Shown here piece after piece: positions 1-63,663 of a stretch of 63,663 nt of DNA. The stretch comes from Octopus sinensis (Eukaryota). The stretch's first letter is position 1. Each line of letters begins with the position of its first letter. The DNA lies in NCBI RefSeq assembly GCF_006345805.1, contig NW_021831877.1, positions 1 to 63,663 of the forward strand, written 5' to 3'. The notes below the pieces were generated by a model. The model did not search any database, had not been told where the DNA came from, and was given only the letters and a program-made list of their open reading frames with translations. Both the position numbers and the translations under genes were made by a program.

Positions 1-175
1 CTGGGTCACCACCTTGAAGGATTTTTGGTACTTTTTATCTTTTTGTTAAGCCTGGTACTTATTCTATCGTTCTTTTTGCCGAACCGCTATGTTACGGTGA
101 CCGTAAACATACTAACGCAAGTTGTCAAGCGGCGGAGGAGGGACAAAGACACACACACACGCGCACCCACACACA
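1..175 (-). mobile_element. SINE family A, partial 3' portion
   Basis: Matches the ...agtacttattctatcg...gccgaaccgcta...gttgtcaagcg...acaaacacagac block seen in full copies at 25555-25975, 28770-29202 and elsewhere. Confidence 0.75.
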
Positions 176-183
176 AACACATG

Positions 184-401
184 TACGAGGAGGAACTGAA
201 AAGACCCTGGCTTTAAAGGTGTTGAGAAAAACCTGTCTGGAGGCTCAACCTTCCGAGTTTTTTACAGAGCGTAGAAAAGTGAAGAACCACTGCAATAAGT
301 ATGTGAATCTGAGAGGGGAATGTATTGAATAAAATCATAATTAACTGATTCTCCTGTATTTTCTTTTACCCAATGTCAGGAACTTTTTAGCTCACATCGT
401 A
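184..401 (+). mobile_element. Mariner-derived internally deleted element (MITE)
   Basis: Imperfect TIRs tacgaggaggaactgaaaagaccctggc / gtcaggaactttttagctcacatcgta bounded by TA. Internal codons read HCNKYVNLRGECIE*, resembling the mariner transposase C-terminus (RWxKCxxxxGxYxE). Confidence 0.7.
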
Positions 402-436
402 TGTATGTATGTATGTATTTATGTATGTATGTATGT

Positions 437-2286
437 ATTCTCATGTATATAGTTGCATATCTAGATATACTCATATATATTTAAATGATAAACTACTGGA
501 AAGTTTTACAGATTCTTATAGTTCCAATGGAATCAGCTTCCTCCTTTCTGGTTTTGAGAAGCCTAATTTCTCAAGATTGGTAATTAGGCAGTGTGTTACA
601 TATCCCAGGGTCCCAATAATTACAGGTATAAACCTGAACTAGTACTCTGGTTGGCGTAACTGTAGATTTCTCAATAGTTCAGCATCGATGTTTCCTTTTT
701 CACTGATCTTCAGATTTATGTTAACATCCGCTGGGCAGCTAATTTCCACAACTGTGCACAGTTGCTCTTCTCTATCCCAAATCATTATATCAGGTTTGTT
801 GTGCTTAAATTTTATTGAGGTCTTCACTGGGACATTTCACCAGTGTTCCTTTTCATTATGAGTGATTATGGCTTCTACCATATTGTGGGATCTTATTTCT
901 TTGTTTTCGGTATTATCCTTCCGACGGATTCCATTATAGACTATCATAGCTACATTATGTCTAATACCGTGATGACATTTTCGGACAACTGCTTATGATG
1001 TGGGTGATATCTTCAGTGCGAATTCCACAAAGTCTGCATAGGTTGTCACATTTTATGGCTTTTTCTGCATCTCTATCCCTTTTGTGCATCAGGTACTTGG
1101 TTGATATTTCCTCTTCCTGTATTGCAACCGCATACCCTTCAAAGTGGGACGTAGTAATCCGGCTATTGATCCATGATAAACTGCTTTGATGATCATTACG
1201 GAGCTTTCTACTAATACATCCATGCATAGTCTTCTGCTCATATAGGCTCATCCTTTCATCTGATGATACGTTGCGGTAGAATCGTGCGACTTCTTTGGGA
1301 ATGTATTCTAGGTTATCAGACAAAGAGTGTTGTTTAAGGAGCTGCCTTCCAAGTCTTATGATGTTATCAGCCTTGTGTATACAAACTTGGTTAAGGGATG
1401 CACTTCGACGTTTGGTGGTTAAAAGATGTTGCTGGAGGGATATGATGCGACATTCAAAAGCTTTTTCGATCGATGTTAAAGTCCCTGCCGCCTTGTTTTC
1501 GTCTTAGGTGGAGGTGGTCTACGTCACTATTTATGTGGAAATTATGTGTGCTTGTTAGTATTTTTCGGGTTTTCACATCAATGGCTCGGATCTCATCAAG
1601 AGTCCAGTCAAGTAGCCCAAATGCTGGTATGAGTACTGGCACTGCAAACACATTGTGGGCCACTTTTTATTGAATGCAGAGAGTTATTAGGTCCAAGTTT
1701 TCTTTATTCAGCTTTAATATTCTTTAGTGACACGTGTTTTGTTACAGGTGCCATTGTATGATATATTTTCACCCACTCCTAGATACCTGTAACATTCCTC
1801 GTCAGATATAGGGGAAACAGTCAAATCATTAATGGAGATAGATTTCTGGTTTATAGTTTTCCCCCTTTTCACAACCACATAAAAACATTTTCCCTGACCA
1901 AACTCCAACCCTATATCCTTTGAGAATGTTGCAACTAGGGCAAGGCTCTTTTTCATCTCATGCATATTCTTTGCATAAAGTTTAAAGTCATCCATAAAGA
2001 AACAGTGTGTAATTTTGGTATTTCTATTTCCTTCTGAACCAGTGAGATATCCTTCAGACTTCCTTAACATGAATGACAAGGAGTTTACAGAAAGTATAAA
2101 CAACATCACAGAGAAGCTGTCTCCTTGGAATATGCCTTTGCGATATTGTATTCTATCGGTGATAATACAGTCACTCTTTGTGTTTAATTTCAAGATGGTG
2201 ACCCACGATGCAGTCGGCTCAGCTATGGTTTTGAGGATTCTCACTGGAACTTGAGCAAGTTGAAGGGCTTCTAGCATCCACGAGTG
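437..2286 (-). mobile_element. Degraded 5'-truncated RLE-type (R2 superfamily, probably R4/Dong-like) non-LTR retrotransposon
   Basis: In order on the - strand: RT motifs GIFQGDSFS and FFMDDFKLY (ORF 1714-2277), LHLRRKQGGR, CCHC finger CRLC..HIISSC..RY, then PD-(D/E)xK endonuclease KPDIMIWD..VEISCP (639-827). Multiple stops and frameshifts; ends in (TACA)n. Confidence 0.88.
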
Positions 2287-2360
2287 TATGTAAGCATGTA
2301 TGTATGTATGTTTGTATGTATGTATGCATGTATGTGCAGATTTGTATGTTTTATGTGTGT

Positions 2361-2603
2361 ATTCTCATGAATATAGTTACATATCTAGACATGATCATAT
2401 ATATTTAAATGGTAAACTTCTGGAAAGTTTTACAGATTTTTACAGTTCCAGTGATAGATTTGATCTGTAGTCCTCGAATTAGTTTTCTCTTTTCTGGTTT
2501 TGAGAATCCTTATTTCTCAAGATTGGTATTTAGACAATGTGTTACATATCTCAGGGTCCCAATAATTACAGGTATAAACCTGAACTTGTAATCTGGGTAG
2601 AGT
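2361..2603 (-). mobile_element. Second, short 3'-end copy of the same RLE retrotransposon
   Basis: Clear homology to ~437-655 (e.g. cagggtcccaataattacaggtataaacctgaact); flanked by (TATG)n. Confidence 0.85.
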
Positions 2604-2789
2604 ATGTATATACGTATGTATTAATTTGCGTCTAATAGCCACGTTTTTGTTTTTCGAAGGCTTATATGCCCCAATATTAGACTGCATTGTTTAGCTAATA
2701 CGCAGTGAACGCTCATAAGTTTTAAGCGTATTAATATTATTTACAGAATTTTCACTCCTCAAGTTTTCTTTATTTAACGCTTTATGTAT

Positions 2790-3059
2790 AACCACTAGGT
2801 TATTGGGACATAAACACACCAACATCTATCGTCAAGCAGTGGTGCTGTGGGTACAAACACAGACACGAAAACACTCACTCGCGCGTGTACATATACGACG
2901 GGCTTCTTTCAGTTTCCATCTACCATATCCACTCAGAAGGCCTTTGTTGACTCGAGGCTATAGTGGAAGACACTTGGCGAAAGTGCCACACAGTGGGACT
3001 GAACCCGAAACTATGTGGTTGGAAAGCAAACATTTTACCATGCAACCACTCCTGCGCCT
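2790..3059 (-). mobile_element. SINE family A (tRNA-derived head)
   Basis: Reverse complement of the head aggcgcaggagtgg..tggtaa..ggttcagtcccactg with A/B-box-like motifs. Confidence 0.8.
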
Positions 3060-3292
3060 GTATGTATTATGCATGCATGTGTAATAGATTAGTAAGAAGA
3101 AGAATTCCGCTGTTGAATAAAAGACCTTTTGTAGTTCGTCCTCCCATATCGATCAGCGTTTTGTTGGCTGTGTCTGGCATAAATACCAGCGAGTCCAATG
3201 CCTGCAAGAATAAAATTACCGAAGACCAAACCGGAGGAGTGGCCGCTCGAAGACTTGCAATAGGGTGAACTTTACTAACGGGACCATATAGG

Positions 3293-3332
<40 letters not shown>

Positions 3333-3889
3333 GGTGTGTATGTGGGGGGACGTGTGTGCGTGTGTGTGTGTGAGTGCATGTGTGTGTGAGAGAGACTGTA
3401 CAGCCCCGTATATTCTTCTGTGTGTGTGAAAATTGCATGTGTGTAATGTATATTTTTCCAGAAATTGTCCATTCACAGAAATCGATATTTGCAGAATTTA
3501 GATTATTCAGAAACGATAACACTTAGTGAAATATAAATCTTAGAGAGAGAATTTTTCACATCTTGCTAATCCTGGCGGTTGTTAGTATCTAGGTCATCTC
3601 ATTTCCATGGATGGTCAATATAATACAACCGACATATTTAGACGAAAATATTTCAAAGAATGCAAGCTGGGGAATAAACCGGCTGCCTTCGTCTTCTGCT
3701 TTGCTTTCGTCTTGGTGTCTTTTTTGTTTTATTTGTTTTGCTTTGAGCCTAATAAGAGGTGACGTTTCAAACGATATGTACTGGCGTCACAGGAAATATA
3801 CACCGCGAAATATATATCTATCTGTTAGTATTTACATATCTATCTTATTCGTAAGATGTATGTAATGTAATGTAATATAATGTAGTAAT

Positions 3890-3899
3890 GTATATATAT

Positions 3900-3952
<53 letters not shown>

Positions 3953-3959
3953 ATATATA

Positions 3960-3993
<34 letters not shown>

Positions 3994-4048
3994 CACACAC
4001 ATATATATATATACATACATATATATATATATACATACATATATATAC

Positions 4049-4100
<52 letters not shown>

Positions 4101-4580
4101 GTATATGTATGTATATGCATGTGTGTGTGTGCCTCTGTGTGTGTGTGTATGAGCACATGAATGTATGTGTACGTATATATTGATGTGTGTGTGTGTATAC
4201 ACCTGTACATTTTCATATATATATATATATATGTACTTATATATATGTAAAAAGTAAATATTCAAATATATATATATGCATATATATATATATATATATG
4301 CATATATATATATGTGTATATATATGTACATATATATGTATATATATGTATTTATATATGTATATATGTGTGTGTATATATGTATATATATATGTATATA
4401 TATATAAATGTGTGTATATAAGTATATATATATGTATATATGTACACACACACACATATATATATATGTGTGTGTACATATATATATGTGTGTGTATATA
4501 TATATATATCACATTTGTATATGTGTGTATGTGGGTGTATTTATGTATGTATATGGATATCTGTATATGCATATATAAAC
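3890..4580. repeat. (TA)n/(TG)n compound microsatellite
   Basis: Direct inspection. Confidence 0.95.
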
Positions 4581-4814
4581 GACGACGATGATGATGATGA
4601 TGGGTGGACTAACCTATGGTACCAGGTTCGATCAAACCGCACGGCTTCCAGGGAGAAGTTTCATTTTTCAATAGCTTAGTGTGAGTGAAACTGGATAGAA
4701 AGAAACTGATTAGGAACTCGTCGGGTGGATTATGTTATTAATTAAAAAGCTACGCTGATTCTGCTTCAGAGTTAAGGGTGCACATACCCGCTGAGTATAT
4801 GTATACGTTTACGT

Positions 4815-5230
4815 TTTTATCTGTTACTTGTATCAGACATCAGACTGCGGCCATGCTGGGGCATCGCCTTGAAGAATTTTAGTCGAACGAATCGACCCCA
4901 ATACTTTTGTTTATATCTTTTATGCCTGGTACTTAATCTATTGGGTTTTTTTTTGCGGAACCATTACGTTATGGGGACGTAAACACATCAACACCGGTTT
5001 TCAAATGGTGGTGGAGGACAAACACAGACACAAAAAACATATATACATACATGCATATATAAATAAGAGGGACTTCTTTCAGTTTCCGTCTACCAAGTCC
5101 ATTCGGAAGGCTTTGGTCAGCCAGAGTTTACGGTAAGAGGCACTTACACAAGGTGCCTCGCGGTTGGACTGAACCCTGAACCATGTGGTTGGGAAGCAAG
5201 TATCTTACCACACAGTCACCTCTGCACCTA
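4815..5230 (-). mobile_element. SINE family A, near full length
   Basis: Full diagnostic body from gactgcggccatgctgg to cttaccacacag. Confidence 0.85.
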
Positions 5231-6118
5231 TAGTATTGATTTTTAATATCAAAAGTGACTTATTCGCCCTCACAGATCAAATCTAGACGTATAACAATAC
5301 ATACATACATACATACATACATACATACATACATAAGCTCATACATAAACACATACATACATTAATTTACGCATGCACACTCACACATCTATACGTGAAT
5401 AACTACATATATATATAAATATAAAACAAAACATACAGAAGTGCGCATGCAAAAAAACTTCAAAAATTTCTACACAAGCATACGACCATGCATAACAATT
5501 CCGTTGACGTTCAAATGAAAGAGAGTTAGACTTTGGTTAGAAACAGGCTCTTTGTAAGTTGGCTTGGAACGACTTTGATTATAACACATATTACGAATAC
5601 GTATTCTTGTATACATATATACATTAGCGGTGTAAACAAGAGTGTATTTTGCACCAAAAGCCTGTATGGAAGTTTCTCTCATAGTAACTACCGCAGTATA
5701 GTTTGTTCTAACAGAACAAATACGTTTAAGTGGGAATAAATGTAAGTTTTAGGGCTAGATGAAGACCAAATATAAGATAACGCTAAAAGGAAAATCGTAA
5801 AGAATTGGAAACAGAAGGGCAACAGACAACGAAGCAATATGTAGATATCTTTTGTCTTTCACTAGTTTCAGTCATTAGACTGCAGCCATGCAGGAGAAGC
5901 GCCTTGGAAATGTTTTTTATGAAATGAATCAACCCCTGTACTTATTCTTTTGAGATTGAACCCGAAGCCATGTGTTTGGGAAGTAAGCTTCTTACCACAC
6001 AACCACACCTGCATGCATGCATGCATACATATATACATACATACATACGTACATACATAAATACACACATACATACATACGTACATACATACATGCACAC
6101 ATACATACATACATACAA

Positions 6119-6151
<33 letters not shown>

Positions 6152-6859
6152 CATATATACATACATACATGCACACACATACTGGCAACAGATAAGCTCC
6201 GTAACTGTTGACACAAGCTAGTCTCAAAAGTGTTTGCTTAATGGATAAAGACAGAATATAGAGCGTCTTCATTTACAGTGTTAAACCAATCAACTACACA
6301 TATATTGGACTCGTCAGTATTACTAATTTTTTGTTTTTCTCTCTCTCAAAAAAAAAAAGATCTCTTCACAGAAATTCCTCGTTCTTGAAGCAAAACGTAA
6401 ATCATTCTCTTAGCAAGTTCTAGTTAAGACAGTAGCGGTCGTAGTTCCATGATGAATGAGACGTTCTCATACCGCATTGGTGTTGTTAGGCAGCTGAAAA
6501 TGTATCGCTGGCATTCAATTGCAATCGTCATTTTTTCTCAGTCTTAAAGTCGTTAGGCTGAAAGCGAAATCATTTTAATATTATACTCCATGTTAAAGAA
6601 TCTTCATTTTATTTTATTTATTTATTCGTTTCTTTATTTTCGATGTTGGCGATTCGCAGTTATGCTGTAAAGAAGTAATTTCTCAAACTGATTAAATTCT
6701 GCTTGAAATGACTCATTTTCGGCGTACCTCGTTTTTAGCTGTATATCAACTAGGTCAAGAAATATTTAAGAACATTTCAAAGTGAGTCATTAAATACAGA
6801 AGAGTGTTTTTTTCTTCTTCTTTTAGTTCATAAAAGCTCATTTATATAAAAATGAAAAA

Positions 6860-7062
6860 AGGCGGCAGAAACGTTAGCACGACGGGCGAAATGCTTAGCG
6901 GTATTTCGTCTGCGTTACGTTGTGAGTTCAAATTCCACTAAAGTTGATTTTGTCTTTTTTATCCTTTCGAGGTCGATAAAATATGTACCAGTTGAGCAGT
7001 GGGTCCATGTAATTGACTCAACATCTACGCCCGAAATTACTGGCCTTGTGCCAAATTTGAAA
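6860..7062 (+). mobile_element. SINE family B (diverged variant)
   Basis: ggcagaaacgttagcac..gggcgaaatgcttagcggtatttcg..gagttcaaattcc head and cctttcgaggtcgataaa core. Confidence 0.75.
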
Positions 7063-7644
7063 CCATGATGATGATGATGAAGGAAGGAGAAAAATATTTT
7101 CCCATGATTTGTTTTAAAAATATGTCACTAAATATTATTTCACCAAACCAATAATTAACTCGTCGAAATGATAATATGTCGAGGTTCATTAAGGGCAGTG
7201 ACGACAGAAAAAAAAAGTAGGTCCTGTGATCAGTACTGTCTCGAACCCTAACTTCCATGGCATATACGAGGCCGATATCATACCACTCCCCCAGGACAGA
7301 ACCCCGTCCACCGTAGAGTTACTCATTTAGAGCTGAGTGGACTGGTGCATCGTGCAATGAAATATTTTGTTCATGAATACAACGCATTGCCTGGTCCAGG
7401 AACCGAAATCAAGATATTTTGCAATAATTAATTACAGCTCTTGATGGTTTGGTTTCGATTCCCTGCTGAATCTGCTTTTCTTTTCATTCTTCTGAGCCCG
7501 AAATAAATCAAGTAACAGTTTCTTTCCAATATTCGAAGCTTTGTGGTTTTGTTAGGAATCGGTTCATTTTGTGATGGTGGTAGCGGTGGTGTGTGTGTGG
7601 GAAGGTTTTAGTCTGCTGATATTCATGCCATTAGCTCTTGAAAG

Positions 7645-7850
7645 TGAAGGCGCATGGTTCAGTGGTTGCAGCGTCGAACTTACGAGACCATGAGGTTGTG
7701 AGTTCGAATCCCGGACCAGGCTGCGTGTTGTGCTCTTGAGCAAGACACTTCATTTCACATCGCTCCAGTTCACATTTCACATTTCACAATGCTCCAGTTC
7801 ACTGAGCTGTAGAAATGAGTTGCGACATCACTGGTGCCAAGCTGTATCGA
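7645..7850 (+). mobile_element. tRNA-derived SINE family D
   Basis: A-box tggttcagtgg, B-box gagttcgaatccc, then cttgagcaagacact. Related copies on the - strand at ~7290-7420, ~19900-20085, ~57300-57565 and ~59095-59320. Confidence 0.75.
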
Positions 7851-7854
7851 CTGC

Positions 7855-8397
7855 CTAAAGTGGTGACATGCCATCATCAAGAGAATAGACCAGATAGAAA
7901 ATAACAGACACCAAAAGGCAGAGATCAGATGTCGAGGGCACAAAGAGAAACTCGCACTTCCTCGTTTCTCACCAACCCTCCAATACGATAAATGCCTCCG
8001 GCTCTTCTATACCTATTTCTTTACTACCCATAAGGGGCTAAACATAGAGGGGGCAAACAAGGACAGACAAAGAGATTAAGTCGATTATATCGACCCCAGT
8101 GCGTAATTGGTACTTATTTAATCGACCCCGAAAGGGTGAAAGGCAAAGTCGACCTCGGCGGAATTTGAAGTCAGAACGTAACGGCAGACGAAATACGTCT
8201 ACGCATTTCGCCCGTCATGCTAACGTTTCTGCCAGCTCGTTGCCTTCCGGCTCTTCTACACCGTCCTTGGCCTGAACAGTCACCTCAGGCATCGCTACCC
8301 TTCGCACCAATCAGGATGAAGAAACTCAATCACTAGCTACAGATCTACTACTCCGATTCCAGGCAAAACCGGTGTCGACGACGACGAAGACAACGAC
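7855..8397 (+). mobile_element. RTE-like LINE 3' end interrupted by a SINE B
   Basis: With the SINE removed it reads DKCLRLFYTVLGLNSHLRH (C2H2-like C-terminus typical of RTE ORF2), followed by a (GAC)n-like tail. Confidence 0.45.
8013..8245 (-). mobile_element. SINE family B, full length with 16-bp TSD
   Basis: TSD tccggctcttcta(t/c)ac at 7997-8012 and 8246-8261. Confidence 0.9.
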
Positions 8398-9162
8398 TTG
8401 TCAGTGTTATTCAACCTACGTTTCCCTCTTCGCAATTCGTCAAACCCAACCTGAATCGTCTAGATATCAAAACTCCCGTCTTTACACACTCTCAATGAGA
8501 TCTAAGGCCTGTTTTCTATGTCACTTGCACTTCTAGCGAGTAAAATGCCAACCGTGTGCTTTTCTATATATAGCAACAATCGATGGTTAACTAATCGATT
8601 ATGTGAGAGAGAGATCATTCGCCTTGTGTATGATGCAATAGCGCAGTTCTTATCTAACCTATTGCCCGCCATTTTAACTTTCCTAACACATATGACTTTC
8701 CTGTCTTACTGTCTGTAGTTTTCTACATCTCTATCACCGGATTATCTCAGGATTACTGAATTATTTTCCGGTTGGAAACAGCTGACGTTTGGAATCGATA
8801 ACCGATTAGTTTTACTTTGACTCTCTCACGCACAGATTGATGTCCACACACATTCTGAGCGTCTGAGTCCTTTGTCCACCCTCTGACAAATAAATGTTTC
8901 TGTGTTCGTAAAAGCATATCACATTCTTCTACTTACCCACCCAGGCATACATAATGTCTTCCCACCTCTCCTATCTACCTTGTCATTTATTCATATACTG
9001 AAACTCACAGAGCTTGTTATTTATCTTATCTTTTCTTTTTTGGGGTGGGGATGGGGCGACGTACCCGACTGTTATTTCTATTCATGCTCATCGCTAAGGG
9101 GTGCATTGGATGGCACTTCCTTCTCACTATTCAATGATGCCCCCTCATATTCACAGTGATAC

Positions 9163-9392
9163 CTATTTCTTTACTACTCACAAGAAGCTAAACACAGAGA
9201 GGACAAACAAGGACAGACAAATGGATTAAGTCGATTACATCGACCCCAGTGCGTAACTGGTATTTATTTAATCGACCCCGAAAGGATGAAAGACAAAGTC
9301 GACCTCGGCGGAATTTGAACTCAGAACGTAGCAGCAGACGAAATACAGCTAAGCATTTCGCCCGGCGTGCTAACGTTTCTGCCAGCTCACCG
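9163..9392 (-). mobile_element. SINE family B
   Basis: Near-identical to 8013-8245. Confidence 0.88.
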
Positions 9393-9734
9393 ATACCCTT
9401 ATTTCGAAACTCCACTTTAGCATTATAACAAATTAGTGCCCACTTAGAATATTCTGAAGCACCTTCGGGCATCACTGTCTGGTGACGGGCCACTTGTTAT
9501 CCATTCCACTCTAATAGACATGACAATACAACAAAGAAAATTCTATTCCGTCATTATCCAATATTTCTTTGTTTTTTTGTGTTTTTTGCAAGCTTCTGGG
9601 TAAAGTAAAAATTTCTTCTCTGTCTTGACAAGGAACTTCTTTGAAACATTGACACTTTGTAAATATACTATAAAACGGTAATTAAGTCATTTTAATTAGT
9701 CTTGATAATCACGTTGTTTCATTGCTATTTTTTT

Positions 9735-10686
9735 TTACTTGTTTCACTAATCTGACTGCGGCCACTCTGGGGCACCACCTTGAAGGGTTTTAGTCGAACC
9801 ATTCGACCCCAGAACTTATTTTTTAAGCCTAGTACTTATTGTATCGGTCTCTTTTGCTGAACCGCTAAAAAAAAAACACCAAGACCGGTTGGCAAGCAGT
9901 AGTGGAGTACAAACACAGACACAAAGACACACACACAAACACATATAAATTTATATAAATAAGGATAAGATCGTTAATTTTAATATCGATCTTATCAAGT
10001 GGCTAGCATGGGAATAAAAACCTTCAAAGGTAATATTAAATGTTCATATAGCACCAGGGTAGATGACAAAAAGGACAAAATAAACTAGCAAAAAATTACT
10101 GGATAATTCCAGATCCCGAATTTCTGGTTTTGCACAAGAAATGCTTTGCCTCATTAGTGGAATATACGCAGATAGTAACATAAATGCACATATAATATAT
10201 ACATATAACATACGAATACTTACATATACGGACGTATACATGCATGTATATGCACGTATGCAAACGACCAGTTTAAATTGCCCGCCTACAACTCCTGGTG
10301 CTATATGGTAAAACATCACCGCAATGACGAAATAAATATAAAAATTTATAAAAATAAGTATAAGACCGTTAATTTAAATATCGATCTTATCAAGTGGCCA
10401 GCATAGGAATAAAAACCTTCAAAGGTAATAATTATTATTAAAATTGTAACTTAGGGTATCTAAGAGATACCTCCTTACACACACACACACACATACACAC
10501 ACACACACACACCACACATATATATATATATATATATATAGCTTCTTTTAGTTTCCGCCTATCAAATCCACTTTGGTCGGCCCGAGGCAAAGTAGATGAC
10601 ACTTGCCCACAGTGTCAGGTCAAGATTGAGCCTGAGACCATGTGGTTGGGAAGTAAGCGTCTTACCACATGCCCATGCCCGCACCT
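9735..10686 (-). mobile_element. SINE family A split by a ~0.5 kb insertion in its internal microsatellite
   Basis: 3' half at ~9735-9945 and 5' half at ~10540-10686. Confidence 0.7.
9947..10430. repeat. Insert bounded by ~89-bp direct repeats
   Basis: aaatttata..taaga(t/c)cgttaattt..atatcgatcttatcaagtggc..gcat..gaataaaaaccttcaaaggtaata at ~9947-10035 and ~10342-10430. Confidence 0.85.
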
Positions 10687-10809
10687 ATTTAAATAAAATA
10701 TTATTCCACTATACCTGTGGAATCCATAAACGTTTACAACTTCTAAGAAGTGCTGTTTTGGGGTCTAGAAAATATTCCATAAAACGGTAATTAACACAGT
10801 TTAATTAAT

Positions 10810-12390
10810 TTTGTTTAAGGTCCCCTCTCCGTTATTGGCTTGCCTCTTGTTGTTGGATCGTTTTGCTATTGTTTTTGTGTGTATTTGCTTAACTGCTGAA
10901 TTGTTGCTATTAGTTGTTGTTGATTTATTTGAAAAACTGTTTATTGCTTGTTTGGAAGCAGCTTGTTTTAATTTCCCCCGGCGGAAGAATTATAGTTATT
11001 ATTTGCACGGTTTTGAGCTGATTCTGTGAGGCGTAAGCAGGAATTTGTTTAAAAAACATGGAAGCTTCTATGGCTTCGCCAATTTCATATTCACCTGTGG
11101 TCAGAAGCAGGAGGGAAGAGAATTTCACCGGCAGTGACGCCCCAAAAGTTCGCTGGGGTGGCTGGTAAGAAAGAAACATCGATAAACACCGGGAAGAGCA
11201 ATTTGCAAAGGTTCATGTCAATGCTCAAAAAGGAGAGGACGGAGATACAAGGGGCCTCTTCGGAAGAAACGATTGACCAAAGTAAACAGGAGACGAATAT
11301 TGTACAAAACGTAGTGTAGAAAAAAAAAAACGAATTTACAAAACCGAGGAAAAAATAGCGGAAAAATGTCTCAGACCTATTTGGTCTGACATTACCAACA
11401 TTAATAGAGGCAAAAAATTTGGAATTGTAGAAGTCGGGTTCAAATCAGAGGAAGTAGCCAGGCGGTACTCTTCGGAGACTCTAAGAACGGAGGAGGTGGT
11501 TCATCTTCCCGTTTATATGGGAGGAAGAACATCAAAAATCAAAATCAGTAACATTCTCTGGAAGTGGATGCCGCCTGGTTAGTGGTAGCTATTATTATGG
11601 GCCTGGAGGAAAAAATAACTATTCTCCAGGCCTCAGTGGTGAAGGAAGAGAACTGGAAAGGACAATGCTTGATCATGTTGATACAAGCAGAAGTCCCTAC
11701 TTTAGAAGAAATAGCCGAAGAAAGACTAATCGTGTTTGTGGAGGGCAGAAAACCAAGGTGTTTAACTGCGAAAGGCACTCCTGCTATTCCGTCGCTCGGG
11801 CAATGCCACATTCTTTTATAGAGGGTTGGTAGAGCCGGAATGTGGCGATACCTTACGGAAAACCCTAGGTCTCGACGATAATCAGCTGGCCAATCTGTTC
11901 CAACGTAGATTCGGGCCGAAGACCCTGGACAACTTTCAGAACTCTCTAGCATGGCAGTGTTACCGCGGAGCCTTACCTGTTCGGGATAAGCTCACAAGGC
12001 ATGGTGACCACGGCCCATCGACCTGTCTATGATGCGAGCGGGATAGGGTAACCGTCCCGCGCGCTATTGTTCAGTGTTCTGAGGTATCAGACGTGTGGGT
12101 TTATGCTGAACAACTATCGTCAAGAGCAGGAAGAGTACAGCTATTGACTGGGTCAATAGTAAAAATTGACCCGCCAGATTTCTTCTCGAAAGAAGGTAAG
12201 AATTGTTTTCTCGTTGTAGTAGCAATTGTGAGAGAGATGATTTGGAAGACGAGGCTGAAAGGGTTAAGGTCAAGCTTCTTCATCTCTGGCCCTGAATTGG
12301 TGAATTACTTCACCTTTCATCTGAAAAGGAAAATAGGGCAAGAGAGAAAATGCCTGACGGCTAAAATGTTTGATAATCGATGGTAGAGTG
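10810..12390 (+). mobile_element. Degraded Tx1/L1-clade element with large internal deletion (ORF1 remnant joined to ORF2 C-terminus)
   Basis: ORF1-like segments homologous to the 14.0-14.8 kb element (..GRRT.., VFVEGRKPRC), then zf-RVT-like LAWQCYRGALPVRDKL..TCL and MIWKTRL. No endonuclease or RT in between. Confidence 0.7.
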
Positions 12391-13329
12391 CTGGTGACTT
12401 CTTCAGTGTGCAACACAATTGCACATGCACACACTGACAACAAGGAATCATGGGAAGTCTCAAAGCCTCATCGGCAGCGAGCTACTTTATTTCATGACAA
12501 TTCGCCGCCTTCTTACCACACGACATCTAACAGGTTTATCAGTCCGTTTTCCTTGCTCATCTACAGGAATTTATCTGTCTGCTTGCCTGCCTGTCTCTCT
12601 CTCTCTCTCTCGAGCATTTATGCAAACATACACAGTAATAAGTAGCAATTTTACTCAGAAACGTTATACTTTTTTTCTTCTGTAAGAGTTGTCTCTCGAC
12701 AGTTTATTGCAAAAGAAAGCAACCAAGATTACACATGCTCATTTATATATTTTTTAGAGGTGTGTATTTGTGTGTCCATGTACGTGCGTGTGTGTGTGTG
12801 TGTGCGTGTGTGCGTGTGCGTGTGCGTGTGTGTATGTGTGTGTGTGCGTATGTAGATTATCGGCTCTATATAAACCTTCTCACGTTCCCGAATCGGTTAA
12901 TTTAAGTCTCCAGCCGAGAAATAACACCGAGTCGTGAACTAGGCTTCGTCGGGGTGTAATATTTCTCTATCTACACCAACAATAAACCTTTTTATATTTT
13001 TGAAGTTTGGATCGTTAGCAACTTTTACGACATGCTTAAAACAAATATGTTTTATTTATTTATTATTATTTTTTTTATGATAGTGATATTGTTTGTGCCC
13101 TTTTGACAGCCGAGGATCCTTGCAGAGTTTTTAGCTGTAAATTACACAACCAGCGATACGTATTTAGAGCTGAAATAAATGTGTGTGTGTGTGATTCCCG
13201 TTTAAGATGTTTTGGTTATGTGCTAGTGGTGAGATATGAACCCCTCATCTGATGAACACCATATCTACTCGACCATCTGTACCTTCTTTTATTGCCTGAA
13301 GCAACTGTTCTTCTATTTGAATCTATAAA

Positions 13330-13500
13330 TAGGCGCAGGCGTGGTTGTGTGTGGTAAGAAGTTTACTTCCCAACCACATGGTTCTGGGTTCAATCCCACT
13401 GCGTGGCAGCTTGGACGAGTGTCTTCTACTACGACATCGGGCCGACCAAACTTTGTAAGTGGAATATGGTAAGCAAAAACTGAAAGAAGACCGTCCTGTA
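13330..13500 (+). mobile_element. SINE family A, 5' half
   Basis: aggcgcaggcgtggttgtgtgtggtaag...ggttcaatcccactgcgtggc head. Confidence 0.8.
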
Positions 13501-13606
13501 TATATATATATATATAATATATTATAATAAATATATATATATATACATGCATATACATACATATATATATATATGTATGTATGTATATATGTGTGTGTGT
13601 ATGTGT

Positions 13607-13757
13607 GTGGAGGCCCAGTGGTCAGGGCAGCGGACTCGCGGTCGTAGGATCGCGGTTTCGATTCCCAGACCGGGTGTTGTGAGTGTTTATTGAGCGAAAA
13701 CACTCAAATTGCCACGAGGCTCCGGCAGGGGGTGGTGGCGATCCCTGCTGTACTTTC
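13607..13757 (+). mobile_element. tRNA-derived SINE family C, 5' part (interrupted by the Tx1 element)
   Basis: ggcccagtggtcagggcagcggactcgcgg...ggtttcgattcccag head; a longer homologue lies on the - strand at ~45515-45810. Confidence 0.75.
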
Positions 13758-14011
13758 TTGTTCTCCGGTTTTACCGGGAAATAATTGAATAATTTCTTAC
13801 CGTTGAACTGTTAGCCACTGTGGCTTTTTATTTACGTGACTATACATAGTCCTGCCAGACTATTTTCGAGCCCCTCCCCCGAATGGGGGTGGGAATTGGA
13901 ATTTTTGAACTGCTTTTTTGAACTACTTTGGAAGAAAAACTTTCTATAGGTTTCCCAGTTTTGTGGGAAACCAATACTCGTAATTTTTGTGTTGTCTAAT
14001 TTCAACAGAAT

Positions 14012-15136
14012 AATGTCTGTTGAAATTATTCACGAAAGTAGTGCTCTTGAGGAGAGCAATGTTAAAAAATTTTCTGAGGTAGCCGCAGTGGCTACCGAGA
14101 AAATTGACATCGATGTCAACCAGCTCGTCGAGCTATTTAAAAAAATGCAAGAGGAGGGTGGTGATGTTAAAATATCACCCTCCGCCAGTATCGTGGAGAC
14201 CGAGAAGCGGACCGTAGTGTTTAAAACTTTCTGTCCACAAAGCAGAAGGTTCAAACACTTTGAAAAAAGTACCATCGAGAAATGCCTGTCCCCGATTTGG
14301 AAGGACATCGTGTACGTCGCCAGGGGACGGGCATATGGCACTGTGGATGTCCGCTTCTCGGGGGAAGAAATGGCCCGCGGGCATTCTGTAAACCCCCTAA
14401 AAACCAAGGAGGTGGTACTTTTTCAAGCTATAGGGGACGCAGGACGTCCCGGTCAGGATTGTAGAAGCCCCGCCGGAAGTAGATCCAGTAGAGGTAGTGG
14501 CCGCCCTATTATAAAAGGGCGGACAAAATAAAAATACTAGAAGTAACATGCTCTACCTCTCGATTTTGGCTCGGCGTAACATTAATATATTAATTCAAGG
14601 AACAGCGGAGGACCTACAGCTCCTTCCTGAGAGGGTGCTCGTGGGCGAGAACGTAGCCCTCAGGGTACAGGTCGAAGGCCGAAAACCCACCTGTTACGCC
14701 TGCGGCAAAAAGGGCCACATTCGTGTAGACTGTCCAGACAAGCAAAAGAAACCGCAGACACCAGGCCCCAGATAATAAAAAAGTCCCTACCCTTGCAACA
14801 CACCTACCCCTACAAAAACAAAATATCCCACTCCTGCTGTTACGGTGCCAACCCCAAAACAGACTGAAGAAAAAACCCAGCCCTCGCACTCACAACCCCT
14901 ACACTATTAAAACCTCCCACCCCCCTAAAAACTGCGGCGCCTACCGAACAAACTTTGCTACCCCAGACGATACCATGGAGGTATCAAGAGGGGGATTTAC
15001 ACCAGTTCGTAAAAGAATTCGTGCAGCATCCCCGTCCACATCCCCTACAAAAAATAATAAAAACAAGACACACACCACAGACACGGAAAAAAAAATCCCG
15101 CTCAACTGGCCCAAAAAAGAAGACAAAAAGAAAATG
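14012..15136 (+). pseudogene. Tx1/L1 ORF1 (gag-like, zinc knuckle), frameshifted
   Basis: CYACGKKGHIRVDC (CX2CX4HX4C) preceded by VEGRKP; Pro/Lys/Thr-rich tail; split over several ORFs. Confidence 0.8.
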
Positions 15137-15423
15137 AACTCATATTAATTGAATTCGACACACAAGACAAATACATAAACGATATTGTGGTTCAGCATCA
15201 GTCAGCAAGACTGTACAACAAAAATACAAAGATCGAAATAGACACGCGTGGATTGCGGAAACGACGTTCAAACAATAAAAGACAGACACCCAAACGCCAT
15301 CCGGCATGTCGCGAACTTGCCGGACTATCTGAAGAAAGAGGAGAAAGAAGGGGCCCACAAACGTGTGGTGAGGTCGGCCCCCACCTCTCCAACGAAATGT
15401 AAGTAGAACTTTTACTTTTTGTA

Positions 15424-17510
15424 ATGGCTTCGCTTAACCTTGGTTGTTTAAATGTGCGTGGTCTGAGTTCGAAGTGGAAGCAGGCTTGTTTCCTCGACGA
15501 CCTCAGATCACATGATATACATGTGATGGTTGCTACAGAGACCAAGCTGGACAGCCTACAAACCTTCTCGCCTCTCCTGAATGGCTACGAGAAAATCATG
15601 TCTCCTGGCCAGACCGGAGGGCGAGGGGGCGTAGTGGTACTGATCCGTAAAGACTTGGCTCTACAGACAAGTACAGTCTATGTAGACCCAGAAGGTGGGC
15701 TGGTCGTCCTTGATGTGACATACAGCAGTAAGGCCTTCAGGTTGATCGGACTCTATGCACCTTGTGCTAGAGGTTTCCAAACTGATTTTTATCGGCGCCT
15801 AGAGGGCTTTCTCGTGACGTCGAAGACTTTAGGGGACTTTAATGCTATCGTTGACGTACACATCGATAGCGTTGGCTCGATCTATAGGAAAGTGAACTCA
15901 CGTCTCGTGGATCTGCTTAAGCGGTTTCAGCTAGCAGATCGTTACAGACTTGACCATCCGAACGTCCCAGAGTGGACCTGGATGAGTGGCGACGGAAGGT
16001 TCAAGTCTTATCTAGACAGGATAGTGATAAGAACTAGAGATAAGTCTAGTTTTAGTTGTCCACAGCTCGTCCAGTGCCCTATACTGACCATAGAATGGTC
16101 ACGTGTAGACTGGACATAGATAGCACACTTAAGATAGGAACCGGCTACTGGAAGCTGAACAAGTCTATTTTGACGCGAGGCATACCGTAGCCGGATTAAG
16201 GTGTTAGTGCAGAGGGCGTTAACCGGAGCCGTGGTTAATAACCGGTGGTGGTTCACCCTCAAAAGAGCCATTCGATTCGGTCCATTAGATTTAGTAAACA
16301 ACTAAGACTAGATAGGGCTAGAATAGAAGGGCAACTAGTTAAGAACTTAGAGGAGGTTGAGGTTGGCTCTGCATCTCACATTTTAGCGGCGAGAACGGCA
16401 TTAGACCGTCACCTCAAAACCAAACATGAGGGATGTAGAGTCCGGGCTAAAGTACGAGCATTGGCCGTGAGGGAATTAATGTTGCCGGATGGTCCCGTAC
16501 GATAGAAACACAGCGTGGAAACGATGCCACAATTGGGTCTCTTGTTGATGAAAACGGATGCACGATCAAGAAGCGGGACGAGATGTGTGAGGCACTTCAC
16601 AAGCACTTCGCCGAGTTGTTCGGGAGGTGCGGGACGCTGGATCATGGTGAGGCCCTTAGGGACTTCCTGTCTGGTGGCCCGCGCCTCTCGACACGAGAGG
16701 CTGAGTGCTGTGAAGGGCCAATCACAGCCGAGGAAGTAATCGAGGTGTTGGGCAAGTGCCCCGGGGAGAAGTCGCCGGGTCTCGATGGTCTGCCCTATGA
16801 ATTTTAGAAGTATGCCAGACTTGTTCGGGCACCTGCTGGCTAGCGTCTACGCCAACTGGCAGCAGAATGGGAGAATTCCAAGTCTGCGAGCCGGAGGCGG
16901 TGACGTTGATCAGGAAGGACCCGAACAAGGGGGACGAGATAGGGAACTTCAGGCCTATACTCTGTTAAACACAGAGTTAAAGATTCTGGCCAAGGTGCTA
17001 GCAAAAAGGTTGGCGCGGGTCGTGGACAAACTTGTCGGGAAGCGCAAACGTGCGCTATCCCCGGCAGAACGATCCACGACAATCTCCACCTTATACGCTA
17101 CTCCTTAGAGAGGGTGGGGAAGCTTTCTGGCGCAGGGGAGCACTGGTACATTTAGACCAGTCCAAAGCATTTGATAGGGTCGACCATCGGTACCTGGCGG
17201 CGGTCCTCGGAGAGGCTGGCCTAGGCCCGACCTTTCGAGGTTGGATGGATCGCTGCTTTGTATAGCGACATCGAGTCTGTAGTCAAAGTGAACGGTTCCT
17301 TTTCGAAGCCGTTCAGGATCGAGCGTTCAGTTCGTCAAGGGTGTCTCCTGTCCTCGCTCCTATACGTATTGGCTCTTGAGCCTTTGCTGCGGAAGTTGGA
17401 GGCACTAGGGGGCGCGCCGCATGATCTATGGTGTGGAAGAGGAGCTACGGCGTATGCGGATGACACCTCCATCATCGTGGCAGACGATGGCTGGGTGTCC
17501 GTCCTTCGAC
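15424..17510 (+). pseudogene. Tx1/L1 ORF2: AP endonuclease + reverse transcriptase, frameshifted
   Basis: LNVRGL, ETK, GDFNA, SYLDRI (APE); KSPGLDGLPYEF, LLNTELKILAKVLAKRL, LDQSKAFDRVDH, VRQGCLLS, AYADD (RT). Confidence 0.92.
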
Positions 17511-17679
17511 ATGATCATTAATATTTTTAAACATTGCCTTCGTAAAATTCATTGTTTATAATCTTATCCGTAATTTCATTCGAAAATTGTAACTGTGTTA
17601 AGCTACTTCACCCTTTATATTTGTCTGTCCTTGTTTGTCCCCTCTTTGTAAATGCCTAAATGGCAAATTATATGAAATA

Positions 17680-17828
17680 AAGTAGCTTGCGGGCCAACCA
17701 CATGGATCTGGGTTCAGTTTCACTGCGTGGCACCTTGAGTAAGTGTCTTCTACTATAGCCTCGGGCTGACCAAAACCTTGTGAGTGGATTTGGTAGACGG
17801 AAACTGAAAGATGCCAGGCGTATATATG

Positions 17829-17861
<33 letters not shown>

Positions 17862-18222
17862 TTGTGTGTTTGACTCCCCACCATCGCTTGACAAGCAATG
17901 TTGGTGTGTTTACATCCCCATAACTTAACGGTTTGTCAAATGACACTGATAGAATAAGTACTAGGCTTACAAAAGAATAAGTCCTGAGGTTAATTTGTTC
18001 GACTAAAGGCGGTGTTTCCAACACGTCCTTAGTAAAATGACTGAAACAAATAAAAGAATACATATATATACGATGGGCTTCTTTTCAGTTTCCGTCTACC
18101 AAGTCCACTAATAAGGTTTTGATCGGCCCGAGGCTATAGTAGAAGACACTTGCCCAAGGTATCACGTAGTGGAACTGAACCCGGACCCGAGTGGTTGGGA
18201 AGCACATAGCCACGCCTGCACC
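17680..18222. mobile_element. Two SINE family A copies in opposite orientation
   Basis: + copy at ~17680-18060 and - copy (5' half) at ~18065-18222. Confidence 0.8.
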
Positions 18223-18516
18223 TTTATATAATTAGTGTTTATTATGTAAAAAAATTAATTCCAACAGAAGTCTACAAGTGTCAATCCCCGAGGGTGACTG
18301 AATTCTTGTAGCAAGTGGGACACATATGTTTAGCGGCATTTCTTCCTGCTTTTCACTTTCTGAGTTCAAATGCTGTTGAGCTCAACTTTACTTTGATTCG
18401 TTCGGGCCGATAAAATAAAGTATCAATCAGTTACTAGAGTCGATGTTATCGAATTGTCCTCTTCCCTCAAAAATTTGTTCGCCTCGAACCTGCAACGGGC
18501 TGGTATCCGTTAAGGG

Positions 18517-18748
18517 AGGGCGGCAAGCTGGCAGAAACGTTAGCACGCCGGGCGAAATGCGTAGCCGTATTTCGTCTGCCGTTACGTTCTGAGTTCAAAT
18601 TCCGCCGAGGTCGACTTTGCCTTTCATCCTTTCGGGGTCGATAAATTAAGTACCAGTTATGCACTGGGGTCGATATAATCGACTTAATCCGTTTGTCTGT
18701 CCTTGTTTGTCCTCTCTATGTTTAGCCCCTTGTGGGTAGTAAAGAAGT
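18517..18748 (+). mobile_element. SINE family B with 16-bp TSD
   Basis: TSD tggtatccgttaaggg at 18501-18516 and 18749-18764. Confidence 0.9.
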
Positions 18749-19407
18749 TGGTATCCGTTAAGGGGAAGAGGATTGTTATGATCTCGGGCATTTATATGCC
18801 ATAGAAACCGTATAACTGGTTATACGTAGTTATGGCTCGCCTTGGCATCCAGGACCATTACATGACAGTATAATTTGTGTGATAAATCCCGGGACAAAAA
18901 GGAAAAAAAAATTAACAAAGAAAAGAAAGAAAACTGAAAGATATACGTGCCTTGTGATTCAGAATAACAAGTATCTTCTCTTATTTACCATTCTCAGCAG
19001 TTTTCATTGAACGTCTGTTTCAAAAGTTAAACGTAATAGACTTGTGTTTATTGATCTATTTATCAATCTGGATTCTCTTTTCACAAAGCTTTCTTTTTGC
19101 GTCTAGATTATTAGCTCTCTGTCTGGGAAATATAAGATATTTATTGTGTATAATATATATTATTGACATAAATTGTTTAAGTATTATATACCATTATCTC
19201 TTATAAGGTCTTCGCATGGGTTGGCATGAAAAGCCATACTGTTTAGAACCACGTATCTAAAGTTCAATCCTACTGTGCGACACTCTTAGCAAGTGACTTC
19301 GACCATAGGCTCCAAACTTTGTCAATAAAATTGTGTAAACAGTTGAGGTGTACCCGTTCTTCCTATGTGACACCCGGTTAAATGGTAATAAAAATAAGTA
19401 AGTATTG

Positions 19408-19827
19408 GGATCTTTTCGGTTTGAACGGCAGTTTTTTCTAGCGGTGTCATATGAAATTGTCACCCATAATTATGACCCTAGTATCGATCTATTGCATTTC
19501 AATCTGTTTTAGGGTTAGGGTTAGTTAGGCTTAGGGGTGAGGTATCTTTTTTTCAGAAATGTAAATAAACCCAATCTGTTTCTTAAACGAGGAACATATT
19601 CATACGACACAGAATGTTTTCACCTCAATGGACGTCAGTGATTGGTTGGTTGAAATTGCAGAAATTGAAGAAAATATCTTACAAATATCTTACAAACTAT
19701 AGAATTTTCTCAATAAAGCCAAGAGAAAAAGATGTTTTATAAACACATTCTACCAGTATACGAAGTTTAAAATTTTTTAGTTACCTAGAAATTATGCTAA
19801 AAACTGCCGTTCAAACCGAAAAGATCA
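19408..19827. mobile_element. Non-autonomous DNA transposon (MITE), GG-terminated TIR, 8-bp TSD (Merlin-like)
   Basis: TIR ggatcttttcggtttgaacggcagtttt / aaaactgccgttcaaaccgaaaagatc; TSD aagtattg at 19400-19407 and 19828-19835; internal ttaggg repeats. Confidence 0.88.
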
Positions 19828-20963
19828 AAGTATTGTTTCCAGTCCCAGAACTTATAAGTCTAATTCAGCGGTTTCCATAGTGTACAAATGACAGAGATGA
19901 CAACATTTGCCCCAGGATAGGGCGCCAGTCCAACGTAGGGTTACTCATTTACAGACGAGTTGACTGGAACTACGTGAAATGGAGGGTTTTGCTCATAAAA
20001 ACAACCTACTCCTGGTCCGAGAATCGAAACCATGACAACAAAATTGTGAATGTAACACCCTAACTAATAAACCTCGTGCCTTCACTAAACGGTTGTACCT
20101 TAATACAACTCTGTATTAAGATAGCGTCTCCATTTTTTAACCTTATTTGAAATCTTGGAACGTTACCTCTCGAAATTCCCTACAGAAATTCTGAAATTCC
20201 ACTGAGGGAATTCTTCGTCACCTGTAGTCTTGAAAACGTTCTTCTTCTTTTAATTAAGCCTTATGGAAGAAAACAGAAAATTTTAAACCAGGCTACCTTC
20301 CAGGGATAAGGTTTTTTTTTTTTTTTTTTTTTACCTAAATTGATTTCTCATAAACTTTGTAGAAATTTTTGTCGGAAAGACTTGTGAGATTCTAGTAAAA
20401 AAAAAAACGAGCAGAAATTTCTTCGAAGAATATAGAAAAAGATTGGGGAAAGTTAGCTCACATGCCTCTACTTTATCTTTTTCTTTCCAATTTAATTTCT
20501 TGTGAGTCTTATAGAAATTTTAGCCTGAAATTATTGAATAGTTCTTGTAAGGTGCCAAGCTGTAATTTTTCAAGAAGAAAATAGAGTAAATTTGGTGCTA
20601 GTTCAGTTCGTACATTTTCTTTTTAAGAAACTAGTTTAAATTTTATGAACTATTGTAGACATTTATATCAGGATTTGCTGCGCCAAATTTCCCAGGAATT
20701 GTTTTAACAATATTGATGACTTTCTTATAATTTGTGAAATAGAGATAAGGTCTTTCCTTAAGAATTGTGTCTTGTGTGTGACATATTGTGCATTTCACTT
20801 TTGTTGAGTTGTTATAGATACTTGAGTGCTACCAATCATAAAGTGTTATAACTTTACACCATTGGGGATAATATCAAGAAATATGGCATGCACACAATGA
20901 TTATAGTTTACTTTTGCTAAATGATGATGCGAAACAAATTTTCAGTTGATAAATATTTATTAT

Positions 20964-21197
20964 CTATTTCTTTACTACCCACAAGGGGCTAAACACAGAG
21001 GGAACAAACAAGGACAGACACACGGATTAAGTCGATTACATCGACCCCAGTGCGTAACTGGTACTTATTTAATCGACCTCGAAAGGATGAAAGGCAAAGT
21101 CGACCTCGGCGGAATTTGAACTCAGAACGTAACGGTAGACGAAATACGGCTACGCATTTCGCCCGGCGTGTTAACGTTTCTGTCCGGCTCGCCGTCT
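20964..21197 (-). mobile_element. SINE family B
   Basis: Near-identical to 8013-8245. Confidence 0.88.
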
Positions 21198-21710
21198 TCC
21201 CAATTAATATTTATATCGGTTATCATTATACAGGGAATCGTTATACACAAGTTCTCTTCTAAGAGTAAAACAGTGATTTCTTTTGTTTTTGCAGGCAATA
21301 CAGAAGACATTTTTTGGTTCACGTATTTCATTATATCAAGTTTATTGATGGGTATATTTCATAAAGTACCCTGAATATTACTTGATTGCATATGGAGACA
21401 TTTATCTGTTAGTGTAGTTTACACCTGTTACTTAATTGTAAAATGCCAATGACACTTTACTACCTTTAGTATATCTTTTTGCTGTGGCTTTGTGTTTCGT
21501 GCAGTGTAGTCACGTGCCAAACATGTTGATTTGTTATTACCCACAAGGGGCCAACAAAGAGGGGGCAATACAATCTAATTTTGGGGTCAGATGAGTGAAT
21601 GATTATACAAAAAAGAAGACATTAAAAATTTTACAAAAATAAGAAAATATAATAAAATCGAATGATAAGACAGACCGGAAGACATTACGGATGGAATGGG
21701 GGTGCGGGTT

Positions 21711-21968
21711 AATTTCTGTAATTTCAACCAATCACTGACGTCTATTGAGGTAAAAAAAACATTCTGTGCCGTAAGAATACGTCCCTCGTTTAAGAAACAG
21801 ATTGAGTTTATTTACATATGTGAAGAAAAAAAGATACCCTTCCCCCCACCCCTAACCCTAACCCTAAAACAGATTGAAATGCAATAGATCGATACTAAGG
21901 TCATAATTATGGGTGACAATTTCATATGACACCGCTAGAAAAAACTGCCGTTCAAACCGAAAAGATCT
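21711..21968. mobile_element. Partial copy of the GG-TIR MITE (one TIR)
   Basis: Homologous to the right half of 23025-23457. Confidence 0.85.
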
Positions 21969-22439
21969 CTATTCCGTGGCCAGAATGAAGAAACACACGA
22001 CCAACGCCAGTCCACTTAGATTTAACGGGTTAAGCTGACCTGAACTTTTACAACAACAACAACAAAACTAATTAAAAAATATTGTGCAATTAAACACTAA
22101 CATCGTTGTTAATACTCCACTTGAAATTGACAATAGACGAGAGACGACTAAAACAGTTGGACAAACACATTGTTAAGCCTGAACAGCATTCGTCAACATT
22201 TCGCTGCAGTTAACCAATTTGATATTTATAAAATATAAGTCAAGATGTTGGTAATGTATGGCTTTTGGTCTCTTAAATCATTATGTTGTACTGTTGTTGT
22301 TATATTTTATAGTAGTCTATGGGTAATGTGGTGACATAAGGTAGTAGTAAAGATAGAAATGAATGCGACTCAACAGATATTATAACATCATAAGCAAGAA
22401 AAAAAAAAACATCGGAAATGTGAAGAGAAATGATGGTTT

Positions 22440-22815
22440 CGAATTTTATCACAAGGGCAACCATTTTGGGGCAGGTGATGAATCGATTACATCGACTCCA
22501 GTGTTCGACCCCGAAAAAAAAATGAAAGGCAAAGTCGACCTCGGCGGAATTTGAATTCAGATCTAAGTGACGGGCGAAATATCTATTTCTTTACTACCCA
22601 CAAGGGGCTAAACACAGAGGACAAACAAGGACAGACAAACGGATTAATTCGATTATATCGACCCCAGTGCGTAACTTATACTTATTTAATTGACCCCGTA
22701 AGGATGAAAGGCAAAGTTGACCTCGGCGGAATTTGAACTCAGAACGTAACGGTAGACGAAATACGGCTACGCATTTCACCCGGCGTGCTAACGTTTCTGC
22801 CAGCTCGCCGCCTTA
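22440..22815 (-). mobile_element. SINE family B inserted into an older SINE B
   Basis: Full copy ~22582-22815 abuts the internal gaaata(t/c) site of a diverged copy. Confidence 0.8.
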
Positions 22816-23024
22816 GATACGGAGAGCAATAATGGAAACACGCTACCCTCATCCCTGAAAAGTTGTCTTCGTAAATTTGTTCATACTATACTTCAATAAC
22901 GAAAACGGTTTGCTTTTTCTTTATTTTTTCTTTTTCTTTTTGCTTTTCTAATCCGGACGCTATGTCAGCAATTTGGGGGAACATGGTCAGTCAATTTCTT
23001 TGGCTTCAGCATTACACCGGACCT

Positions 23025-23457
23025 GGATCTTTTCGGTTTGAACGGCAGTTTTTTAAAAATAATTTCCACGTAACTAAACACTTTTAAACTTCGTATACTG
23101 GTAGAATGTGTTTATAAAACATCTTTTTCTCTTGGCTTTATTGAGAAAATTCTATAGTTTGTAAGATATTTGTAAGATATTTTCTTCAATTTCTGCAATT
23201 TCAACCAATCAATGACGTCTATTGAGGTGAAAACATTCTGTGCCGTATGAATATGTCCCTCGTTTAAGAAACAGATTGGGTTTATTTACATTTCTGAAAA
23301 AAAAAAAAGATACCCTTCCATCACCCATAACCCTAACTAAGCCTAACTAACCCTAAAACAGATTGAAATGCAATAGATCGATACTAGGGTCATAATTATG
23401 GGTGACAATTTCATATGACACCGCTAGAAAAAACTACCGTTCAAACCGAAAAGATCT
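23025..23457. mobile_element. GG-TIR MITE, full copy, inverted relative to 19408-19827
   Basis: Same TIRs; imperfect 8-bp flanks ccggacct / ccgaccct. Confidence 0.88.
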
Positions 23458-24844
23458 CCGACCCTTTATTTTATCGACCCCTGGAAGAAGAAAAGCAAAG
23501 TTGATCTCACTAGGATTTAAGCTCATGACGTAATTACCCCCTTTTGAGGTGGAAGTAATAGTGCTCTTTGGCGCTTTATAATTCTTTCCACTATAGGCAC
23601 AATGTGTGAAAATTAGGAGAGGGTTAGTCGAATGCACCGAACCTAGAACCTTCATTGGTATTATATTTTAGCGATCCGGAGAGGACGAAAGCAAATAGCT
23701 CTTGGTGACATTTAAACACAGAACATACATTCGGAAGAAATGCCGCTAGGCATTTCGTCCGTCATGCTAACGATTCTGCCAGCTCACTGCCTTTTATGCT
23801 TTATAATAGGTTCCAAATTTTGGAACCTGGCTTGCAAGTTCGTGGATGAGGGGTAAGCTGATTATATCGACACCAGCGCTCAATTCGTACTTATTTTATC
23901 GACTTCGAAAGGATGAATGGCAAAGTCAATTTCGGCGGAATTTGAAATCAGAAAGATAAAGATGGACGAAATACCGCAAAGAATTTTGCCAGCTTTCTGC
24001 CTTTTATGCTTTATAATACAAACAAAAAAACTTACGATAGAACGAGAGTGCAATCTGCCATGAAGAAGTCCAAAGAATGGTCTTTCATCAATATAGCTAT
24101 ACGTGCAAACTAGAATAATGTGAAGACAGATAGCGCGAAAGTCAGGAAGTACAAAGCTCGTCAGGACATTCAGTGACTTCAGACAGGAAAACTGACCCAA
24201 ATATCTACGTCATATTGAATTCTGAGGAAAGACAACAACCGAAGAACCAGGTATCGAATAACACAATATTTCTAAAGAATTTACAGAAGAAGAAAGCAAG
24301 AAACAGCTTAAAGTATAATGATATTGATTATTTTCTGATCCCTGAATGCTAGTTAAAAAAGAAAACTTTCGGGTCATTTTTCTTTTTCTTTTTTTTCTTC
24401 TTTTTTTTTTTTGTCACTGGCAGACATGTGACTGTGTGTAATATTTGTTCCTCTCCCTGTTCTTTGTTTTACCTCCATTTCAACAACATTTTACGAGAGA
24501 AAAAAAAAAAGGTAGAAAAAAATCAGATGAAACTAATAATAATGATGATGATGATGATGATAGACGTTTTAATGGCGATTTAAAAGACACAGCTATCGTT
24601 ATGTGTTAACCTTTGTCTTTTTCATATTCGTTCGGGGACCGATTGTTGAATGGAAGTTTCGTTTTATGAGAGGTAATTTTGGAAGCACAAAAAACAGTTC
24701 AATGTACATAAAAAAACCTGAAGCCCTACTTTTTTTAATGTTGTAAGGGATCACACAGCTATGCATGCCGACATTCTTTCCAAATTCTCAAAGGAATGGC
24801 AGAAAGTAAATTGAGTTGTCGTCGTAGTTTTCGTATACCAATTA

Positions 24845-25188
24845 TTCTTCTTCTTCTTCTTCTTCTTCTTCTTCTTTTCCTTCTTCTTCTTCTTCTTTTC
24901 CTTCTTCTTCTTCTTCTTCTTCTTCTTCTTCTTCTTCTTCTTCTTCTTCTTCTTTTCCTTCTTCTTCTTCTCCTTTTCCTTCTTCTTCTTCTTCTTCTTC
25001 TTCTCCTTTTCCTTCTTCTTCTTCTTCTTCTTCTTCTTCTTCTTTTCCTTCTTCTTCTTCTCCTTTTCCTTCTACTTCTTCTTCTTCCCCTTCTTCTTCT
25101 TCTTCTTCTTCTTCTTCTTCTTTTCCTTTTGTTCTTCTTCCTTTTCTTCTTCTTCTTCTTCTTCTTTTCCTTTTCTTCTTCTTCTTCT
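24845..25188. repeat. (CTT)n polypyrimidine tract
   Basis: Direct inspection; source of the poly-R and poly-L ORFs. Confidence 0.95.
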
Positions 25189-25554
25189 GGAATGTGCTTT
25201 ACACACACACACACAGTCTCACACACAAAGAGGCGCACACACACTCGCATATACACACGCGCGCTTTTATACACACAACTGAAATCGAAGCTTTTTCCTC
25301 CGTCACTACTTTCGGTTTCACTGAGATTAATAATGATGAAAATACAAAACTCAGAGTACTTTCTGTGGAAACGATAACTTCAAGAATGAGGACAGAATCC
25401 TTTCGCAAAACTCATTCATCAAAATTTGTTTTTTCCTTTTATCACAGCCAGTGTCCAATGATATATGCAAAAAGAATTCTACAAAGATGTTACAAAAAAG
25501 ATCGAAATAGAAAGTCAAAGATACATAAACCGAATCGTTAAATACGAGATATTA

Positions 25555-25777
25555 CTCTTTTACTCTTTTACTTGTTTCAGTCATTTGATTGCGGCCATGC
25601 TGGAGCACCGCCTTTAGTCGAAGAAATCGACCCCCAGGACATATTCTTTGTAAGCCTGGTACTAATTCTATCGGTCTCTTTTTGCCGAACCGCTAAGTTA
25701 CGGGGACGTAAACACACCAGCATCGGTTGTCAAGCGATGCTGGGAGTGGGGGGGGGGGGCAAACACAGACACACAAC

Positions 25778-25821
<44 letters not shown>

Positions 25822-26085
25822 TACACACCATATATATATAACATATATACGACTGGCTTCTTTCAGTTTCCGTCTACCAAATCCACTCACAAGGTTTTGG
25901 TCAGCCCGAGGCTATAGTAGAAGACACTTGCCCAAGGTGCCACGCAGTGGGACTGAACCCGGAACCATGTGGCTTGTAGGCTTACAAAGAATGAGTGCTG
26001 GGGTCGATTTGCTCGACTACAGGCGGTGCTCCAGCATGGCCGCAGTCAAATGACTGAATCAAGTAAACGAGTAAAGAGAGAGAGT
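25555..26085. mobile_element. SINE family A (- strand) fused to an inverted 3' fragment (+ strand)
   Basis: - copy 25555-25975, then + strand 3' end ...ggcggtgctccagcatggccgcagtcaaatgactga. Confidence 0.8.
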
Positions 26086-26418
26086 ATGAATTTGTGTTGC
26101 CAGATTCCTGATGTGAAACCGTGTGTTGAAACAGATATTGTTATATTTCGGGATTGTCATTTTTTTCTTTTTTTGCCAAGTAAACACACACGCTATGTAT
26201 TTGTTCTTCACTCGCTTATTACTCTTCTTATTTTAACTTATGTCCAATGTCCAGAAATCTTTCATAATACATCTGTGGCCTCTTCAGCGACCCTTTCCGT
26301 CCTTGTGTATCCTCCTGCTCCACTTAGTCCATTCTGTCCTTCTGTGATGTGTATCCTTATCTGCGCATGCGATTGCATCTGTATCTGTGTGTGTGCATGT
26401 GTGTGTATGTGTGTGTGT

Positions 26419-26471
<53 letters not shown>

Positions 26472-27003
26472 CGTTCGTGCGTACGTGTGATTACGTGTGT
26501 CTATGTGTATATTTTGTATAGATTGTACTGTTCTCTATTGCTATTGAAGAAACCATAAGCGTATATTCAATATAGAAGACACCTTGGACTGAATTCTTAA
26601 TTTATAGAAGAAAAACGGTAACACCTTCGCATACACACAACACACATGCCCCCTATCCACCCAGTAATCTACGAATCAATGCATCTCATTAATAAATTGA
26701 TTTTCAACTACAAACTAACATTTGAAGCCCTCTATCAATATTGATTTTTAACAGGCGATCATGACTGCATATCGATTCACAGACTTTAACGTACTTATAA
26801 AATTTTTAGACGACACAAATGGGATTTGATCTCATAAATCATATAAGTGTAACCCCATGTACCTGAATACATTTGTCCAGATGTCTGTGAAATATACATT
26901 TGTCTTCAGCACAACAGTTGTCCAACTTTATCTTTAGTAACCAAGGAACTAAACAGAAACTAACCAGACGTTGGGCAAAATGCCTTATGGTATTTAGTTA
27001 TAA

Positions 27004-27393
27004 GGGCGGCGAGCTGGCAGAAACGTTAGCACGCCGGGCGAAATGCTTAGCGGTATTTCGCCTGCTGCTACGTTCTGAGTTCAAATTCCGATGAGGTCGA
27101 TTAAATAAGTACCAGTCACGCACTGGGGTCGATATAATCGCCTTAATCCGTTTGTCTGTCCTTGTTTCTCCCCTCTGTGTTTAGCCCCTTGTGGGTAGTA
27201 AAGAAATAGGTATTTCGTCTGCCGCTACGTTCTGAGTTCAAATTTCCGCTGAGGTCGACTTTGCCTTTGAACCTTTCGGGGTCGATTAAATAAGTACCAG
27301 TTACGCACAGGGGTCGATATAATTGACTTAATCCGTTTGTCTGTCCTTGTTTGTCCTCTCTGTTTTTAGCCCCTTGTGGGTAGTAAAGAAATA
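27004..27393 (+). mobile_element. SINE family B head-to-tail dimer with 15-bp TSD
   Basis: TSD ggtatttagttataa at 26989-27003 and 27394-27408; body repeated from the internal ggtatttcg site. Confidence 0.88.
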
Positions 27394-28769
27394 GGTATTT
27401 AGTTATAACCTTTTATATTCTATGTTCACACCGCACCGAGGGTAACATTACCTTTCATTCACTTGGGGCCGGTAAAGCAAATTTCCTGTGAAATTTTGAA
27501 GAATAATTCCAATTTTCTGTTTATGGTAAAGATTATTATTACTGAGCCAGAGTGAAGGTCTTCTGATATGTTTCGGTCAAAACTGACCAGGCCATGACTA
27601 ATTCAAAAGCATCATATATTCTGTTTAAGTCATTTTAAAGTCGGGTTTTGTGGTAGCATGGCCTATTCATGTAGGGAATTGTCATTGGCTGAGATATATC
27701 CAGGTATGGGCGGCTTATGAGGTATCCCGTGAAGAAAATAGAAACTAAATCTATTTTAGAACACTTTTCACCATCTTGAAAAATGTAATGACACATTCTA
27801 CATTGTATTCCTAGATACGCTATGTCTGAATAAACGATTGCATAGTGATAGTCGAAAAACTTTTGATCGTAGGACTGTTGGCTAGGAACTGATCTGAGGC
27901 TAAATAACAACAGCAACAACAACAACAATAATGAAGGACACGTTAGTTGTGGTTCTAGATATTTTATTCTTTTAATAAAAGTTGGGTTGGTCAAAGATGG
28001 AATGTCTTTGATCATAAGTTTGCTTTATGAACACAGGCTTAGAAGTCGAAACTATGTTCTTAATACATATATAAATTTATCTAATAACGTTATCTATTCA
28101 TTCTCGATTCGATTTGTTGCATTCGAACGTTGATATTCTTATCGCTGTTGTTTTGCCTTCAGCAGGCATGAAATATTTTTGTTAGCTTCGTCGGTACTCT
28201 TTTACTCTTTTACTTGCTTCAGTCATTTCAGTCATTACTATTTTACTTGTTTGCGGCCATGCTGGAGCACCGCCTTTAGTCGAACAACTCGACCCCAGGA
28301 CTTATTCTTTGGAAGCCTAGTACTTATTCTATCAGTCTCTTTTGCCGAACCGCTAAGTTACGGGGACGCTAAGTTATGATGTGTCGTTGGAGGGTCATTA
28401 TGTCAGTAATAATAATCACACGCACTGGTTCAATATCTCTAAATCTCTGGCTGACTCAAGGCAGACACTGAACAGGGGAGGCGTGTCATTGAAAAGGTCG
28501 CAGGTAGTGACAAGCAAACTGTTGAATTGTTTAAACAGAACATTAAACAAACGAGCGATTAGTTTGTTGGTTAGATAATTAACGAATTGACTAACAATAA
28601 AAAAAAAGTGATACGGAGCCGGTGCGTGTGTTATTGGTGTAATGAGCGTCCCAAGAGAAGATTTTTCAACACACCAATTCACATGAAGAGTCTTGCAAAT
28701 CAAATACAAAAACGTAATACACACACATAGAATCACATGTACACACATATAGTGATATTCTTTTTTCTT

Positions 28770-28980
28770 TCTTTTATTCTTTTACTTGTTTCAGTCATTT
28801 GACTGCGGCCATGCTGGAGCACCGCCTTTAGTCGAGCAAACTGACCCCAGGACTTATTCTTTGTAAACCTAGTACTTATTCTATCGGTCTCTTTTGCCGA
28901 ACCGCTAAGTGACGGGGACGTAAACACACCAACATCGGTTGTCAAACGATGTTGGGTGGAGGACAAACACAGACACACAA

Positions 28981-29027
<47 letters not shown>

Positions 29028-29202
29028 CATATATACGACTGTCATGTTTCAGTTCCCGTCTACCAAATCCACTCACAAAACTTTGGTCGACCGGAGACTA
29101 TATAGTAGAAGACACTTGCCCAAGGTGCCACGCAGTGGGACTGAACCAGGAACAATGTGGTTGGGAAACAAGCTACTTACCACACACCCACTCCTGCGCT
29201 CT
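28770..29202 (-). mobile_element. SINE family A, full length
   Basis: Complete body with internal (CA)n(TA)n; a partial copy also lies at ~28195-28375. Confidence 0.88.
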
Positions 29203-30225
29203 ATGTAAATATATATTGATAATTTTGCATCAACTTCAGGTTTTCCTTGATGTCGTTTTCAAGTAAGACTTCGTTGAACTGACCAATAAAGCAAAACTAT
29301 CAGTCATCATGAAATCAATAATATATTATCAATAAATTCTTTTCTACTTAACATATTGATTTCTAACATCAGCAAATTCTTTGTTTAATACATGAATATG
29401 TGTGGGAGGTGGGTGGAGTGTGACGCAGATCTGTTTCTTTGCTAGAAAGACGGAAAGTGTGCATATGAAGCGCAGAACAAAAAAAAAAGAAGAGAAGAAA
29501 AAGAGAAGAAATTGAAGAGGGAAAGGAAGAGAAAGAAGAAGAACAAGAAGAACAAGAAGAACAAGAAGAACAAGAAGAAGAAGAACAACAACAACAACAA
29601 CAAAAACAAGAAGAAGAAGAAGAGGAAGCAGAAGAAGAAGAAGTACGAAGAAGAAGAAGAAGAAGAAGAAGAAGAAGAACAACAACAACAACGACGACAA
29701 CGACAACAACGAAAAACAAGAAGAAGAAGGAGGAGGAGGAGGTGGAGGACGGAATCAAGAAGTCACGCTCTGCTTGTTTCGGGACAGAAACTATAACGTT
29801 AGCAAGTTAAGCAGAACAAAACGGAGAAAGATGTTGGAAAGGTAGGAGATGCCCGCTGGGAAATAAGGGTTCATTAGCTTGACCTGGCCAGATATACAAA
29901 GCCACATTCTTTTGAGCAGACTTTTAGTCTCCATTGAAGGGATCACACCGTCTGACCACTAAACGGACCTCCCCACTGTGAAGAAGTGGAAACCCGTTAT
30001 TAAGGATACGTGTGTGTTTGTGTGTATGTATATAAATGTATATAGATACATCTAATCATACGTATACACCTAGACACGCATAACTATACATACATGTGTG
30101 TGTTTATATACATACATACACATAAGTATGTAGTATATATATATATATGTCAGTAAATGGTGATATATATATATATATACATACATACATTATATATCTA
30201 TATGTGTCTATCTGTCTGTCTGTCT

Positions 30226-30256
<31 letters not shown>

Positions 30257-30311
30257 ATGGATATATATTATATATATATATAATATATGTATATATATAT
30301 ATATATATGTA

Positions 30312-30418
<107 letters not shown>

Positions 30419-30880
30419 TATATTTATGTATGTATGTATACACACATATATATTCGTATGTATGATGCGTGTATGTACATATATTCGCTTGTTTGCATGT
30501 GTCTGTGTATGTTTGTGCAATATATGCGTGTATATATATAGGAGTATGCTTGTGAGCATGTGTGTTTGTGTGTGTGTGTGCGTGCTTGTATGTGTGCTCC
30601 ATATTCTTTTTTTTTTTTTTTCGTTTTCGCAACTGCAACATGAAGAGCGACGACAAGTGGAGATGAAACGGGTGGAGACGAAACGGGTGGAAAAAAATCT
30701 TAACTTTTTCATCTTTCTTTGTCCAACGTGCTGCCTTCTTTCCTCTTTCTCTCTCTGTCCTTCTATCGCTCTCTCTTTCCTTCTCCATCACCCCTCCCTC
30801 TCTTGTAACCTTTATCCACTTCTAATTAGAAAACTGTCTTTTGATCTACCACTTGAGAATCGTTCTTTGTGTCCTTGTTA

Positions 30881-30921
<41 letters not shown>

Positions 30922-31143
30922 GCTCTCAGCCTCCTTCCCTCTCACGTACTCTCTCTCTGTCTCTATTAGTCTATTCCTTTTGTTCACATTTTTATGTTTT
31001 TACTCGTTGAGTCTGGAAGAAGGGACAGAGCCCATGACTATTGTAGGTTCTCTGACAACTCGTAAGATTAATACTGTTCAATGTTTTTATCAAACTTGGT
31101 CAACACCTGCAGGAAGAAATACATAAAAGTGGAGGAGATTCCA

Positions 31144-31515
31144 GAACAAACTGCCGGCATCAGTTGTTAGTTGTCGGAGCACTGCATCCTTCAAAACTTC
31201 CATGCTTCCTGAGATTCGCCAACACTACACCTGATTTTCTCCCCTCCATACACACGCAAGCATGGAACAAACTGCCGGCATCAGTTGTTAGTTGTCGGAG
31301 CACTGCATCCTTCAAAACTTCCATGCTTCCTGAGATTCGCCAACACTACACCTGATTTTCTCCCCTCCATACACACGCAAGCATGTATCTGATTCATACA
31401 CTGTTCGCTTTCCAGACATTTGTACATTACTGCATGTACTTTATACGCACTTTCTGACAAGTTGTGGTCCACCTGAGCACTGTATACAATAATTTCATTA
31501 TTATTTTTTATTATT
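31144..31515 (+). mobile_element. CR1/L2-like LINE 3' end with 121-bp tandem duplication
   Basis: WNKLPASVV..SFK C-terminal motif, 3' UTR ending in (ATT)n; 31144-31264 is duplicated at 31265-31385. Confidence 0.7.
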
Positions 31516-31559
31516 ATAGAATGATATTCTGGGTGAGGGATTGAGCAAATGTTTAGAGC

Positions 31560-31911
31560 GGAAAAATCAAGGGCTGGATGCACCAAAGGTGATAAGAGTC
31601 GTTGTGACGGGTGCATCGGAGGGTGTTTGCATGGTGGTGGCAGCTTGTATAAGACCAGCCAGCTCCTATGACCAGAGATGGTCTATGGTAGCAATAGAAA
31701 TAAAAAAAAATCCAGCCAAGAACTGCTCGTTACTGGACCAAAGGCTGAAGTTTTCCCTTAATGATTGTATACCAATCAGTAGAGCGACCCTTCTCTGGAT
31801 GATTTCAACATCCATCGTGTGTATGGCCATGTAGCATTGTCCGAGACGTGTGTGTGTGTGGGGGGTGTAGTGGTACTCCATTGTGACCCTCTCTTTACTC
31901 GTGTAAAGCAA
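31560..31911 (-). mobile_element. Highly decayed CR1/L2-type RT C-terminal fragment
   Basis: LYTS..RVTMEY and EIIQRRV resemble LYxSxVRPxLEY and ExVQRRA. Confidence 0.45.
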
Positions 31912-32049
31912 TTTTTCTCAACAATTTTTGTTAAACTCCATTGCCATTTGATGTTTTAAAAATATCTTATTATATTTTATAATTATACTATTGCCGGATC
32001 ATAGTGCTAGTGCATGCATATACAGATGTGTGCGTGCGCACATACACGC

Positions 32050-32346
32050 GAGTACTGTCCAAATCTCCGACCAATCACATACAGTTAGCTGGCATTCAAT
32101 TGGCGTATCAGATTTTGGGCATTTTGATTGGGTTTTGAATAGAAAATTCACAAAAAAAGTCACTTCTATTGATTTTTTAATGGCTTTGCGGGGTGACTAA
32201 GGAAATGTAAAGATGTGCACGACCACTCTTGGACGGTTTTAAATGACCATAGAAAGTGCGAGGTCTCTAACTGAAAAATTGTGGGTTTGTATAAAGGATA
32301 CACACACAGACAGACAGACATTTTGCCGTTTATATATAGAGAGATA
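32050..32346 (+). mobile_element. Possible non-autonomous Helitron/Helentron-type (HINE-like) repeat
   Basis: Ends in acacacagacagacagac..tttatatatagagagat, a terminal pattern typical of such elements; 5' end unclear. Confidence 0.3.
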
Positions 32347-33004
32347 TTAGGATTGTATAGACAAAAGTTTCGAAATATTTTGTGTATTACAGAAATATAG
32401 CCAATTTTCTGCAGATAAATTTTAATAAGAAAATCTTATAACGATCCCTAAAGGTTTAGGGTGTCGGCAGTGTAGTGTAGAGAGTCAATAGTTATTAGAG
32501 GATGAAGCGCAAAGTTGGTCTCTGATAGGCTGTCCTAGCTATGGTAAGGACGTGCTTACCATATAGTGAGGTTTGGCATTTGGAGTGACTCTTAGGGCCA
32601 CGGATGAATGCTGCTCAAGTTTATGGATTGGTATTCCGTTCAGGGGGAATTTTGTGATCTCTGTCACTTAAGCCAAACCGAGTAACCGGTCGTACAAGTC
32701 TTAGGACTCAAACTGTAATGTTTTAAATATATAACTCAAGATGGCATTCTTGCATTTATTCTCTTCCAATATAAGATCTATTTTATTGTTTTTTTTTTTG
32801 TCACTCTGTGAGAATACCACACAAGTGTGTACATACAAGCATTCATACGAACATACATGCATACAAACATGTATGTGTGTATGTATGTATATATGTATGT
32901 ATGTATCTATTTATCTATCTATCTTGGGCAAATACATACAGTATACGTATGTATGCTCTGTCTGTCTACCTGTCTGTCTGTCTGTCTGATTACCGGTCTC
33001 TGAT

Positions 33005-33010
33005 AGTCTG

Positions 33011-33092
<82 letters not shown>

Positions 33093-33130
33093 CACCTATC
33101 TATCTGTCTGTCTATTTATCTATTTGTCTG

Positions 33131-33215
<85 letters not shown>

Positions 33216-33240
33216 TTATCTAGCTAGCTATCTATTTATC
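33005..33240. repeat. (TCTA)n microsatellite
   Basis: Direct inspection. Confidence 0.95.
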
Positions 33241-34104
33241 TACCTCTACTCATACTTACATTATGCTTGCATAATGTTTCCATATTTAAATAATTCCCAT
33301 AATTTTTGACGGCTAACACGCTACCTAGAACATATAAAACGGCTTTTTACAAGTTATTACTATCTTAAATGTTGGGTTACTACCTACAAAATGGGCTGTT
33401 TTATAAATTCTTTGCACTCAAAATTTTTGAAGACACTCTGGGGAAAATAAGGCAAAATATAGCGCTTGTATGAAAAACATAACGCTTGTACCATAACTTT
33501 TAAAGATATGTTTGAAAACAAAATGTCGTTCAGTAAAGTGATATCCCCTACCGCGCTTAAAATAACAAGTAAACGTAATTTATTATCGGAAATGAAATTA
33601 AAAGAAAAAGAAAGTGCTAAAAAATATTTTTTAAAGATCACCATTTAACTTGTTTAAACATCATTAATTTATAGTGAAGGTGAATATGTAGCCGACTCAG
33701 ATTTTAGAAATGTATGAATACGTTTGTATTCAGTGACTCCCGCAGGCTTGACAATAAAAATGCAGATGAAAATTGTGGAAGTCACAAGATAGCGTGCAAA
33801 TAAGCATAATCGGTGTGTGAGAAACTCAAAAAGATGAAAAAAAACTGTTTAGAGTTTTTGAGAGAAAATTTTCGGGGTCAGAAGACAGAACGCGCGTGAC
33901 TAGAAATGCATATTTATGTTAAAATCAATGATCAACTGGATTATGAGTAGTTAATGCAATTTTGACTAATAGGAGCAAGTGTAGTAAGATATTTCCTTCC
34001 CGACCACACAGTTCCGAGTTCGGTCAGGTGAACCTAAGCCTTAAGAGTGGATTTGGTGCACACGCATACACATATGTATAGTACATATCTATATGTGTGT
34101 GTAA

Positions 34105-34810
34105 AAGGCGGCGAGCTGGCAGAAACGTTAGCACACCGGGCGAAATGCGTAGCCGTATTTCGTCTGCCGTTACGTTCTGAGTTCAAATTCCGCCGAGGTC
34201 GACTTTGCCTTTCATCCTTTCGGGGTCGATAAATTAAGTACCAGTTACGCACTGGGGTCGATGTAATCGACTTAATCCGTTTGTCCGTCCTTGTTTGTCC
34301 CCTCTATGTTTAGCCCCTTGTGGGTAGTAACGAAATATATATGTGTGTGTGTATATCTTTATTACTGTGTTTGTCCTCCACCGTCGTTTGAAAACCTATT
34401 TCTTTATTGCCCACAAGGGGCTAAACACAGAGGGGACAGACAAGGACAGACAAACGGATTAAGTCAATTACATCGACCCCCAGTGCGTAACTGGTACTTA
34501 TTTAATCGACTCCGAAAGGATGAAAGGCATAGTCGACCTTGGCAGAATATGAACTCTGAACGTAGCGGCAGACGAAATACCTATTTCTTTACTACCCACA
34601 AGGGGCTAAACACAGAGGGGAGAAACAAGGACAGACAAACGGATTAAATCGATTTTATCGACCCCAGTGCGTAACTGGTACTTATTTAATCGACTCCGAA
34701 TGGATGAAAGGCAGAGTCGACCTCGACGGAATTTGTACTCAGAACGTAACGACAGACGAAATACCGCAAAGCATTTCGCCCGTCGTACTAACGTTTCTGC
34801 CAGCTCGCCA
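34105..34810. mobile_element. Cluster of SINE B copies: + copy 34105-34336, - dimer 34397-34810
   Basis: Dimer flanked by the TSD tcgtttgaaaacc. Confidence 0.85.
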
Positions 34811-35044
34811 TCGTTTGAAAACCGCCGAGAGTTTGTAATTTATGGTTTGGCAAAAGGCTGATAAAATAAGTACATGCATAAATACTGGAGTCGATTTGCT
34901 CGATTAAAAAAAACCCTTAAAGGCGCGATCCCAGCATGACTGCCATCCAATGACTGAAACAAGTAAAGGATAGGAAATATTATTGGAACGCTGTTTTTTG
35001 TTTATATAGATATAAAATCAAAGAAAATACTGGCTTTTAATACA

Positions 35045-35551
35045 TGCTAAAATTATATTCGTAAGATATATATAGGGTAGCGAATATTCTTAGAAATTTC
35101 ACCAACAGTGGCCTAGCATGTATAAATAGTATATAGACAACATATTCTCAATATAAAATAGTGTACAGTTAAACACAAGAGAAAACTACTTTTAACAGGT
35201 AATTCTTTTAGCGTGTAAAAATTACCTGTTAAAAGTAGTTTTTCTCTTATATATATATATATATATATATTGGATAATGAAACGAATGGTTTACACCTGG
35301 TAGCTTACTGGTAACGCACGGTCACTTTCACAGCGATCGTTAGATATGTGGCAAATGAAAGACGAAGATCGAATGTACGAGAATTTATTATTAAACACGA
35401 CAATACATCTCGACGAAATACATCTGCACCACCGGATGCCTCTGAACCAGTTGTTGAGTGACCCACCCATGAGAAATCGATGCCAGATATGTCGAAACAA
35501 CTGTCGTGATTAATAATAAAATCTCGTATATTCCATCTTCCGTCTTTCATT

Positions 35552-35594
<43 letters not shown>

Positions 35595-36210
35595 AGAAAA
35601 CTAACTTTTTAACAGGTAATTTTTACACGCTAAAAGAATTACCTGTTAAAGGTAGTTTTCTCTTGTTTTAACTGTACCTATTTTTTTATATTGAGAATAT
35701 GTTGTCTATTGACTTTTTATACATGCAAGGCCACTGTTGGTGAAATTTCTAAGAATATTCGCTACCCTCTTTCTCTTTCTTTTCTCTCTTTTACTTGTTT
35801 CAGTCATTTGACTGCGGCCATGCTGGAGCACCGCCTTTAATCGAGCAATTCGACCCCGGGACTTATTCTTTGTAAGCCCAGTACTTATTCTATCGCTAAG
35901 TGACGGGGACGTAAACACACCAGCATCGATTGTCAAGCAATGCTAGGGGGACAAACCACAAACACACACACATACACATATAGATCTATACATATATACG
36001 ACAGGCCAGGCTTCTTTCAGTTTCCGTCTACCAAATCCACTCACAAGGCATTGGTCGGCTCGGGGCTATAGCAGAAGACACTTGCCAAGATGCCACGCAG
36101 TGGACTGAACCCGGAACCATGGGTTGGTAGCAAGCTACTTACCACACAGCCACTCCTGCGCCTATAACCACTCTCCTGCGCCTATATATCTTACGAATAT
36201 GATTTTAGCA
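35045..36210. repeat. Long nested inverted repeat (right arm interrupted by SINE A)
   Basis: Left arm 35045-~35270; right arm ~35556-35768 plus 36183-36210. Each arm contains a hairpin aagagaaaactac..aacaggtaatt/aattacctgtt..gtagttttctctt. Second, inner IR at 35344-35402 / 35502-35560. Confidence 0.88.
35770..36182 (-). mobile_element. SINE family A
   Basis: Full body with duplicated head end. Confidence 0.88.
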
Positions 36211-36331
36211 TTCGAAGATCGGTTCGCATTTTCCATTTACTGCCGACTGAAACTGCGCTTGCACGGTGAATTTTGAAAATTATAACAAATAATGATGAGA
36301 ACGTGTTATTTGTATCTAAATTATATGTTAC

Positions 36332-36698
36332 TTACTCTTTTACTCTTTACTCTTTTACTTGTTTCAGTCATTTGACTGCGGCCATGCTGGAGCACCACCT
36401 TTTAGTACTTATTCTAATCGGTCTCTTTTTGCCGAACCGCTAAGTGACGGGGACCTAAACACACCAGCATCGTTGTCAAGGCAATGCTAGGGGGACAAAC
36501 ACAGACAACCAAACCCACAGATATACATATATATACATATATACGACAGCTTCTTTCAGTTTCCGTCTACCAAATCCACTCACAAGGCATTGGTCGGCCC
36601 GTGCTATAGCAGAAGACACTTGCCAAGATGCCACGCAGTGGGACTGAACCCGCAACCGTGTGGTTGGTTAGCAAGCTACTTACCACACAGCCACTCCT
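36332..36698 (-). mobile_element. SINE family A
   Basis: Body with (ttactct)n tail. Confidence 0.88.
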
Positions 36699-36699
36699 A

Positions 36700-36772
36700 A
36701 CGGTTACTGATGAGGATTCGCCTAGCAAATTATTTTATTTGCTAAAGAAATCTGAAACCAAGGTATAACCGT
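36700..36772 (+). ncRNA. Type I hammerhead ribozyme
   Basis: Stem I acggtta/taaccgt; core CTGATGA (36707-36713); stem II ggatt/aatct extended by tagcaaat/atttgcta; GAAA (36754-36757); minimal stem III A-CC-aa-GG-U; predicted cleavage after GUA at 36765. Confidence 0.8.
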
Positions 36773-36920
36773 AAAAAAAATAACAAGGTAAAAGTTTTCA
36801 TTTTTCATTCCCTTCGAAAATTGCTCTTAAATGTGGTTTTGGTCGTTTTGACTGCTTCTTCTAGCGTATAAAAATTACCTGTAAAAGGTAGTTTTCTCTT
36901 GTGTTTAAATGTACACTATT

Positions 36921-36963
<43 letters not shown>

Positions 36964-37680
36964 TTATGTATGTATGTATAAATATGTGTATTTGTGTGTG
37001 TGTACGCACGTCACTGAACTTCATTTGCCAATCTTCTCTTGAAGAAGGGAGCCAGACTTACTGTAGTATCTTCATGTGACAACTCACCAGTTGAAAACCC
37101 ATCGATTATTCCCTTGCATATTATGATCAGTATGTAAATCTGTGATGCCTGAAAAAGTTTTGACAAGACACTATACAACTTTTTTTTTATCACATTATAA
37201 TAGATAAAGAACGATCTTGATTTGATTTTTCGAACCTTATTGAGTCCTCATCACAGGTATCTATATCAATTTGATCAATCCCAGAAAAACAAGCGGCCAA
37301 TCTGTTTATATACTCATCAATTACAATAGCTACAGAAAACTGCAACTACTTCTTTGCATACCACAAGTATATACTCCATAAATTAAAAATGATGAACAAC
37401 CGTAATCAATTTTCTAACCTTATTGACTTCTTATCAGAGCTTAATTTCCTGCCTTATTGACTTCTCATGAGAGCTTAATATCAAACTTAATTGGGTTTAT
37501 CCGTAGTACCTCCATATCAGTTCGATTTAGAATTTACTCATAGCGACTGGATGTTGTGGACTTAGCCCCGGATGAAAAAGTTAGAATATAGTTCTATTTC
37601 ATTCGAGCACTAGTATGTGTTTTCTATACTCAGCGTATATAGCTCAACGCCTATTGAATGTATGTGTGTGTAGATGAACA

Positions 37681-37711
<31 letters not shown>

Positions 37712-37748
37712 ATATATATATATATACATACGTTATCATACGTATGTT

Positions 37749-37795
<47 letters not shown>

Positions 37796-38820
37796 ATATA
37801 ATATATATACATACGTTTATATACGTATGTTTATTATATTATATACAATATATATATATATGCACAAACTGTATATTACCGCGCACACAAAACTCACACA
37901 CGCACACGCATACACACCTACACAAAAAATACTCACACACGCACACGCATACACACAACCACACACACACACACACAACACACACTCATGCTTATTTGAA
38001 GATCATAGATTAAAACTGCAAGCGTTTTATATTTTGTCTTTTTATTGTCTTTTATTGTGGACGTATGCCCCGTGCCTGTCTTCGTTTACAATTACCATCC
38101 TTAGCCACGCTGTAACCTGGAGCTATTGCAATTCATTTTTACGAGTCTGCTTTTGTGAATAGCCCCTGATGTCTTCTACCTCCTTCCAGCCTATTTGTAC
38201 ACCTTTTATGCTAATAAGAATATACCTTTTCTTAGTTTCTTTTATTAGTGTTTTTTGTTGTTGTTGTCTGTTTTGTGTTCTTTTGTTCTTTTTCTTTTTT
38301 TTTTGTAGTTTGTGTTGTGTGTGCGTGTGCGTGCATGTATGCGTGTGTATGTATGTATATATGTGTGCGTGTGTATGTGTGTGTGTGCGTATTGTCTGGA
38401 TGATACTGGACTTGTAAAAATAGTCAGTGTTCAAGACAAAATTCAAGAAGTTAGGACAAAAGACAAGAACAAAAACAAAAACAAACAAACAAACAGAAAA
38501 AAAACACCGATAACAATAATAACAACAATAATAACAACCTTCTCATCTTCCTTCACCATCTTCACCGCCACAACTACCACAAGAGCTACCACCACCAGCA
38601 ACTACAACACTACCACCGCCACCACCATCATCATCACCTTCCGCCGCTACCACTACCGCCGCAGTTACCGAAACCACCACGACCACCACCACCACCACCC
38701 CCGCTACAAAAACAGCAGCCACAACAACAAAAGCCACAATAATAAAGGTAACATCGAAACTTACTAGCTCCAGTATAGCAGATTACAAAAAGAACAAAAA
38801 CAGAATCACTTACTACCAAA

Positions 38821-38952
38821 GAAAGTAAGAAAGAAAGAAGGAAGGAGACAAAGTAAGAAAGAAAGAAGGAAGGAGAGAAAGTAAGAAAGAAAGAAAGAAG
38901 GAGAGAAAGTAAGAAAGAAAGAAAGAAGGAGAGAAAGTAAGAAAGAAAGAAA
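38821..38952. repeat. ~28-bp purine-rich minisatellite (gaaagtaagaaagaaagaaggaaggaga)
   Basis: 4-5 tandem units. Confidence 0.85.
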
Positions 38953-39200
38953 TGTAAAATGGCAGCCGTTACAAAAACAAAAATAGCTATATATATTTTT
39001 TTACCGCCACAAAAATCATAAGCTGCAATAACAACTTCTACTATTACTACTGTTACCGCCACCACTACCACTACACGACCACCACTACCAACACAACCAC
39101 CACCATCACCATCACCACCACCACCACCACAACTTCAACTACTGCTACTCTATCACCACCACCAGCAGCACCATCTCCACCACCATCAACACCGCCGCCG

Positions 39201-39252
<52 letters not shown>

Positions 39253-39987
39253 AATTTTGCAAACATCACCACGACTACATGACCACCAGTAACATTACCA
39301 TCAGCACCACCACCACCACAACCACTACCACCACAACCACTACCACCACAACCACTACCACCACAACCACTACCACCACCACTACCAACAACAACACAAA
39401 AGCGTAAGCTACAGCAACAACAACTACACCACAAATTCTCACTGTAACAACAACAAATGCACCCTCTATAACCACTACCACCACCACCACGACCACCACC
39501 GCAACAACAACAATACCAACGACAACAACGTCAAGAGAACAGAAAAAAAGCAAAAAGATAAAGAAAAATATATAAGAAAAAAAAAACAAAAACAACTGTT
39601 CCCGAACCTTTCCCTAGTATATCCACCATCCACCTCCATCTTTTTCTTCCACCCCCCCTCTTCACTCTCTCCTCTCACCCCCACCACACCCCACCCCAAC
39701 CATAAAAACAAACAAACAACTGTAACAGCTTTGGTGGAAAAAAAATACAAAAGCTAGGTAGGAGTCCACGCTTGTTAATTAACCGTTCCATTAAAACTGA
39801 CGTTTGATTTTAGATTGGGTACCAAGCAGAAGAATAGCCATAATTATTTCCAAGTGACACTTTCGCTTTCATAAATTACAAAATATAACCGTTCCACTCT
39901 TATTATCCTTAGAGAAAACTTACAGCAATTCTATACTACTTCTCTCTTCTTCATCCTTTTCATTTTATTTATTGGATCTATTTATCT

Positions 39988-40198
39988 ATTATTATTATTA
40001 TTATTATTATAATTATTATTATATTATTATAATTATTATTATTATTATTATTATTATGTTATTATTATTATTATTATTACGTATTATTATTTATTATTAT
40101 TTATTATTATTATTATTACTGTTATTATTATTATTATTGATTATTATTATTATTATTACTATTATTATTATTGTTATTATTTTATTATTATTATTATG

Positions 40199-40229
<31 letters not shown>

Positions 40230-40361
40230 CTTATTACTATTATATTATTATTATTATTACTATTATTATATTGTTATTATTATTATTATTATTGTTATTA
40301 TTATTATTGTTATATTATTATTATGTTATTATTATTATTATTATTATTGTATTATTATTAC

Positions 40362-40395
<34 letters not shown>

Positions 40396-41075
40396 GTTAT
40401 TATATTATTATATTATTATTATTATTACTGTTATTATTATATTATTGTTATATTATTATTATTATTACTATATATTATTGTTATATTATTATTATATTAT
40501 ATTATTGTTATTATTATTATTATATTATTATTATTATTACATTATTATTATTATTATTATTATTATATATTAGTATTGGATTATTATTATTATATTGTTA
40601 TTATTATTATTGTTATATTATTTATTGTTATTATATATATTATTATTATTCTTACTATTATTATTATTGTTATTATTATTATTATTATATTATTGTTATA
40701 TATTATTATTATTATTATTATTATATTAAATATCATTAAATTATTATTATTATTTTATTATTATTATTATTATTATATTATTATTATTATTATTACTATT
40801 ATATATTATTATTATTATTATTATTATTATTATCATTATATTATTTTATTATTATTATTCTTGTTATTATTATATGTTATTATTATTATAATTATTATTA
40901 TTATTATTATAATTATTATTATTATTATTTTATTATTATCATTAATATTATTATTTATTATTATTATTATTGTTATTATTATTATTGTTAATTATATTAT
41001 TATTATTATTATTATTATGTTATTATTATTATTACTATTATTATATGTATATTATTATTATTATTATTATAATTA

Positions 41076-41112
<37 letters not shown>

Positions 41113-41189
41113 TTACTATATTATTATTATTATTATTATGTTATTACCTATTATTATTATTATTATTATATTATATGACTATTATTATA

Positions 41190-41221
<32 letters not shown>

Positions 41222-41299
41222 GTTATTATTATTATTATTATTATTTTATTATTACTATTATTATTGTTATTATTATTATTATTATTGTTATTATTATTA

Positions 41300-41337
<38 letters not shown>

Positions 41338-41469
41338 TTATTATTTTACTATTATTATTATTATTATTATTCTTGTTATTATTATTATTATTATTATTAT
41401 ATTCTTACTATTATTATTATTGTTATTATTATTATTATTATTATTATTGTTATTATTATTATTATTATA

Positions 41470-41500
<31 letters not shown>

Positions 41501-41560
41501 TATTATATAAAATTATAATTATTATTATTATTATATTATTATTATTATTATTATTATTAC

Positions 41561-41596
<36 letters not shown>
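39988..41596. repeat. ~1.6 kb degenerate (TAT)n microsatellite
   Basis: Direct inspection. Confidence 0.97.
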
Positions 41597-41940
41597 GGAT
41601 CGTTCAAGGCACTAGGCCAAAGCCAAGCTGGAGTACCTCCCTCTCATTCAAATATATGTACACATTTATATATATATGTGTGTGTGTGTAGGCGTTTGTG
41701 TGTGTATAGACATACATACATTTAATATAAATGTATAATGTATATAATAAATATATATATATATTATATATATATATATATATATGTATAACATATATAT
41801 ACATATATATACACACATATATATATACAATATACATATATATATGTATGTATGTATATAAGTAGTATGAACATATATATATATAACATATATATGTGTG
41901 TGTGTGGTGTGTATATATGTATATATGTGTTATATAATGC

Positions 41941-41973
<33 letters not shown>

Positions 41974-42019
41974 GTATATAATACACACACACACGCACAC
42001 ACATATGTAAGTCCTACAA

Positions 42020-42385
42020 ATCACGGGTTACCTATTCGTTTGCCTGTGTAGCAACTTGGGCAAGTGTCGTCTACTCTAGGCTCGGGCTGACCAAGGCCTT
42101 GTGAATCGATTTGGTAGACGGAAACTGAAAGAAGCCCGTAGTACACACACATGTTTGAGTTTGTATGTATATCTATGTGTGTGTGTTTGTCTCCTCATCC
42201 TGTGTTAGTGTGTTTACGTCTCCATAACCTAGTGGTTCGGTAAAAGAGTCCGATAGAATAAGTACGAGACTTAGAAAATGAAGTCCTGGGTTCGATTTCT
42301 TCGACTAAAAACCCTTTAAGGCGGTGCTCCAGCATGGCTGCAGTCAAATGACTGAAACAAGTAAAAGAGTAGAATAAAAGAATAA
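42020..42385 (+). mobile_element. SINE family A
   Basis: ttgggcaagtgtc...ggtagacggaaactgaaagaagcccg...aaggcggtgctccagcatggc...aagtaaaagag. Confidence 0.82.
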
Positions 42386-43711
42386 GATACATGCATATAT
42401 ACGTATCTATAATTTCTAGACATACGCAATCATAAACGTAACCGTGCACACACACACACACACACACCAACACACACACATATACACACCACACACATCA
42501 TACACACACACACCCATACACAATCATGCACACACACAAACATCCACACATACCAGACATACGCACACATATGCACCACAACCATACACACACACATCCA
42601 TACACAATCATGCACACACCAACACACCATACACAACATACACACACACCCACCTATACCACAATCATGCACACCACAAAACATCCAACACATACACAGA
42701 CATACGCAACACATTACACACACACACACACACCCATACACACAATCATACACACACATCCTCTATCTCTCCATCTCCATTGTTCCAAACGCCTATTTTT
42801 CCCTTCCCATTGTTAAATTCTCCTCCTCCCCCTCATTTTCCTTATATTCTCTTCACAATATATAACCATCAATACTTTATGCTCTTCTAATTTTTATAGC
42901 AATCTTTCTTAAGTTATTTTTTCATATTCGCCCCTTATCTTCTTTTTCTTCTTCTTGTTTCTTTCTTTCTTTGCTTCTCCTCCTCCTTCATCTTGTTTCA
43001 TTTTGTTTCATTTTGTTTTTTTTTCTCGTCTCATTTCCTCCATTTTCTTCTCCTATTTCTTCTCTCCCCCTTTCTTCTTCTTCTTCTTCTTCTTCTTCTT
43101 CTGCTTCTACTCGCTCCTCCCCCTTCTTCCACTTTTGTCGTTGTGTGTCTTGCTCTTCCTCTACTCTTTTCTTCTTACTCCCCTTCTTCTCCGCCCACTC
43201 CTCCTCCTTCTCCTCCCCCTCTGCCTCCTCCTCCTCTTTACACCCAAGCCCTCTCCGTCGCCAACTAGATGCTGAACAAGCCAAAACCTCCCGTGGAGTT
43301 TTTGGTTAGGACACAATGTCAGTCTACTGTCGGAGCTATTCACGAAATTCTCAAAACTAACAATTGCCAATGGTTTTCCTCGATTGATCTTATCTTCAAC
43401 TTAAAGTAGTAAAGAAGCGAACTACAAATATCTTAGAAACGACGACTGGAGTACAAACAATTGTTCCGCTTCTAAGATACCTGGAAGTCAAAACAGGTTT
43501 CAACCTTTCCTCCATCACACTCAACCCCACCCACCACCCTCTCTCTCTCTCTCCGCGATCAATATCTAAAGATGGCACACGGCCAGTATTTCGATTAAAT
43601 CAGACAGGAGATATAACAACAGGCTAATCAACGCGCTGTAGCTAAAGGACATCTGAACTGACCCGTCGACAAGGAAGGCATTTTTAGAAAATTTAGTTCC
43701 CCCCAAAAAGT

Positions 43712-43753
<42 letters not shown>

Positions 43754-43816
43754 TAATAGAAAAAAATAAGAAGAAGAAGAAGAATGATAATGATAATAAT
43801 AATAACAAAACAACAA

Positions 43817-44265
43817 CCGGCGAAATGCGTAGCCGTATTTCGTCTGCCGTTACGTCTGAGTTCAAATTCCGCGAGGTCGACTTTGCCTTTCATCCTTTCG
43901 GGTCGTAAATTAAGTTACCAGTTACGCACTGGGGTCGATGTAATCGACTTAATCCGTTTGTCTGACCTTGTTTGTCCCTTCTATGTTTAGCCCCTTGTGG
44001 GTAGTAAAGAAATATATAACAATAATAATAATAATAATAATGATAATCCTTTCAACAATAGGGACAAGGCCTGAAATTTGGGGTGGGGAGAGGACTAGTT
44101 GATTACGTAGACCCTAGAATTTCACTGGTATTTAATTTAACGACCACGAAAGGATAAAAAGCAAAGTCGATCTCTGCGGAATTTGAACTCAGAACGTAGC
44201 GATGGGTGAAATACTGCTAAACATTCATGCAGCGTGCCAACGAATCTTCCAGCACACCACCTTAA
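43817..44265. mobile_element. Two SINE B copies (+ 43817-44013; diverged - 44045-44265) within (AAT)n
   Basis: Diagnostic gtcgactttgcctttcatcctttcgg core. Confidence 0.8.
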
Positions 44266-44293
44266 TGATGATGATGATGATAATAATAACAAC

Positions 44294-44329
<36 letters not shown>

Positions 44330-44754
44330 TGTTAGTTGTTTGACCATAACCAGTTGAGCATGTCCCTTAGTGGCTGACGATATGTGCATTTCTGATCACG
44401 AGCAGAAGTAGTGGGGGAGCATCATAGCCATGTGTTGAGAGGGATTCTTTGGGGTTTGAATAATTCACCTCTGGAAACATGGTTGTTTCGTTCAACATCC
44501 TTAAACAGCCCTTATTTAGGGACCTTTTGAACAAGATGGGTTACTCGACCAGAAGAAAATTCTAACTGGGCCCCACCTGCAAGGTCATGCACTGTTTATC
44601 TTGATATGAGATCACCATGTCGCGCACATATGGTTGTGATGCATGTGCCTGGTGTACCTTTATCAGACGGGGAGTCATGATGGGTATACTGGGCTTCGTA
44701 TATTTTACCCCAGTGTCACTTTGATGGCATGCACTGCTCTCTCATTCCATATAC

Positions 44755-44755
<1 letters not shown>
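44330..44755 (+). mobile_element. Probable LINE 3' UTR fragment embedded in (TAA)n
   Basis: GC-richer ~420-bp block flanked on both sides by (AAT)n; no coding motif recognised. Confidence 0.35.
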
Positions 44756-44786
<31 letters not shown>

Positions 44787-45514
44787 TGAGAAGAGCATTG
44801 TCGATGTGAGAATTATTCACTACCCATGTATTTTAATTAACTTAAAAAAAAAATTAATGAACATTATTGAGTTTGGTTTGATGGCCTACCGGGTGTGTAC
44901 TATGAGTCTTTTGCCTAGTTGTCGGAAGACACTCGGCAAGAAATGGAAGCAAATTTGAAGAGGAAAAAATAAAAGTAATAATAATAATAATAATAATAAT
45001 ATAATAATTAGAGAGAGAGAAATGAAGAAAACGGATACAAAGACCAGAGAATGTTGACAGTACCGGACCTTCCACCTTAAGTGATACCGAAAGGCTATAC
45101 TTGTCCTGAAGGAAAAGGTGGGAGAGGCTTGATAGTTGCCAGAACTGTATCGAGCAGAGAAAAACAGCCTTGGGTAGTATATAAAAAAAATTGCTGTAGA
45201 TTCATTGTTGAAACATACGAAGGCCGGCGTCATCAAAACTGAAAATTGTGTAACTAAAGAAAAATTTAAACAAGAAATGAACTGCTGTGTGGTAAGTAGC
45301 TTGTTTACGAACCACATGGTTCCGGGTTCAGTCCCCCATTCTTATTTATACACACAAACATATATACATACATATATGTACAACACTTATATATACAAAT
45401 ATACATGTATAAAGACATGCATCACACACACACACGCGCATACACCTACCACACATAATCATTTACTATGCACTTCTCAAAAAAGAGCTACTAATAGTTT
45501 CATGTTGTAATATG

Positions 45515-45810
45515 GGTATATATCATCGTGATCACCGTGACCGACCAGGCTATCAGATATTGTTACACATCGCTGGTCACAATGCGCTTCAAATGACGCC
45601 ACCCCGCTGGCTAAGCGAGCAGGCCAACAGAATAAAGAGTGAGAGAAAGTTTTGGCGAAAGAGTACAACAGGGATCACCACCCACGCCCTGCCGGAGCTT
45701 CGTGGAGCTTTAGGTGTTCTCGCTCAATAAACACTCACAAAGCCCGGTCTGGGAATCGAAACCGCGAGTCCCTGCCGCTGCCCTAACCACTGGGCCATGC
45801 GCCTCCACAT
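45515..45810 (-). mobile_element. tRNA-derived SINE family C
   Basis: Reverse complement of the 13607-13757 head plus 3' body. Confidence 0.78.
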
Positions 45811-46379
45811 ATGGGTATATATAAATATTATAATGTATTATATATATGTCTGTGTGTGTGTGTGTGTATGTATATGTGCATATATGTATGCATGTATGTA
45901 TTATATATATACTTATATATCACATATATTATATATTATATATATTTATACATATGTACATATACATATAACAAGTAAGATGAAGATTTGGATAGAATCA
46001 GGTAATTGAAAAGGTATGCACCAGGTAGGGTTGGGTAATCTCTGTGGTTGAGGCCTATGGTTGGTGCGAGTCAAAATATTAGATATTTCGGTTCTGCGTA
46101 CTGAGAAAACCAGCCCTATGAGTACTTTGTGCCTAGGAGGCTGGTCCAAATCACGCGTTACTTTGACTTGTAGGTACGTTGTTGGATACTCTAAGGTGAC
46201 TCACCAACTATCGGCCCGCGAAGATAGTTTCATCCGACAGCTCTGCCTCCCCATAAGCAAAGGAAGCATGGATACTTTGCGTATCCCCTTGCAAGCCAAG
46301 CAAGAAGGCAAGCAACTTGATATACCACAAACATCCCACTTGAACTCAGCTAATTTATTTTGTCGAGAATTCCTTTGAC

Positions 46380-47219
46380 ATTATCGTAATTTTCTTTCTT
46401 CTGTATGGAGTATGCAAGAAGCAAAGAAGGATATTTATTTCCATTGTGGAGCAACATTGCTTTGAGACTTCATATTGAGCTATCTATGAAGAGCACCATT
46501 CTGCAGAAGCATGCTTGAGCCCAATAGCAGTAAACAAACCAATCACATCTTTACAATAACACAGATCATTACTATTTTCATAGTAAATTTCAAATTCTTC
46601 ATGGTGTTTCCGGTACACAGATGTCTTTCAGTCTTCCTCTAGTAGATTCCATTCCTTCAACTTTGATGAAAGAAGTTCAGCTTCTGACTTAGTAAGATCC
46701 AGATCCCTGATTTGTAAAGTGAAGCTCTGAAGCCGGTCTTGTACGAAAACGTCCCCATTTCTTTCTGGCTGCTGTACATGTTGATTCTTCAGATGAAATA
46801 TTTTCTAATGGTATTGGTACTCGTAAACTGTTTATCCATGTGTGACAGGTGGCTCGAGATGATGGTATGTCTGGATACTGAAGATCTTGTCTTTCTTTCA
46901 CTTTCTGTACTTTGTCACATACAAAAGTAACAATCATCGTGATGGTTCTTTGGCTCTCTCCATACCCTTGGAATGGCAAAAGGCATTGACGTTCCTGTAC
47001 CTCTTAACCATCTTTCTAGAGTAGATCGATAGCTTCCACATATCACATGTGGGGCCCATGGTTTGTCCTGGTCACCCATGGGCATTCCGGAATAGAGTCT
47101 GTATGTTATCCACAATTTAGCACCTTTCACGATCTTATGTAATACCTGCTTTTTCCAATATAATAACCACACACATAGCCAAATGTATCTGGAGAATTTT
47201 TACACACTCTAGTAGCCAT
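46380..47219 (-). pseudogene. Degraded DNA transposase, Chapaev3-like (CMC)
   Basis: MATRVCKNSPDTFGYVCG, GDQDKPWAPHVIC, VWREPKNHHDDCYFC, RDLDLTKSEAELL, LFIDSS..SLKAMLLHNG in order, with frameshifts. Family assignment is from recalled motifs. Confidence 0.75.
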
Positions 47220-47429
47220 CCTAAAAGTAACAAAACTTAGTAATTAGTCTGAAAGAGAAAATTAGACATACATTTAGTAGCGGAACATTATAACAATACC
47301 GAATATAGAATAAGATTGAAAGTCGACATATTTTTTTAACAGTTGATGATACACAAAAAGTTATTTCATTTTTGGAAATTATGTGTGTGTACATATGTGC
47401 GTATGTATGTGTTCATTTATATATGTAAA

Positions 47430-47690
47430 ATCCAAGATTTCTCGAAAACAAAGAGGTTAACTATAGACAACTGCATCGAAATTTCCAGCTTCTATATCCA
47501 GATTATAAATGTACATTTTTATCAGTCATGATTGGTGCATTTGGTTTTGTGTGTAATTGCCTGAGTGACAAACTGGATAAGCTAGTTTTTTTAGAAAAAG
47601 AAATCAACCAACTCGCACATTGCAAGTACAATCTGTAAGCGGAACAGAAAAATATGCAAGACTTTTGTCAAGTTTAGAATGGGACATCGC
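47430..47690 (+). mobile_element. Diverged 3' end of an RLE-type retrotransposon related to 437-2286
   Basis: Reads RNFQLLYPDYKCTFLSVMIGAFGFV..KLDKLVF, matching RNLQLRQPEY.FRFIPVIIGTLGYV..NLEKLGF of the first element. Confidence 0.7.
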
Positions 47691-48289
47691 TCTTGTTATC
47701 CGTATTCCAATGATGGAGCTTTCTATCTTTGTTAAAAACCAGTTTTTTGCTCAGAAGAAGAATTTGTATAATTAAAAACAGATTAGAAAATACATACACA
47801 CACGCACATAATACATACATGTATGAGTCGCCATGATAGATCGTTAGCCACTACACACATTTTTTTCTCTCCTTGTTTTTTCTCTCTCCTTTTTTCTCTC
47901 CTTTTTTTCTCTCCTTGTTTTTTTCTGTGTCCCTTTCTGTAGAAGAGCGTAGGCTCGAAACGTAAAAGACTTTTTCTATTCCTGAGCGTTATACTAATAC
48001 ATCTGTTTGTTTTGTACACCACCTGTCTTCGTCTTTTGTTTTTTCCGTAAACTCTCTCTACATACATACATACAAACATATGCGCGTGTGAGTGTAGTGG
48101 TAAGCAACTAAGCTAACACTGGGATACGGCGGTTTAATTTGCATATTTGTGATTTGGACGATTCCACCGTAAGTAATATATATTTTCTGCAGTGCACAGC
48201 TTGAATCAATAGTTGTAACATAAATTTCAGTATTAGAAACCCATTAGCTGCAACACAGACACACACACAACAAACATACATATATATAT

Positions 48290-48398
<109 letters not shown>

Positions 48399-49239
48399 TG
48401 TATGTATGTATGTATGTATGTATGTATATAAACGCACATAATTTGTTTATGAATTTTATGCGTAAATTCGAAAACACCCGAAGTATGAAGAATCCACAAT
48501 CCATACGCGAGTAAAATAAATTAAAAAATTAGTAAATAAATAAATAAATGAGGAAGACGTTGACGGCGCAACGAGAGAATTTGTATTATTGTTGTGGTCA
48601 AAGAATTACTGAGGAGAAACGAACAAATTTCACATGTGAGATAATTTTGCCAGCATATTAAATTCCTTCTCTATTGAATGAAAATTGTAATGAAGTCTCA
48701 TAAACAAACAAATAAAACAGAAATCTTTGGACGTAATAGATATGATGAGAAAAAAAATATACAATTGTAGTATTTTTCAAAATGGAGGCTGGTTGCATTC
48801 CTTTGTTCACGCCTCTTTTCATTTCTCTTTTTCTTTTGTAAGCGTAATAACGTGTTAATGGTGTGTGATTGTGTGTGAGTTTGTGTGTGTGTGTGTGTGA
48901 CTGTATGTTACTGTTTGTCTGTCAAGTGTGTATGTATCTGTACACACACACACATACGCGCACACACACACGCACGCACACACATACACACACACACACA
49001 GATAGACGCATACTTAACAGACAATCATAAACAAACTGTCACGAACATATATATATATATATATATGTTTATATACGTATATATATATATATAATATATA
49101 TATATATGTATATTTACACATATAATCACCAACACACACACATGTGCGCGCGCACTCATACACAAATATGTATGTATACTCACGCGTATATATATTACAG
49201 ACAATTTATGAATGTGCGTGTGTGTGTGTGTGCGTGTGA

Positions 49240-49301
<62 letters not shown>

Positions 49302-50282
49302 TATATATTCTTCTACATACATGTGTATAATACGAATATGTGCGTCCGTGTGTGAGTGTGGTATGTGTATGACTACGTAGTGTTGGGTGAGTGTATGATT
49401 GAGAGAGAAAGGGAAGGCGAGAAGGAGGAGAGGAAATTTCGTTAAGTTTTGTTTCCGCTAAAGAATTTCATAAAATAACAAAATTCTATTCAGTTTTGGT
49501 ATTGAAGTGTGACATAAACATATCGCGAAAATTGTTGCGGTTTATAAGCAATAAAATTAACAGCAATGACAACAACAACAACAACAACAACAACAACAGC
49601 CATAACTGTCATAGCAGACGCATCAATATCGCCACTATCACCATTAGCAACAACAACAACAGCAAGAAACAAAAACAAACAATGTCAAAAAATTAAGCAA
49701 TAAGAACCAACAGAAAATGGTATTGCTGTTGCTGACAATGGTGATGTTACTGGTAGTGATTCTTACGCTGATATAAAGCACCGTTTGTAAAGGTTTTGGT
49801 ATTGTTCTGAAGAGTGATGATAATTCTTTTGTTTCAGACATTTGACTGCGACCATGGAAATATTTTTTGAAATTGATACGAAGTTTTAGGAAACTGAATT
49901 GACCCCAGTGTATGACTGGATAGTATATGACCCTTTGTCGAGCTTCGGTGATGAATCATTTGGTATTGTAATCTGTTTCTTGTACCTCTCTAATGAGTTT
50001 CTTCTCTTTTCGAGTATCTCTGTGATTCATTCTTCTTCAATCATTCTTTTCCATCGACCAACTTGGAATTCTAGACCCACAAACCCAAAAATAAAGAAAA
50101 GAAAAACTTGTGCACCCTCATTAACAGACAAAATGACTATGTAATGCACACTCACGCACATACACACACACACACGCGCGCGCAAACATACATTAAAAAT
50201 ATGGAAGCAAATGTATATACACTCTCACACAAACGCATGTTCTTGTCCCACTTTGTAATTTATATTTTATATTTTATATTTG

Positions 50283-50289
<7 letters not shown>

Positions 50290-50321
<32 letters not shown>

Positions 50322-50762
50322 CAAACAAATAGACAGACAGACAAATACATACATACATACATACATATATACATACATATATATATACATACATATATAC
50401 ATACATACATACATACACACACACATACATACATATATACATACATATATACATACATACATATATACATACATACATACACACATACATACATACACAC
50501 ATGTATACATACATACATGCACACATACATATATACATACATACATATATACATACATACGTACATACATATATACATACATACATACATACATACATAC
50601 ACACACATACATGCATACATACATATACATACATACATACATACATACATACATACACATACATACATACATACATACATACATACATACATACAGATAC
50701 ATACATACATACATACATACATACATACATACATACATACATACATACGTACATACATACAC
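50290..50762. repeat. (TA)n/(CATA)n microsatellite
   Basis: Direct inspection. Confidence 0.95.
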
Positions 50763-51614
50763 GTTCATAAGAAGTTTTGATTAAAACTATCGATGAATCC
50801 AATCGATTGCTGAAGTCTTAAGCCTCATCGAAGGGATGTACAACCTGCATTGAGAACCTCTGATTTAATCACTCAAGTTGTTGCAACCATTAGATTGGTA
50901 TCAAATTTCAGGCAGCACTCATGCGGAACCAAATTAGATATTTCCTCCAATGAGTATGCGTGGACATTATTGCTCTTACATGGATACATTTGAATAAAAA
51001 ATTAAAGTGAAATACCACCAAAGATAAATTAAGCTACCAGTCAATACTTGAGGCGATGCTATCCGCTAAGCCCTTGCCCTGACAATCTTGGCATGGCGTA
51101 ACGAATTCGCATCGTCGTCAGAGAGCTGGATAAATATTTTTTGCTGATATTGTTTTCGTCACTTGATGTTTTCTGTTCACATCGATTCAATATCAACATT
51201 GTTTTTCATTTTTCTAAGGTCGACAAAATGAAATACCAACTCGGGACAATAAACTGGTAGAAATGATTGCTCTGTGGCATTCCTTCTCACTCTCCCGCTT
51301 CATAAACTCTCCTGAGACAAATGCTGATGACAAGATATAATTCTTGCTGTGCATCATACGTAAATCACATTCTTTTATTCTTTTATCTCTCTACTTGCTT
51401 CAGCCAAGATAACTGTGGCCATGCTAGAGCACCGCCTTGAAGAGTTTTAGTCAGACAAATAAACCCAAGGACTTAATTTTTTAAGCCAAGTATTTATTTT
51501 ATCCATCTCTTTTGCTGAACCGTTAAGTATATTTATTTCGTTGCTTGTTTTAAATTATGCATTGGAATTTGTATTGATTGCATGAGAGTGTTCTGTCTAT
51601 AATTTCCCTTACCT

Positions 51615-51681
<67 letters not shown>

Positions 51682-52247
51682 TTTATATATTATATTTATA
51701 TACTTATATGTATATGATAGATAGATATGTGTGTCTGTGTGTGCGCACATGTATGTTTATATGTGTATATATATGGATATGGGATGCGTCTTCAGTCGAC
51801 ACAGAGACACCATCTGTTAGTGACTGGATAAGCTATACGCATGTGCTTTAAACGAAATGAAATTTGCTTCGGGACATAAGAACAGAGAAAGTTTGTTAAC
51901 CGAATTTTTTTTCAAGACAGTGTCGTTGCGCTATAATGGAATTCGATATGTATTCTTATCAAGATAGTTCAGATAAATACTTTAACAGAGTTTTGGGTCA
52001 AAAACAGTTGAGGAAAAGCTTTTGCTTCAACTAATACAACGTGGGTAATTACATACATGCATATATGCGTGTGTGCACGCGCGCGCGCACACACACACAC
52101 GCTCACACATACATATATACATGTATGTGTGTGTGTATATATATACAGTATATATATATATACAGTGTATATATTATATATACAGTATATATATATATAT
52201 ATATACATTGTATATAATATTATATATATATATATTATATATCTATA

Positions 52248-52286
<39 letters not shown>

Positions 52287-52342
52287 GGTTATCAGTAATA
52301 ATAAGAAAGAAAGAATAAAATACGGCAATGAATGAAATGACG

Positions 52343-55300
52343 GCATTTTGTCTTGGCTACACGCGGGTGGAGGGGCTGGTGACACAAACTTTCATTCAAA
52401 CTTTGAATTTCGTGGTACTGGTCATGCTTTAGCTCGCTCTGATTGAGATGATGCATTCTAGTATCTCAAAATTAATATACAATTATTCATATTGTAGTAT
52501 CCTGCGCCGATGAGAGAAGAAGTACGGGTAAAGTAGAATTTTCTAATTCTTACGCTATCCTAAAACTTGATCTCGAAACGTACGTCCGTAGGTAACGTAA
52601 AATTGCATGATGGATTGCCGTCATTTCATTCTTTCTTTCTTACCTGTCTGTGTTTGCCTTTCAAGTGCTGTGTTTTTACTGAGATCCCCCTTTTAGTAGA
52701 AGGAATAGCTATATCTCTTTGACTGCTATTTCTAAATTCGGTGTGTTGGTGAGGCAATTCGTTGCTAAACCCTAATTACTTAGTATTACTTAAATTTTCC
52801 TCGAATGGGGCTTTTACATGCTGAAATCTACTTGGTGTAATTGATAATTATCCCTAATTAATTAATTTCACCTTTTATTATTACTGATAACCATATTTTA
52901 TCCCAGTAAATGACCACAGCATTTTGTCTTGTCTACACGCGGGTGGAAGGGGGCTGGTGACACAAACTTTCATTCAAACTTTGAATTTCGTGGTACTGGT
53001 CATGCTTAGCTCGCTCTGAGTTGAGATGATGCATTCTAGTATCTCAAAATTAATATACAATTATTCATAATTGTAGTATCCTTGCGCCGATGAGAGAAGA
53101 AGTACGGGTAAAGTAGAATTTTCTAATTCTTACGCTATCCTAAAACTTGATCTCGAAACGTACGTCCGTAGGTAACGTAAAATGCATGATGGATTGCCGT
53201 CATTTCATTCTTTCTTTCTTACCTGTCTGTGTTTGCCTTTCAAGTGCTGTGTTTTTACTGAGATCCCCCTTTTAGTAGAAGGAATAGCTATATCCTCTTT
53301 GACTGCTATTTCTAAATTCGGTGTGTTGGTGAGGCAATTCGTTGCTAAACCCTTAATTACTTAGTATTACTAAATTTTCCTCGAATGGGGCTTTTACATG
53401 CTGAAATCTACTTGGTGTAATTGATAATTATCCCTAATTAATTAATTTCACCTTTTATTATTACTGATAACCATATTTTATCCCAGTAAATGACCCCATT
53501 TTTGCTTGGCTACACGCGGGTGGAAGGGGGCTGGTGACACAAACTTTCATTCAAACTTTGAATTTCGTGGTACTGGTCATGCTTTAGCTCGCTCTGAGTT
53601 GAGATGATGCATTCTAGTATCTCAAAATTTAATATACAATTATTCATAATTGTAGTATCCTCCTGCGCGATGAGAGAAGAAGTACGGGTAAAGTAGAATT
53701 TTCTAATTCTTACGCTATCCTAAAACTTGATCTCGAACGTACGTCCGTAGGTAACGTAAAATTGCATGATGGATTGCCGTCATTTCATTCTTTCTTTCTT
53801 ACCTGTCTGTGTTTGCCTTTCACAGTGTGTTGTTTACTGAGATCCCCCTTTTAGTAGAAGGAATAGCTATATCTCTTTGACTGCTATTTCTAAATTCGGT
53901 GTGTTGGTGAGGCAATTCGTTGCTAAACCCTTAATTACTTAGTATTACTTAAATTTTCCTCGAATGGGGCTTTTACATGCTGAAATCTACTTGGTGTAAT
54001 GATAATTATCCCTAATTAATTAATTTCACCTTTTATTATTACTGATAACCATATTTTATCCCAGTAAATGACCACAGCATTTTGTCTTGGCTACACGCGG
54101 GTGGAAGGGGGCTGGTGACACAAACTTTCATTCAAACTTTGAATTCGTGGTACTGGTCATGCTTTAGCTCGCTCTGAGTTGAGATGATGCATTCTAGTAT
54201 CTCAAAATTTAATATACAATTATTCATAATTGTAGTATCCTGCGCCGATGAGAGAAGAAGTACGGGTAAAGTAGAATTTTCTAATTCTTACGCTATCCTA
54301 AAACTTGATCTCGAAACGTACGTCCGTAGGTAACGTAAAATTGCATGATGGATTGCCGTCATTTCATTCTTTCTTTCTTACCTGTCTGTGTTTGCCTTTC
54401 AAGTGCTGTGTTTTTACTGAGATCCCCCTTTTAGTAGAAGGAATAGCTATATCTCTTTGACTGCTATTTCTAAATTCGGTGTGTTGGTGAGGCAATTCGT
54501 TGCTAAACCCTTAATTACTTAGTATTACTTAAATTTTCCTCGAATGGGGCTTTTACATGCTGAAATCTACTTGGTGTAATTGATAATTATCCCTAATTAA
54601 TTAATTTCACCTTTTATTATTACTGATAACCATATTTTATCCCAGTAATGACCACAGCATTTTGTCTTGGCTATACGCGGGTGGAAGGGGCTGGACACAA
54701 ACTTTCATTCAAACTTTGAATTTCGTGGTACTGGTCATGCTTTAGCTCGCTCTGAGTTGAGATGATGCATTCTAGTATCTCAAAATTTAATATACAATTA
54801 TTCATAATTGTAGTATCCTGCGCCGATGAGAGAAGAAGTACGGGTAAAGTAGAATTTTCTAATTCTTACGCTATCCTAAAACTTGATCTCGAAACGTACG
54901 TCCGTAGGTAACGTAAAATTGCATGATGGATTGCCGTCATTTCATTCTTTCTTTCTTACCTGTCTGTGTTTGCCTTTCAAGTGCTGTGTTTTTACTGAGA
55001 TCCCCCTTTTAGTAGAAGGAATAGCTATATCTCTTTGACTGCTATTTCTAAATTCGGTGTGTTGGTGAGGCAATTCGTTGCTAAACCCTTAATTACTTAG
55101 TATTACTTAAATTTTCCTCGAATGGGGCTTTTACATGCTGAATCTACTTGGTGTAATTGATAATTATCCCTAATTAATTAATTTCACCTTTTATTATTAC
55201 TGATAACCATATTTTATCCCAGTAAATGACCACAGCATTTTGTCTTGGCTACACGCGGGTGGAAGGGGGCTGGTGACACAAACTTTCATTCAAACTTTGA

Positions 55301-56851
55301 ATTTCGTGGTACTGGTCATGCTTTAGCTCGCTCTGAGTTGAGATGATGCATTCTAGTATCTCAAAATTTAATATACAATTATTCATAATTGTAGTATCCT
55401 GCGCCGATGAGAGAAGAAGTACGGGTAAAGTAGAATTTTCTAATTCTTACGCTATCCTAAAACTTGATCTCGAAACGTACGTCCGTAGGTAACGTAAAAT
55501 TGCATGATGGATTGCCGTCATTTCATTCTTTCTTTCTTTCTTACCTGTCTGTGTTTGCCTTTCAAGTGCTGTGTTTTTACTGAGATCCCCCTTTTAGTAG
55601 AAGGAATAGCTATATCTCTTTGACTGCTATTTCTAAATTCGGTGTGTTGGTGAGGCATTTGTTGCTAACCCTTAATTACTTAGTATTACTTAAATTTTCC
55701 TCGAATGGGGCTTTTACATGCTGAAATCTACTTGGTGTAATTGATAATTATCCCTAATTAATTAATTTACCTTTTATTATTACTGATAACCATATTTTAT
55801 CCCAGTAAATGACCACAGCATTTTGTCTTGGCTACACGCGGGTGGAAGGGGGCTGGTGACACAAACTTTCATTCAAACTTTGAATTTCGTTGGGTACTGG
55901 TCATGCTTTAGCTCGCTCTGAGTTGAGATGATGCATTCTAGTATCTCAAAATTTAATATACAATTATTCATAATTGTAGTATCCTGCGCCGATGAGAGAA
56001 GAAGTACGGGTAAAGTAGAATTTTTCTAATCTTACGCTATCTAAAACTGATCTCGAAACGTACGTCCGTAGGTAACGTAAAATTGCATGATGGATTGCCG
56101 TCATTTCATTCTTTCTTTTTACCTGTCTGTGTTTGCCTTTCAAGTGCTGTGTTTTTACTGAGATCCCCCTTTTAGTAGAAGGAATAGCTATATCTCTTTG
56201 ACTGCTATTTCTAAATTCGGTTGTGTTGGTGAGGCAATTCGTTGCTAAACCCTTAATTACTTAGTATTACTTAAATTTTCCTCGAATGGGGCTTTTACAT
56301 GCTGAAATCTACTTGGTGTAATTGATAATATCCCTAATTAATTAATTTCAACTTTTATATTACTGATAACCATATTTTATCCCAGTAAATGACCACAGCA
56401 TTTTGTCTTGGCTACACGCGGGTGGAAGGGGGCTGGTGACACAAACTTTCATTCAAACTTTGAATTTCGTGGTACTGGTCATGCTTTAGCTCGCTCTGAG
56501 TTGAGATGATGCATTCTAGTATCTCAAAATTTAATATACAATTATTCATAATTGTAGTATCCTGCGCCGATGAGAGAAGAAGTACGGGTAAAGTAGAATT
56601 TTCTAATTCTTACGCTATCCTAAAACTTGATCTCGAAACGTACGTCCGTAGGTAACGTAAAATTGCATGATGGATTGCCGTCATTTCATTCTTTCTTTCT
56701 TACCTGTCTGTGTTTGCCTTTCAAGTGCTGTGTTTTTACTGAGATCCCCCTTTTAGTAGAAGGAATAGCTATATCTCTTTGACTGCTATTTCTAAATTCG
56801 GTGTGTTGGTGAGGCAATTCGTTGCTAAACCCTTAATTACTTAGTATTACT

Positions 56852-56853
<2 letters not shown>
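52343..56853 (+). repeat. Head-to-tail tandem array, ~7.8 copies of a ~580-bp non-coding unit (retrozyme-like)
   Basis: Units start at ~52343, 52919, 53496, 54077, 54657, 55235, 55818 and 56398 (last one partial). They differ mainly by 1-nt indels; (TA)n lies on both sides. Confidence 0.97.
52501..52592 (+). ncRNA. Type I hammerhead ribozyme (unit 1; repeated at ~53080-53172, 53662-53751, 54239-54330, 54817-54908, 55398-55489, 55983-56072, 56561-56652)
   Basis: Stem I cctgcg/cgtagg; core CCGATGA; stem II gaga/tctc extended by aag/ctt, gggta/tatcc and gtagaatt/aattcttac; GAAA; palindromic stem III ACGTACGT; predicted cleavage after GUC at 52586. Confidence 0.8.
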
Positions 56854-56884
<31 letters not shown>

Positions 56885-57665
56885 CATTGATATATATATA
56901 TATATGTGCGTGTGTGTGTTTATGTATAAGTACGTTAGTGAGTGTATGTACATACATAGGACCTTCTAGAAAGCTGTATAAGGATGTCTATCGTTGATGC
57001 ATATATGCTGCAACTGAATCAACTAACTGTACATGAATGCTACATTAAAGGGAATTAGGGCACTTATGCAGCAGAAACACGTGTCGGATTGGAATCCAAT
57101 GTGAATCTAATGAGAATAAGCTTGTAAGAAACAAGTTTTGAAGATATTGTATAATTCTAGATTCTTCTTTATGATGTCTTAATTATTCATATACATATAT
57201 ACATGTATGCATATATGTATGCATTCATATATATATATATACATATATGTACACGAGCATAGACAATCTATGTAACTATCTGTCTATTTATGTATGAAAC
57301 GTAATCAAGTGACCAACCGGACCATCAGATGTTGTGACATATCACTGGTCACAATGCACTTTGTTTTGTTTTAGCCTTCGAACGACGCCACCCCGCTGGC
57401 TAGGGGAGCAGGCCGACGTTTCCACCTGATCGAAAGGGTGACTGGAGCAACGTGAAAGGAGGTGTTTTGTTCAAGGACACAACGCACCGCCCGGACTGGG
57501 AATCGAAACAACGGTCTAGCGATTATAAGTGCAACGTCCTAATCACTAGGCCACGCACCTTCACACAAATACACACGCACGCACACACACACACACACAC
57601 AAACACATACACACACACGTATATACGTGGAGTTGAATACATGTCCGGTCATAGATATATATATG

Positions 57666-57930
57666 CTCTTTTATTCTTTTACTTGTTTCAGTTATTTGAC
57701 TGCGGACATGCTGGAGCACCGCCCTTAGTGGAACAAATCGACACCAGGAATTATTCTTTGTAAGCCTAGTACTTATTCTATCGGTTTCTTTTGCGGAACC
57801 GCTAGGTTACGGGGACGTAAACACACCAAAATCTGTTGTCAAGTGATGGTGGAGGGACAAACACAGACACACCCACAAATATATACATATATATATATAT
57901 ATTTATATACATATACGACGGGCTTCCGTC
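57666..57930 (-). mobile_element. SINE family A, 3' part
   Basis: Diagnostic body. Confidence 0.82.
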
Positions 57931-58159
57931 AGTTATCTGTGGGGACATATTTTGTAGAAAAAAGACATAGCAATCTTTTGGCCGCTATTTCTAAAGTTTT
58001 CGGTATGTGGTCATTAATAGACCCTTAATTATTGTTATGTATATATATATATATATAATATCTTTGCAGTTTTACCGTTTTGGAAATCAGCACACATGTT
58101 TTCAACGGTTTTCCTTATGAGATTGACAGAGGTAGTCTAGTTTAACTCTAGGCGTTAAG

Positions 58160-58215
58160 GGTCACTGATGAGGATTAAGATGGTCTAGATCAAAATCGGA
58201 AATCGCGCTCCGACT
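58160..58215 (+). ncRNA. Degenerate type I hammerhead motif
   Basis: ggtca CTGATGA ggatt..aatcg GAAA tcgcgc TC cgact; mismatches at the bases of the stems. Confidence 0.5.
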
Positions 58216-58409
58216 ATGTACGCTGGGGACTTACTTCCCTTTGTAAGTCATTAGGACAGTGCTTTTCTTGCTTTTTGAGTTGTATTAGTTCTTATTTTTA
58301 GCAAAAGTGGTGCTAGTCACTGCCATCTGTCACTGAGGGGGCTAAAAATATTTACTACAGAATCCAGCGGTCACTGGTGCACACGTGTCCGTGCGCGTAG
58401 ACCATACAT

Positions 58410-58476
58410 TCAGATAGGTAGGTAGATAGATAGACAGACAGGCAGACTAACAAACAGACAGACAGACAGACAGACA

Positions 58477-58531
<55 letters not shown>

Positions 58532-58547
58532 TAGATAGATAGATGTT

Positions 58548-58640
<93 letters not shown>
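58410..58640. repeat. (GATA)n/(GACA)n microsatellite
   Basis: Direct inspection. Confidence 0.95.
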
Positions 58641-59524
58641 GTTTCTTTATTGGCCACACAGGGCTGCACACAGATGGGACAAGTTACAAGGTAGAGCTTT
58701 TCTTTTGGGGGAAAAAAAAGGATGGATGGATAGAATGATAGATAGATAAATAATACGTACATGTGTACATCGTTTTGAACATATAAAGGTATGTGTTTAT
58801 ATGTATTTCGAGAGAGAGGCTATTTAAATATTCTGTAAATAACCTCCTTTCTCTCCCTCCCTCCATCTCTCTCCCTCCCTCCCTCTCTCTCCATTCCTCC
58901 CTCTCTCTTTCTCTAAGTATTTTTGGATATAAGCAACAAAGGCTTGTACAACATTTTCGCCACTCTTTTGGTCACCTCAGTAAGTTCCAGTGACGAGCGT
59001 TCTAAGATGACTGCTACTATTTTGACCACAAGTTTTATGTCAGTGAATCAAAATTAACGGAAGCCTGCTCTACCCCTGGGGAATCTCTTCCACAGATACG
59101 CGTACCCTTAACCTAGTCCTCAGGGAGATTCAGCGTGACACAGAATATGACATGGCTAGCCTTTTGAGGTACTGGCACCACTCATTTTTGCCTGCTGAGT
59201 GAACTGGAAGACGTGAAATAAAGAGTCTTGTTCAAGGACACAACGCGTGACCGGGAATTGAACTCGTGACCTTACGATCCTGAGCTGAATACCCTAACCA
59301 CTAAGCCACGCGCTTTCACACGCCTATTTAACCCATAAACGGGGTCACTGACAGGGGTTAGCGTACCCGATCAAAACGGCACTCTGAGTAATGGTATTCC
59401 ACGCTTACTACAACGCCAGAGCTTCCGAACAGGATTTTCACTACTGGATAGAGTTCAGTGTCACACCCAGGATATGTGTGCGTGTATGCGAGCGTGCGCG
59501 CGCGCGTGTGCGTATATATATATA

Positions 59525-59766
59525 TATTCTTTTATTTGTTTCAGTCATTTGACTGCGGCCATGCTAGAGAACCACCTTTAACCTAACAAATCGATCCCAA
59601 GACTTATTCTTTGTAAGCCCAGTATTTATTCTGTCGGCTTATATTGTCGAACCACTAAGTTGCATGGACATAAACACAGCAACATCGGTTGTCAAGCGAT
59701 AATGGGAGGGGGACAAACACAGACACACAAACACACACACATACACACACACGCACGCACACACAG

Positions 59767-59814
<48 letters not shown>

Positions 59815-59980
59815 TTATATACAACGGGATTCTTTCAGCTTCGGTGTACCATATTCACTCACAAAGCTTTGGTCAGCCCGAGGCTAAAGTAGAAAACACT
59901 TCCTCAAGGTACCACGCAGTGGGGCTGAACCCGGAACCATGTGACTGGTAAACAATCTACTTACCACACTGCCACGCCAT
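59525..59980 (-). mobile_element. SINE family A, full length
   Basis: Diagnostic body and head. Confidence 0.85.
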
Positions 59981-60036
59981 AATATAATTTAATTAATTGA
60001 TGGAGACGCGGCATCACTCTATCCTAGCGTGTGTTG

Positions 60037-60113
<77 letters not shown>

Positions 60114-60133
60114 CATATGTACGCATGTATGTA

Positions 60134-60164
<31 letters not shown>

Positions 60165-60731
60165 TAGTTCAGAATTTAATTATAAATCTAATGAGTTATG
60201 TTTTGAGAAAAATAAAAAAAGAGAAACTAATTATTAAATGTGTAGCAAAAAGAAAAGACTAATCAATGATAATTACACAGAAACAGAAAAAAATATTACA
60301 AAGATATTCCGAGGAGCAAAGAAGAGAAATGAAAGAATGGTAAACTAGAGATATAAGACAATCAGGTGATACAGCAGAAGAACAACAGAACTGGCGCAAA
60401 TAAGAGGGGGGGGGAGTGGACTAAAAATAGAAGCCTTATCAAAGCGACAAAAGAAGTGACTAGAACAAACCTTCTTAGAAAAATATTAGACGTAAGATTT
60501 TATTAATACTATTGTTATTACCGTTCTTGTTGATGTTGATGTTGTTGTTGCTGTTGTTGCTGACGTCGTTGCCGTTGTCAATGTTGAGGCTTTTGTGTGG
60601 GATGTTTGGTAAATAGACAAAAACTGTCAATCATTTTGTTGTTTTTCTTTTCCTTTCTTACGTGAACGTGGTAGAAATACCACAAAACATAAAGGAAAAT
60701 GCATACGAAGACAAAGATGGGTGATTGCAGA

Positions 60732-60762
<31 letters not shown>

Positions 60763-60996
60763 GTTGTGTGAATAGGTAGGGGTACAGAAGATGCACTAGG
60801 AATATATAAAAGCATATATCATACAATCGCCATTCCAGAAAATTTTTATTAAAATTGACAAGTAAAAAGATCACGTAAGACTTCTCCGAGTAAACTCCGC
60901 TAATAGAGACATAAAACGCAGATATGATTTATGATAGAAGTAAAGAGAAAAGCAAACACATCACTATATAATCACACACCCCACCACACACACACG

Positions 60997-61114
<118 letters not shown>

Positions 61115-61474
61115 ATGTACCATATGCTCGCGTATATTTCAATATCCTGTGGTATTTATCTATAAGAACAGATCCGGTAATAGAAATGCAGAGAGACCAG
61201 TTATGAGTATAATACAGAAAATGTGGAATTTAAGCAAGATTATGTATTTTGTTGACATATATTATTAAAAGAGATTTGGGATTTAATCTCTATTAAACTG
61301 AACGTGTAATTAAGTCAGAGAGAAGGAGAGAGAGAGCAGATGTGATCATAATAAATGAAAATGTAGTAAGAGCGGTAATATTTGTTATCGTACGAGCGCT
61401 ATGAACACCAGCACTGGCTATGTCTTTCGAGTAATAAAGAATAATATGCATGTGTGTGTGTGTGTGTGTGTGTA

Positions 61475-62110
61475 TGTGGCTGTGTGGTAAGAAGTTTGCA
61501 TTCCAACCACATGGTTACGGGTTCAGTCCCACTGCGTAGCACCTTTGGCAGGTTTTTTTCTGTTATAGCATAGGGACAACCAAAACCTTGTGAGTGGATT
61601 TGGTAGATGGAAACTGAAAGAATCCCGTTGTATATATTTATGTATATATGTGTGTGTATGTGTATGGGTCAGTATCTGAGTGTGTGAGAGAGAGAGAGAG
61701 AAAGTTTGTGTGTGTGTGTGTGTGTGTGTGAGTGAGTGCGTGTGTGTGTTGCTGTGTGGTAAAAAGTTTGCTTTCCAGTAACATGGTTCCGGGTTCAGTC
61801 TCACTGCGCGTCACATTGGGCAATTGTCTTCTATAGCTTCGAGCCGACTAAAACCTTGTGATGGAAATTGAAAGAAGACTCCAAGTTTGTGTGTGTGTGT
61901 CCCACAAATTTGCCCCACCCCCACTACTACTTGATAAACAGTGGCGCTGTGCTTAAACGCTCGTAACTTAGTGGTTCGGCAAAAGACTCTGACAGAATAA
62001 GTAACAGGCTTAAAAAGATTCCGTACAGTGCTCGATTTGTTTAATTAAAATTCTTGAAAGTGGTACCCAGTCGGCCACGGTCTAGTGACTGAAACAAATA
62101 ATGATAAAAG
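61475..62110 (+). mobile_element. Two tandem SINE A heads plus diverged 3' body
   Basis: gctgtgtggtaa..ggttcagtc heads at ~61478 and ~61750. Confidence 0.78.
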
Positions 62111-62529
62111 ATATATTTATAACTTGTAGGGACATGGCGTTAAACTGTGCAACCATACTATACTACAAAGTATATAAAATGTTTTTATAAGTGAATACTG
62201 TGTTCTACTGTGTTAGCAGTGCTCCTACATCATTGTTAATGTTATCCCCCCAAATTTTCGATAGAAATTATAACCAGCACTGATTTTGATACGACGTGTT
62301 CGTGTCCGAGACTGCTTATGTAAACAACACCTAGGAAGAATTTGTACTGCAACAGAGCTAACTATATTGCACATAAATACTACATTAAAGGTTATTAAGA
62401 CACTAATGCAACAGAAACACGTGTCGAATTGAAATCTAATGTGAATAATTCGGTAATAAACAATTTTTGATGTATAATTATCCATCCTTCTTTATTATGT
62501 TTTGATAATATGCATGTATGTAAGAATAT

Positions 62530-62561
<32 letters not shown>

Positions 62562-62745
62562 CGAGTGACTTGATCTGAGATCGTGTGCTGGAACGAAAAC
62601 AATTGCAGCGTGGAAGGTGTTTATAAGCCATTTAAGAAACACACAAAACCATTAGATTCAAAATATTTTAGTCGTTTTGAGACCGTGGTCTGTTCAATAA
62701 CAAAACTTCGTGCTGTTGAAGTGAATCTAACGGTTTTGTGTGTTT

Positions 62746-62783
<38 letters not shown>

Positions 62784-63180
62784 TATGCATATACACACAC
62801 GCACACACACACATGAATACATGGATCTATGTATATGGACGTATGTATGTATATATAAGTCTATGTGGAAAGAAGTTGTTCTTTCCTGGGGCTATTTATC
62901 CAAATGTTCACCGGTTTATCTCCATACCAATTAATGATTCTGGGAATTCCTTCATTGAATGCAGTTTCGTATGTCCGTGAATTTAGCTGCATTATCGTCC
63001 CTGATGCACGCAATCACTGCAACATGTGTCTAACATGGAGTTTGTTGCTCGTAGATCATCGCTAACATACTCACGAAAATATATTTAAAGCACAGAATCT
63101 AAACACGCCCACATGTATTTGTATAGCTGGAGCCAATATATGCTAGCTTAGTTTTTCCTTGGGGCTGGCCGGATCGGAGC

Positions 63181-63600
<420 letters not shown>

Positions 63601-63663
63601 GCATACATATATCCTGATATATCTCATAGAGCCTTAGACGCTAACGCATTTTACACACATACA

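Follow-up and report, generated by a model that had tools for sequence, protein, structure and literature searches.

The window, i.e. the whole stretch of 63,663 bp of Octopus sinensis DNA that was analyzed, contains a tandem array of a short unit between (TA)n tracts (Table 1). Positions within units are given as u numbers, u1 being the first base past the predicted GUC cut, with the natural unit at window positions 54903-55483 as reference. Eight cut-site anchors are spaced by 578-583 bp, and the direct arm comprises 7.79 units as assembled, which bears out the initial annotation of about 7.8 near-identical ~580-bp units in (TA)n. The seven full monomers differ pairwise in 1-14 substitution columns and 5-20 gap columns; most of these differences are private single-base indels, which we interpret as noise of the long-read assembly, and no substitution is common to two or more units of the window. 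The array had been thought to start at position 52343, but the element extends ~60 bp beyond this point to the left, where it opens at ~52283 with a short fragment of the unit in inverted orientation. In terms of the end types described below, the insertion is long on the left and short on the right.

Table 1. Features of the insertion and its flanks (positions of the window)
Feature	Position	Strand	Remarks
(TA)n target tract, left flank	52136..52286	.	
Vestigial inverted arm	52283..52304	-	Reverse complement of u289-310; outward-pointing 'long' 3' end
Junction patchwork	52302..52342	-	Short inverted unit pieces (~u28-56)
Direct arm	52343..56856	+	7.8 tandem units, each 578-583 bp; 5' end ~u330, 3' end u210 ('short' end)
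Type I hammerhead, unit 1	52501..52592	+	Stem I 52501-52506/52587-52592; C4 at 52508; predicted cut after 52586
Conserved 3' module, unit 1	52691..52890	+	~u105-u300; predicted multi-hairpin
Bipartite motif RCTGCTATTTCTA-N2-7-TTCGGTRTGYKG	52722..52748	+	135 nt past cut site; common to sister families
Predicted cuts, later units	after 53166, 53745, 54324, 54902, 55483, 56066, 56646	+	53745 copy: one core C missing
(TA)n target tract, right flank	56852..56905	.	

The unit has a GC content of 37%, and all stop-to-stop frames that lie wholly within the array are 98 aa or shorter, in line with the non-coding nature that had been assumed. An autonomous EN+ Penelope-like element (PLE) is thus ruled out for the array itself, which has neither an RT and GIY-YIG ORF nor any long frame. 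A plant-type LTR retrozyme, in which type III hammerheads reside in LTRs around an internal region, is ruled out as well, as the topology is type I and the units are purely tandem. Neither strand of the unit matches a Pol III B-box, and the array is absent from the output of Tandem Repeats Finder because the period limit was 500.

In the window, the hammerhead consists of stem I (CCUGCG/CGUAGG) and stem II (GAGA/UCUC), followed by GAAA, stem III and GUC. Stem III is the 8-nt palindrome ACGUACGU (dimer type), and the 4-bp arms of stem II enclose a structured extension of 53 nt. A type I descriptor matches seven of the eight hammerheads, the exception being the third one (near 53660) that is one core C short, and at least two consecutive units therefore carry one type I hammerhead each by this descriptor. 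The core is CCGAUGA, a U4C variant of the canonical CUGAUGA, and the hammerheads of the array thus deviate from CUGANGA. What had been annotated as one complete type I hammerhead in every unit is thus correct with respect to the type I fold, and has to be corrected to seven descriptor matches and a variant core; the predicted cut after C52586 had been placed correctly. The CCGAUGA core is shared with subfamilies A and B, and the canonical core is found in subfamilies C and D and at the loci L064 and L069. The 106-nt hammerhead region has a folding z of -2.5. The Rfam scan that had been proposed as a check gave 54 matches for positions 50000-60000 at E≤1, none of them to a hammerhead family; these were microsatellite-driven miRNA matches and weak noise only.

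How active could such a ribozyme be? The U4C exchange considerably lowers activity in vitro, yet it is tolerated by a viroid in vivo, according to the parts of PMC3088659 that were covered. Folding of the monomer as a circle predicts that stems I and II are formed (P 0.91-0.97), with stem III left open (P 0.0). This predicted fold agrees with the logic of dimer-type hammerheads, which are described as active in multimers and quiet in circles in the covered parts of PMC4209133. With a C4 core and an unstable stem III, cutting is expected to be slow and to depend on dimers, and not to occur efficiently at every GUC.

The family search of the own genome (2.72 Gb) yielded 2,848 candidate places, of which the best 40 were scored, with 183 matches. 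The exact 17-nt context of the cut site occurs in 2,896 copies, versus none for the reversed control pattern, and exact full-core patterns occur in 132 copies of two subfamilies, again with a control count of 0. The array of the window is therefore one insertion of a widespread non-coding repeat family, and the dispersed arrays of variable copy number that had been anticipated do exist in this genome. The bipartite motif, with 9,014 exact genome matches (control 0), tags sister families with periods of ~560-640 bp. Among 10 representatives of the family and its sister families, a hammerhead-like fold lies 114-135 nt ahead of this motif; stem I retains 5-6 bp in nine of them though the sequences differ, and stem III is palindromic in eight. 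Among 21 hand-picked closer family copies, stems I and II show one compensatory pair each (C-G/U-A and G-C/A-U, respectively), which fits the compensatory stem conservation that had been looked for among genomic homologues. In these copies, 95% of the cells in the stems are paired versus 26-47% when the stems are slid, a measure that is inflated by kinship, and the count of covarying pairs is not above that of shuffles (180/500). The covariation consists of two pairs that were passed down along subfamilies. The conservation of the stems and the compensatory pairs indicate that the hammerhead fold is under selection in the family.

These data also bear on the possibility that assembly expanded the array, or that it is an inert satellite which resembles a hammerhead by chance. 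The small 63.7-kb contig piece and the indel noise of the units would fit an expansion, but independent multi-unit arrays with unique flanks are present on many large contigs, and the unit-to-unit join was found in contigs of the public runs X1, X11 and X15. A chance match is contradicted by the covarying stems, and we consider both possibilities to be extremely improbable.

A second conserved part of the unit is the 3' module, which follows the hammerhead. Each of the two sites at which insertions terminate comes after a hairpin with an ACC(C)TT(T)A-like final run, and the module is a candidate recognition signal for an RT/endonuclease. The single-sequence fold has a z of -2.45; in the consensus fold, the covariation term is only -0.42 kcal/mol and the changes are mostly one-sided, so that the predicted structure is to be taken as a lead, short of proof.

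All counts of insertion anatomy refer to best matches or to first places listed, i.e. to a non-random sample of loci. Among 39 other best-matching loci, most insertions are made up of an inverted arm followed by a direct arm, with (TA)n on both sides. In two-arm insertions, the arms have their sense 3' ends on the outside and meet with their 5' ends at variable points, often with an overlap of 1-5 bases. This polarity is seen in 16 of 16 opposite-strand neighbors within 2 kb (first 100 sites listed, counted by eye). Outer ends cluster at two positions that are ~110 nt apart, at ~u197-210 (short) or at ~u292-315 (long), and the two ends of an insertion are nearly always of different type: 39 two-arm loci were sampled, 8 with an unclassable end, and the 31 with both ends classable comprise 30 short+long, one short+short and no long+long pairs (binomial p 3e-8). 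Eleven loci had been excluded from this count as overlapping or duplicate places, together with loci that lack the motif on both strands. Tandem and inverted 5'-truncated structure, a tail at one end, and targeting of (TA)n microsatellites, all known from PLEs, are thus found together. Twin priming of the L1 type on one linear RNA is disfavored because the 5' end of the direct arm seldom adjoins the priming site of the other arm; such an arrangement is mostly unsupported, with L046 and L055 as exceptions.

Inverted ends, (TA)n targets and tandem arrays also occur in Helitron-like or MITE-like elements, and for this reason we considered that the family could be a DNA-level mobile element, moved by a Helitron-like rolling circle or as MITE-like foldback, in which the hammerhead is incidental. 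Instead of fixed terminal repeats, however, the inversions have variable inner breakpoints and two alternative outer ends; furthermore, the layout is the same as in PLEs of this genome, and conservation of the hammerhead fold is limited to one strand. A DNA element is therefore very unlikely.

The genome does contain intact PLE frames of 775-883 aa with RT and C-terminal GIY-YIG domains, and their CxxxxCxxC linker presumably assigns them to the Neptune or Nematis group. They were collected from a GIY-YIG search, in which the best 150 of 5,029 candidates were scored, and from two protein searches. At L167, the direct end of the PLE is long and the inverted one short, the two being ~40 nt apart. 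In the 775-aa family, short and long ends differ by 40 nt, and each pLTR of ~576 bp carries one minimal hammerhead, with CCGA in most copies and CUGA in a few. In the 811-aa family, in which the descriptor found no hammerhead, four of six assessable two-arm copies are clearly short+long, with ends ~60 nt apart. This common two-arm layout with short and long ends substantiates the Penelope-like mobilizer that the initial annotation had suggested, but the expected link in sequence did not appear: blastn detected no similarity between the unit and the terminal regions of three autonomous PLE families, and in a shuffle test of two pLTRs against the unit, 61/200 and 136/200 shuffles scored equally high. 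Matches of 70% at L092 and L106 were rejected as partner pLTRs, as they are separate sister-family insertions that adjoin PLEs. On the basis of the unusually clear Penelope-type insertion signature, we regard mobilization of the retrozyme by a PLE as very likely.

Which template was copied? The substitution rate is 0.5% within arms, 0.7% between the arms of an insertion and 2.8% between loci. Locus-fixed variants span all readable units, as T265C in 8/8 units at L035 and T382C in 9/9 units at L040, and at L039 a T at u354 is found in 5/6 left-arm units and is confined to that arm. At least four haplotypes that are only 1-3 substitutions apart each make up long uniform arrays (window, L034, L035, L039, L040), and a few mosaic columns exist inside the long arrays of L039, L040 and L049. 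The longest runs contain 9 and 14 consecutive cut-site copies. The u581/u1 junction at the cut site is exact in 165 of 173 copies, and in the youngest set in 78/84, compared with 64/66 and 63/68 at control positions (a third control, 30/73, is uninformative). Of 109 arm 5' ends, only one maps to the cut site ±5 nt, with 1.9 expected at random; 20 duplicate or distant-family loci were excluded from this count. As junctions are exact and 5' ends do not pile up at the cut site, a cleaved linear monomer is not the usual template, and for the same reasons template jumping between cleaved linear monomers is disfavored. The simplest account of the clonal arrays is that a single monomer was copied repeatedly in each arm, i.e. 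that the template was a circle.

Clonal units and arm-specific variants such as the T at u354 of L039 would also be expected if a short PLE-type insertion of one or two units came first and was then expanded in place as a satellite, by unequal crossing-over or replication slippage. Many insertions are indeed short, and in-place expansion is the model put forward in the covered parts of bioRxiv 10.64898/2026.07.22.740005. However, the youngest copies, which are 99-100% identical between chromosomes, already have 3-8 units per arm, often in both arms, and therefore had little time for expansion; moreover, the arrays examined repeat with a full-unit period wherever their 5' breakpoint lies. We thus consider in-place expansion to be improbable.

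A further alternative is a two-ended, PLE-driven insertion in which the template is an uncleaved linear multimer, transcribed from a source array. If the weakened C4 hammerhead rarely cuts, a circle is unnecessary, and the U4C core is present in the youngest subfamilies A and B; the youngest copies of an autonomous PLE carry it as well. Axolotl is known to contain multimeric retrozyme RNAs (PMC7229834, in the parts covered), and exact junctions without a pile-up of 5' ends at the cut site are equally expected; clonality and exact junctions alone do not separate a circle from an uncleaved, homogenized multimer. On the other hand, the four or more near-identical haplotypes, each in uniform arrays, would need a single-monomer bottleneck at every step, arrays copied from multimers would become shorter from one generation to the next and never longer, whereas runs of 9 and 14 cut-site copies exist, and the hammerhead fold is conserved across families. 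An uncleaved multimer thus appears rather unlikely to be the template, and we favor the circular RNA as probable, though less firmly than the mobilization by a PLE.

What is directly observed is the structure and dispersal of the family, the polarity and end rule of its insertions, the clonality of the units and the exact read-through of the cut site; from this, we infer the transcription, cleavage, circle, enzyme and priming as follows. In read-through transcripts of an array, the palindromic stem III would allow two hammerheads to pair with each other and to cut after GUC, a reaction that C4 probably makes slow. The monomer would be ligated to a circle, which may be stable because stem III is predicted to be unformed there. 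The GIY-YIG/RT protein of an autonomous PLE would bind the conserved 3' module and cleave a (TA)n tract, and the two freed DNA ends could each prime on the sense RNA where it is rich in A/U, with ~u200 as the site for one end and ~u305 for the other. Each RT would pass the ligated cut site, for up to ~14 turns, and stop at random, and the two cDNAs would finally be joined by their 5' ends. The array of the window is thus more probably than otherwise an insertion of a likely non-autonomous, Penelope-type non-LTR retrozyme, whose predicted 580-nt circular RNA would have been rolling-reverse-transcribed into (TA)n.

One may tentatively go a step further. It is possible that these insertions are footprints of a double-ended rolling-circle reverse transcription, in which a PLE RT/endonuclease acts on a conserved, structured module of a 580-nt circular RNA with two fixed priming sites 110 nt apart, one for each (TA)n strand, and that the independent U4-to-C exchange in the youngest retrozyme and the youngest autonomous PLE reflects a selected slowing of the ribozyme that keeps templates intact. 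If true, such a mechanism would explain the tandem, inverted and one-sided-tail structure of Penelope insertions in general.

How does the family relate to described systems? Literature comparisons refer to the parts of the cited sources that were covered. Metazoan non-LTR retrozymes (PMC7229834; bioRxiv 10.64898/2026.07.22.740005) likewise are dispersed dimers to multimers of non-coding tandem units with <45% GC and one type I hammerhead each, and circRNA templating as well as mobilization by PLEs have been proposed for them. By its structure, the octopus element belongs to the non-LTR retrozymes, a known class, as its dispersal and covarying stems support and as had been suggested. Its cephalopod origin fits with octopus SINE-like repeats in the window. 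Unlike the described members, the octopus family is mostly two-armed, follows a strict short+long rule, shares its 3' module with sister families and has a U4C core, and while RNA circles were demonstrated for metazoan non-LTR retrozymes, the octopus circle is a prediction. The unit had been thought to be longer than usual for animal retrozymes, but 580 bp falls within the 51-972 bp reported for vertebrate families, with a fish mean of 650 bp (bioRxiv 10.64898/2026.07.22.740005); in the same source, one of nine Xenopus retrozyme dimers was cleaved in vitro. The word 'inverted' is absent from the main text of Cervera and de la Pena 2020 (PMC7229834), and the covered text of Li et al. 2026 (bioRxiv 10.64898/2026.07.22.740005) does not describe an inverted layout. 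A full-text search of mostly open-access literature found no cephalopod retrozyme and no two-arm end rule for retrozymes. In the literature covered, the PLE-type insertion signature has thus not been reported for retrozymes; the octopus repeat itself may already have a name in repeat databases or in the PLE lists that supplement PMC8557442 and PMC4209133.

With EN+ PLEs (Neptune, Naiad, Chlamys, Penelope/Poseidon; Craig et al. 2021, PMC8557442), the octopus element shares partial tandems, a 5'-truncated copy in inverted orientation, a one-sided tail and a (TA)n bias, but it lacks an ORF, and its tail has ~110 nt instead of 30-40 nt. It also resembles non-autonomous Chlamys elements such as MRC1, whose multicopy head-to-tail insertions are attributed to a PLE, with the difference that MRC1-type elements share their 3' end with autonomous partners and the octopus unit has no homology to partners in three PLE families (PMC8557442). 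The same source describes the clades of these elements, which have an N-terminal endonuclease, as being without canonical hammerheads. The ribozyme itself is similar to the minimal PLE hammerheads (Cervera and de la Pena 2014, PMC4209133), which are of type I with a short palindromic stem III and an enlarged helix II and depend on dimers; their U3-A8 core variant is also found in the sister family L137. In comparison, the octopus helix II extension is much longer (53 nt) and its core has C4.

According to the covered text of PMC8557442, it is unsettled how PLEs come to insert in tandem and inverted form with a tail on one side, and the hypothesis of retrozyme circles as PLE templates is based on co-occurrence and pLTR homology in the literature covered. 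The octopus family joins these two subjects through the anatomy of its insertions. It provides a 580-nt substrate whose two start sites are mapped, and its natural insertions number in the thousands in a genome that also has intact PLE frames, so that circRNA-templated target-primed reverse transcription becomes directly testable.

None of the public runs that contain the unit is recorded as RNA. Contigs from three of 14 such runs, guessed as RNA, cover all 29 bins of the unit, a coverage to which circle, multimer and DNA would contribute alike. Record 25 of X5 and record 10 of X11, both contigs of runs guessed as RNA, bridge the cut site with zero added letters. The variants listed in public-run contigs mostly correspond to other haplotypes or subfamilies.

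The window holds, besides the array of ~580-bp units, another element with a hammerhead (see table), which is flanked at both ends by (TA)n, whose right end recurs inverted as its left end, and whose interior contains nested SINE-like copies.

Coordinates of the second hammerhead element in the window and of its ribozyme fold
Feature	Position	Remark
Element with hammerhead	35592-36920	
Type I hammerhead fold	~36702-36770	within the element; canonical CUGAUGA core

A 75% match lies in L165, one of the loci elsewhere in the genome (L165-L172) that carry an intact, young Penelope-like element with a 775-aa frame, several copies of which are 99-100% identical. The hammerhead in the pseudo-LTR of this family has the U4C core, as in the array retrozyme; in L171, a copy of greater divergence, position 4 is U (U4). 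It is possible that U4C arose by convergence in the Penelope-like element and the retrozyme.

Sister families of the array that resemble retrozymes were found at L136-L138, L053/L158, L125, L140 and L142, and a relic copy of the array unit's 3' motif, belonging to a sister family, lies at position 57982 of the window. The 560-bp sister family has a U3/A8 core variant, and in several of these families the base of stem II shows either an A facing an A or one extra A. Unrelated, additional type I hammerhead repeats occur at L117, L192, L100/L102/L152 and L099, part of them in tandem (spacing ~470 in L117 and 504 in L192), and hammerhead repeats appear to be diverse in the Octopus sinensis genome.

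In contigs of X1 and X11, public runs only guessed to be RNA, A>G differences from the array cluster at 54979-55083, and this cluster is mostly missing from run X15. Two-arm insertions could give rise to double-stranded RNA that undergoes A-to-I editing, which would produce such a cluster; alternatively, it could simply reflect other copies or other species.

Two near-identical insertions (L037 and L041) lie 124 kb apart on the same contig with similar right flanks, and probably represent a segmental duplication or an assembly duplicate. The window also contains broken LINE-like frames at 961-2364 and 13950-16119, which we take to be an RT-like stretch (- strand) and ORF1/AP-endonuclease-like stretches (+ strand).

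What the first reader, a model, noticed from the sequence alone, without database searches (positions are those of the whole stretch)
52501..52592. Atypical hammerhead: CCGAUGA core, extended stem II, palindromic stem III
Seen: U4 of the CUGANGA core is C in the units (unit 3 has 1-nt losses in both core strands). Stem II is a ~60-nt bulged hairpin and stem III is only the palindrome ACGUACGU. Known: palindromic or unstable stem III is typical of hammerheads that cleave as double-hammerhead dimers. Inference: cleavage may need pairing of adjacent units, so tandem organisation could act as a copy-number-dependent switch. The core variant would be missed by strict CUGANGA searches.
Basis: partly seen in the sequence, partly recalled or inferred. 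Interest (0 to 1): 0.75.

Follow-up and report, generated by a model that had tools for sequence, protein, structure and literature searches.

The report
Recurrent U4C hammerhead in Penelope-mobilised retrozymes
This is a predicted self-cutting RNA motif in each 578-base unit of a young, scattered jumping repeat; its odd core letter arose twice independently in this genome and founded successful subfamilies both times, so it is likely a slower but working ribozyme rather than a wreck.

Summary
All eight units of a 7.8 x 578-bp array carry a type I hammerhead fold with a 61-nt stem II and palindromic stem III. Seven read CCGAUGA; unit 3's losses look like read errors. The array is one insertion of a dispersed, protein-free retrozyme family with Penelope-type footprints: (TA)n targets, two fixed 3' ends, inverted 5' arms. 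U4 is ancestral and the majority (C4 in 167 of 478 cores). C4 arose once here, and independently in a sister family (1,024 of 4,642 cores). It is the only catalytic-core change seen founding subfamilies, and each time a core-flanking helix later gained a G-C pair by two changes. Private variants fixed across whole C4 arrays suggest a one-unit (circular) template, hence residual cleavage. The palindrome is shared with U4 relatives and C4 does not predict array length, so the copy-number switch is the known dimer rule, not something C4 adds. U4C is known from a viroid. This scan earlier noted other retrozymes in this genome and CCGAUGA cores elsewhere. Activity is untested. New variant of a known kind.

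The parts
52340..56856 (+). Tandem array of 7.8 x 578-bp non-coding units (family A retrozyme insertion, long arm)
   Evidence: longest open frame in a doubled unit 64 codons
52501..52592 (+). Type I hammerhead fold, unit 1 (the finding)
52507..52513 (+). 5' core strand CCGAUGA; U4C at 52508
   Evidence: derived state by tree
52514..52574 (+). Stem II: 4-bp base plus 53-nt bulged extension; pair 3 is G-C in this subfamily, A-U in its parent subfamily
52578..52585 (+). 8-nt palindrome forming stem III (predicted intermolecular or inter-unit helix)
   Evidence: same in U4 relatives and family B
52586..52587 (+). Predicted self-cleavage site after GUC
   Evidence: by homology to hammerhead consensus; not shown to cut
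53081..53172 (+). Hammerhead, unit 2
53662..53751 (+). Hammerhead, unit 3, with two 1-nt losses (probable read errors)
54239..54330 (+). Hammerhead, unit 4 (identical to unit 1)
54817..54908 (+). Hammerhead, unit 5 (identical to unit 1)
55398..55489 (+). Hammerhead, unit 6
55983..56072 (+). Hammerhead, unit 7 (indels in the stem II extension)
56561..56652 (+). Hammerhead, unit 8
54525..54534 (+). Fixed 3'-end site S1 (201-210 nt after the cut site), shown in one unit; inferred reverse-transcription start; the array's 3' end uses it
   Evidence: 115 of 216 internal segment ends at 195-213
54628..54635 (+). Fixed 3'-end site S2 (304-311 nt after the cut site), shown in one unit
   Evidence: 69 of 216 ends at 293-316
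52283..52329 (-). Two short inverted fragments of the unit (short second arm; the outer one ends at S2)
52136..52286 (.). (TA)n target, left side
56852..56905 (.). (TA)n target, right side

Best explanation
The motif is a type I hammerhead fold in each unit of a dispersed, protein-free tandem retroelement, and its U4C core is a derived, inherited variant that likely still cuts, more slowly and only as a double hammerhead. Inferred cycle: an array is transcribed; two units pair through the palindrome and swap stem I strands; two cuts release a 578-nt monomer that is ligated to a circle; the enzyme of an autonomous Penelope-like element nicks a (TA)n run, starts copying at one of two fixed internal sites and rolls round the template, giving tandem, often two-armed insertions. 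Shown: fold, covariation, dispersal, target, fixed ends, two origins of C4, later stem strengthening. Inferred: cleavage, circles, reduced rate, identity of the enzyme.
For: Dispersed family: 182 matches from the 40 best-scored of 3,013 candidates, on many large contigs. Penelope footprint: 184 of 216 internal ends at two sites, 173 of those 184 next to (TA)n; 48 of 69 two-armed loci use S1 on one arm and S2 on the other; this matches the internal starts and AT-rich targets in PMC11167929 and the layouts in PMC8557442. C4 is derived twice: a tree of 69 natural units needs 2 changes, and C4 monophyly is rejected, p-AU 1e-5. With the core left as wildcards, the first 100 listed copies show 27 C4, 70 canonical and 3 other changes, each at its own locus; 7 of 100 single-locus changes in the 3' core; family B has 69 C4, 30 U4, 1 other. 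After U4C, family A changed stem II pair 3 from A-U to G-C by two substitutions and stem I A-U to G-U; all 3 stem changes keep pairing. Family B changed stem I pair 4 from U-A through U-G to C-G inside the C4 clade. Locus-private substitutions are fixed across all or nearly all units, and in family A both arms, of C4 arrays (L078 8 of 8, L090 4 of 4, L096 10 of 11, L093 3 of 3; five family-B loci), as expected from a one-unit template. U4C lowers activity in vitro but kept a viroid infectious (PMC3088659 Discussion, second-hand).
Against: No cleavage data. A Penelope enzyme inserts uncleaved RNA equally well in vitro, and hammerhead mutants did not impair it (PMC11167929). No insertion began at the cut site: 12 of 225 run starts mapped to position 1, but 11 clearly continue upstream into the hammerhead and one only briefly (loci were picked for having a core, so this is biased). 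Conservation of the rest of the core within C4 lineages is weak evidence: only 24 fixed changes span the family-A C4 lineage, so fewer than one is expected in the core by chance. Stems could be kept for another purpose. Whole-array variants could come from DNA-level homogenisation or an unseen parent array. No autonomous partner was found.
Confidence: 0.62

Rival explanations
1. The C4 hammerhead is effectively dead and dispensable: the element spreads from uncut multimeric transcripts, and arrays are homogenised by template jumping or at DNA level.
For: Hammerhead mutants do not affect Penelope insertion in vitro, and no RNA ends were found at the site in that system (PMC11167929). Naiad PLEs thrive without canonical hammerheads (PMC8557442). 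Family B combines C4 with a mismatched 10.1-11.1 pair and a GUU site. The stem II extension is less perfectly paired in the youngest subfamily.
Against: No other catalytic-core change founds a subfamily in 300 listed copies. Two-step gains of G-C pairs next to the core follow U4C in both families. Private variants are fixed through whole arrays.
Confidence: 0.2
2. U4C is an adaptive brake: slower cutting protects the circular template from re-opening, so C4 lineages out-transpose their U4 parents.
For: Two independent origins, each founding a young, homogeneous clade; family-B C4 has 1,024 cores. In family A, C4 pairs with G16.2 in an inactive fold (P 0.63 against 0.12) and the dimer is 1.4 kcal/mol less favoured. 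How circles avoid re-cleavage is left open in PMC7229834.
Against: The misfold effect is absent in family B (P 0.01-0.02 against 0.01-0.13). U4 subfamilies of similar age are also abundant. Two origins of a transition at a tolerant site are compatible with drift and hitch-hiking. There is no effect on array length.
Confidence: 0.12
3. C4 RNAs are cheaters cut in trans by U4 siblings: in a double hammerhead the partner supplies the 5' core strand, and the palindrome is shared within each family.
For: U4/C4 heterodimers of family A are predicted as stable as or better than C4 homodimers (-7.5 against -6.8 kcal/mol); U4 copies are the majority.
Against: C4 lineages strengthened their own enzyme strand (stem II in A; the stem I change in B would mismatch a U4 partner's 3' strand). 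Pairing within one transcript should win on concentration (inference).
Confidence: 0.05
4. One reading: tandem organisation is a copy-number-dependent switch tied to this atypical core.
For: The monomer stem III is predicted not to form and the dimer is favoured. Loci with 2 or more tandem sites are commoner in the youngest C4 subfamily (17 of 29, against 13 of 69 U4).
Against: The same palindrome is in all U4 relatives. Older C4 loci are no longer than U4 loci (6 of 20 with 2 or more sites; p=0.35); family B shows no difference (p=0.56). Needing two units is the published rule for these ribozymes. No host function is indicated.
Confidence: 0.05

Closest known systems
Metazoan non-LTR retrozymes (coral, mussel, axolotl; PMC7229834; vertebrate survey bioRxiv 10.64898/2026.07.22.740005)
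   Same: Tandem non-coding units, one type I hammerhead each, GC under 45% (36%), dispersed; weak stem III and dimer dependence as in the axolotl motifs; Penelope-like elements proposed as mobilisers.
   Different: 578-bp unit against about 300 bp typical; 61-nt stem II; U4C core fixed in whole subfamilies, not seen in the parts of these papers that I read; fixed RT-start sites and two-armed (TA)n insertions.
Hammerheads in pseudo-LTRs of Penelope-like elements (PMC4209133; review PMC6765202)
   Same: Type I, palindromic minimal stem III, predicted dimer activity, family-level core variants occur (U3-A8 in Schistosoma).
   Different: No ORF; canonical 6-bp stem I and 4-bp stem II base without the extra nucleotide after A9 typical of the minimal motifs; the variant is at position 4.
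U4C viroid hammerhead (Ambros and Flores 1998, known to me only through PMC3088659)
   Same: Same core substitution; reported as much slower in vitro yet sufficient in vivo.
   Different: There a viroid sequence variant; here a heritable state of over 1,100 genomic copies in two lineages, on a dimer-dependent scaffold.
Poseidon element PAc of Anolis (PMC11167929)
   Same: Two internal reverse-transcription start sites downstream of the hammerhead, AT-rich target.
   Different: PAc is autonomous; its optional tail is described as 30-40 bp for Penelope, whereas S1 and S2 here lie about 100 nt apart.

Membership tests
Type I hammerhead ribozyme | Three-way junction with stems I, II, III, open at stem I | tested here: met
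   Stems I and II P 0.94-0.98 alone and in the unit; covariation in stem II, wobble change in stem I; stem III only as a dimer
Type I hammerhead ribozyme | Core C3 U4 G5 A6 N7 G8 A9, G12 A13 A14 A15.1, U16.1 H17 | tested here: not met
   All met except U4 (C). Position 4 is U in ancestral relatives and U4C is a described natural variant (PMC3088659), so it is filed as a core variant, not a canonical member
Type I hammerhead ribozyme | Self-cleavage after H17 | not testable with these tools
   Only contigs were available; indirect signs
Type I hammerhead ribozyme | Loop I / loop II tertiary contact | not tested
   A 2x2 internal loop follows the 4-bp stem II base; contact not modelled
Rfam hammerhead families | Match to a covariance model | tested here: not met
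   No hammerhead hit at E<=10 for the window, nor for U4 relatives of families A and B
Non-LTR retrozyme | Tandem non-coding units each with a type I hammerhead | tested here: met
   8 of 8 units; longest open frame 64 codons
Non-LTR retrozyme | Dispersed genomic copies | tested here: met
Non-LTR retrozyme | Expression as monomeric linear and circular RNA | tested here: inconclusive
   No holder on record as RNA; runs only guessed to be RNA hold contigs across the core; contigs cannot show ends or circles
Non-autonomous Penelope-like element | Fixed 3' ends with optional tail, 5' truncation, inverted 5' copy, partial tandems, microsatellite target | tested here: met
Non-autonomous Penelope-like element | Sequence shared with the pseudo-LTR of an autonomous partner | tested here: inconclusive
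   One young Neptune-like family tested (30 loci): no shared sequence; other families not searched
Autonomous Penelope-like element | RT and GIY-YIG ORF | tested here: not met
   No ORF in the unit; no frame of 150 codons or more was seen joined to an array in the 138 loci scanned, judged by eye

The most novel reading that the evidence does not exclude
U4C is a repeatedly selected brake on the ribozyme. Retrozyme lineages tune self-cleavage down so that enough monomers are released but the circles survive as templates for the Penelope enzyme, then re-stabilise the flanking helices. A hidden class of over a thousand attenuated hammerheads per genome would then mark the most recently active lineages, and near-isogenic U4/C4 pairs would test directly whether cleavage is needed for Penelope-type mobility.
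Probability: 0.17. Interest if true: 0.72.

Novelty: new variant of a known kind. Interest (0 to 1): 0.47.

Why it matters
Whether the hammerheads of Penelope-like elements and retrozymes must cut for the element to move is open: one study finds abundant circles (PMC7229834), another finds cleavage dispensable in vitro (PMC11167929). This genome offers a natural experiment run twice. A near-invariant core base changed, the lineage kept spreading, and its helices were then reinforced. Sibling units that differ at position 4 only within the motif (adjacent units in L115) make the question cheap to test. Practically, censuses that demand CUGANGA miss at least 1,191 cores here (35% of family A, 22% of family B), including the youngest subfamily of family A. 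No host function is suggested.

Tried and rejected
Rejected. C4-stabilised misfold as a general cause: holds in A, not in B. Pile-up of 5' ends at the cut site: none seen, but sampling was biased; inconclusive. A-to-I editing written back into DNA: changes along the C4 lineage are A>G 12, G>A 9, T>C 8, C>T 5 and private fixed changes are mixed; no support. Autonomous partner: a Neptune-like element 1 kb from the array in L093 is a separate insertion behind its own (TA)n run, has no Pfam hit at E 0.001 and shares no sequence with units A or B. Empty allelic site or haplotig of the window locus: none among 40 scored of 617 candidates. Expression: no RNA holder listed; no molecule ends can be read from contigs. 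Unequal-crossover satellite as sole origin: rejected by dispersal, fixed ends, inverted arms and TA flanks. Papers not held: Ambros and Flores 1998, Nelson and Uhlenbeck 2008, Lunse et al. 2017, so no rate for U4C is quoted. PMC3907566 passages gave nothing on U4C.

Full report
OBSERVATION. Unit 1 has stem I at 52501-52506/52587-52592, core CCGAUGA at 52507-52513, a 61-nt stem II, GAAA, a perfect 8-nt palindrome at 52578-52585 and a GUC site. It folds better than shuffles (z -2.48; 4 of 200 as good). Seven of 8 units have the C4 core; unit 3 lacks one C and one A. Differences among the window's units are 66 gap positions and 16 mismatches, and no indel was listed at 3% in four runs laid on the motif. 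I therefore read unit 3's losses as long-read errors (inference). Rfam finds no hammerhead here, but it finds none in U4 relatives either.

CONTEXT. The motif repeats every 578 bp in a 7.8-unit array (52340-56856) between two (TA)n runs, with two short inverted fragments at the 5' end. The unit is 36% GC and has no frame over 64 codons. The genome is 2.72 Gb; its size, microsatellite load and earlier notes of this scan point to an octopus, which I did not verify. The unit is dispersed: 182 matches from the 40 best-scored of 3,013 candidates. In 138 loci (137 fetched plus the window), 184 of 216 internal segment ends fall at two sites, 201-210 and 304-311 nt after the cut site, and 173 of these 184 abut (TA)n. 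In 48 of 69 two-armed loci one arm ends at each site (test prompted by note e1-8807173). Partial tandems, an inverted 5'-truncated copy, an optional tail and (TA)n targets are described for Penelope-like elements (PMC8557442, passages), and two internal RT starts are shown for one of them (PMC11167929, parts 1-2 of 4). The element fits a non-LTR retrozyme (PMC7229834, passages and Discussion; bioRxiv 10.64898/2026.07.22.740005, part 1 of 5 and passages). I did not find its partner enzyme: the one Neptune-like family tested shares no sequence with it.

HOW COMMON IS C4. Exact-core counts in family A are 88 + 79 = 167 with C4 and 54 + 257 = 311 without (the 257 is by subtraction, and in the first 100 rows all non-C rows are T). 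With the core left open, the first 100 of 442 matches are 70 canonical, 27 C4 and 3 other; the first 100 of 617 matches at the 3' core have 7 single-locus changes. A larger sister family B, with the same palindrome and a short stem II, has 4,642 exact cores, 1,024 with C4. In its C4 branch and that branch's closest sister, the first 100 of 1,209 matches are 69 C4, 30 U4 and 1 other, with position 4 fully linked to a stem II marker. So U is the majority, but C4 is an inherited subfamily state and the only catalytic-core change seen to found subfamilies (position 7 and the cut-site base also vary in family B, as the consensus allows).

HISTORY. A tree of 69 natural full units (41 A, 28 B; loci without a full unit left out) needs two changes at position 4, both forced by well-supported branches. 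C4 held as one clade is rejected (p-AU 1e-5), and each C4 clade is nested among U4 units (the bootstrap had not fully settled). The window belongs to the youngest family-A clade (median between-locus distance 0.012 against 0.019-0.050 for the other large groups). After U4C, family A fixed 24 changes, 3 of them in stems I and II: one A-U to G-U and a two-sided A-U to G-C. A U4 branch has the same three states, so recombination cannot be excluded, though the flanking markers follow the C4 parent. In family B the fourth pair of stem I went from U-A to U-G with C4 and then to C-G in a sub-clade. Against over-reading: with so few fixed changes, the untouched core within C4 lineages is not significant by itself.

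FOLDING. The intramolecular stem III is not predicted to form (P 0.00, alone or in the linear or circular unit). Forcing the monomer hammerhead costs 3.9 kcal/mol (3.2 for U4), while the strand-swapped double hammerhead is favoured by 6.8 kcal/mol (8.2 for U4) over two monomer folds. In an unconstrained 872-nt two-unit fold the palindromes did not pair with each other (P about 0.01), so the dimer is possible rather than dominant in this model. C4 pairs with G16.2 in an inactive fold in family A (P 0.63 against 0.12) but not in B. Dimer dependence through a palindromic stem III is the published rule (PMC4209133, parts 1-2 of 4; PMC6765202, passages) and is shared by all U4 relatives.

DOES IT STILL CUT. 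This is not shown. For: substitutions private to one locus are present in all or nearly all units, and both arms, of young C4 arrays (L078 8 of 8, L090 4 of 4, L093 3 of 3, L096 10 of 11), and five family-B C4 loci show the same. That is what repeated copying of a one-unit template gives, and a one-unit circle normally needs two cuts (test prompted by note e1-8665879). U4C is reported to cut activity considerably in vitro yet allow viroid infectivity (PMC3088659, passages and section 8; the primary paper was not held). Against: hammerhead mutants do not impair Penelope insertion in vitro; no insertion starts at the cut site in a biased sample; and some within-array variation exists (for example position 280 in L082, 10 of 12). 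RNA evidence is weak: no holder is on record as RNA; three runs guessed to be RNA, from three studies, have contigs across the core and cut site with no change listed at position 4.

THE SWITCH IDEA. The youngest C4 subfamily has longer arrays than U4 loci (median 2.36 units against about 1.1-1.2; p=7e-5), but older C4 loci do not (p=0.35), and family B shows no difference (p=0.56). Array length therefore tracks youth or some other trait, not C4. Nothing points to a host-serving switch.

NOVELTY. Each ingredient is known: retrozymes, palindromic dimers, U4C in a viroid. I found no paper on U4C subfamilies in animal retrozymes or on octopus retrozymes in search listings for hammerhead ribozyme + U4C + variant (2 papers), hammerhead ribozyme + octopus (5), retrozyme + octopus (3) and hammerhead + CCGANGA (0). 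Lunse et al. 2017 and the supplements of the retrozyme and Penelope papers, which I did not see, may list such variants. Earlier notes of this scan describe other retrozyme families in this genome, a CCGAUGA retrozyme in another genome and U4C in phage hammerheads (unchecked leads); none matched this unit by sequence. What is added here is the double origin, the scale (at least 1,191 cores), the later stem gains and natural U4/C4 pairs.

VERDICT. A real hammerhead core variant in a Penelope-mobilised retrozyme, likely slower but working (0.62); dead and dispensable 0.20; adaptive brake 0.12. New variant of a known kind; interest 0.47.

Noticed in passing
L172-L201, L232-L291 (e.g. G000:C1:3710597-3711727): Sister retrozyme family B: about 541-560-bp units, 68-71% like family A in the tail, same palindrome, short stem II opening on a U-U or A-A mismatch, GUU site; 4,642 exact cores, 1,024 with C4.
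   Followed up: yes
L226:3278-3475: A short inverted insertion of a third hammerhead family with a CCGACGA core in both arms; look-alikes in other loci carry other letters at position 4. A possible further C4 case; not counted.
   Followed up: partly
L093:3276-4574; L202-L231: Young Neptune-like Penelope family (clade name from recalled motifs) with open frames of about 811 codons in several copies, 97 scored copies at 90-100% identity, ending at two sites about 40 nt apart in (TA)n. No convincing hammerhead was seen in its 3' repeat in 5 of 30 loci scanned, and there was no Pfam hit.
   Followed up: partly
L115:2013-2919: Adjacent units with C4 and U4 and otherwise identical hammerheads. C4 creates a CpG, so deamination can restore U4; 4 U4 copies carry the C4-linked downstream marker.
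   Followed up: partly
family A loci L031-L170: In two-armed insertions one arm ends at S1 and the other at S2 in 48 of 69 loci; S1/S1 in 3, S2/S2 in 0.
   Followed up: yes
runs X1, X7, X17, X19 on window 54246: Contigs of four differently labelled organisms hold both letters at position 4 (T share of summed depth 86/163, 265/271, 1617/3130, 4/8), so C4 may predate their split; labels are coded and were not resolved.
   Followed up: partly
window 15403-16116 and 13950-14528 (+): Two open frames (238 and 193 codons); the first resembles the endonuclease start of a non-LTR retrotransposon (recalled resemblance, not searched).
   Followed up: no
window 39982-41596: 1.6-kb (TTA)n array, 546 copies.
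   Followed up: no
window 31144-31385 and 34390-34765: Two-copy tandem duplications of 121 bp (100%) and 184 bp (89%).
   Followed up: no
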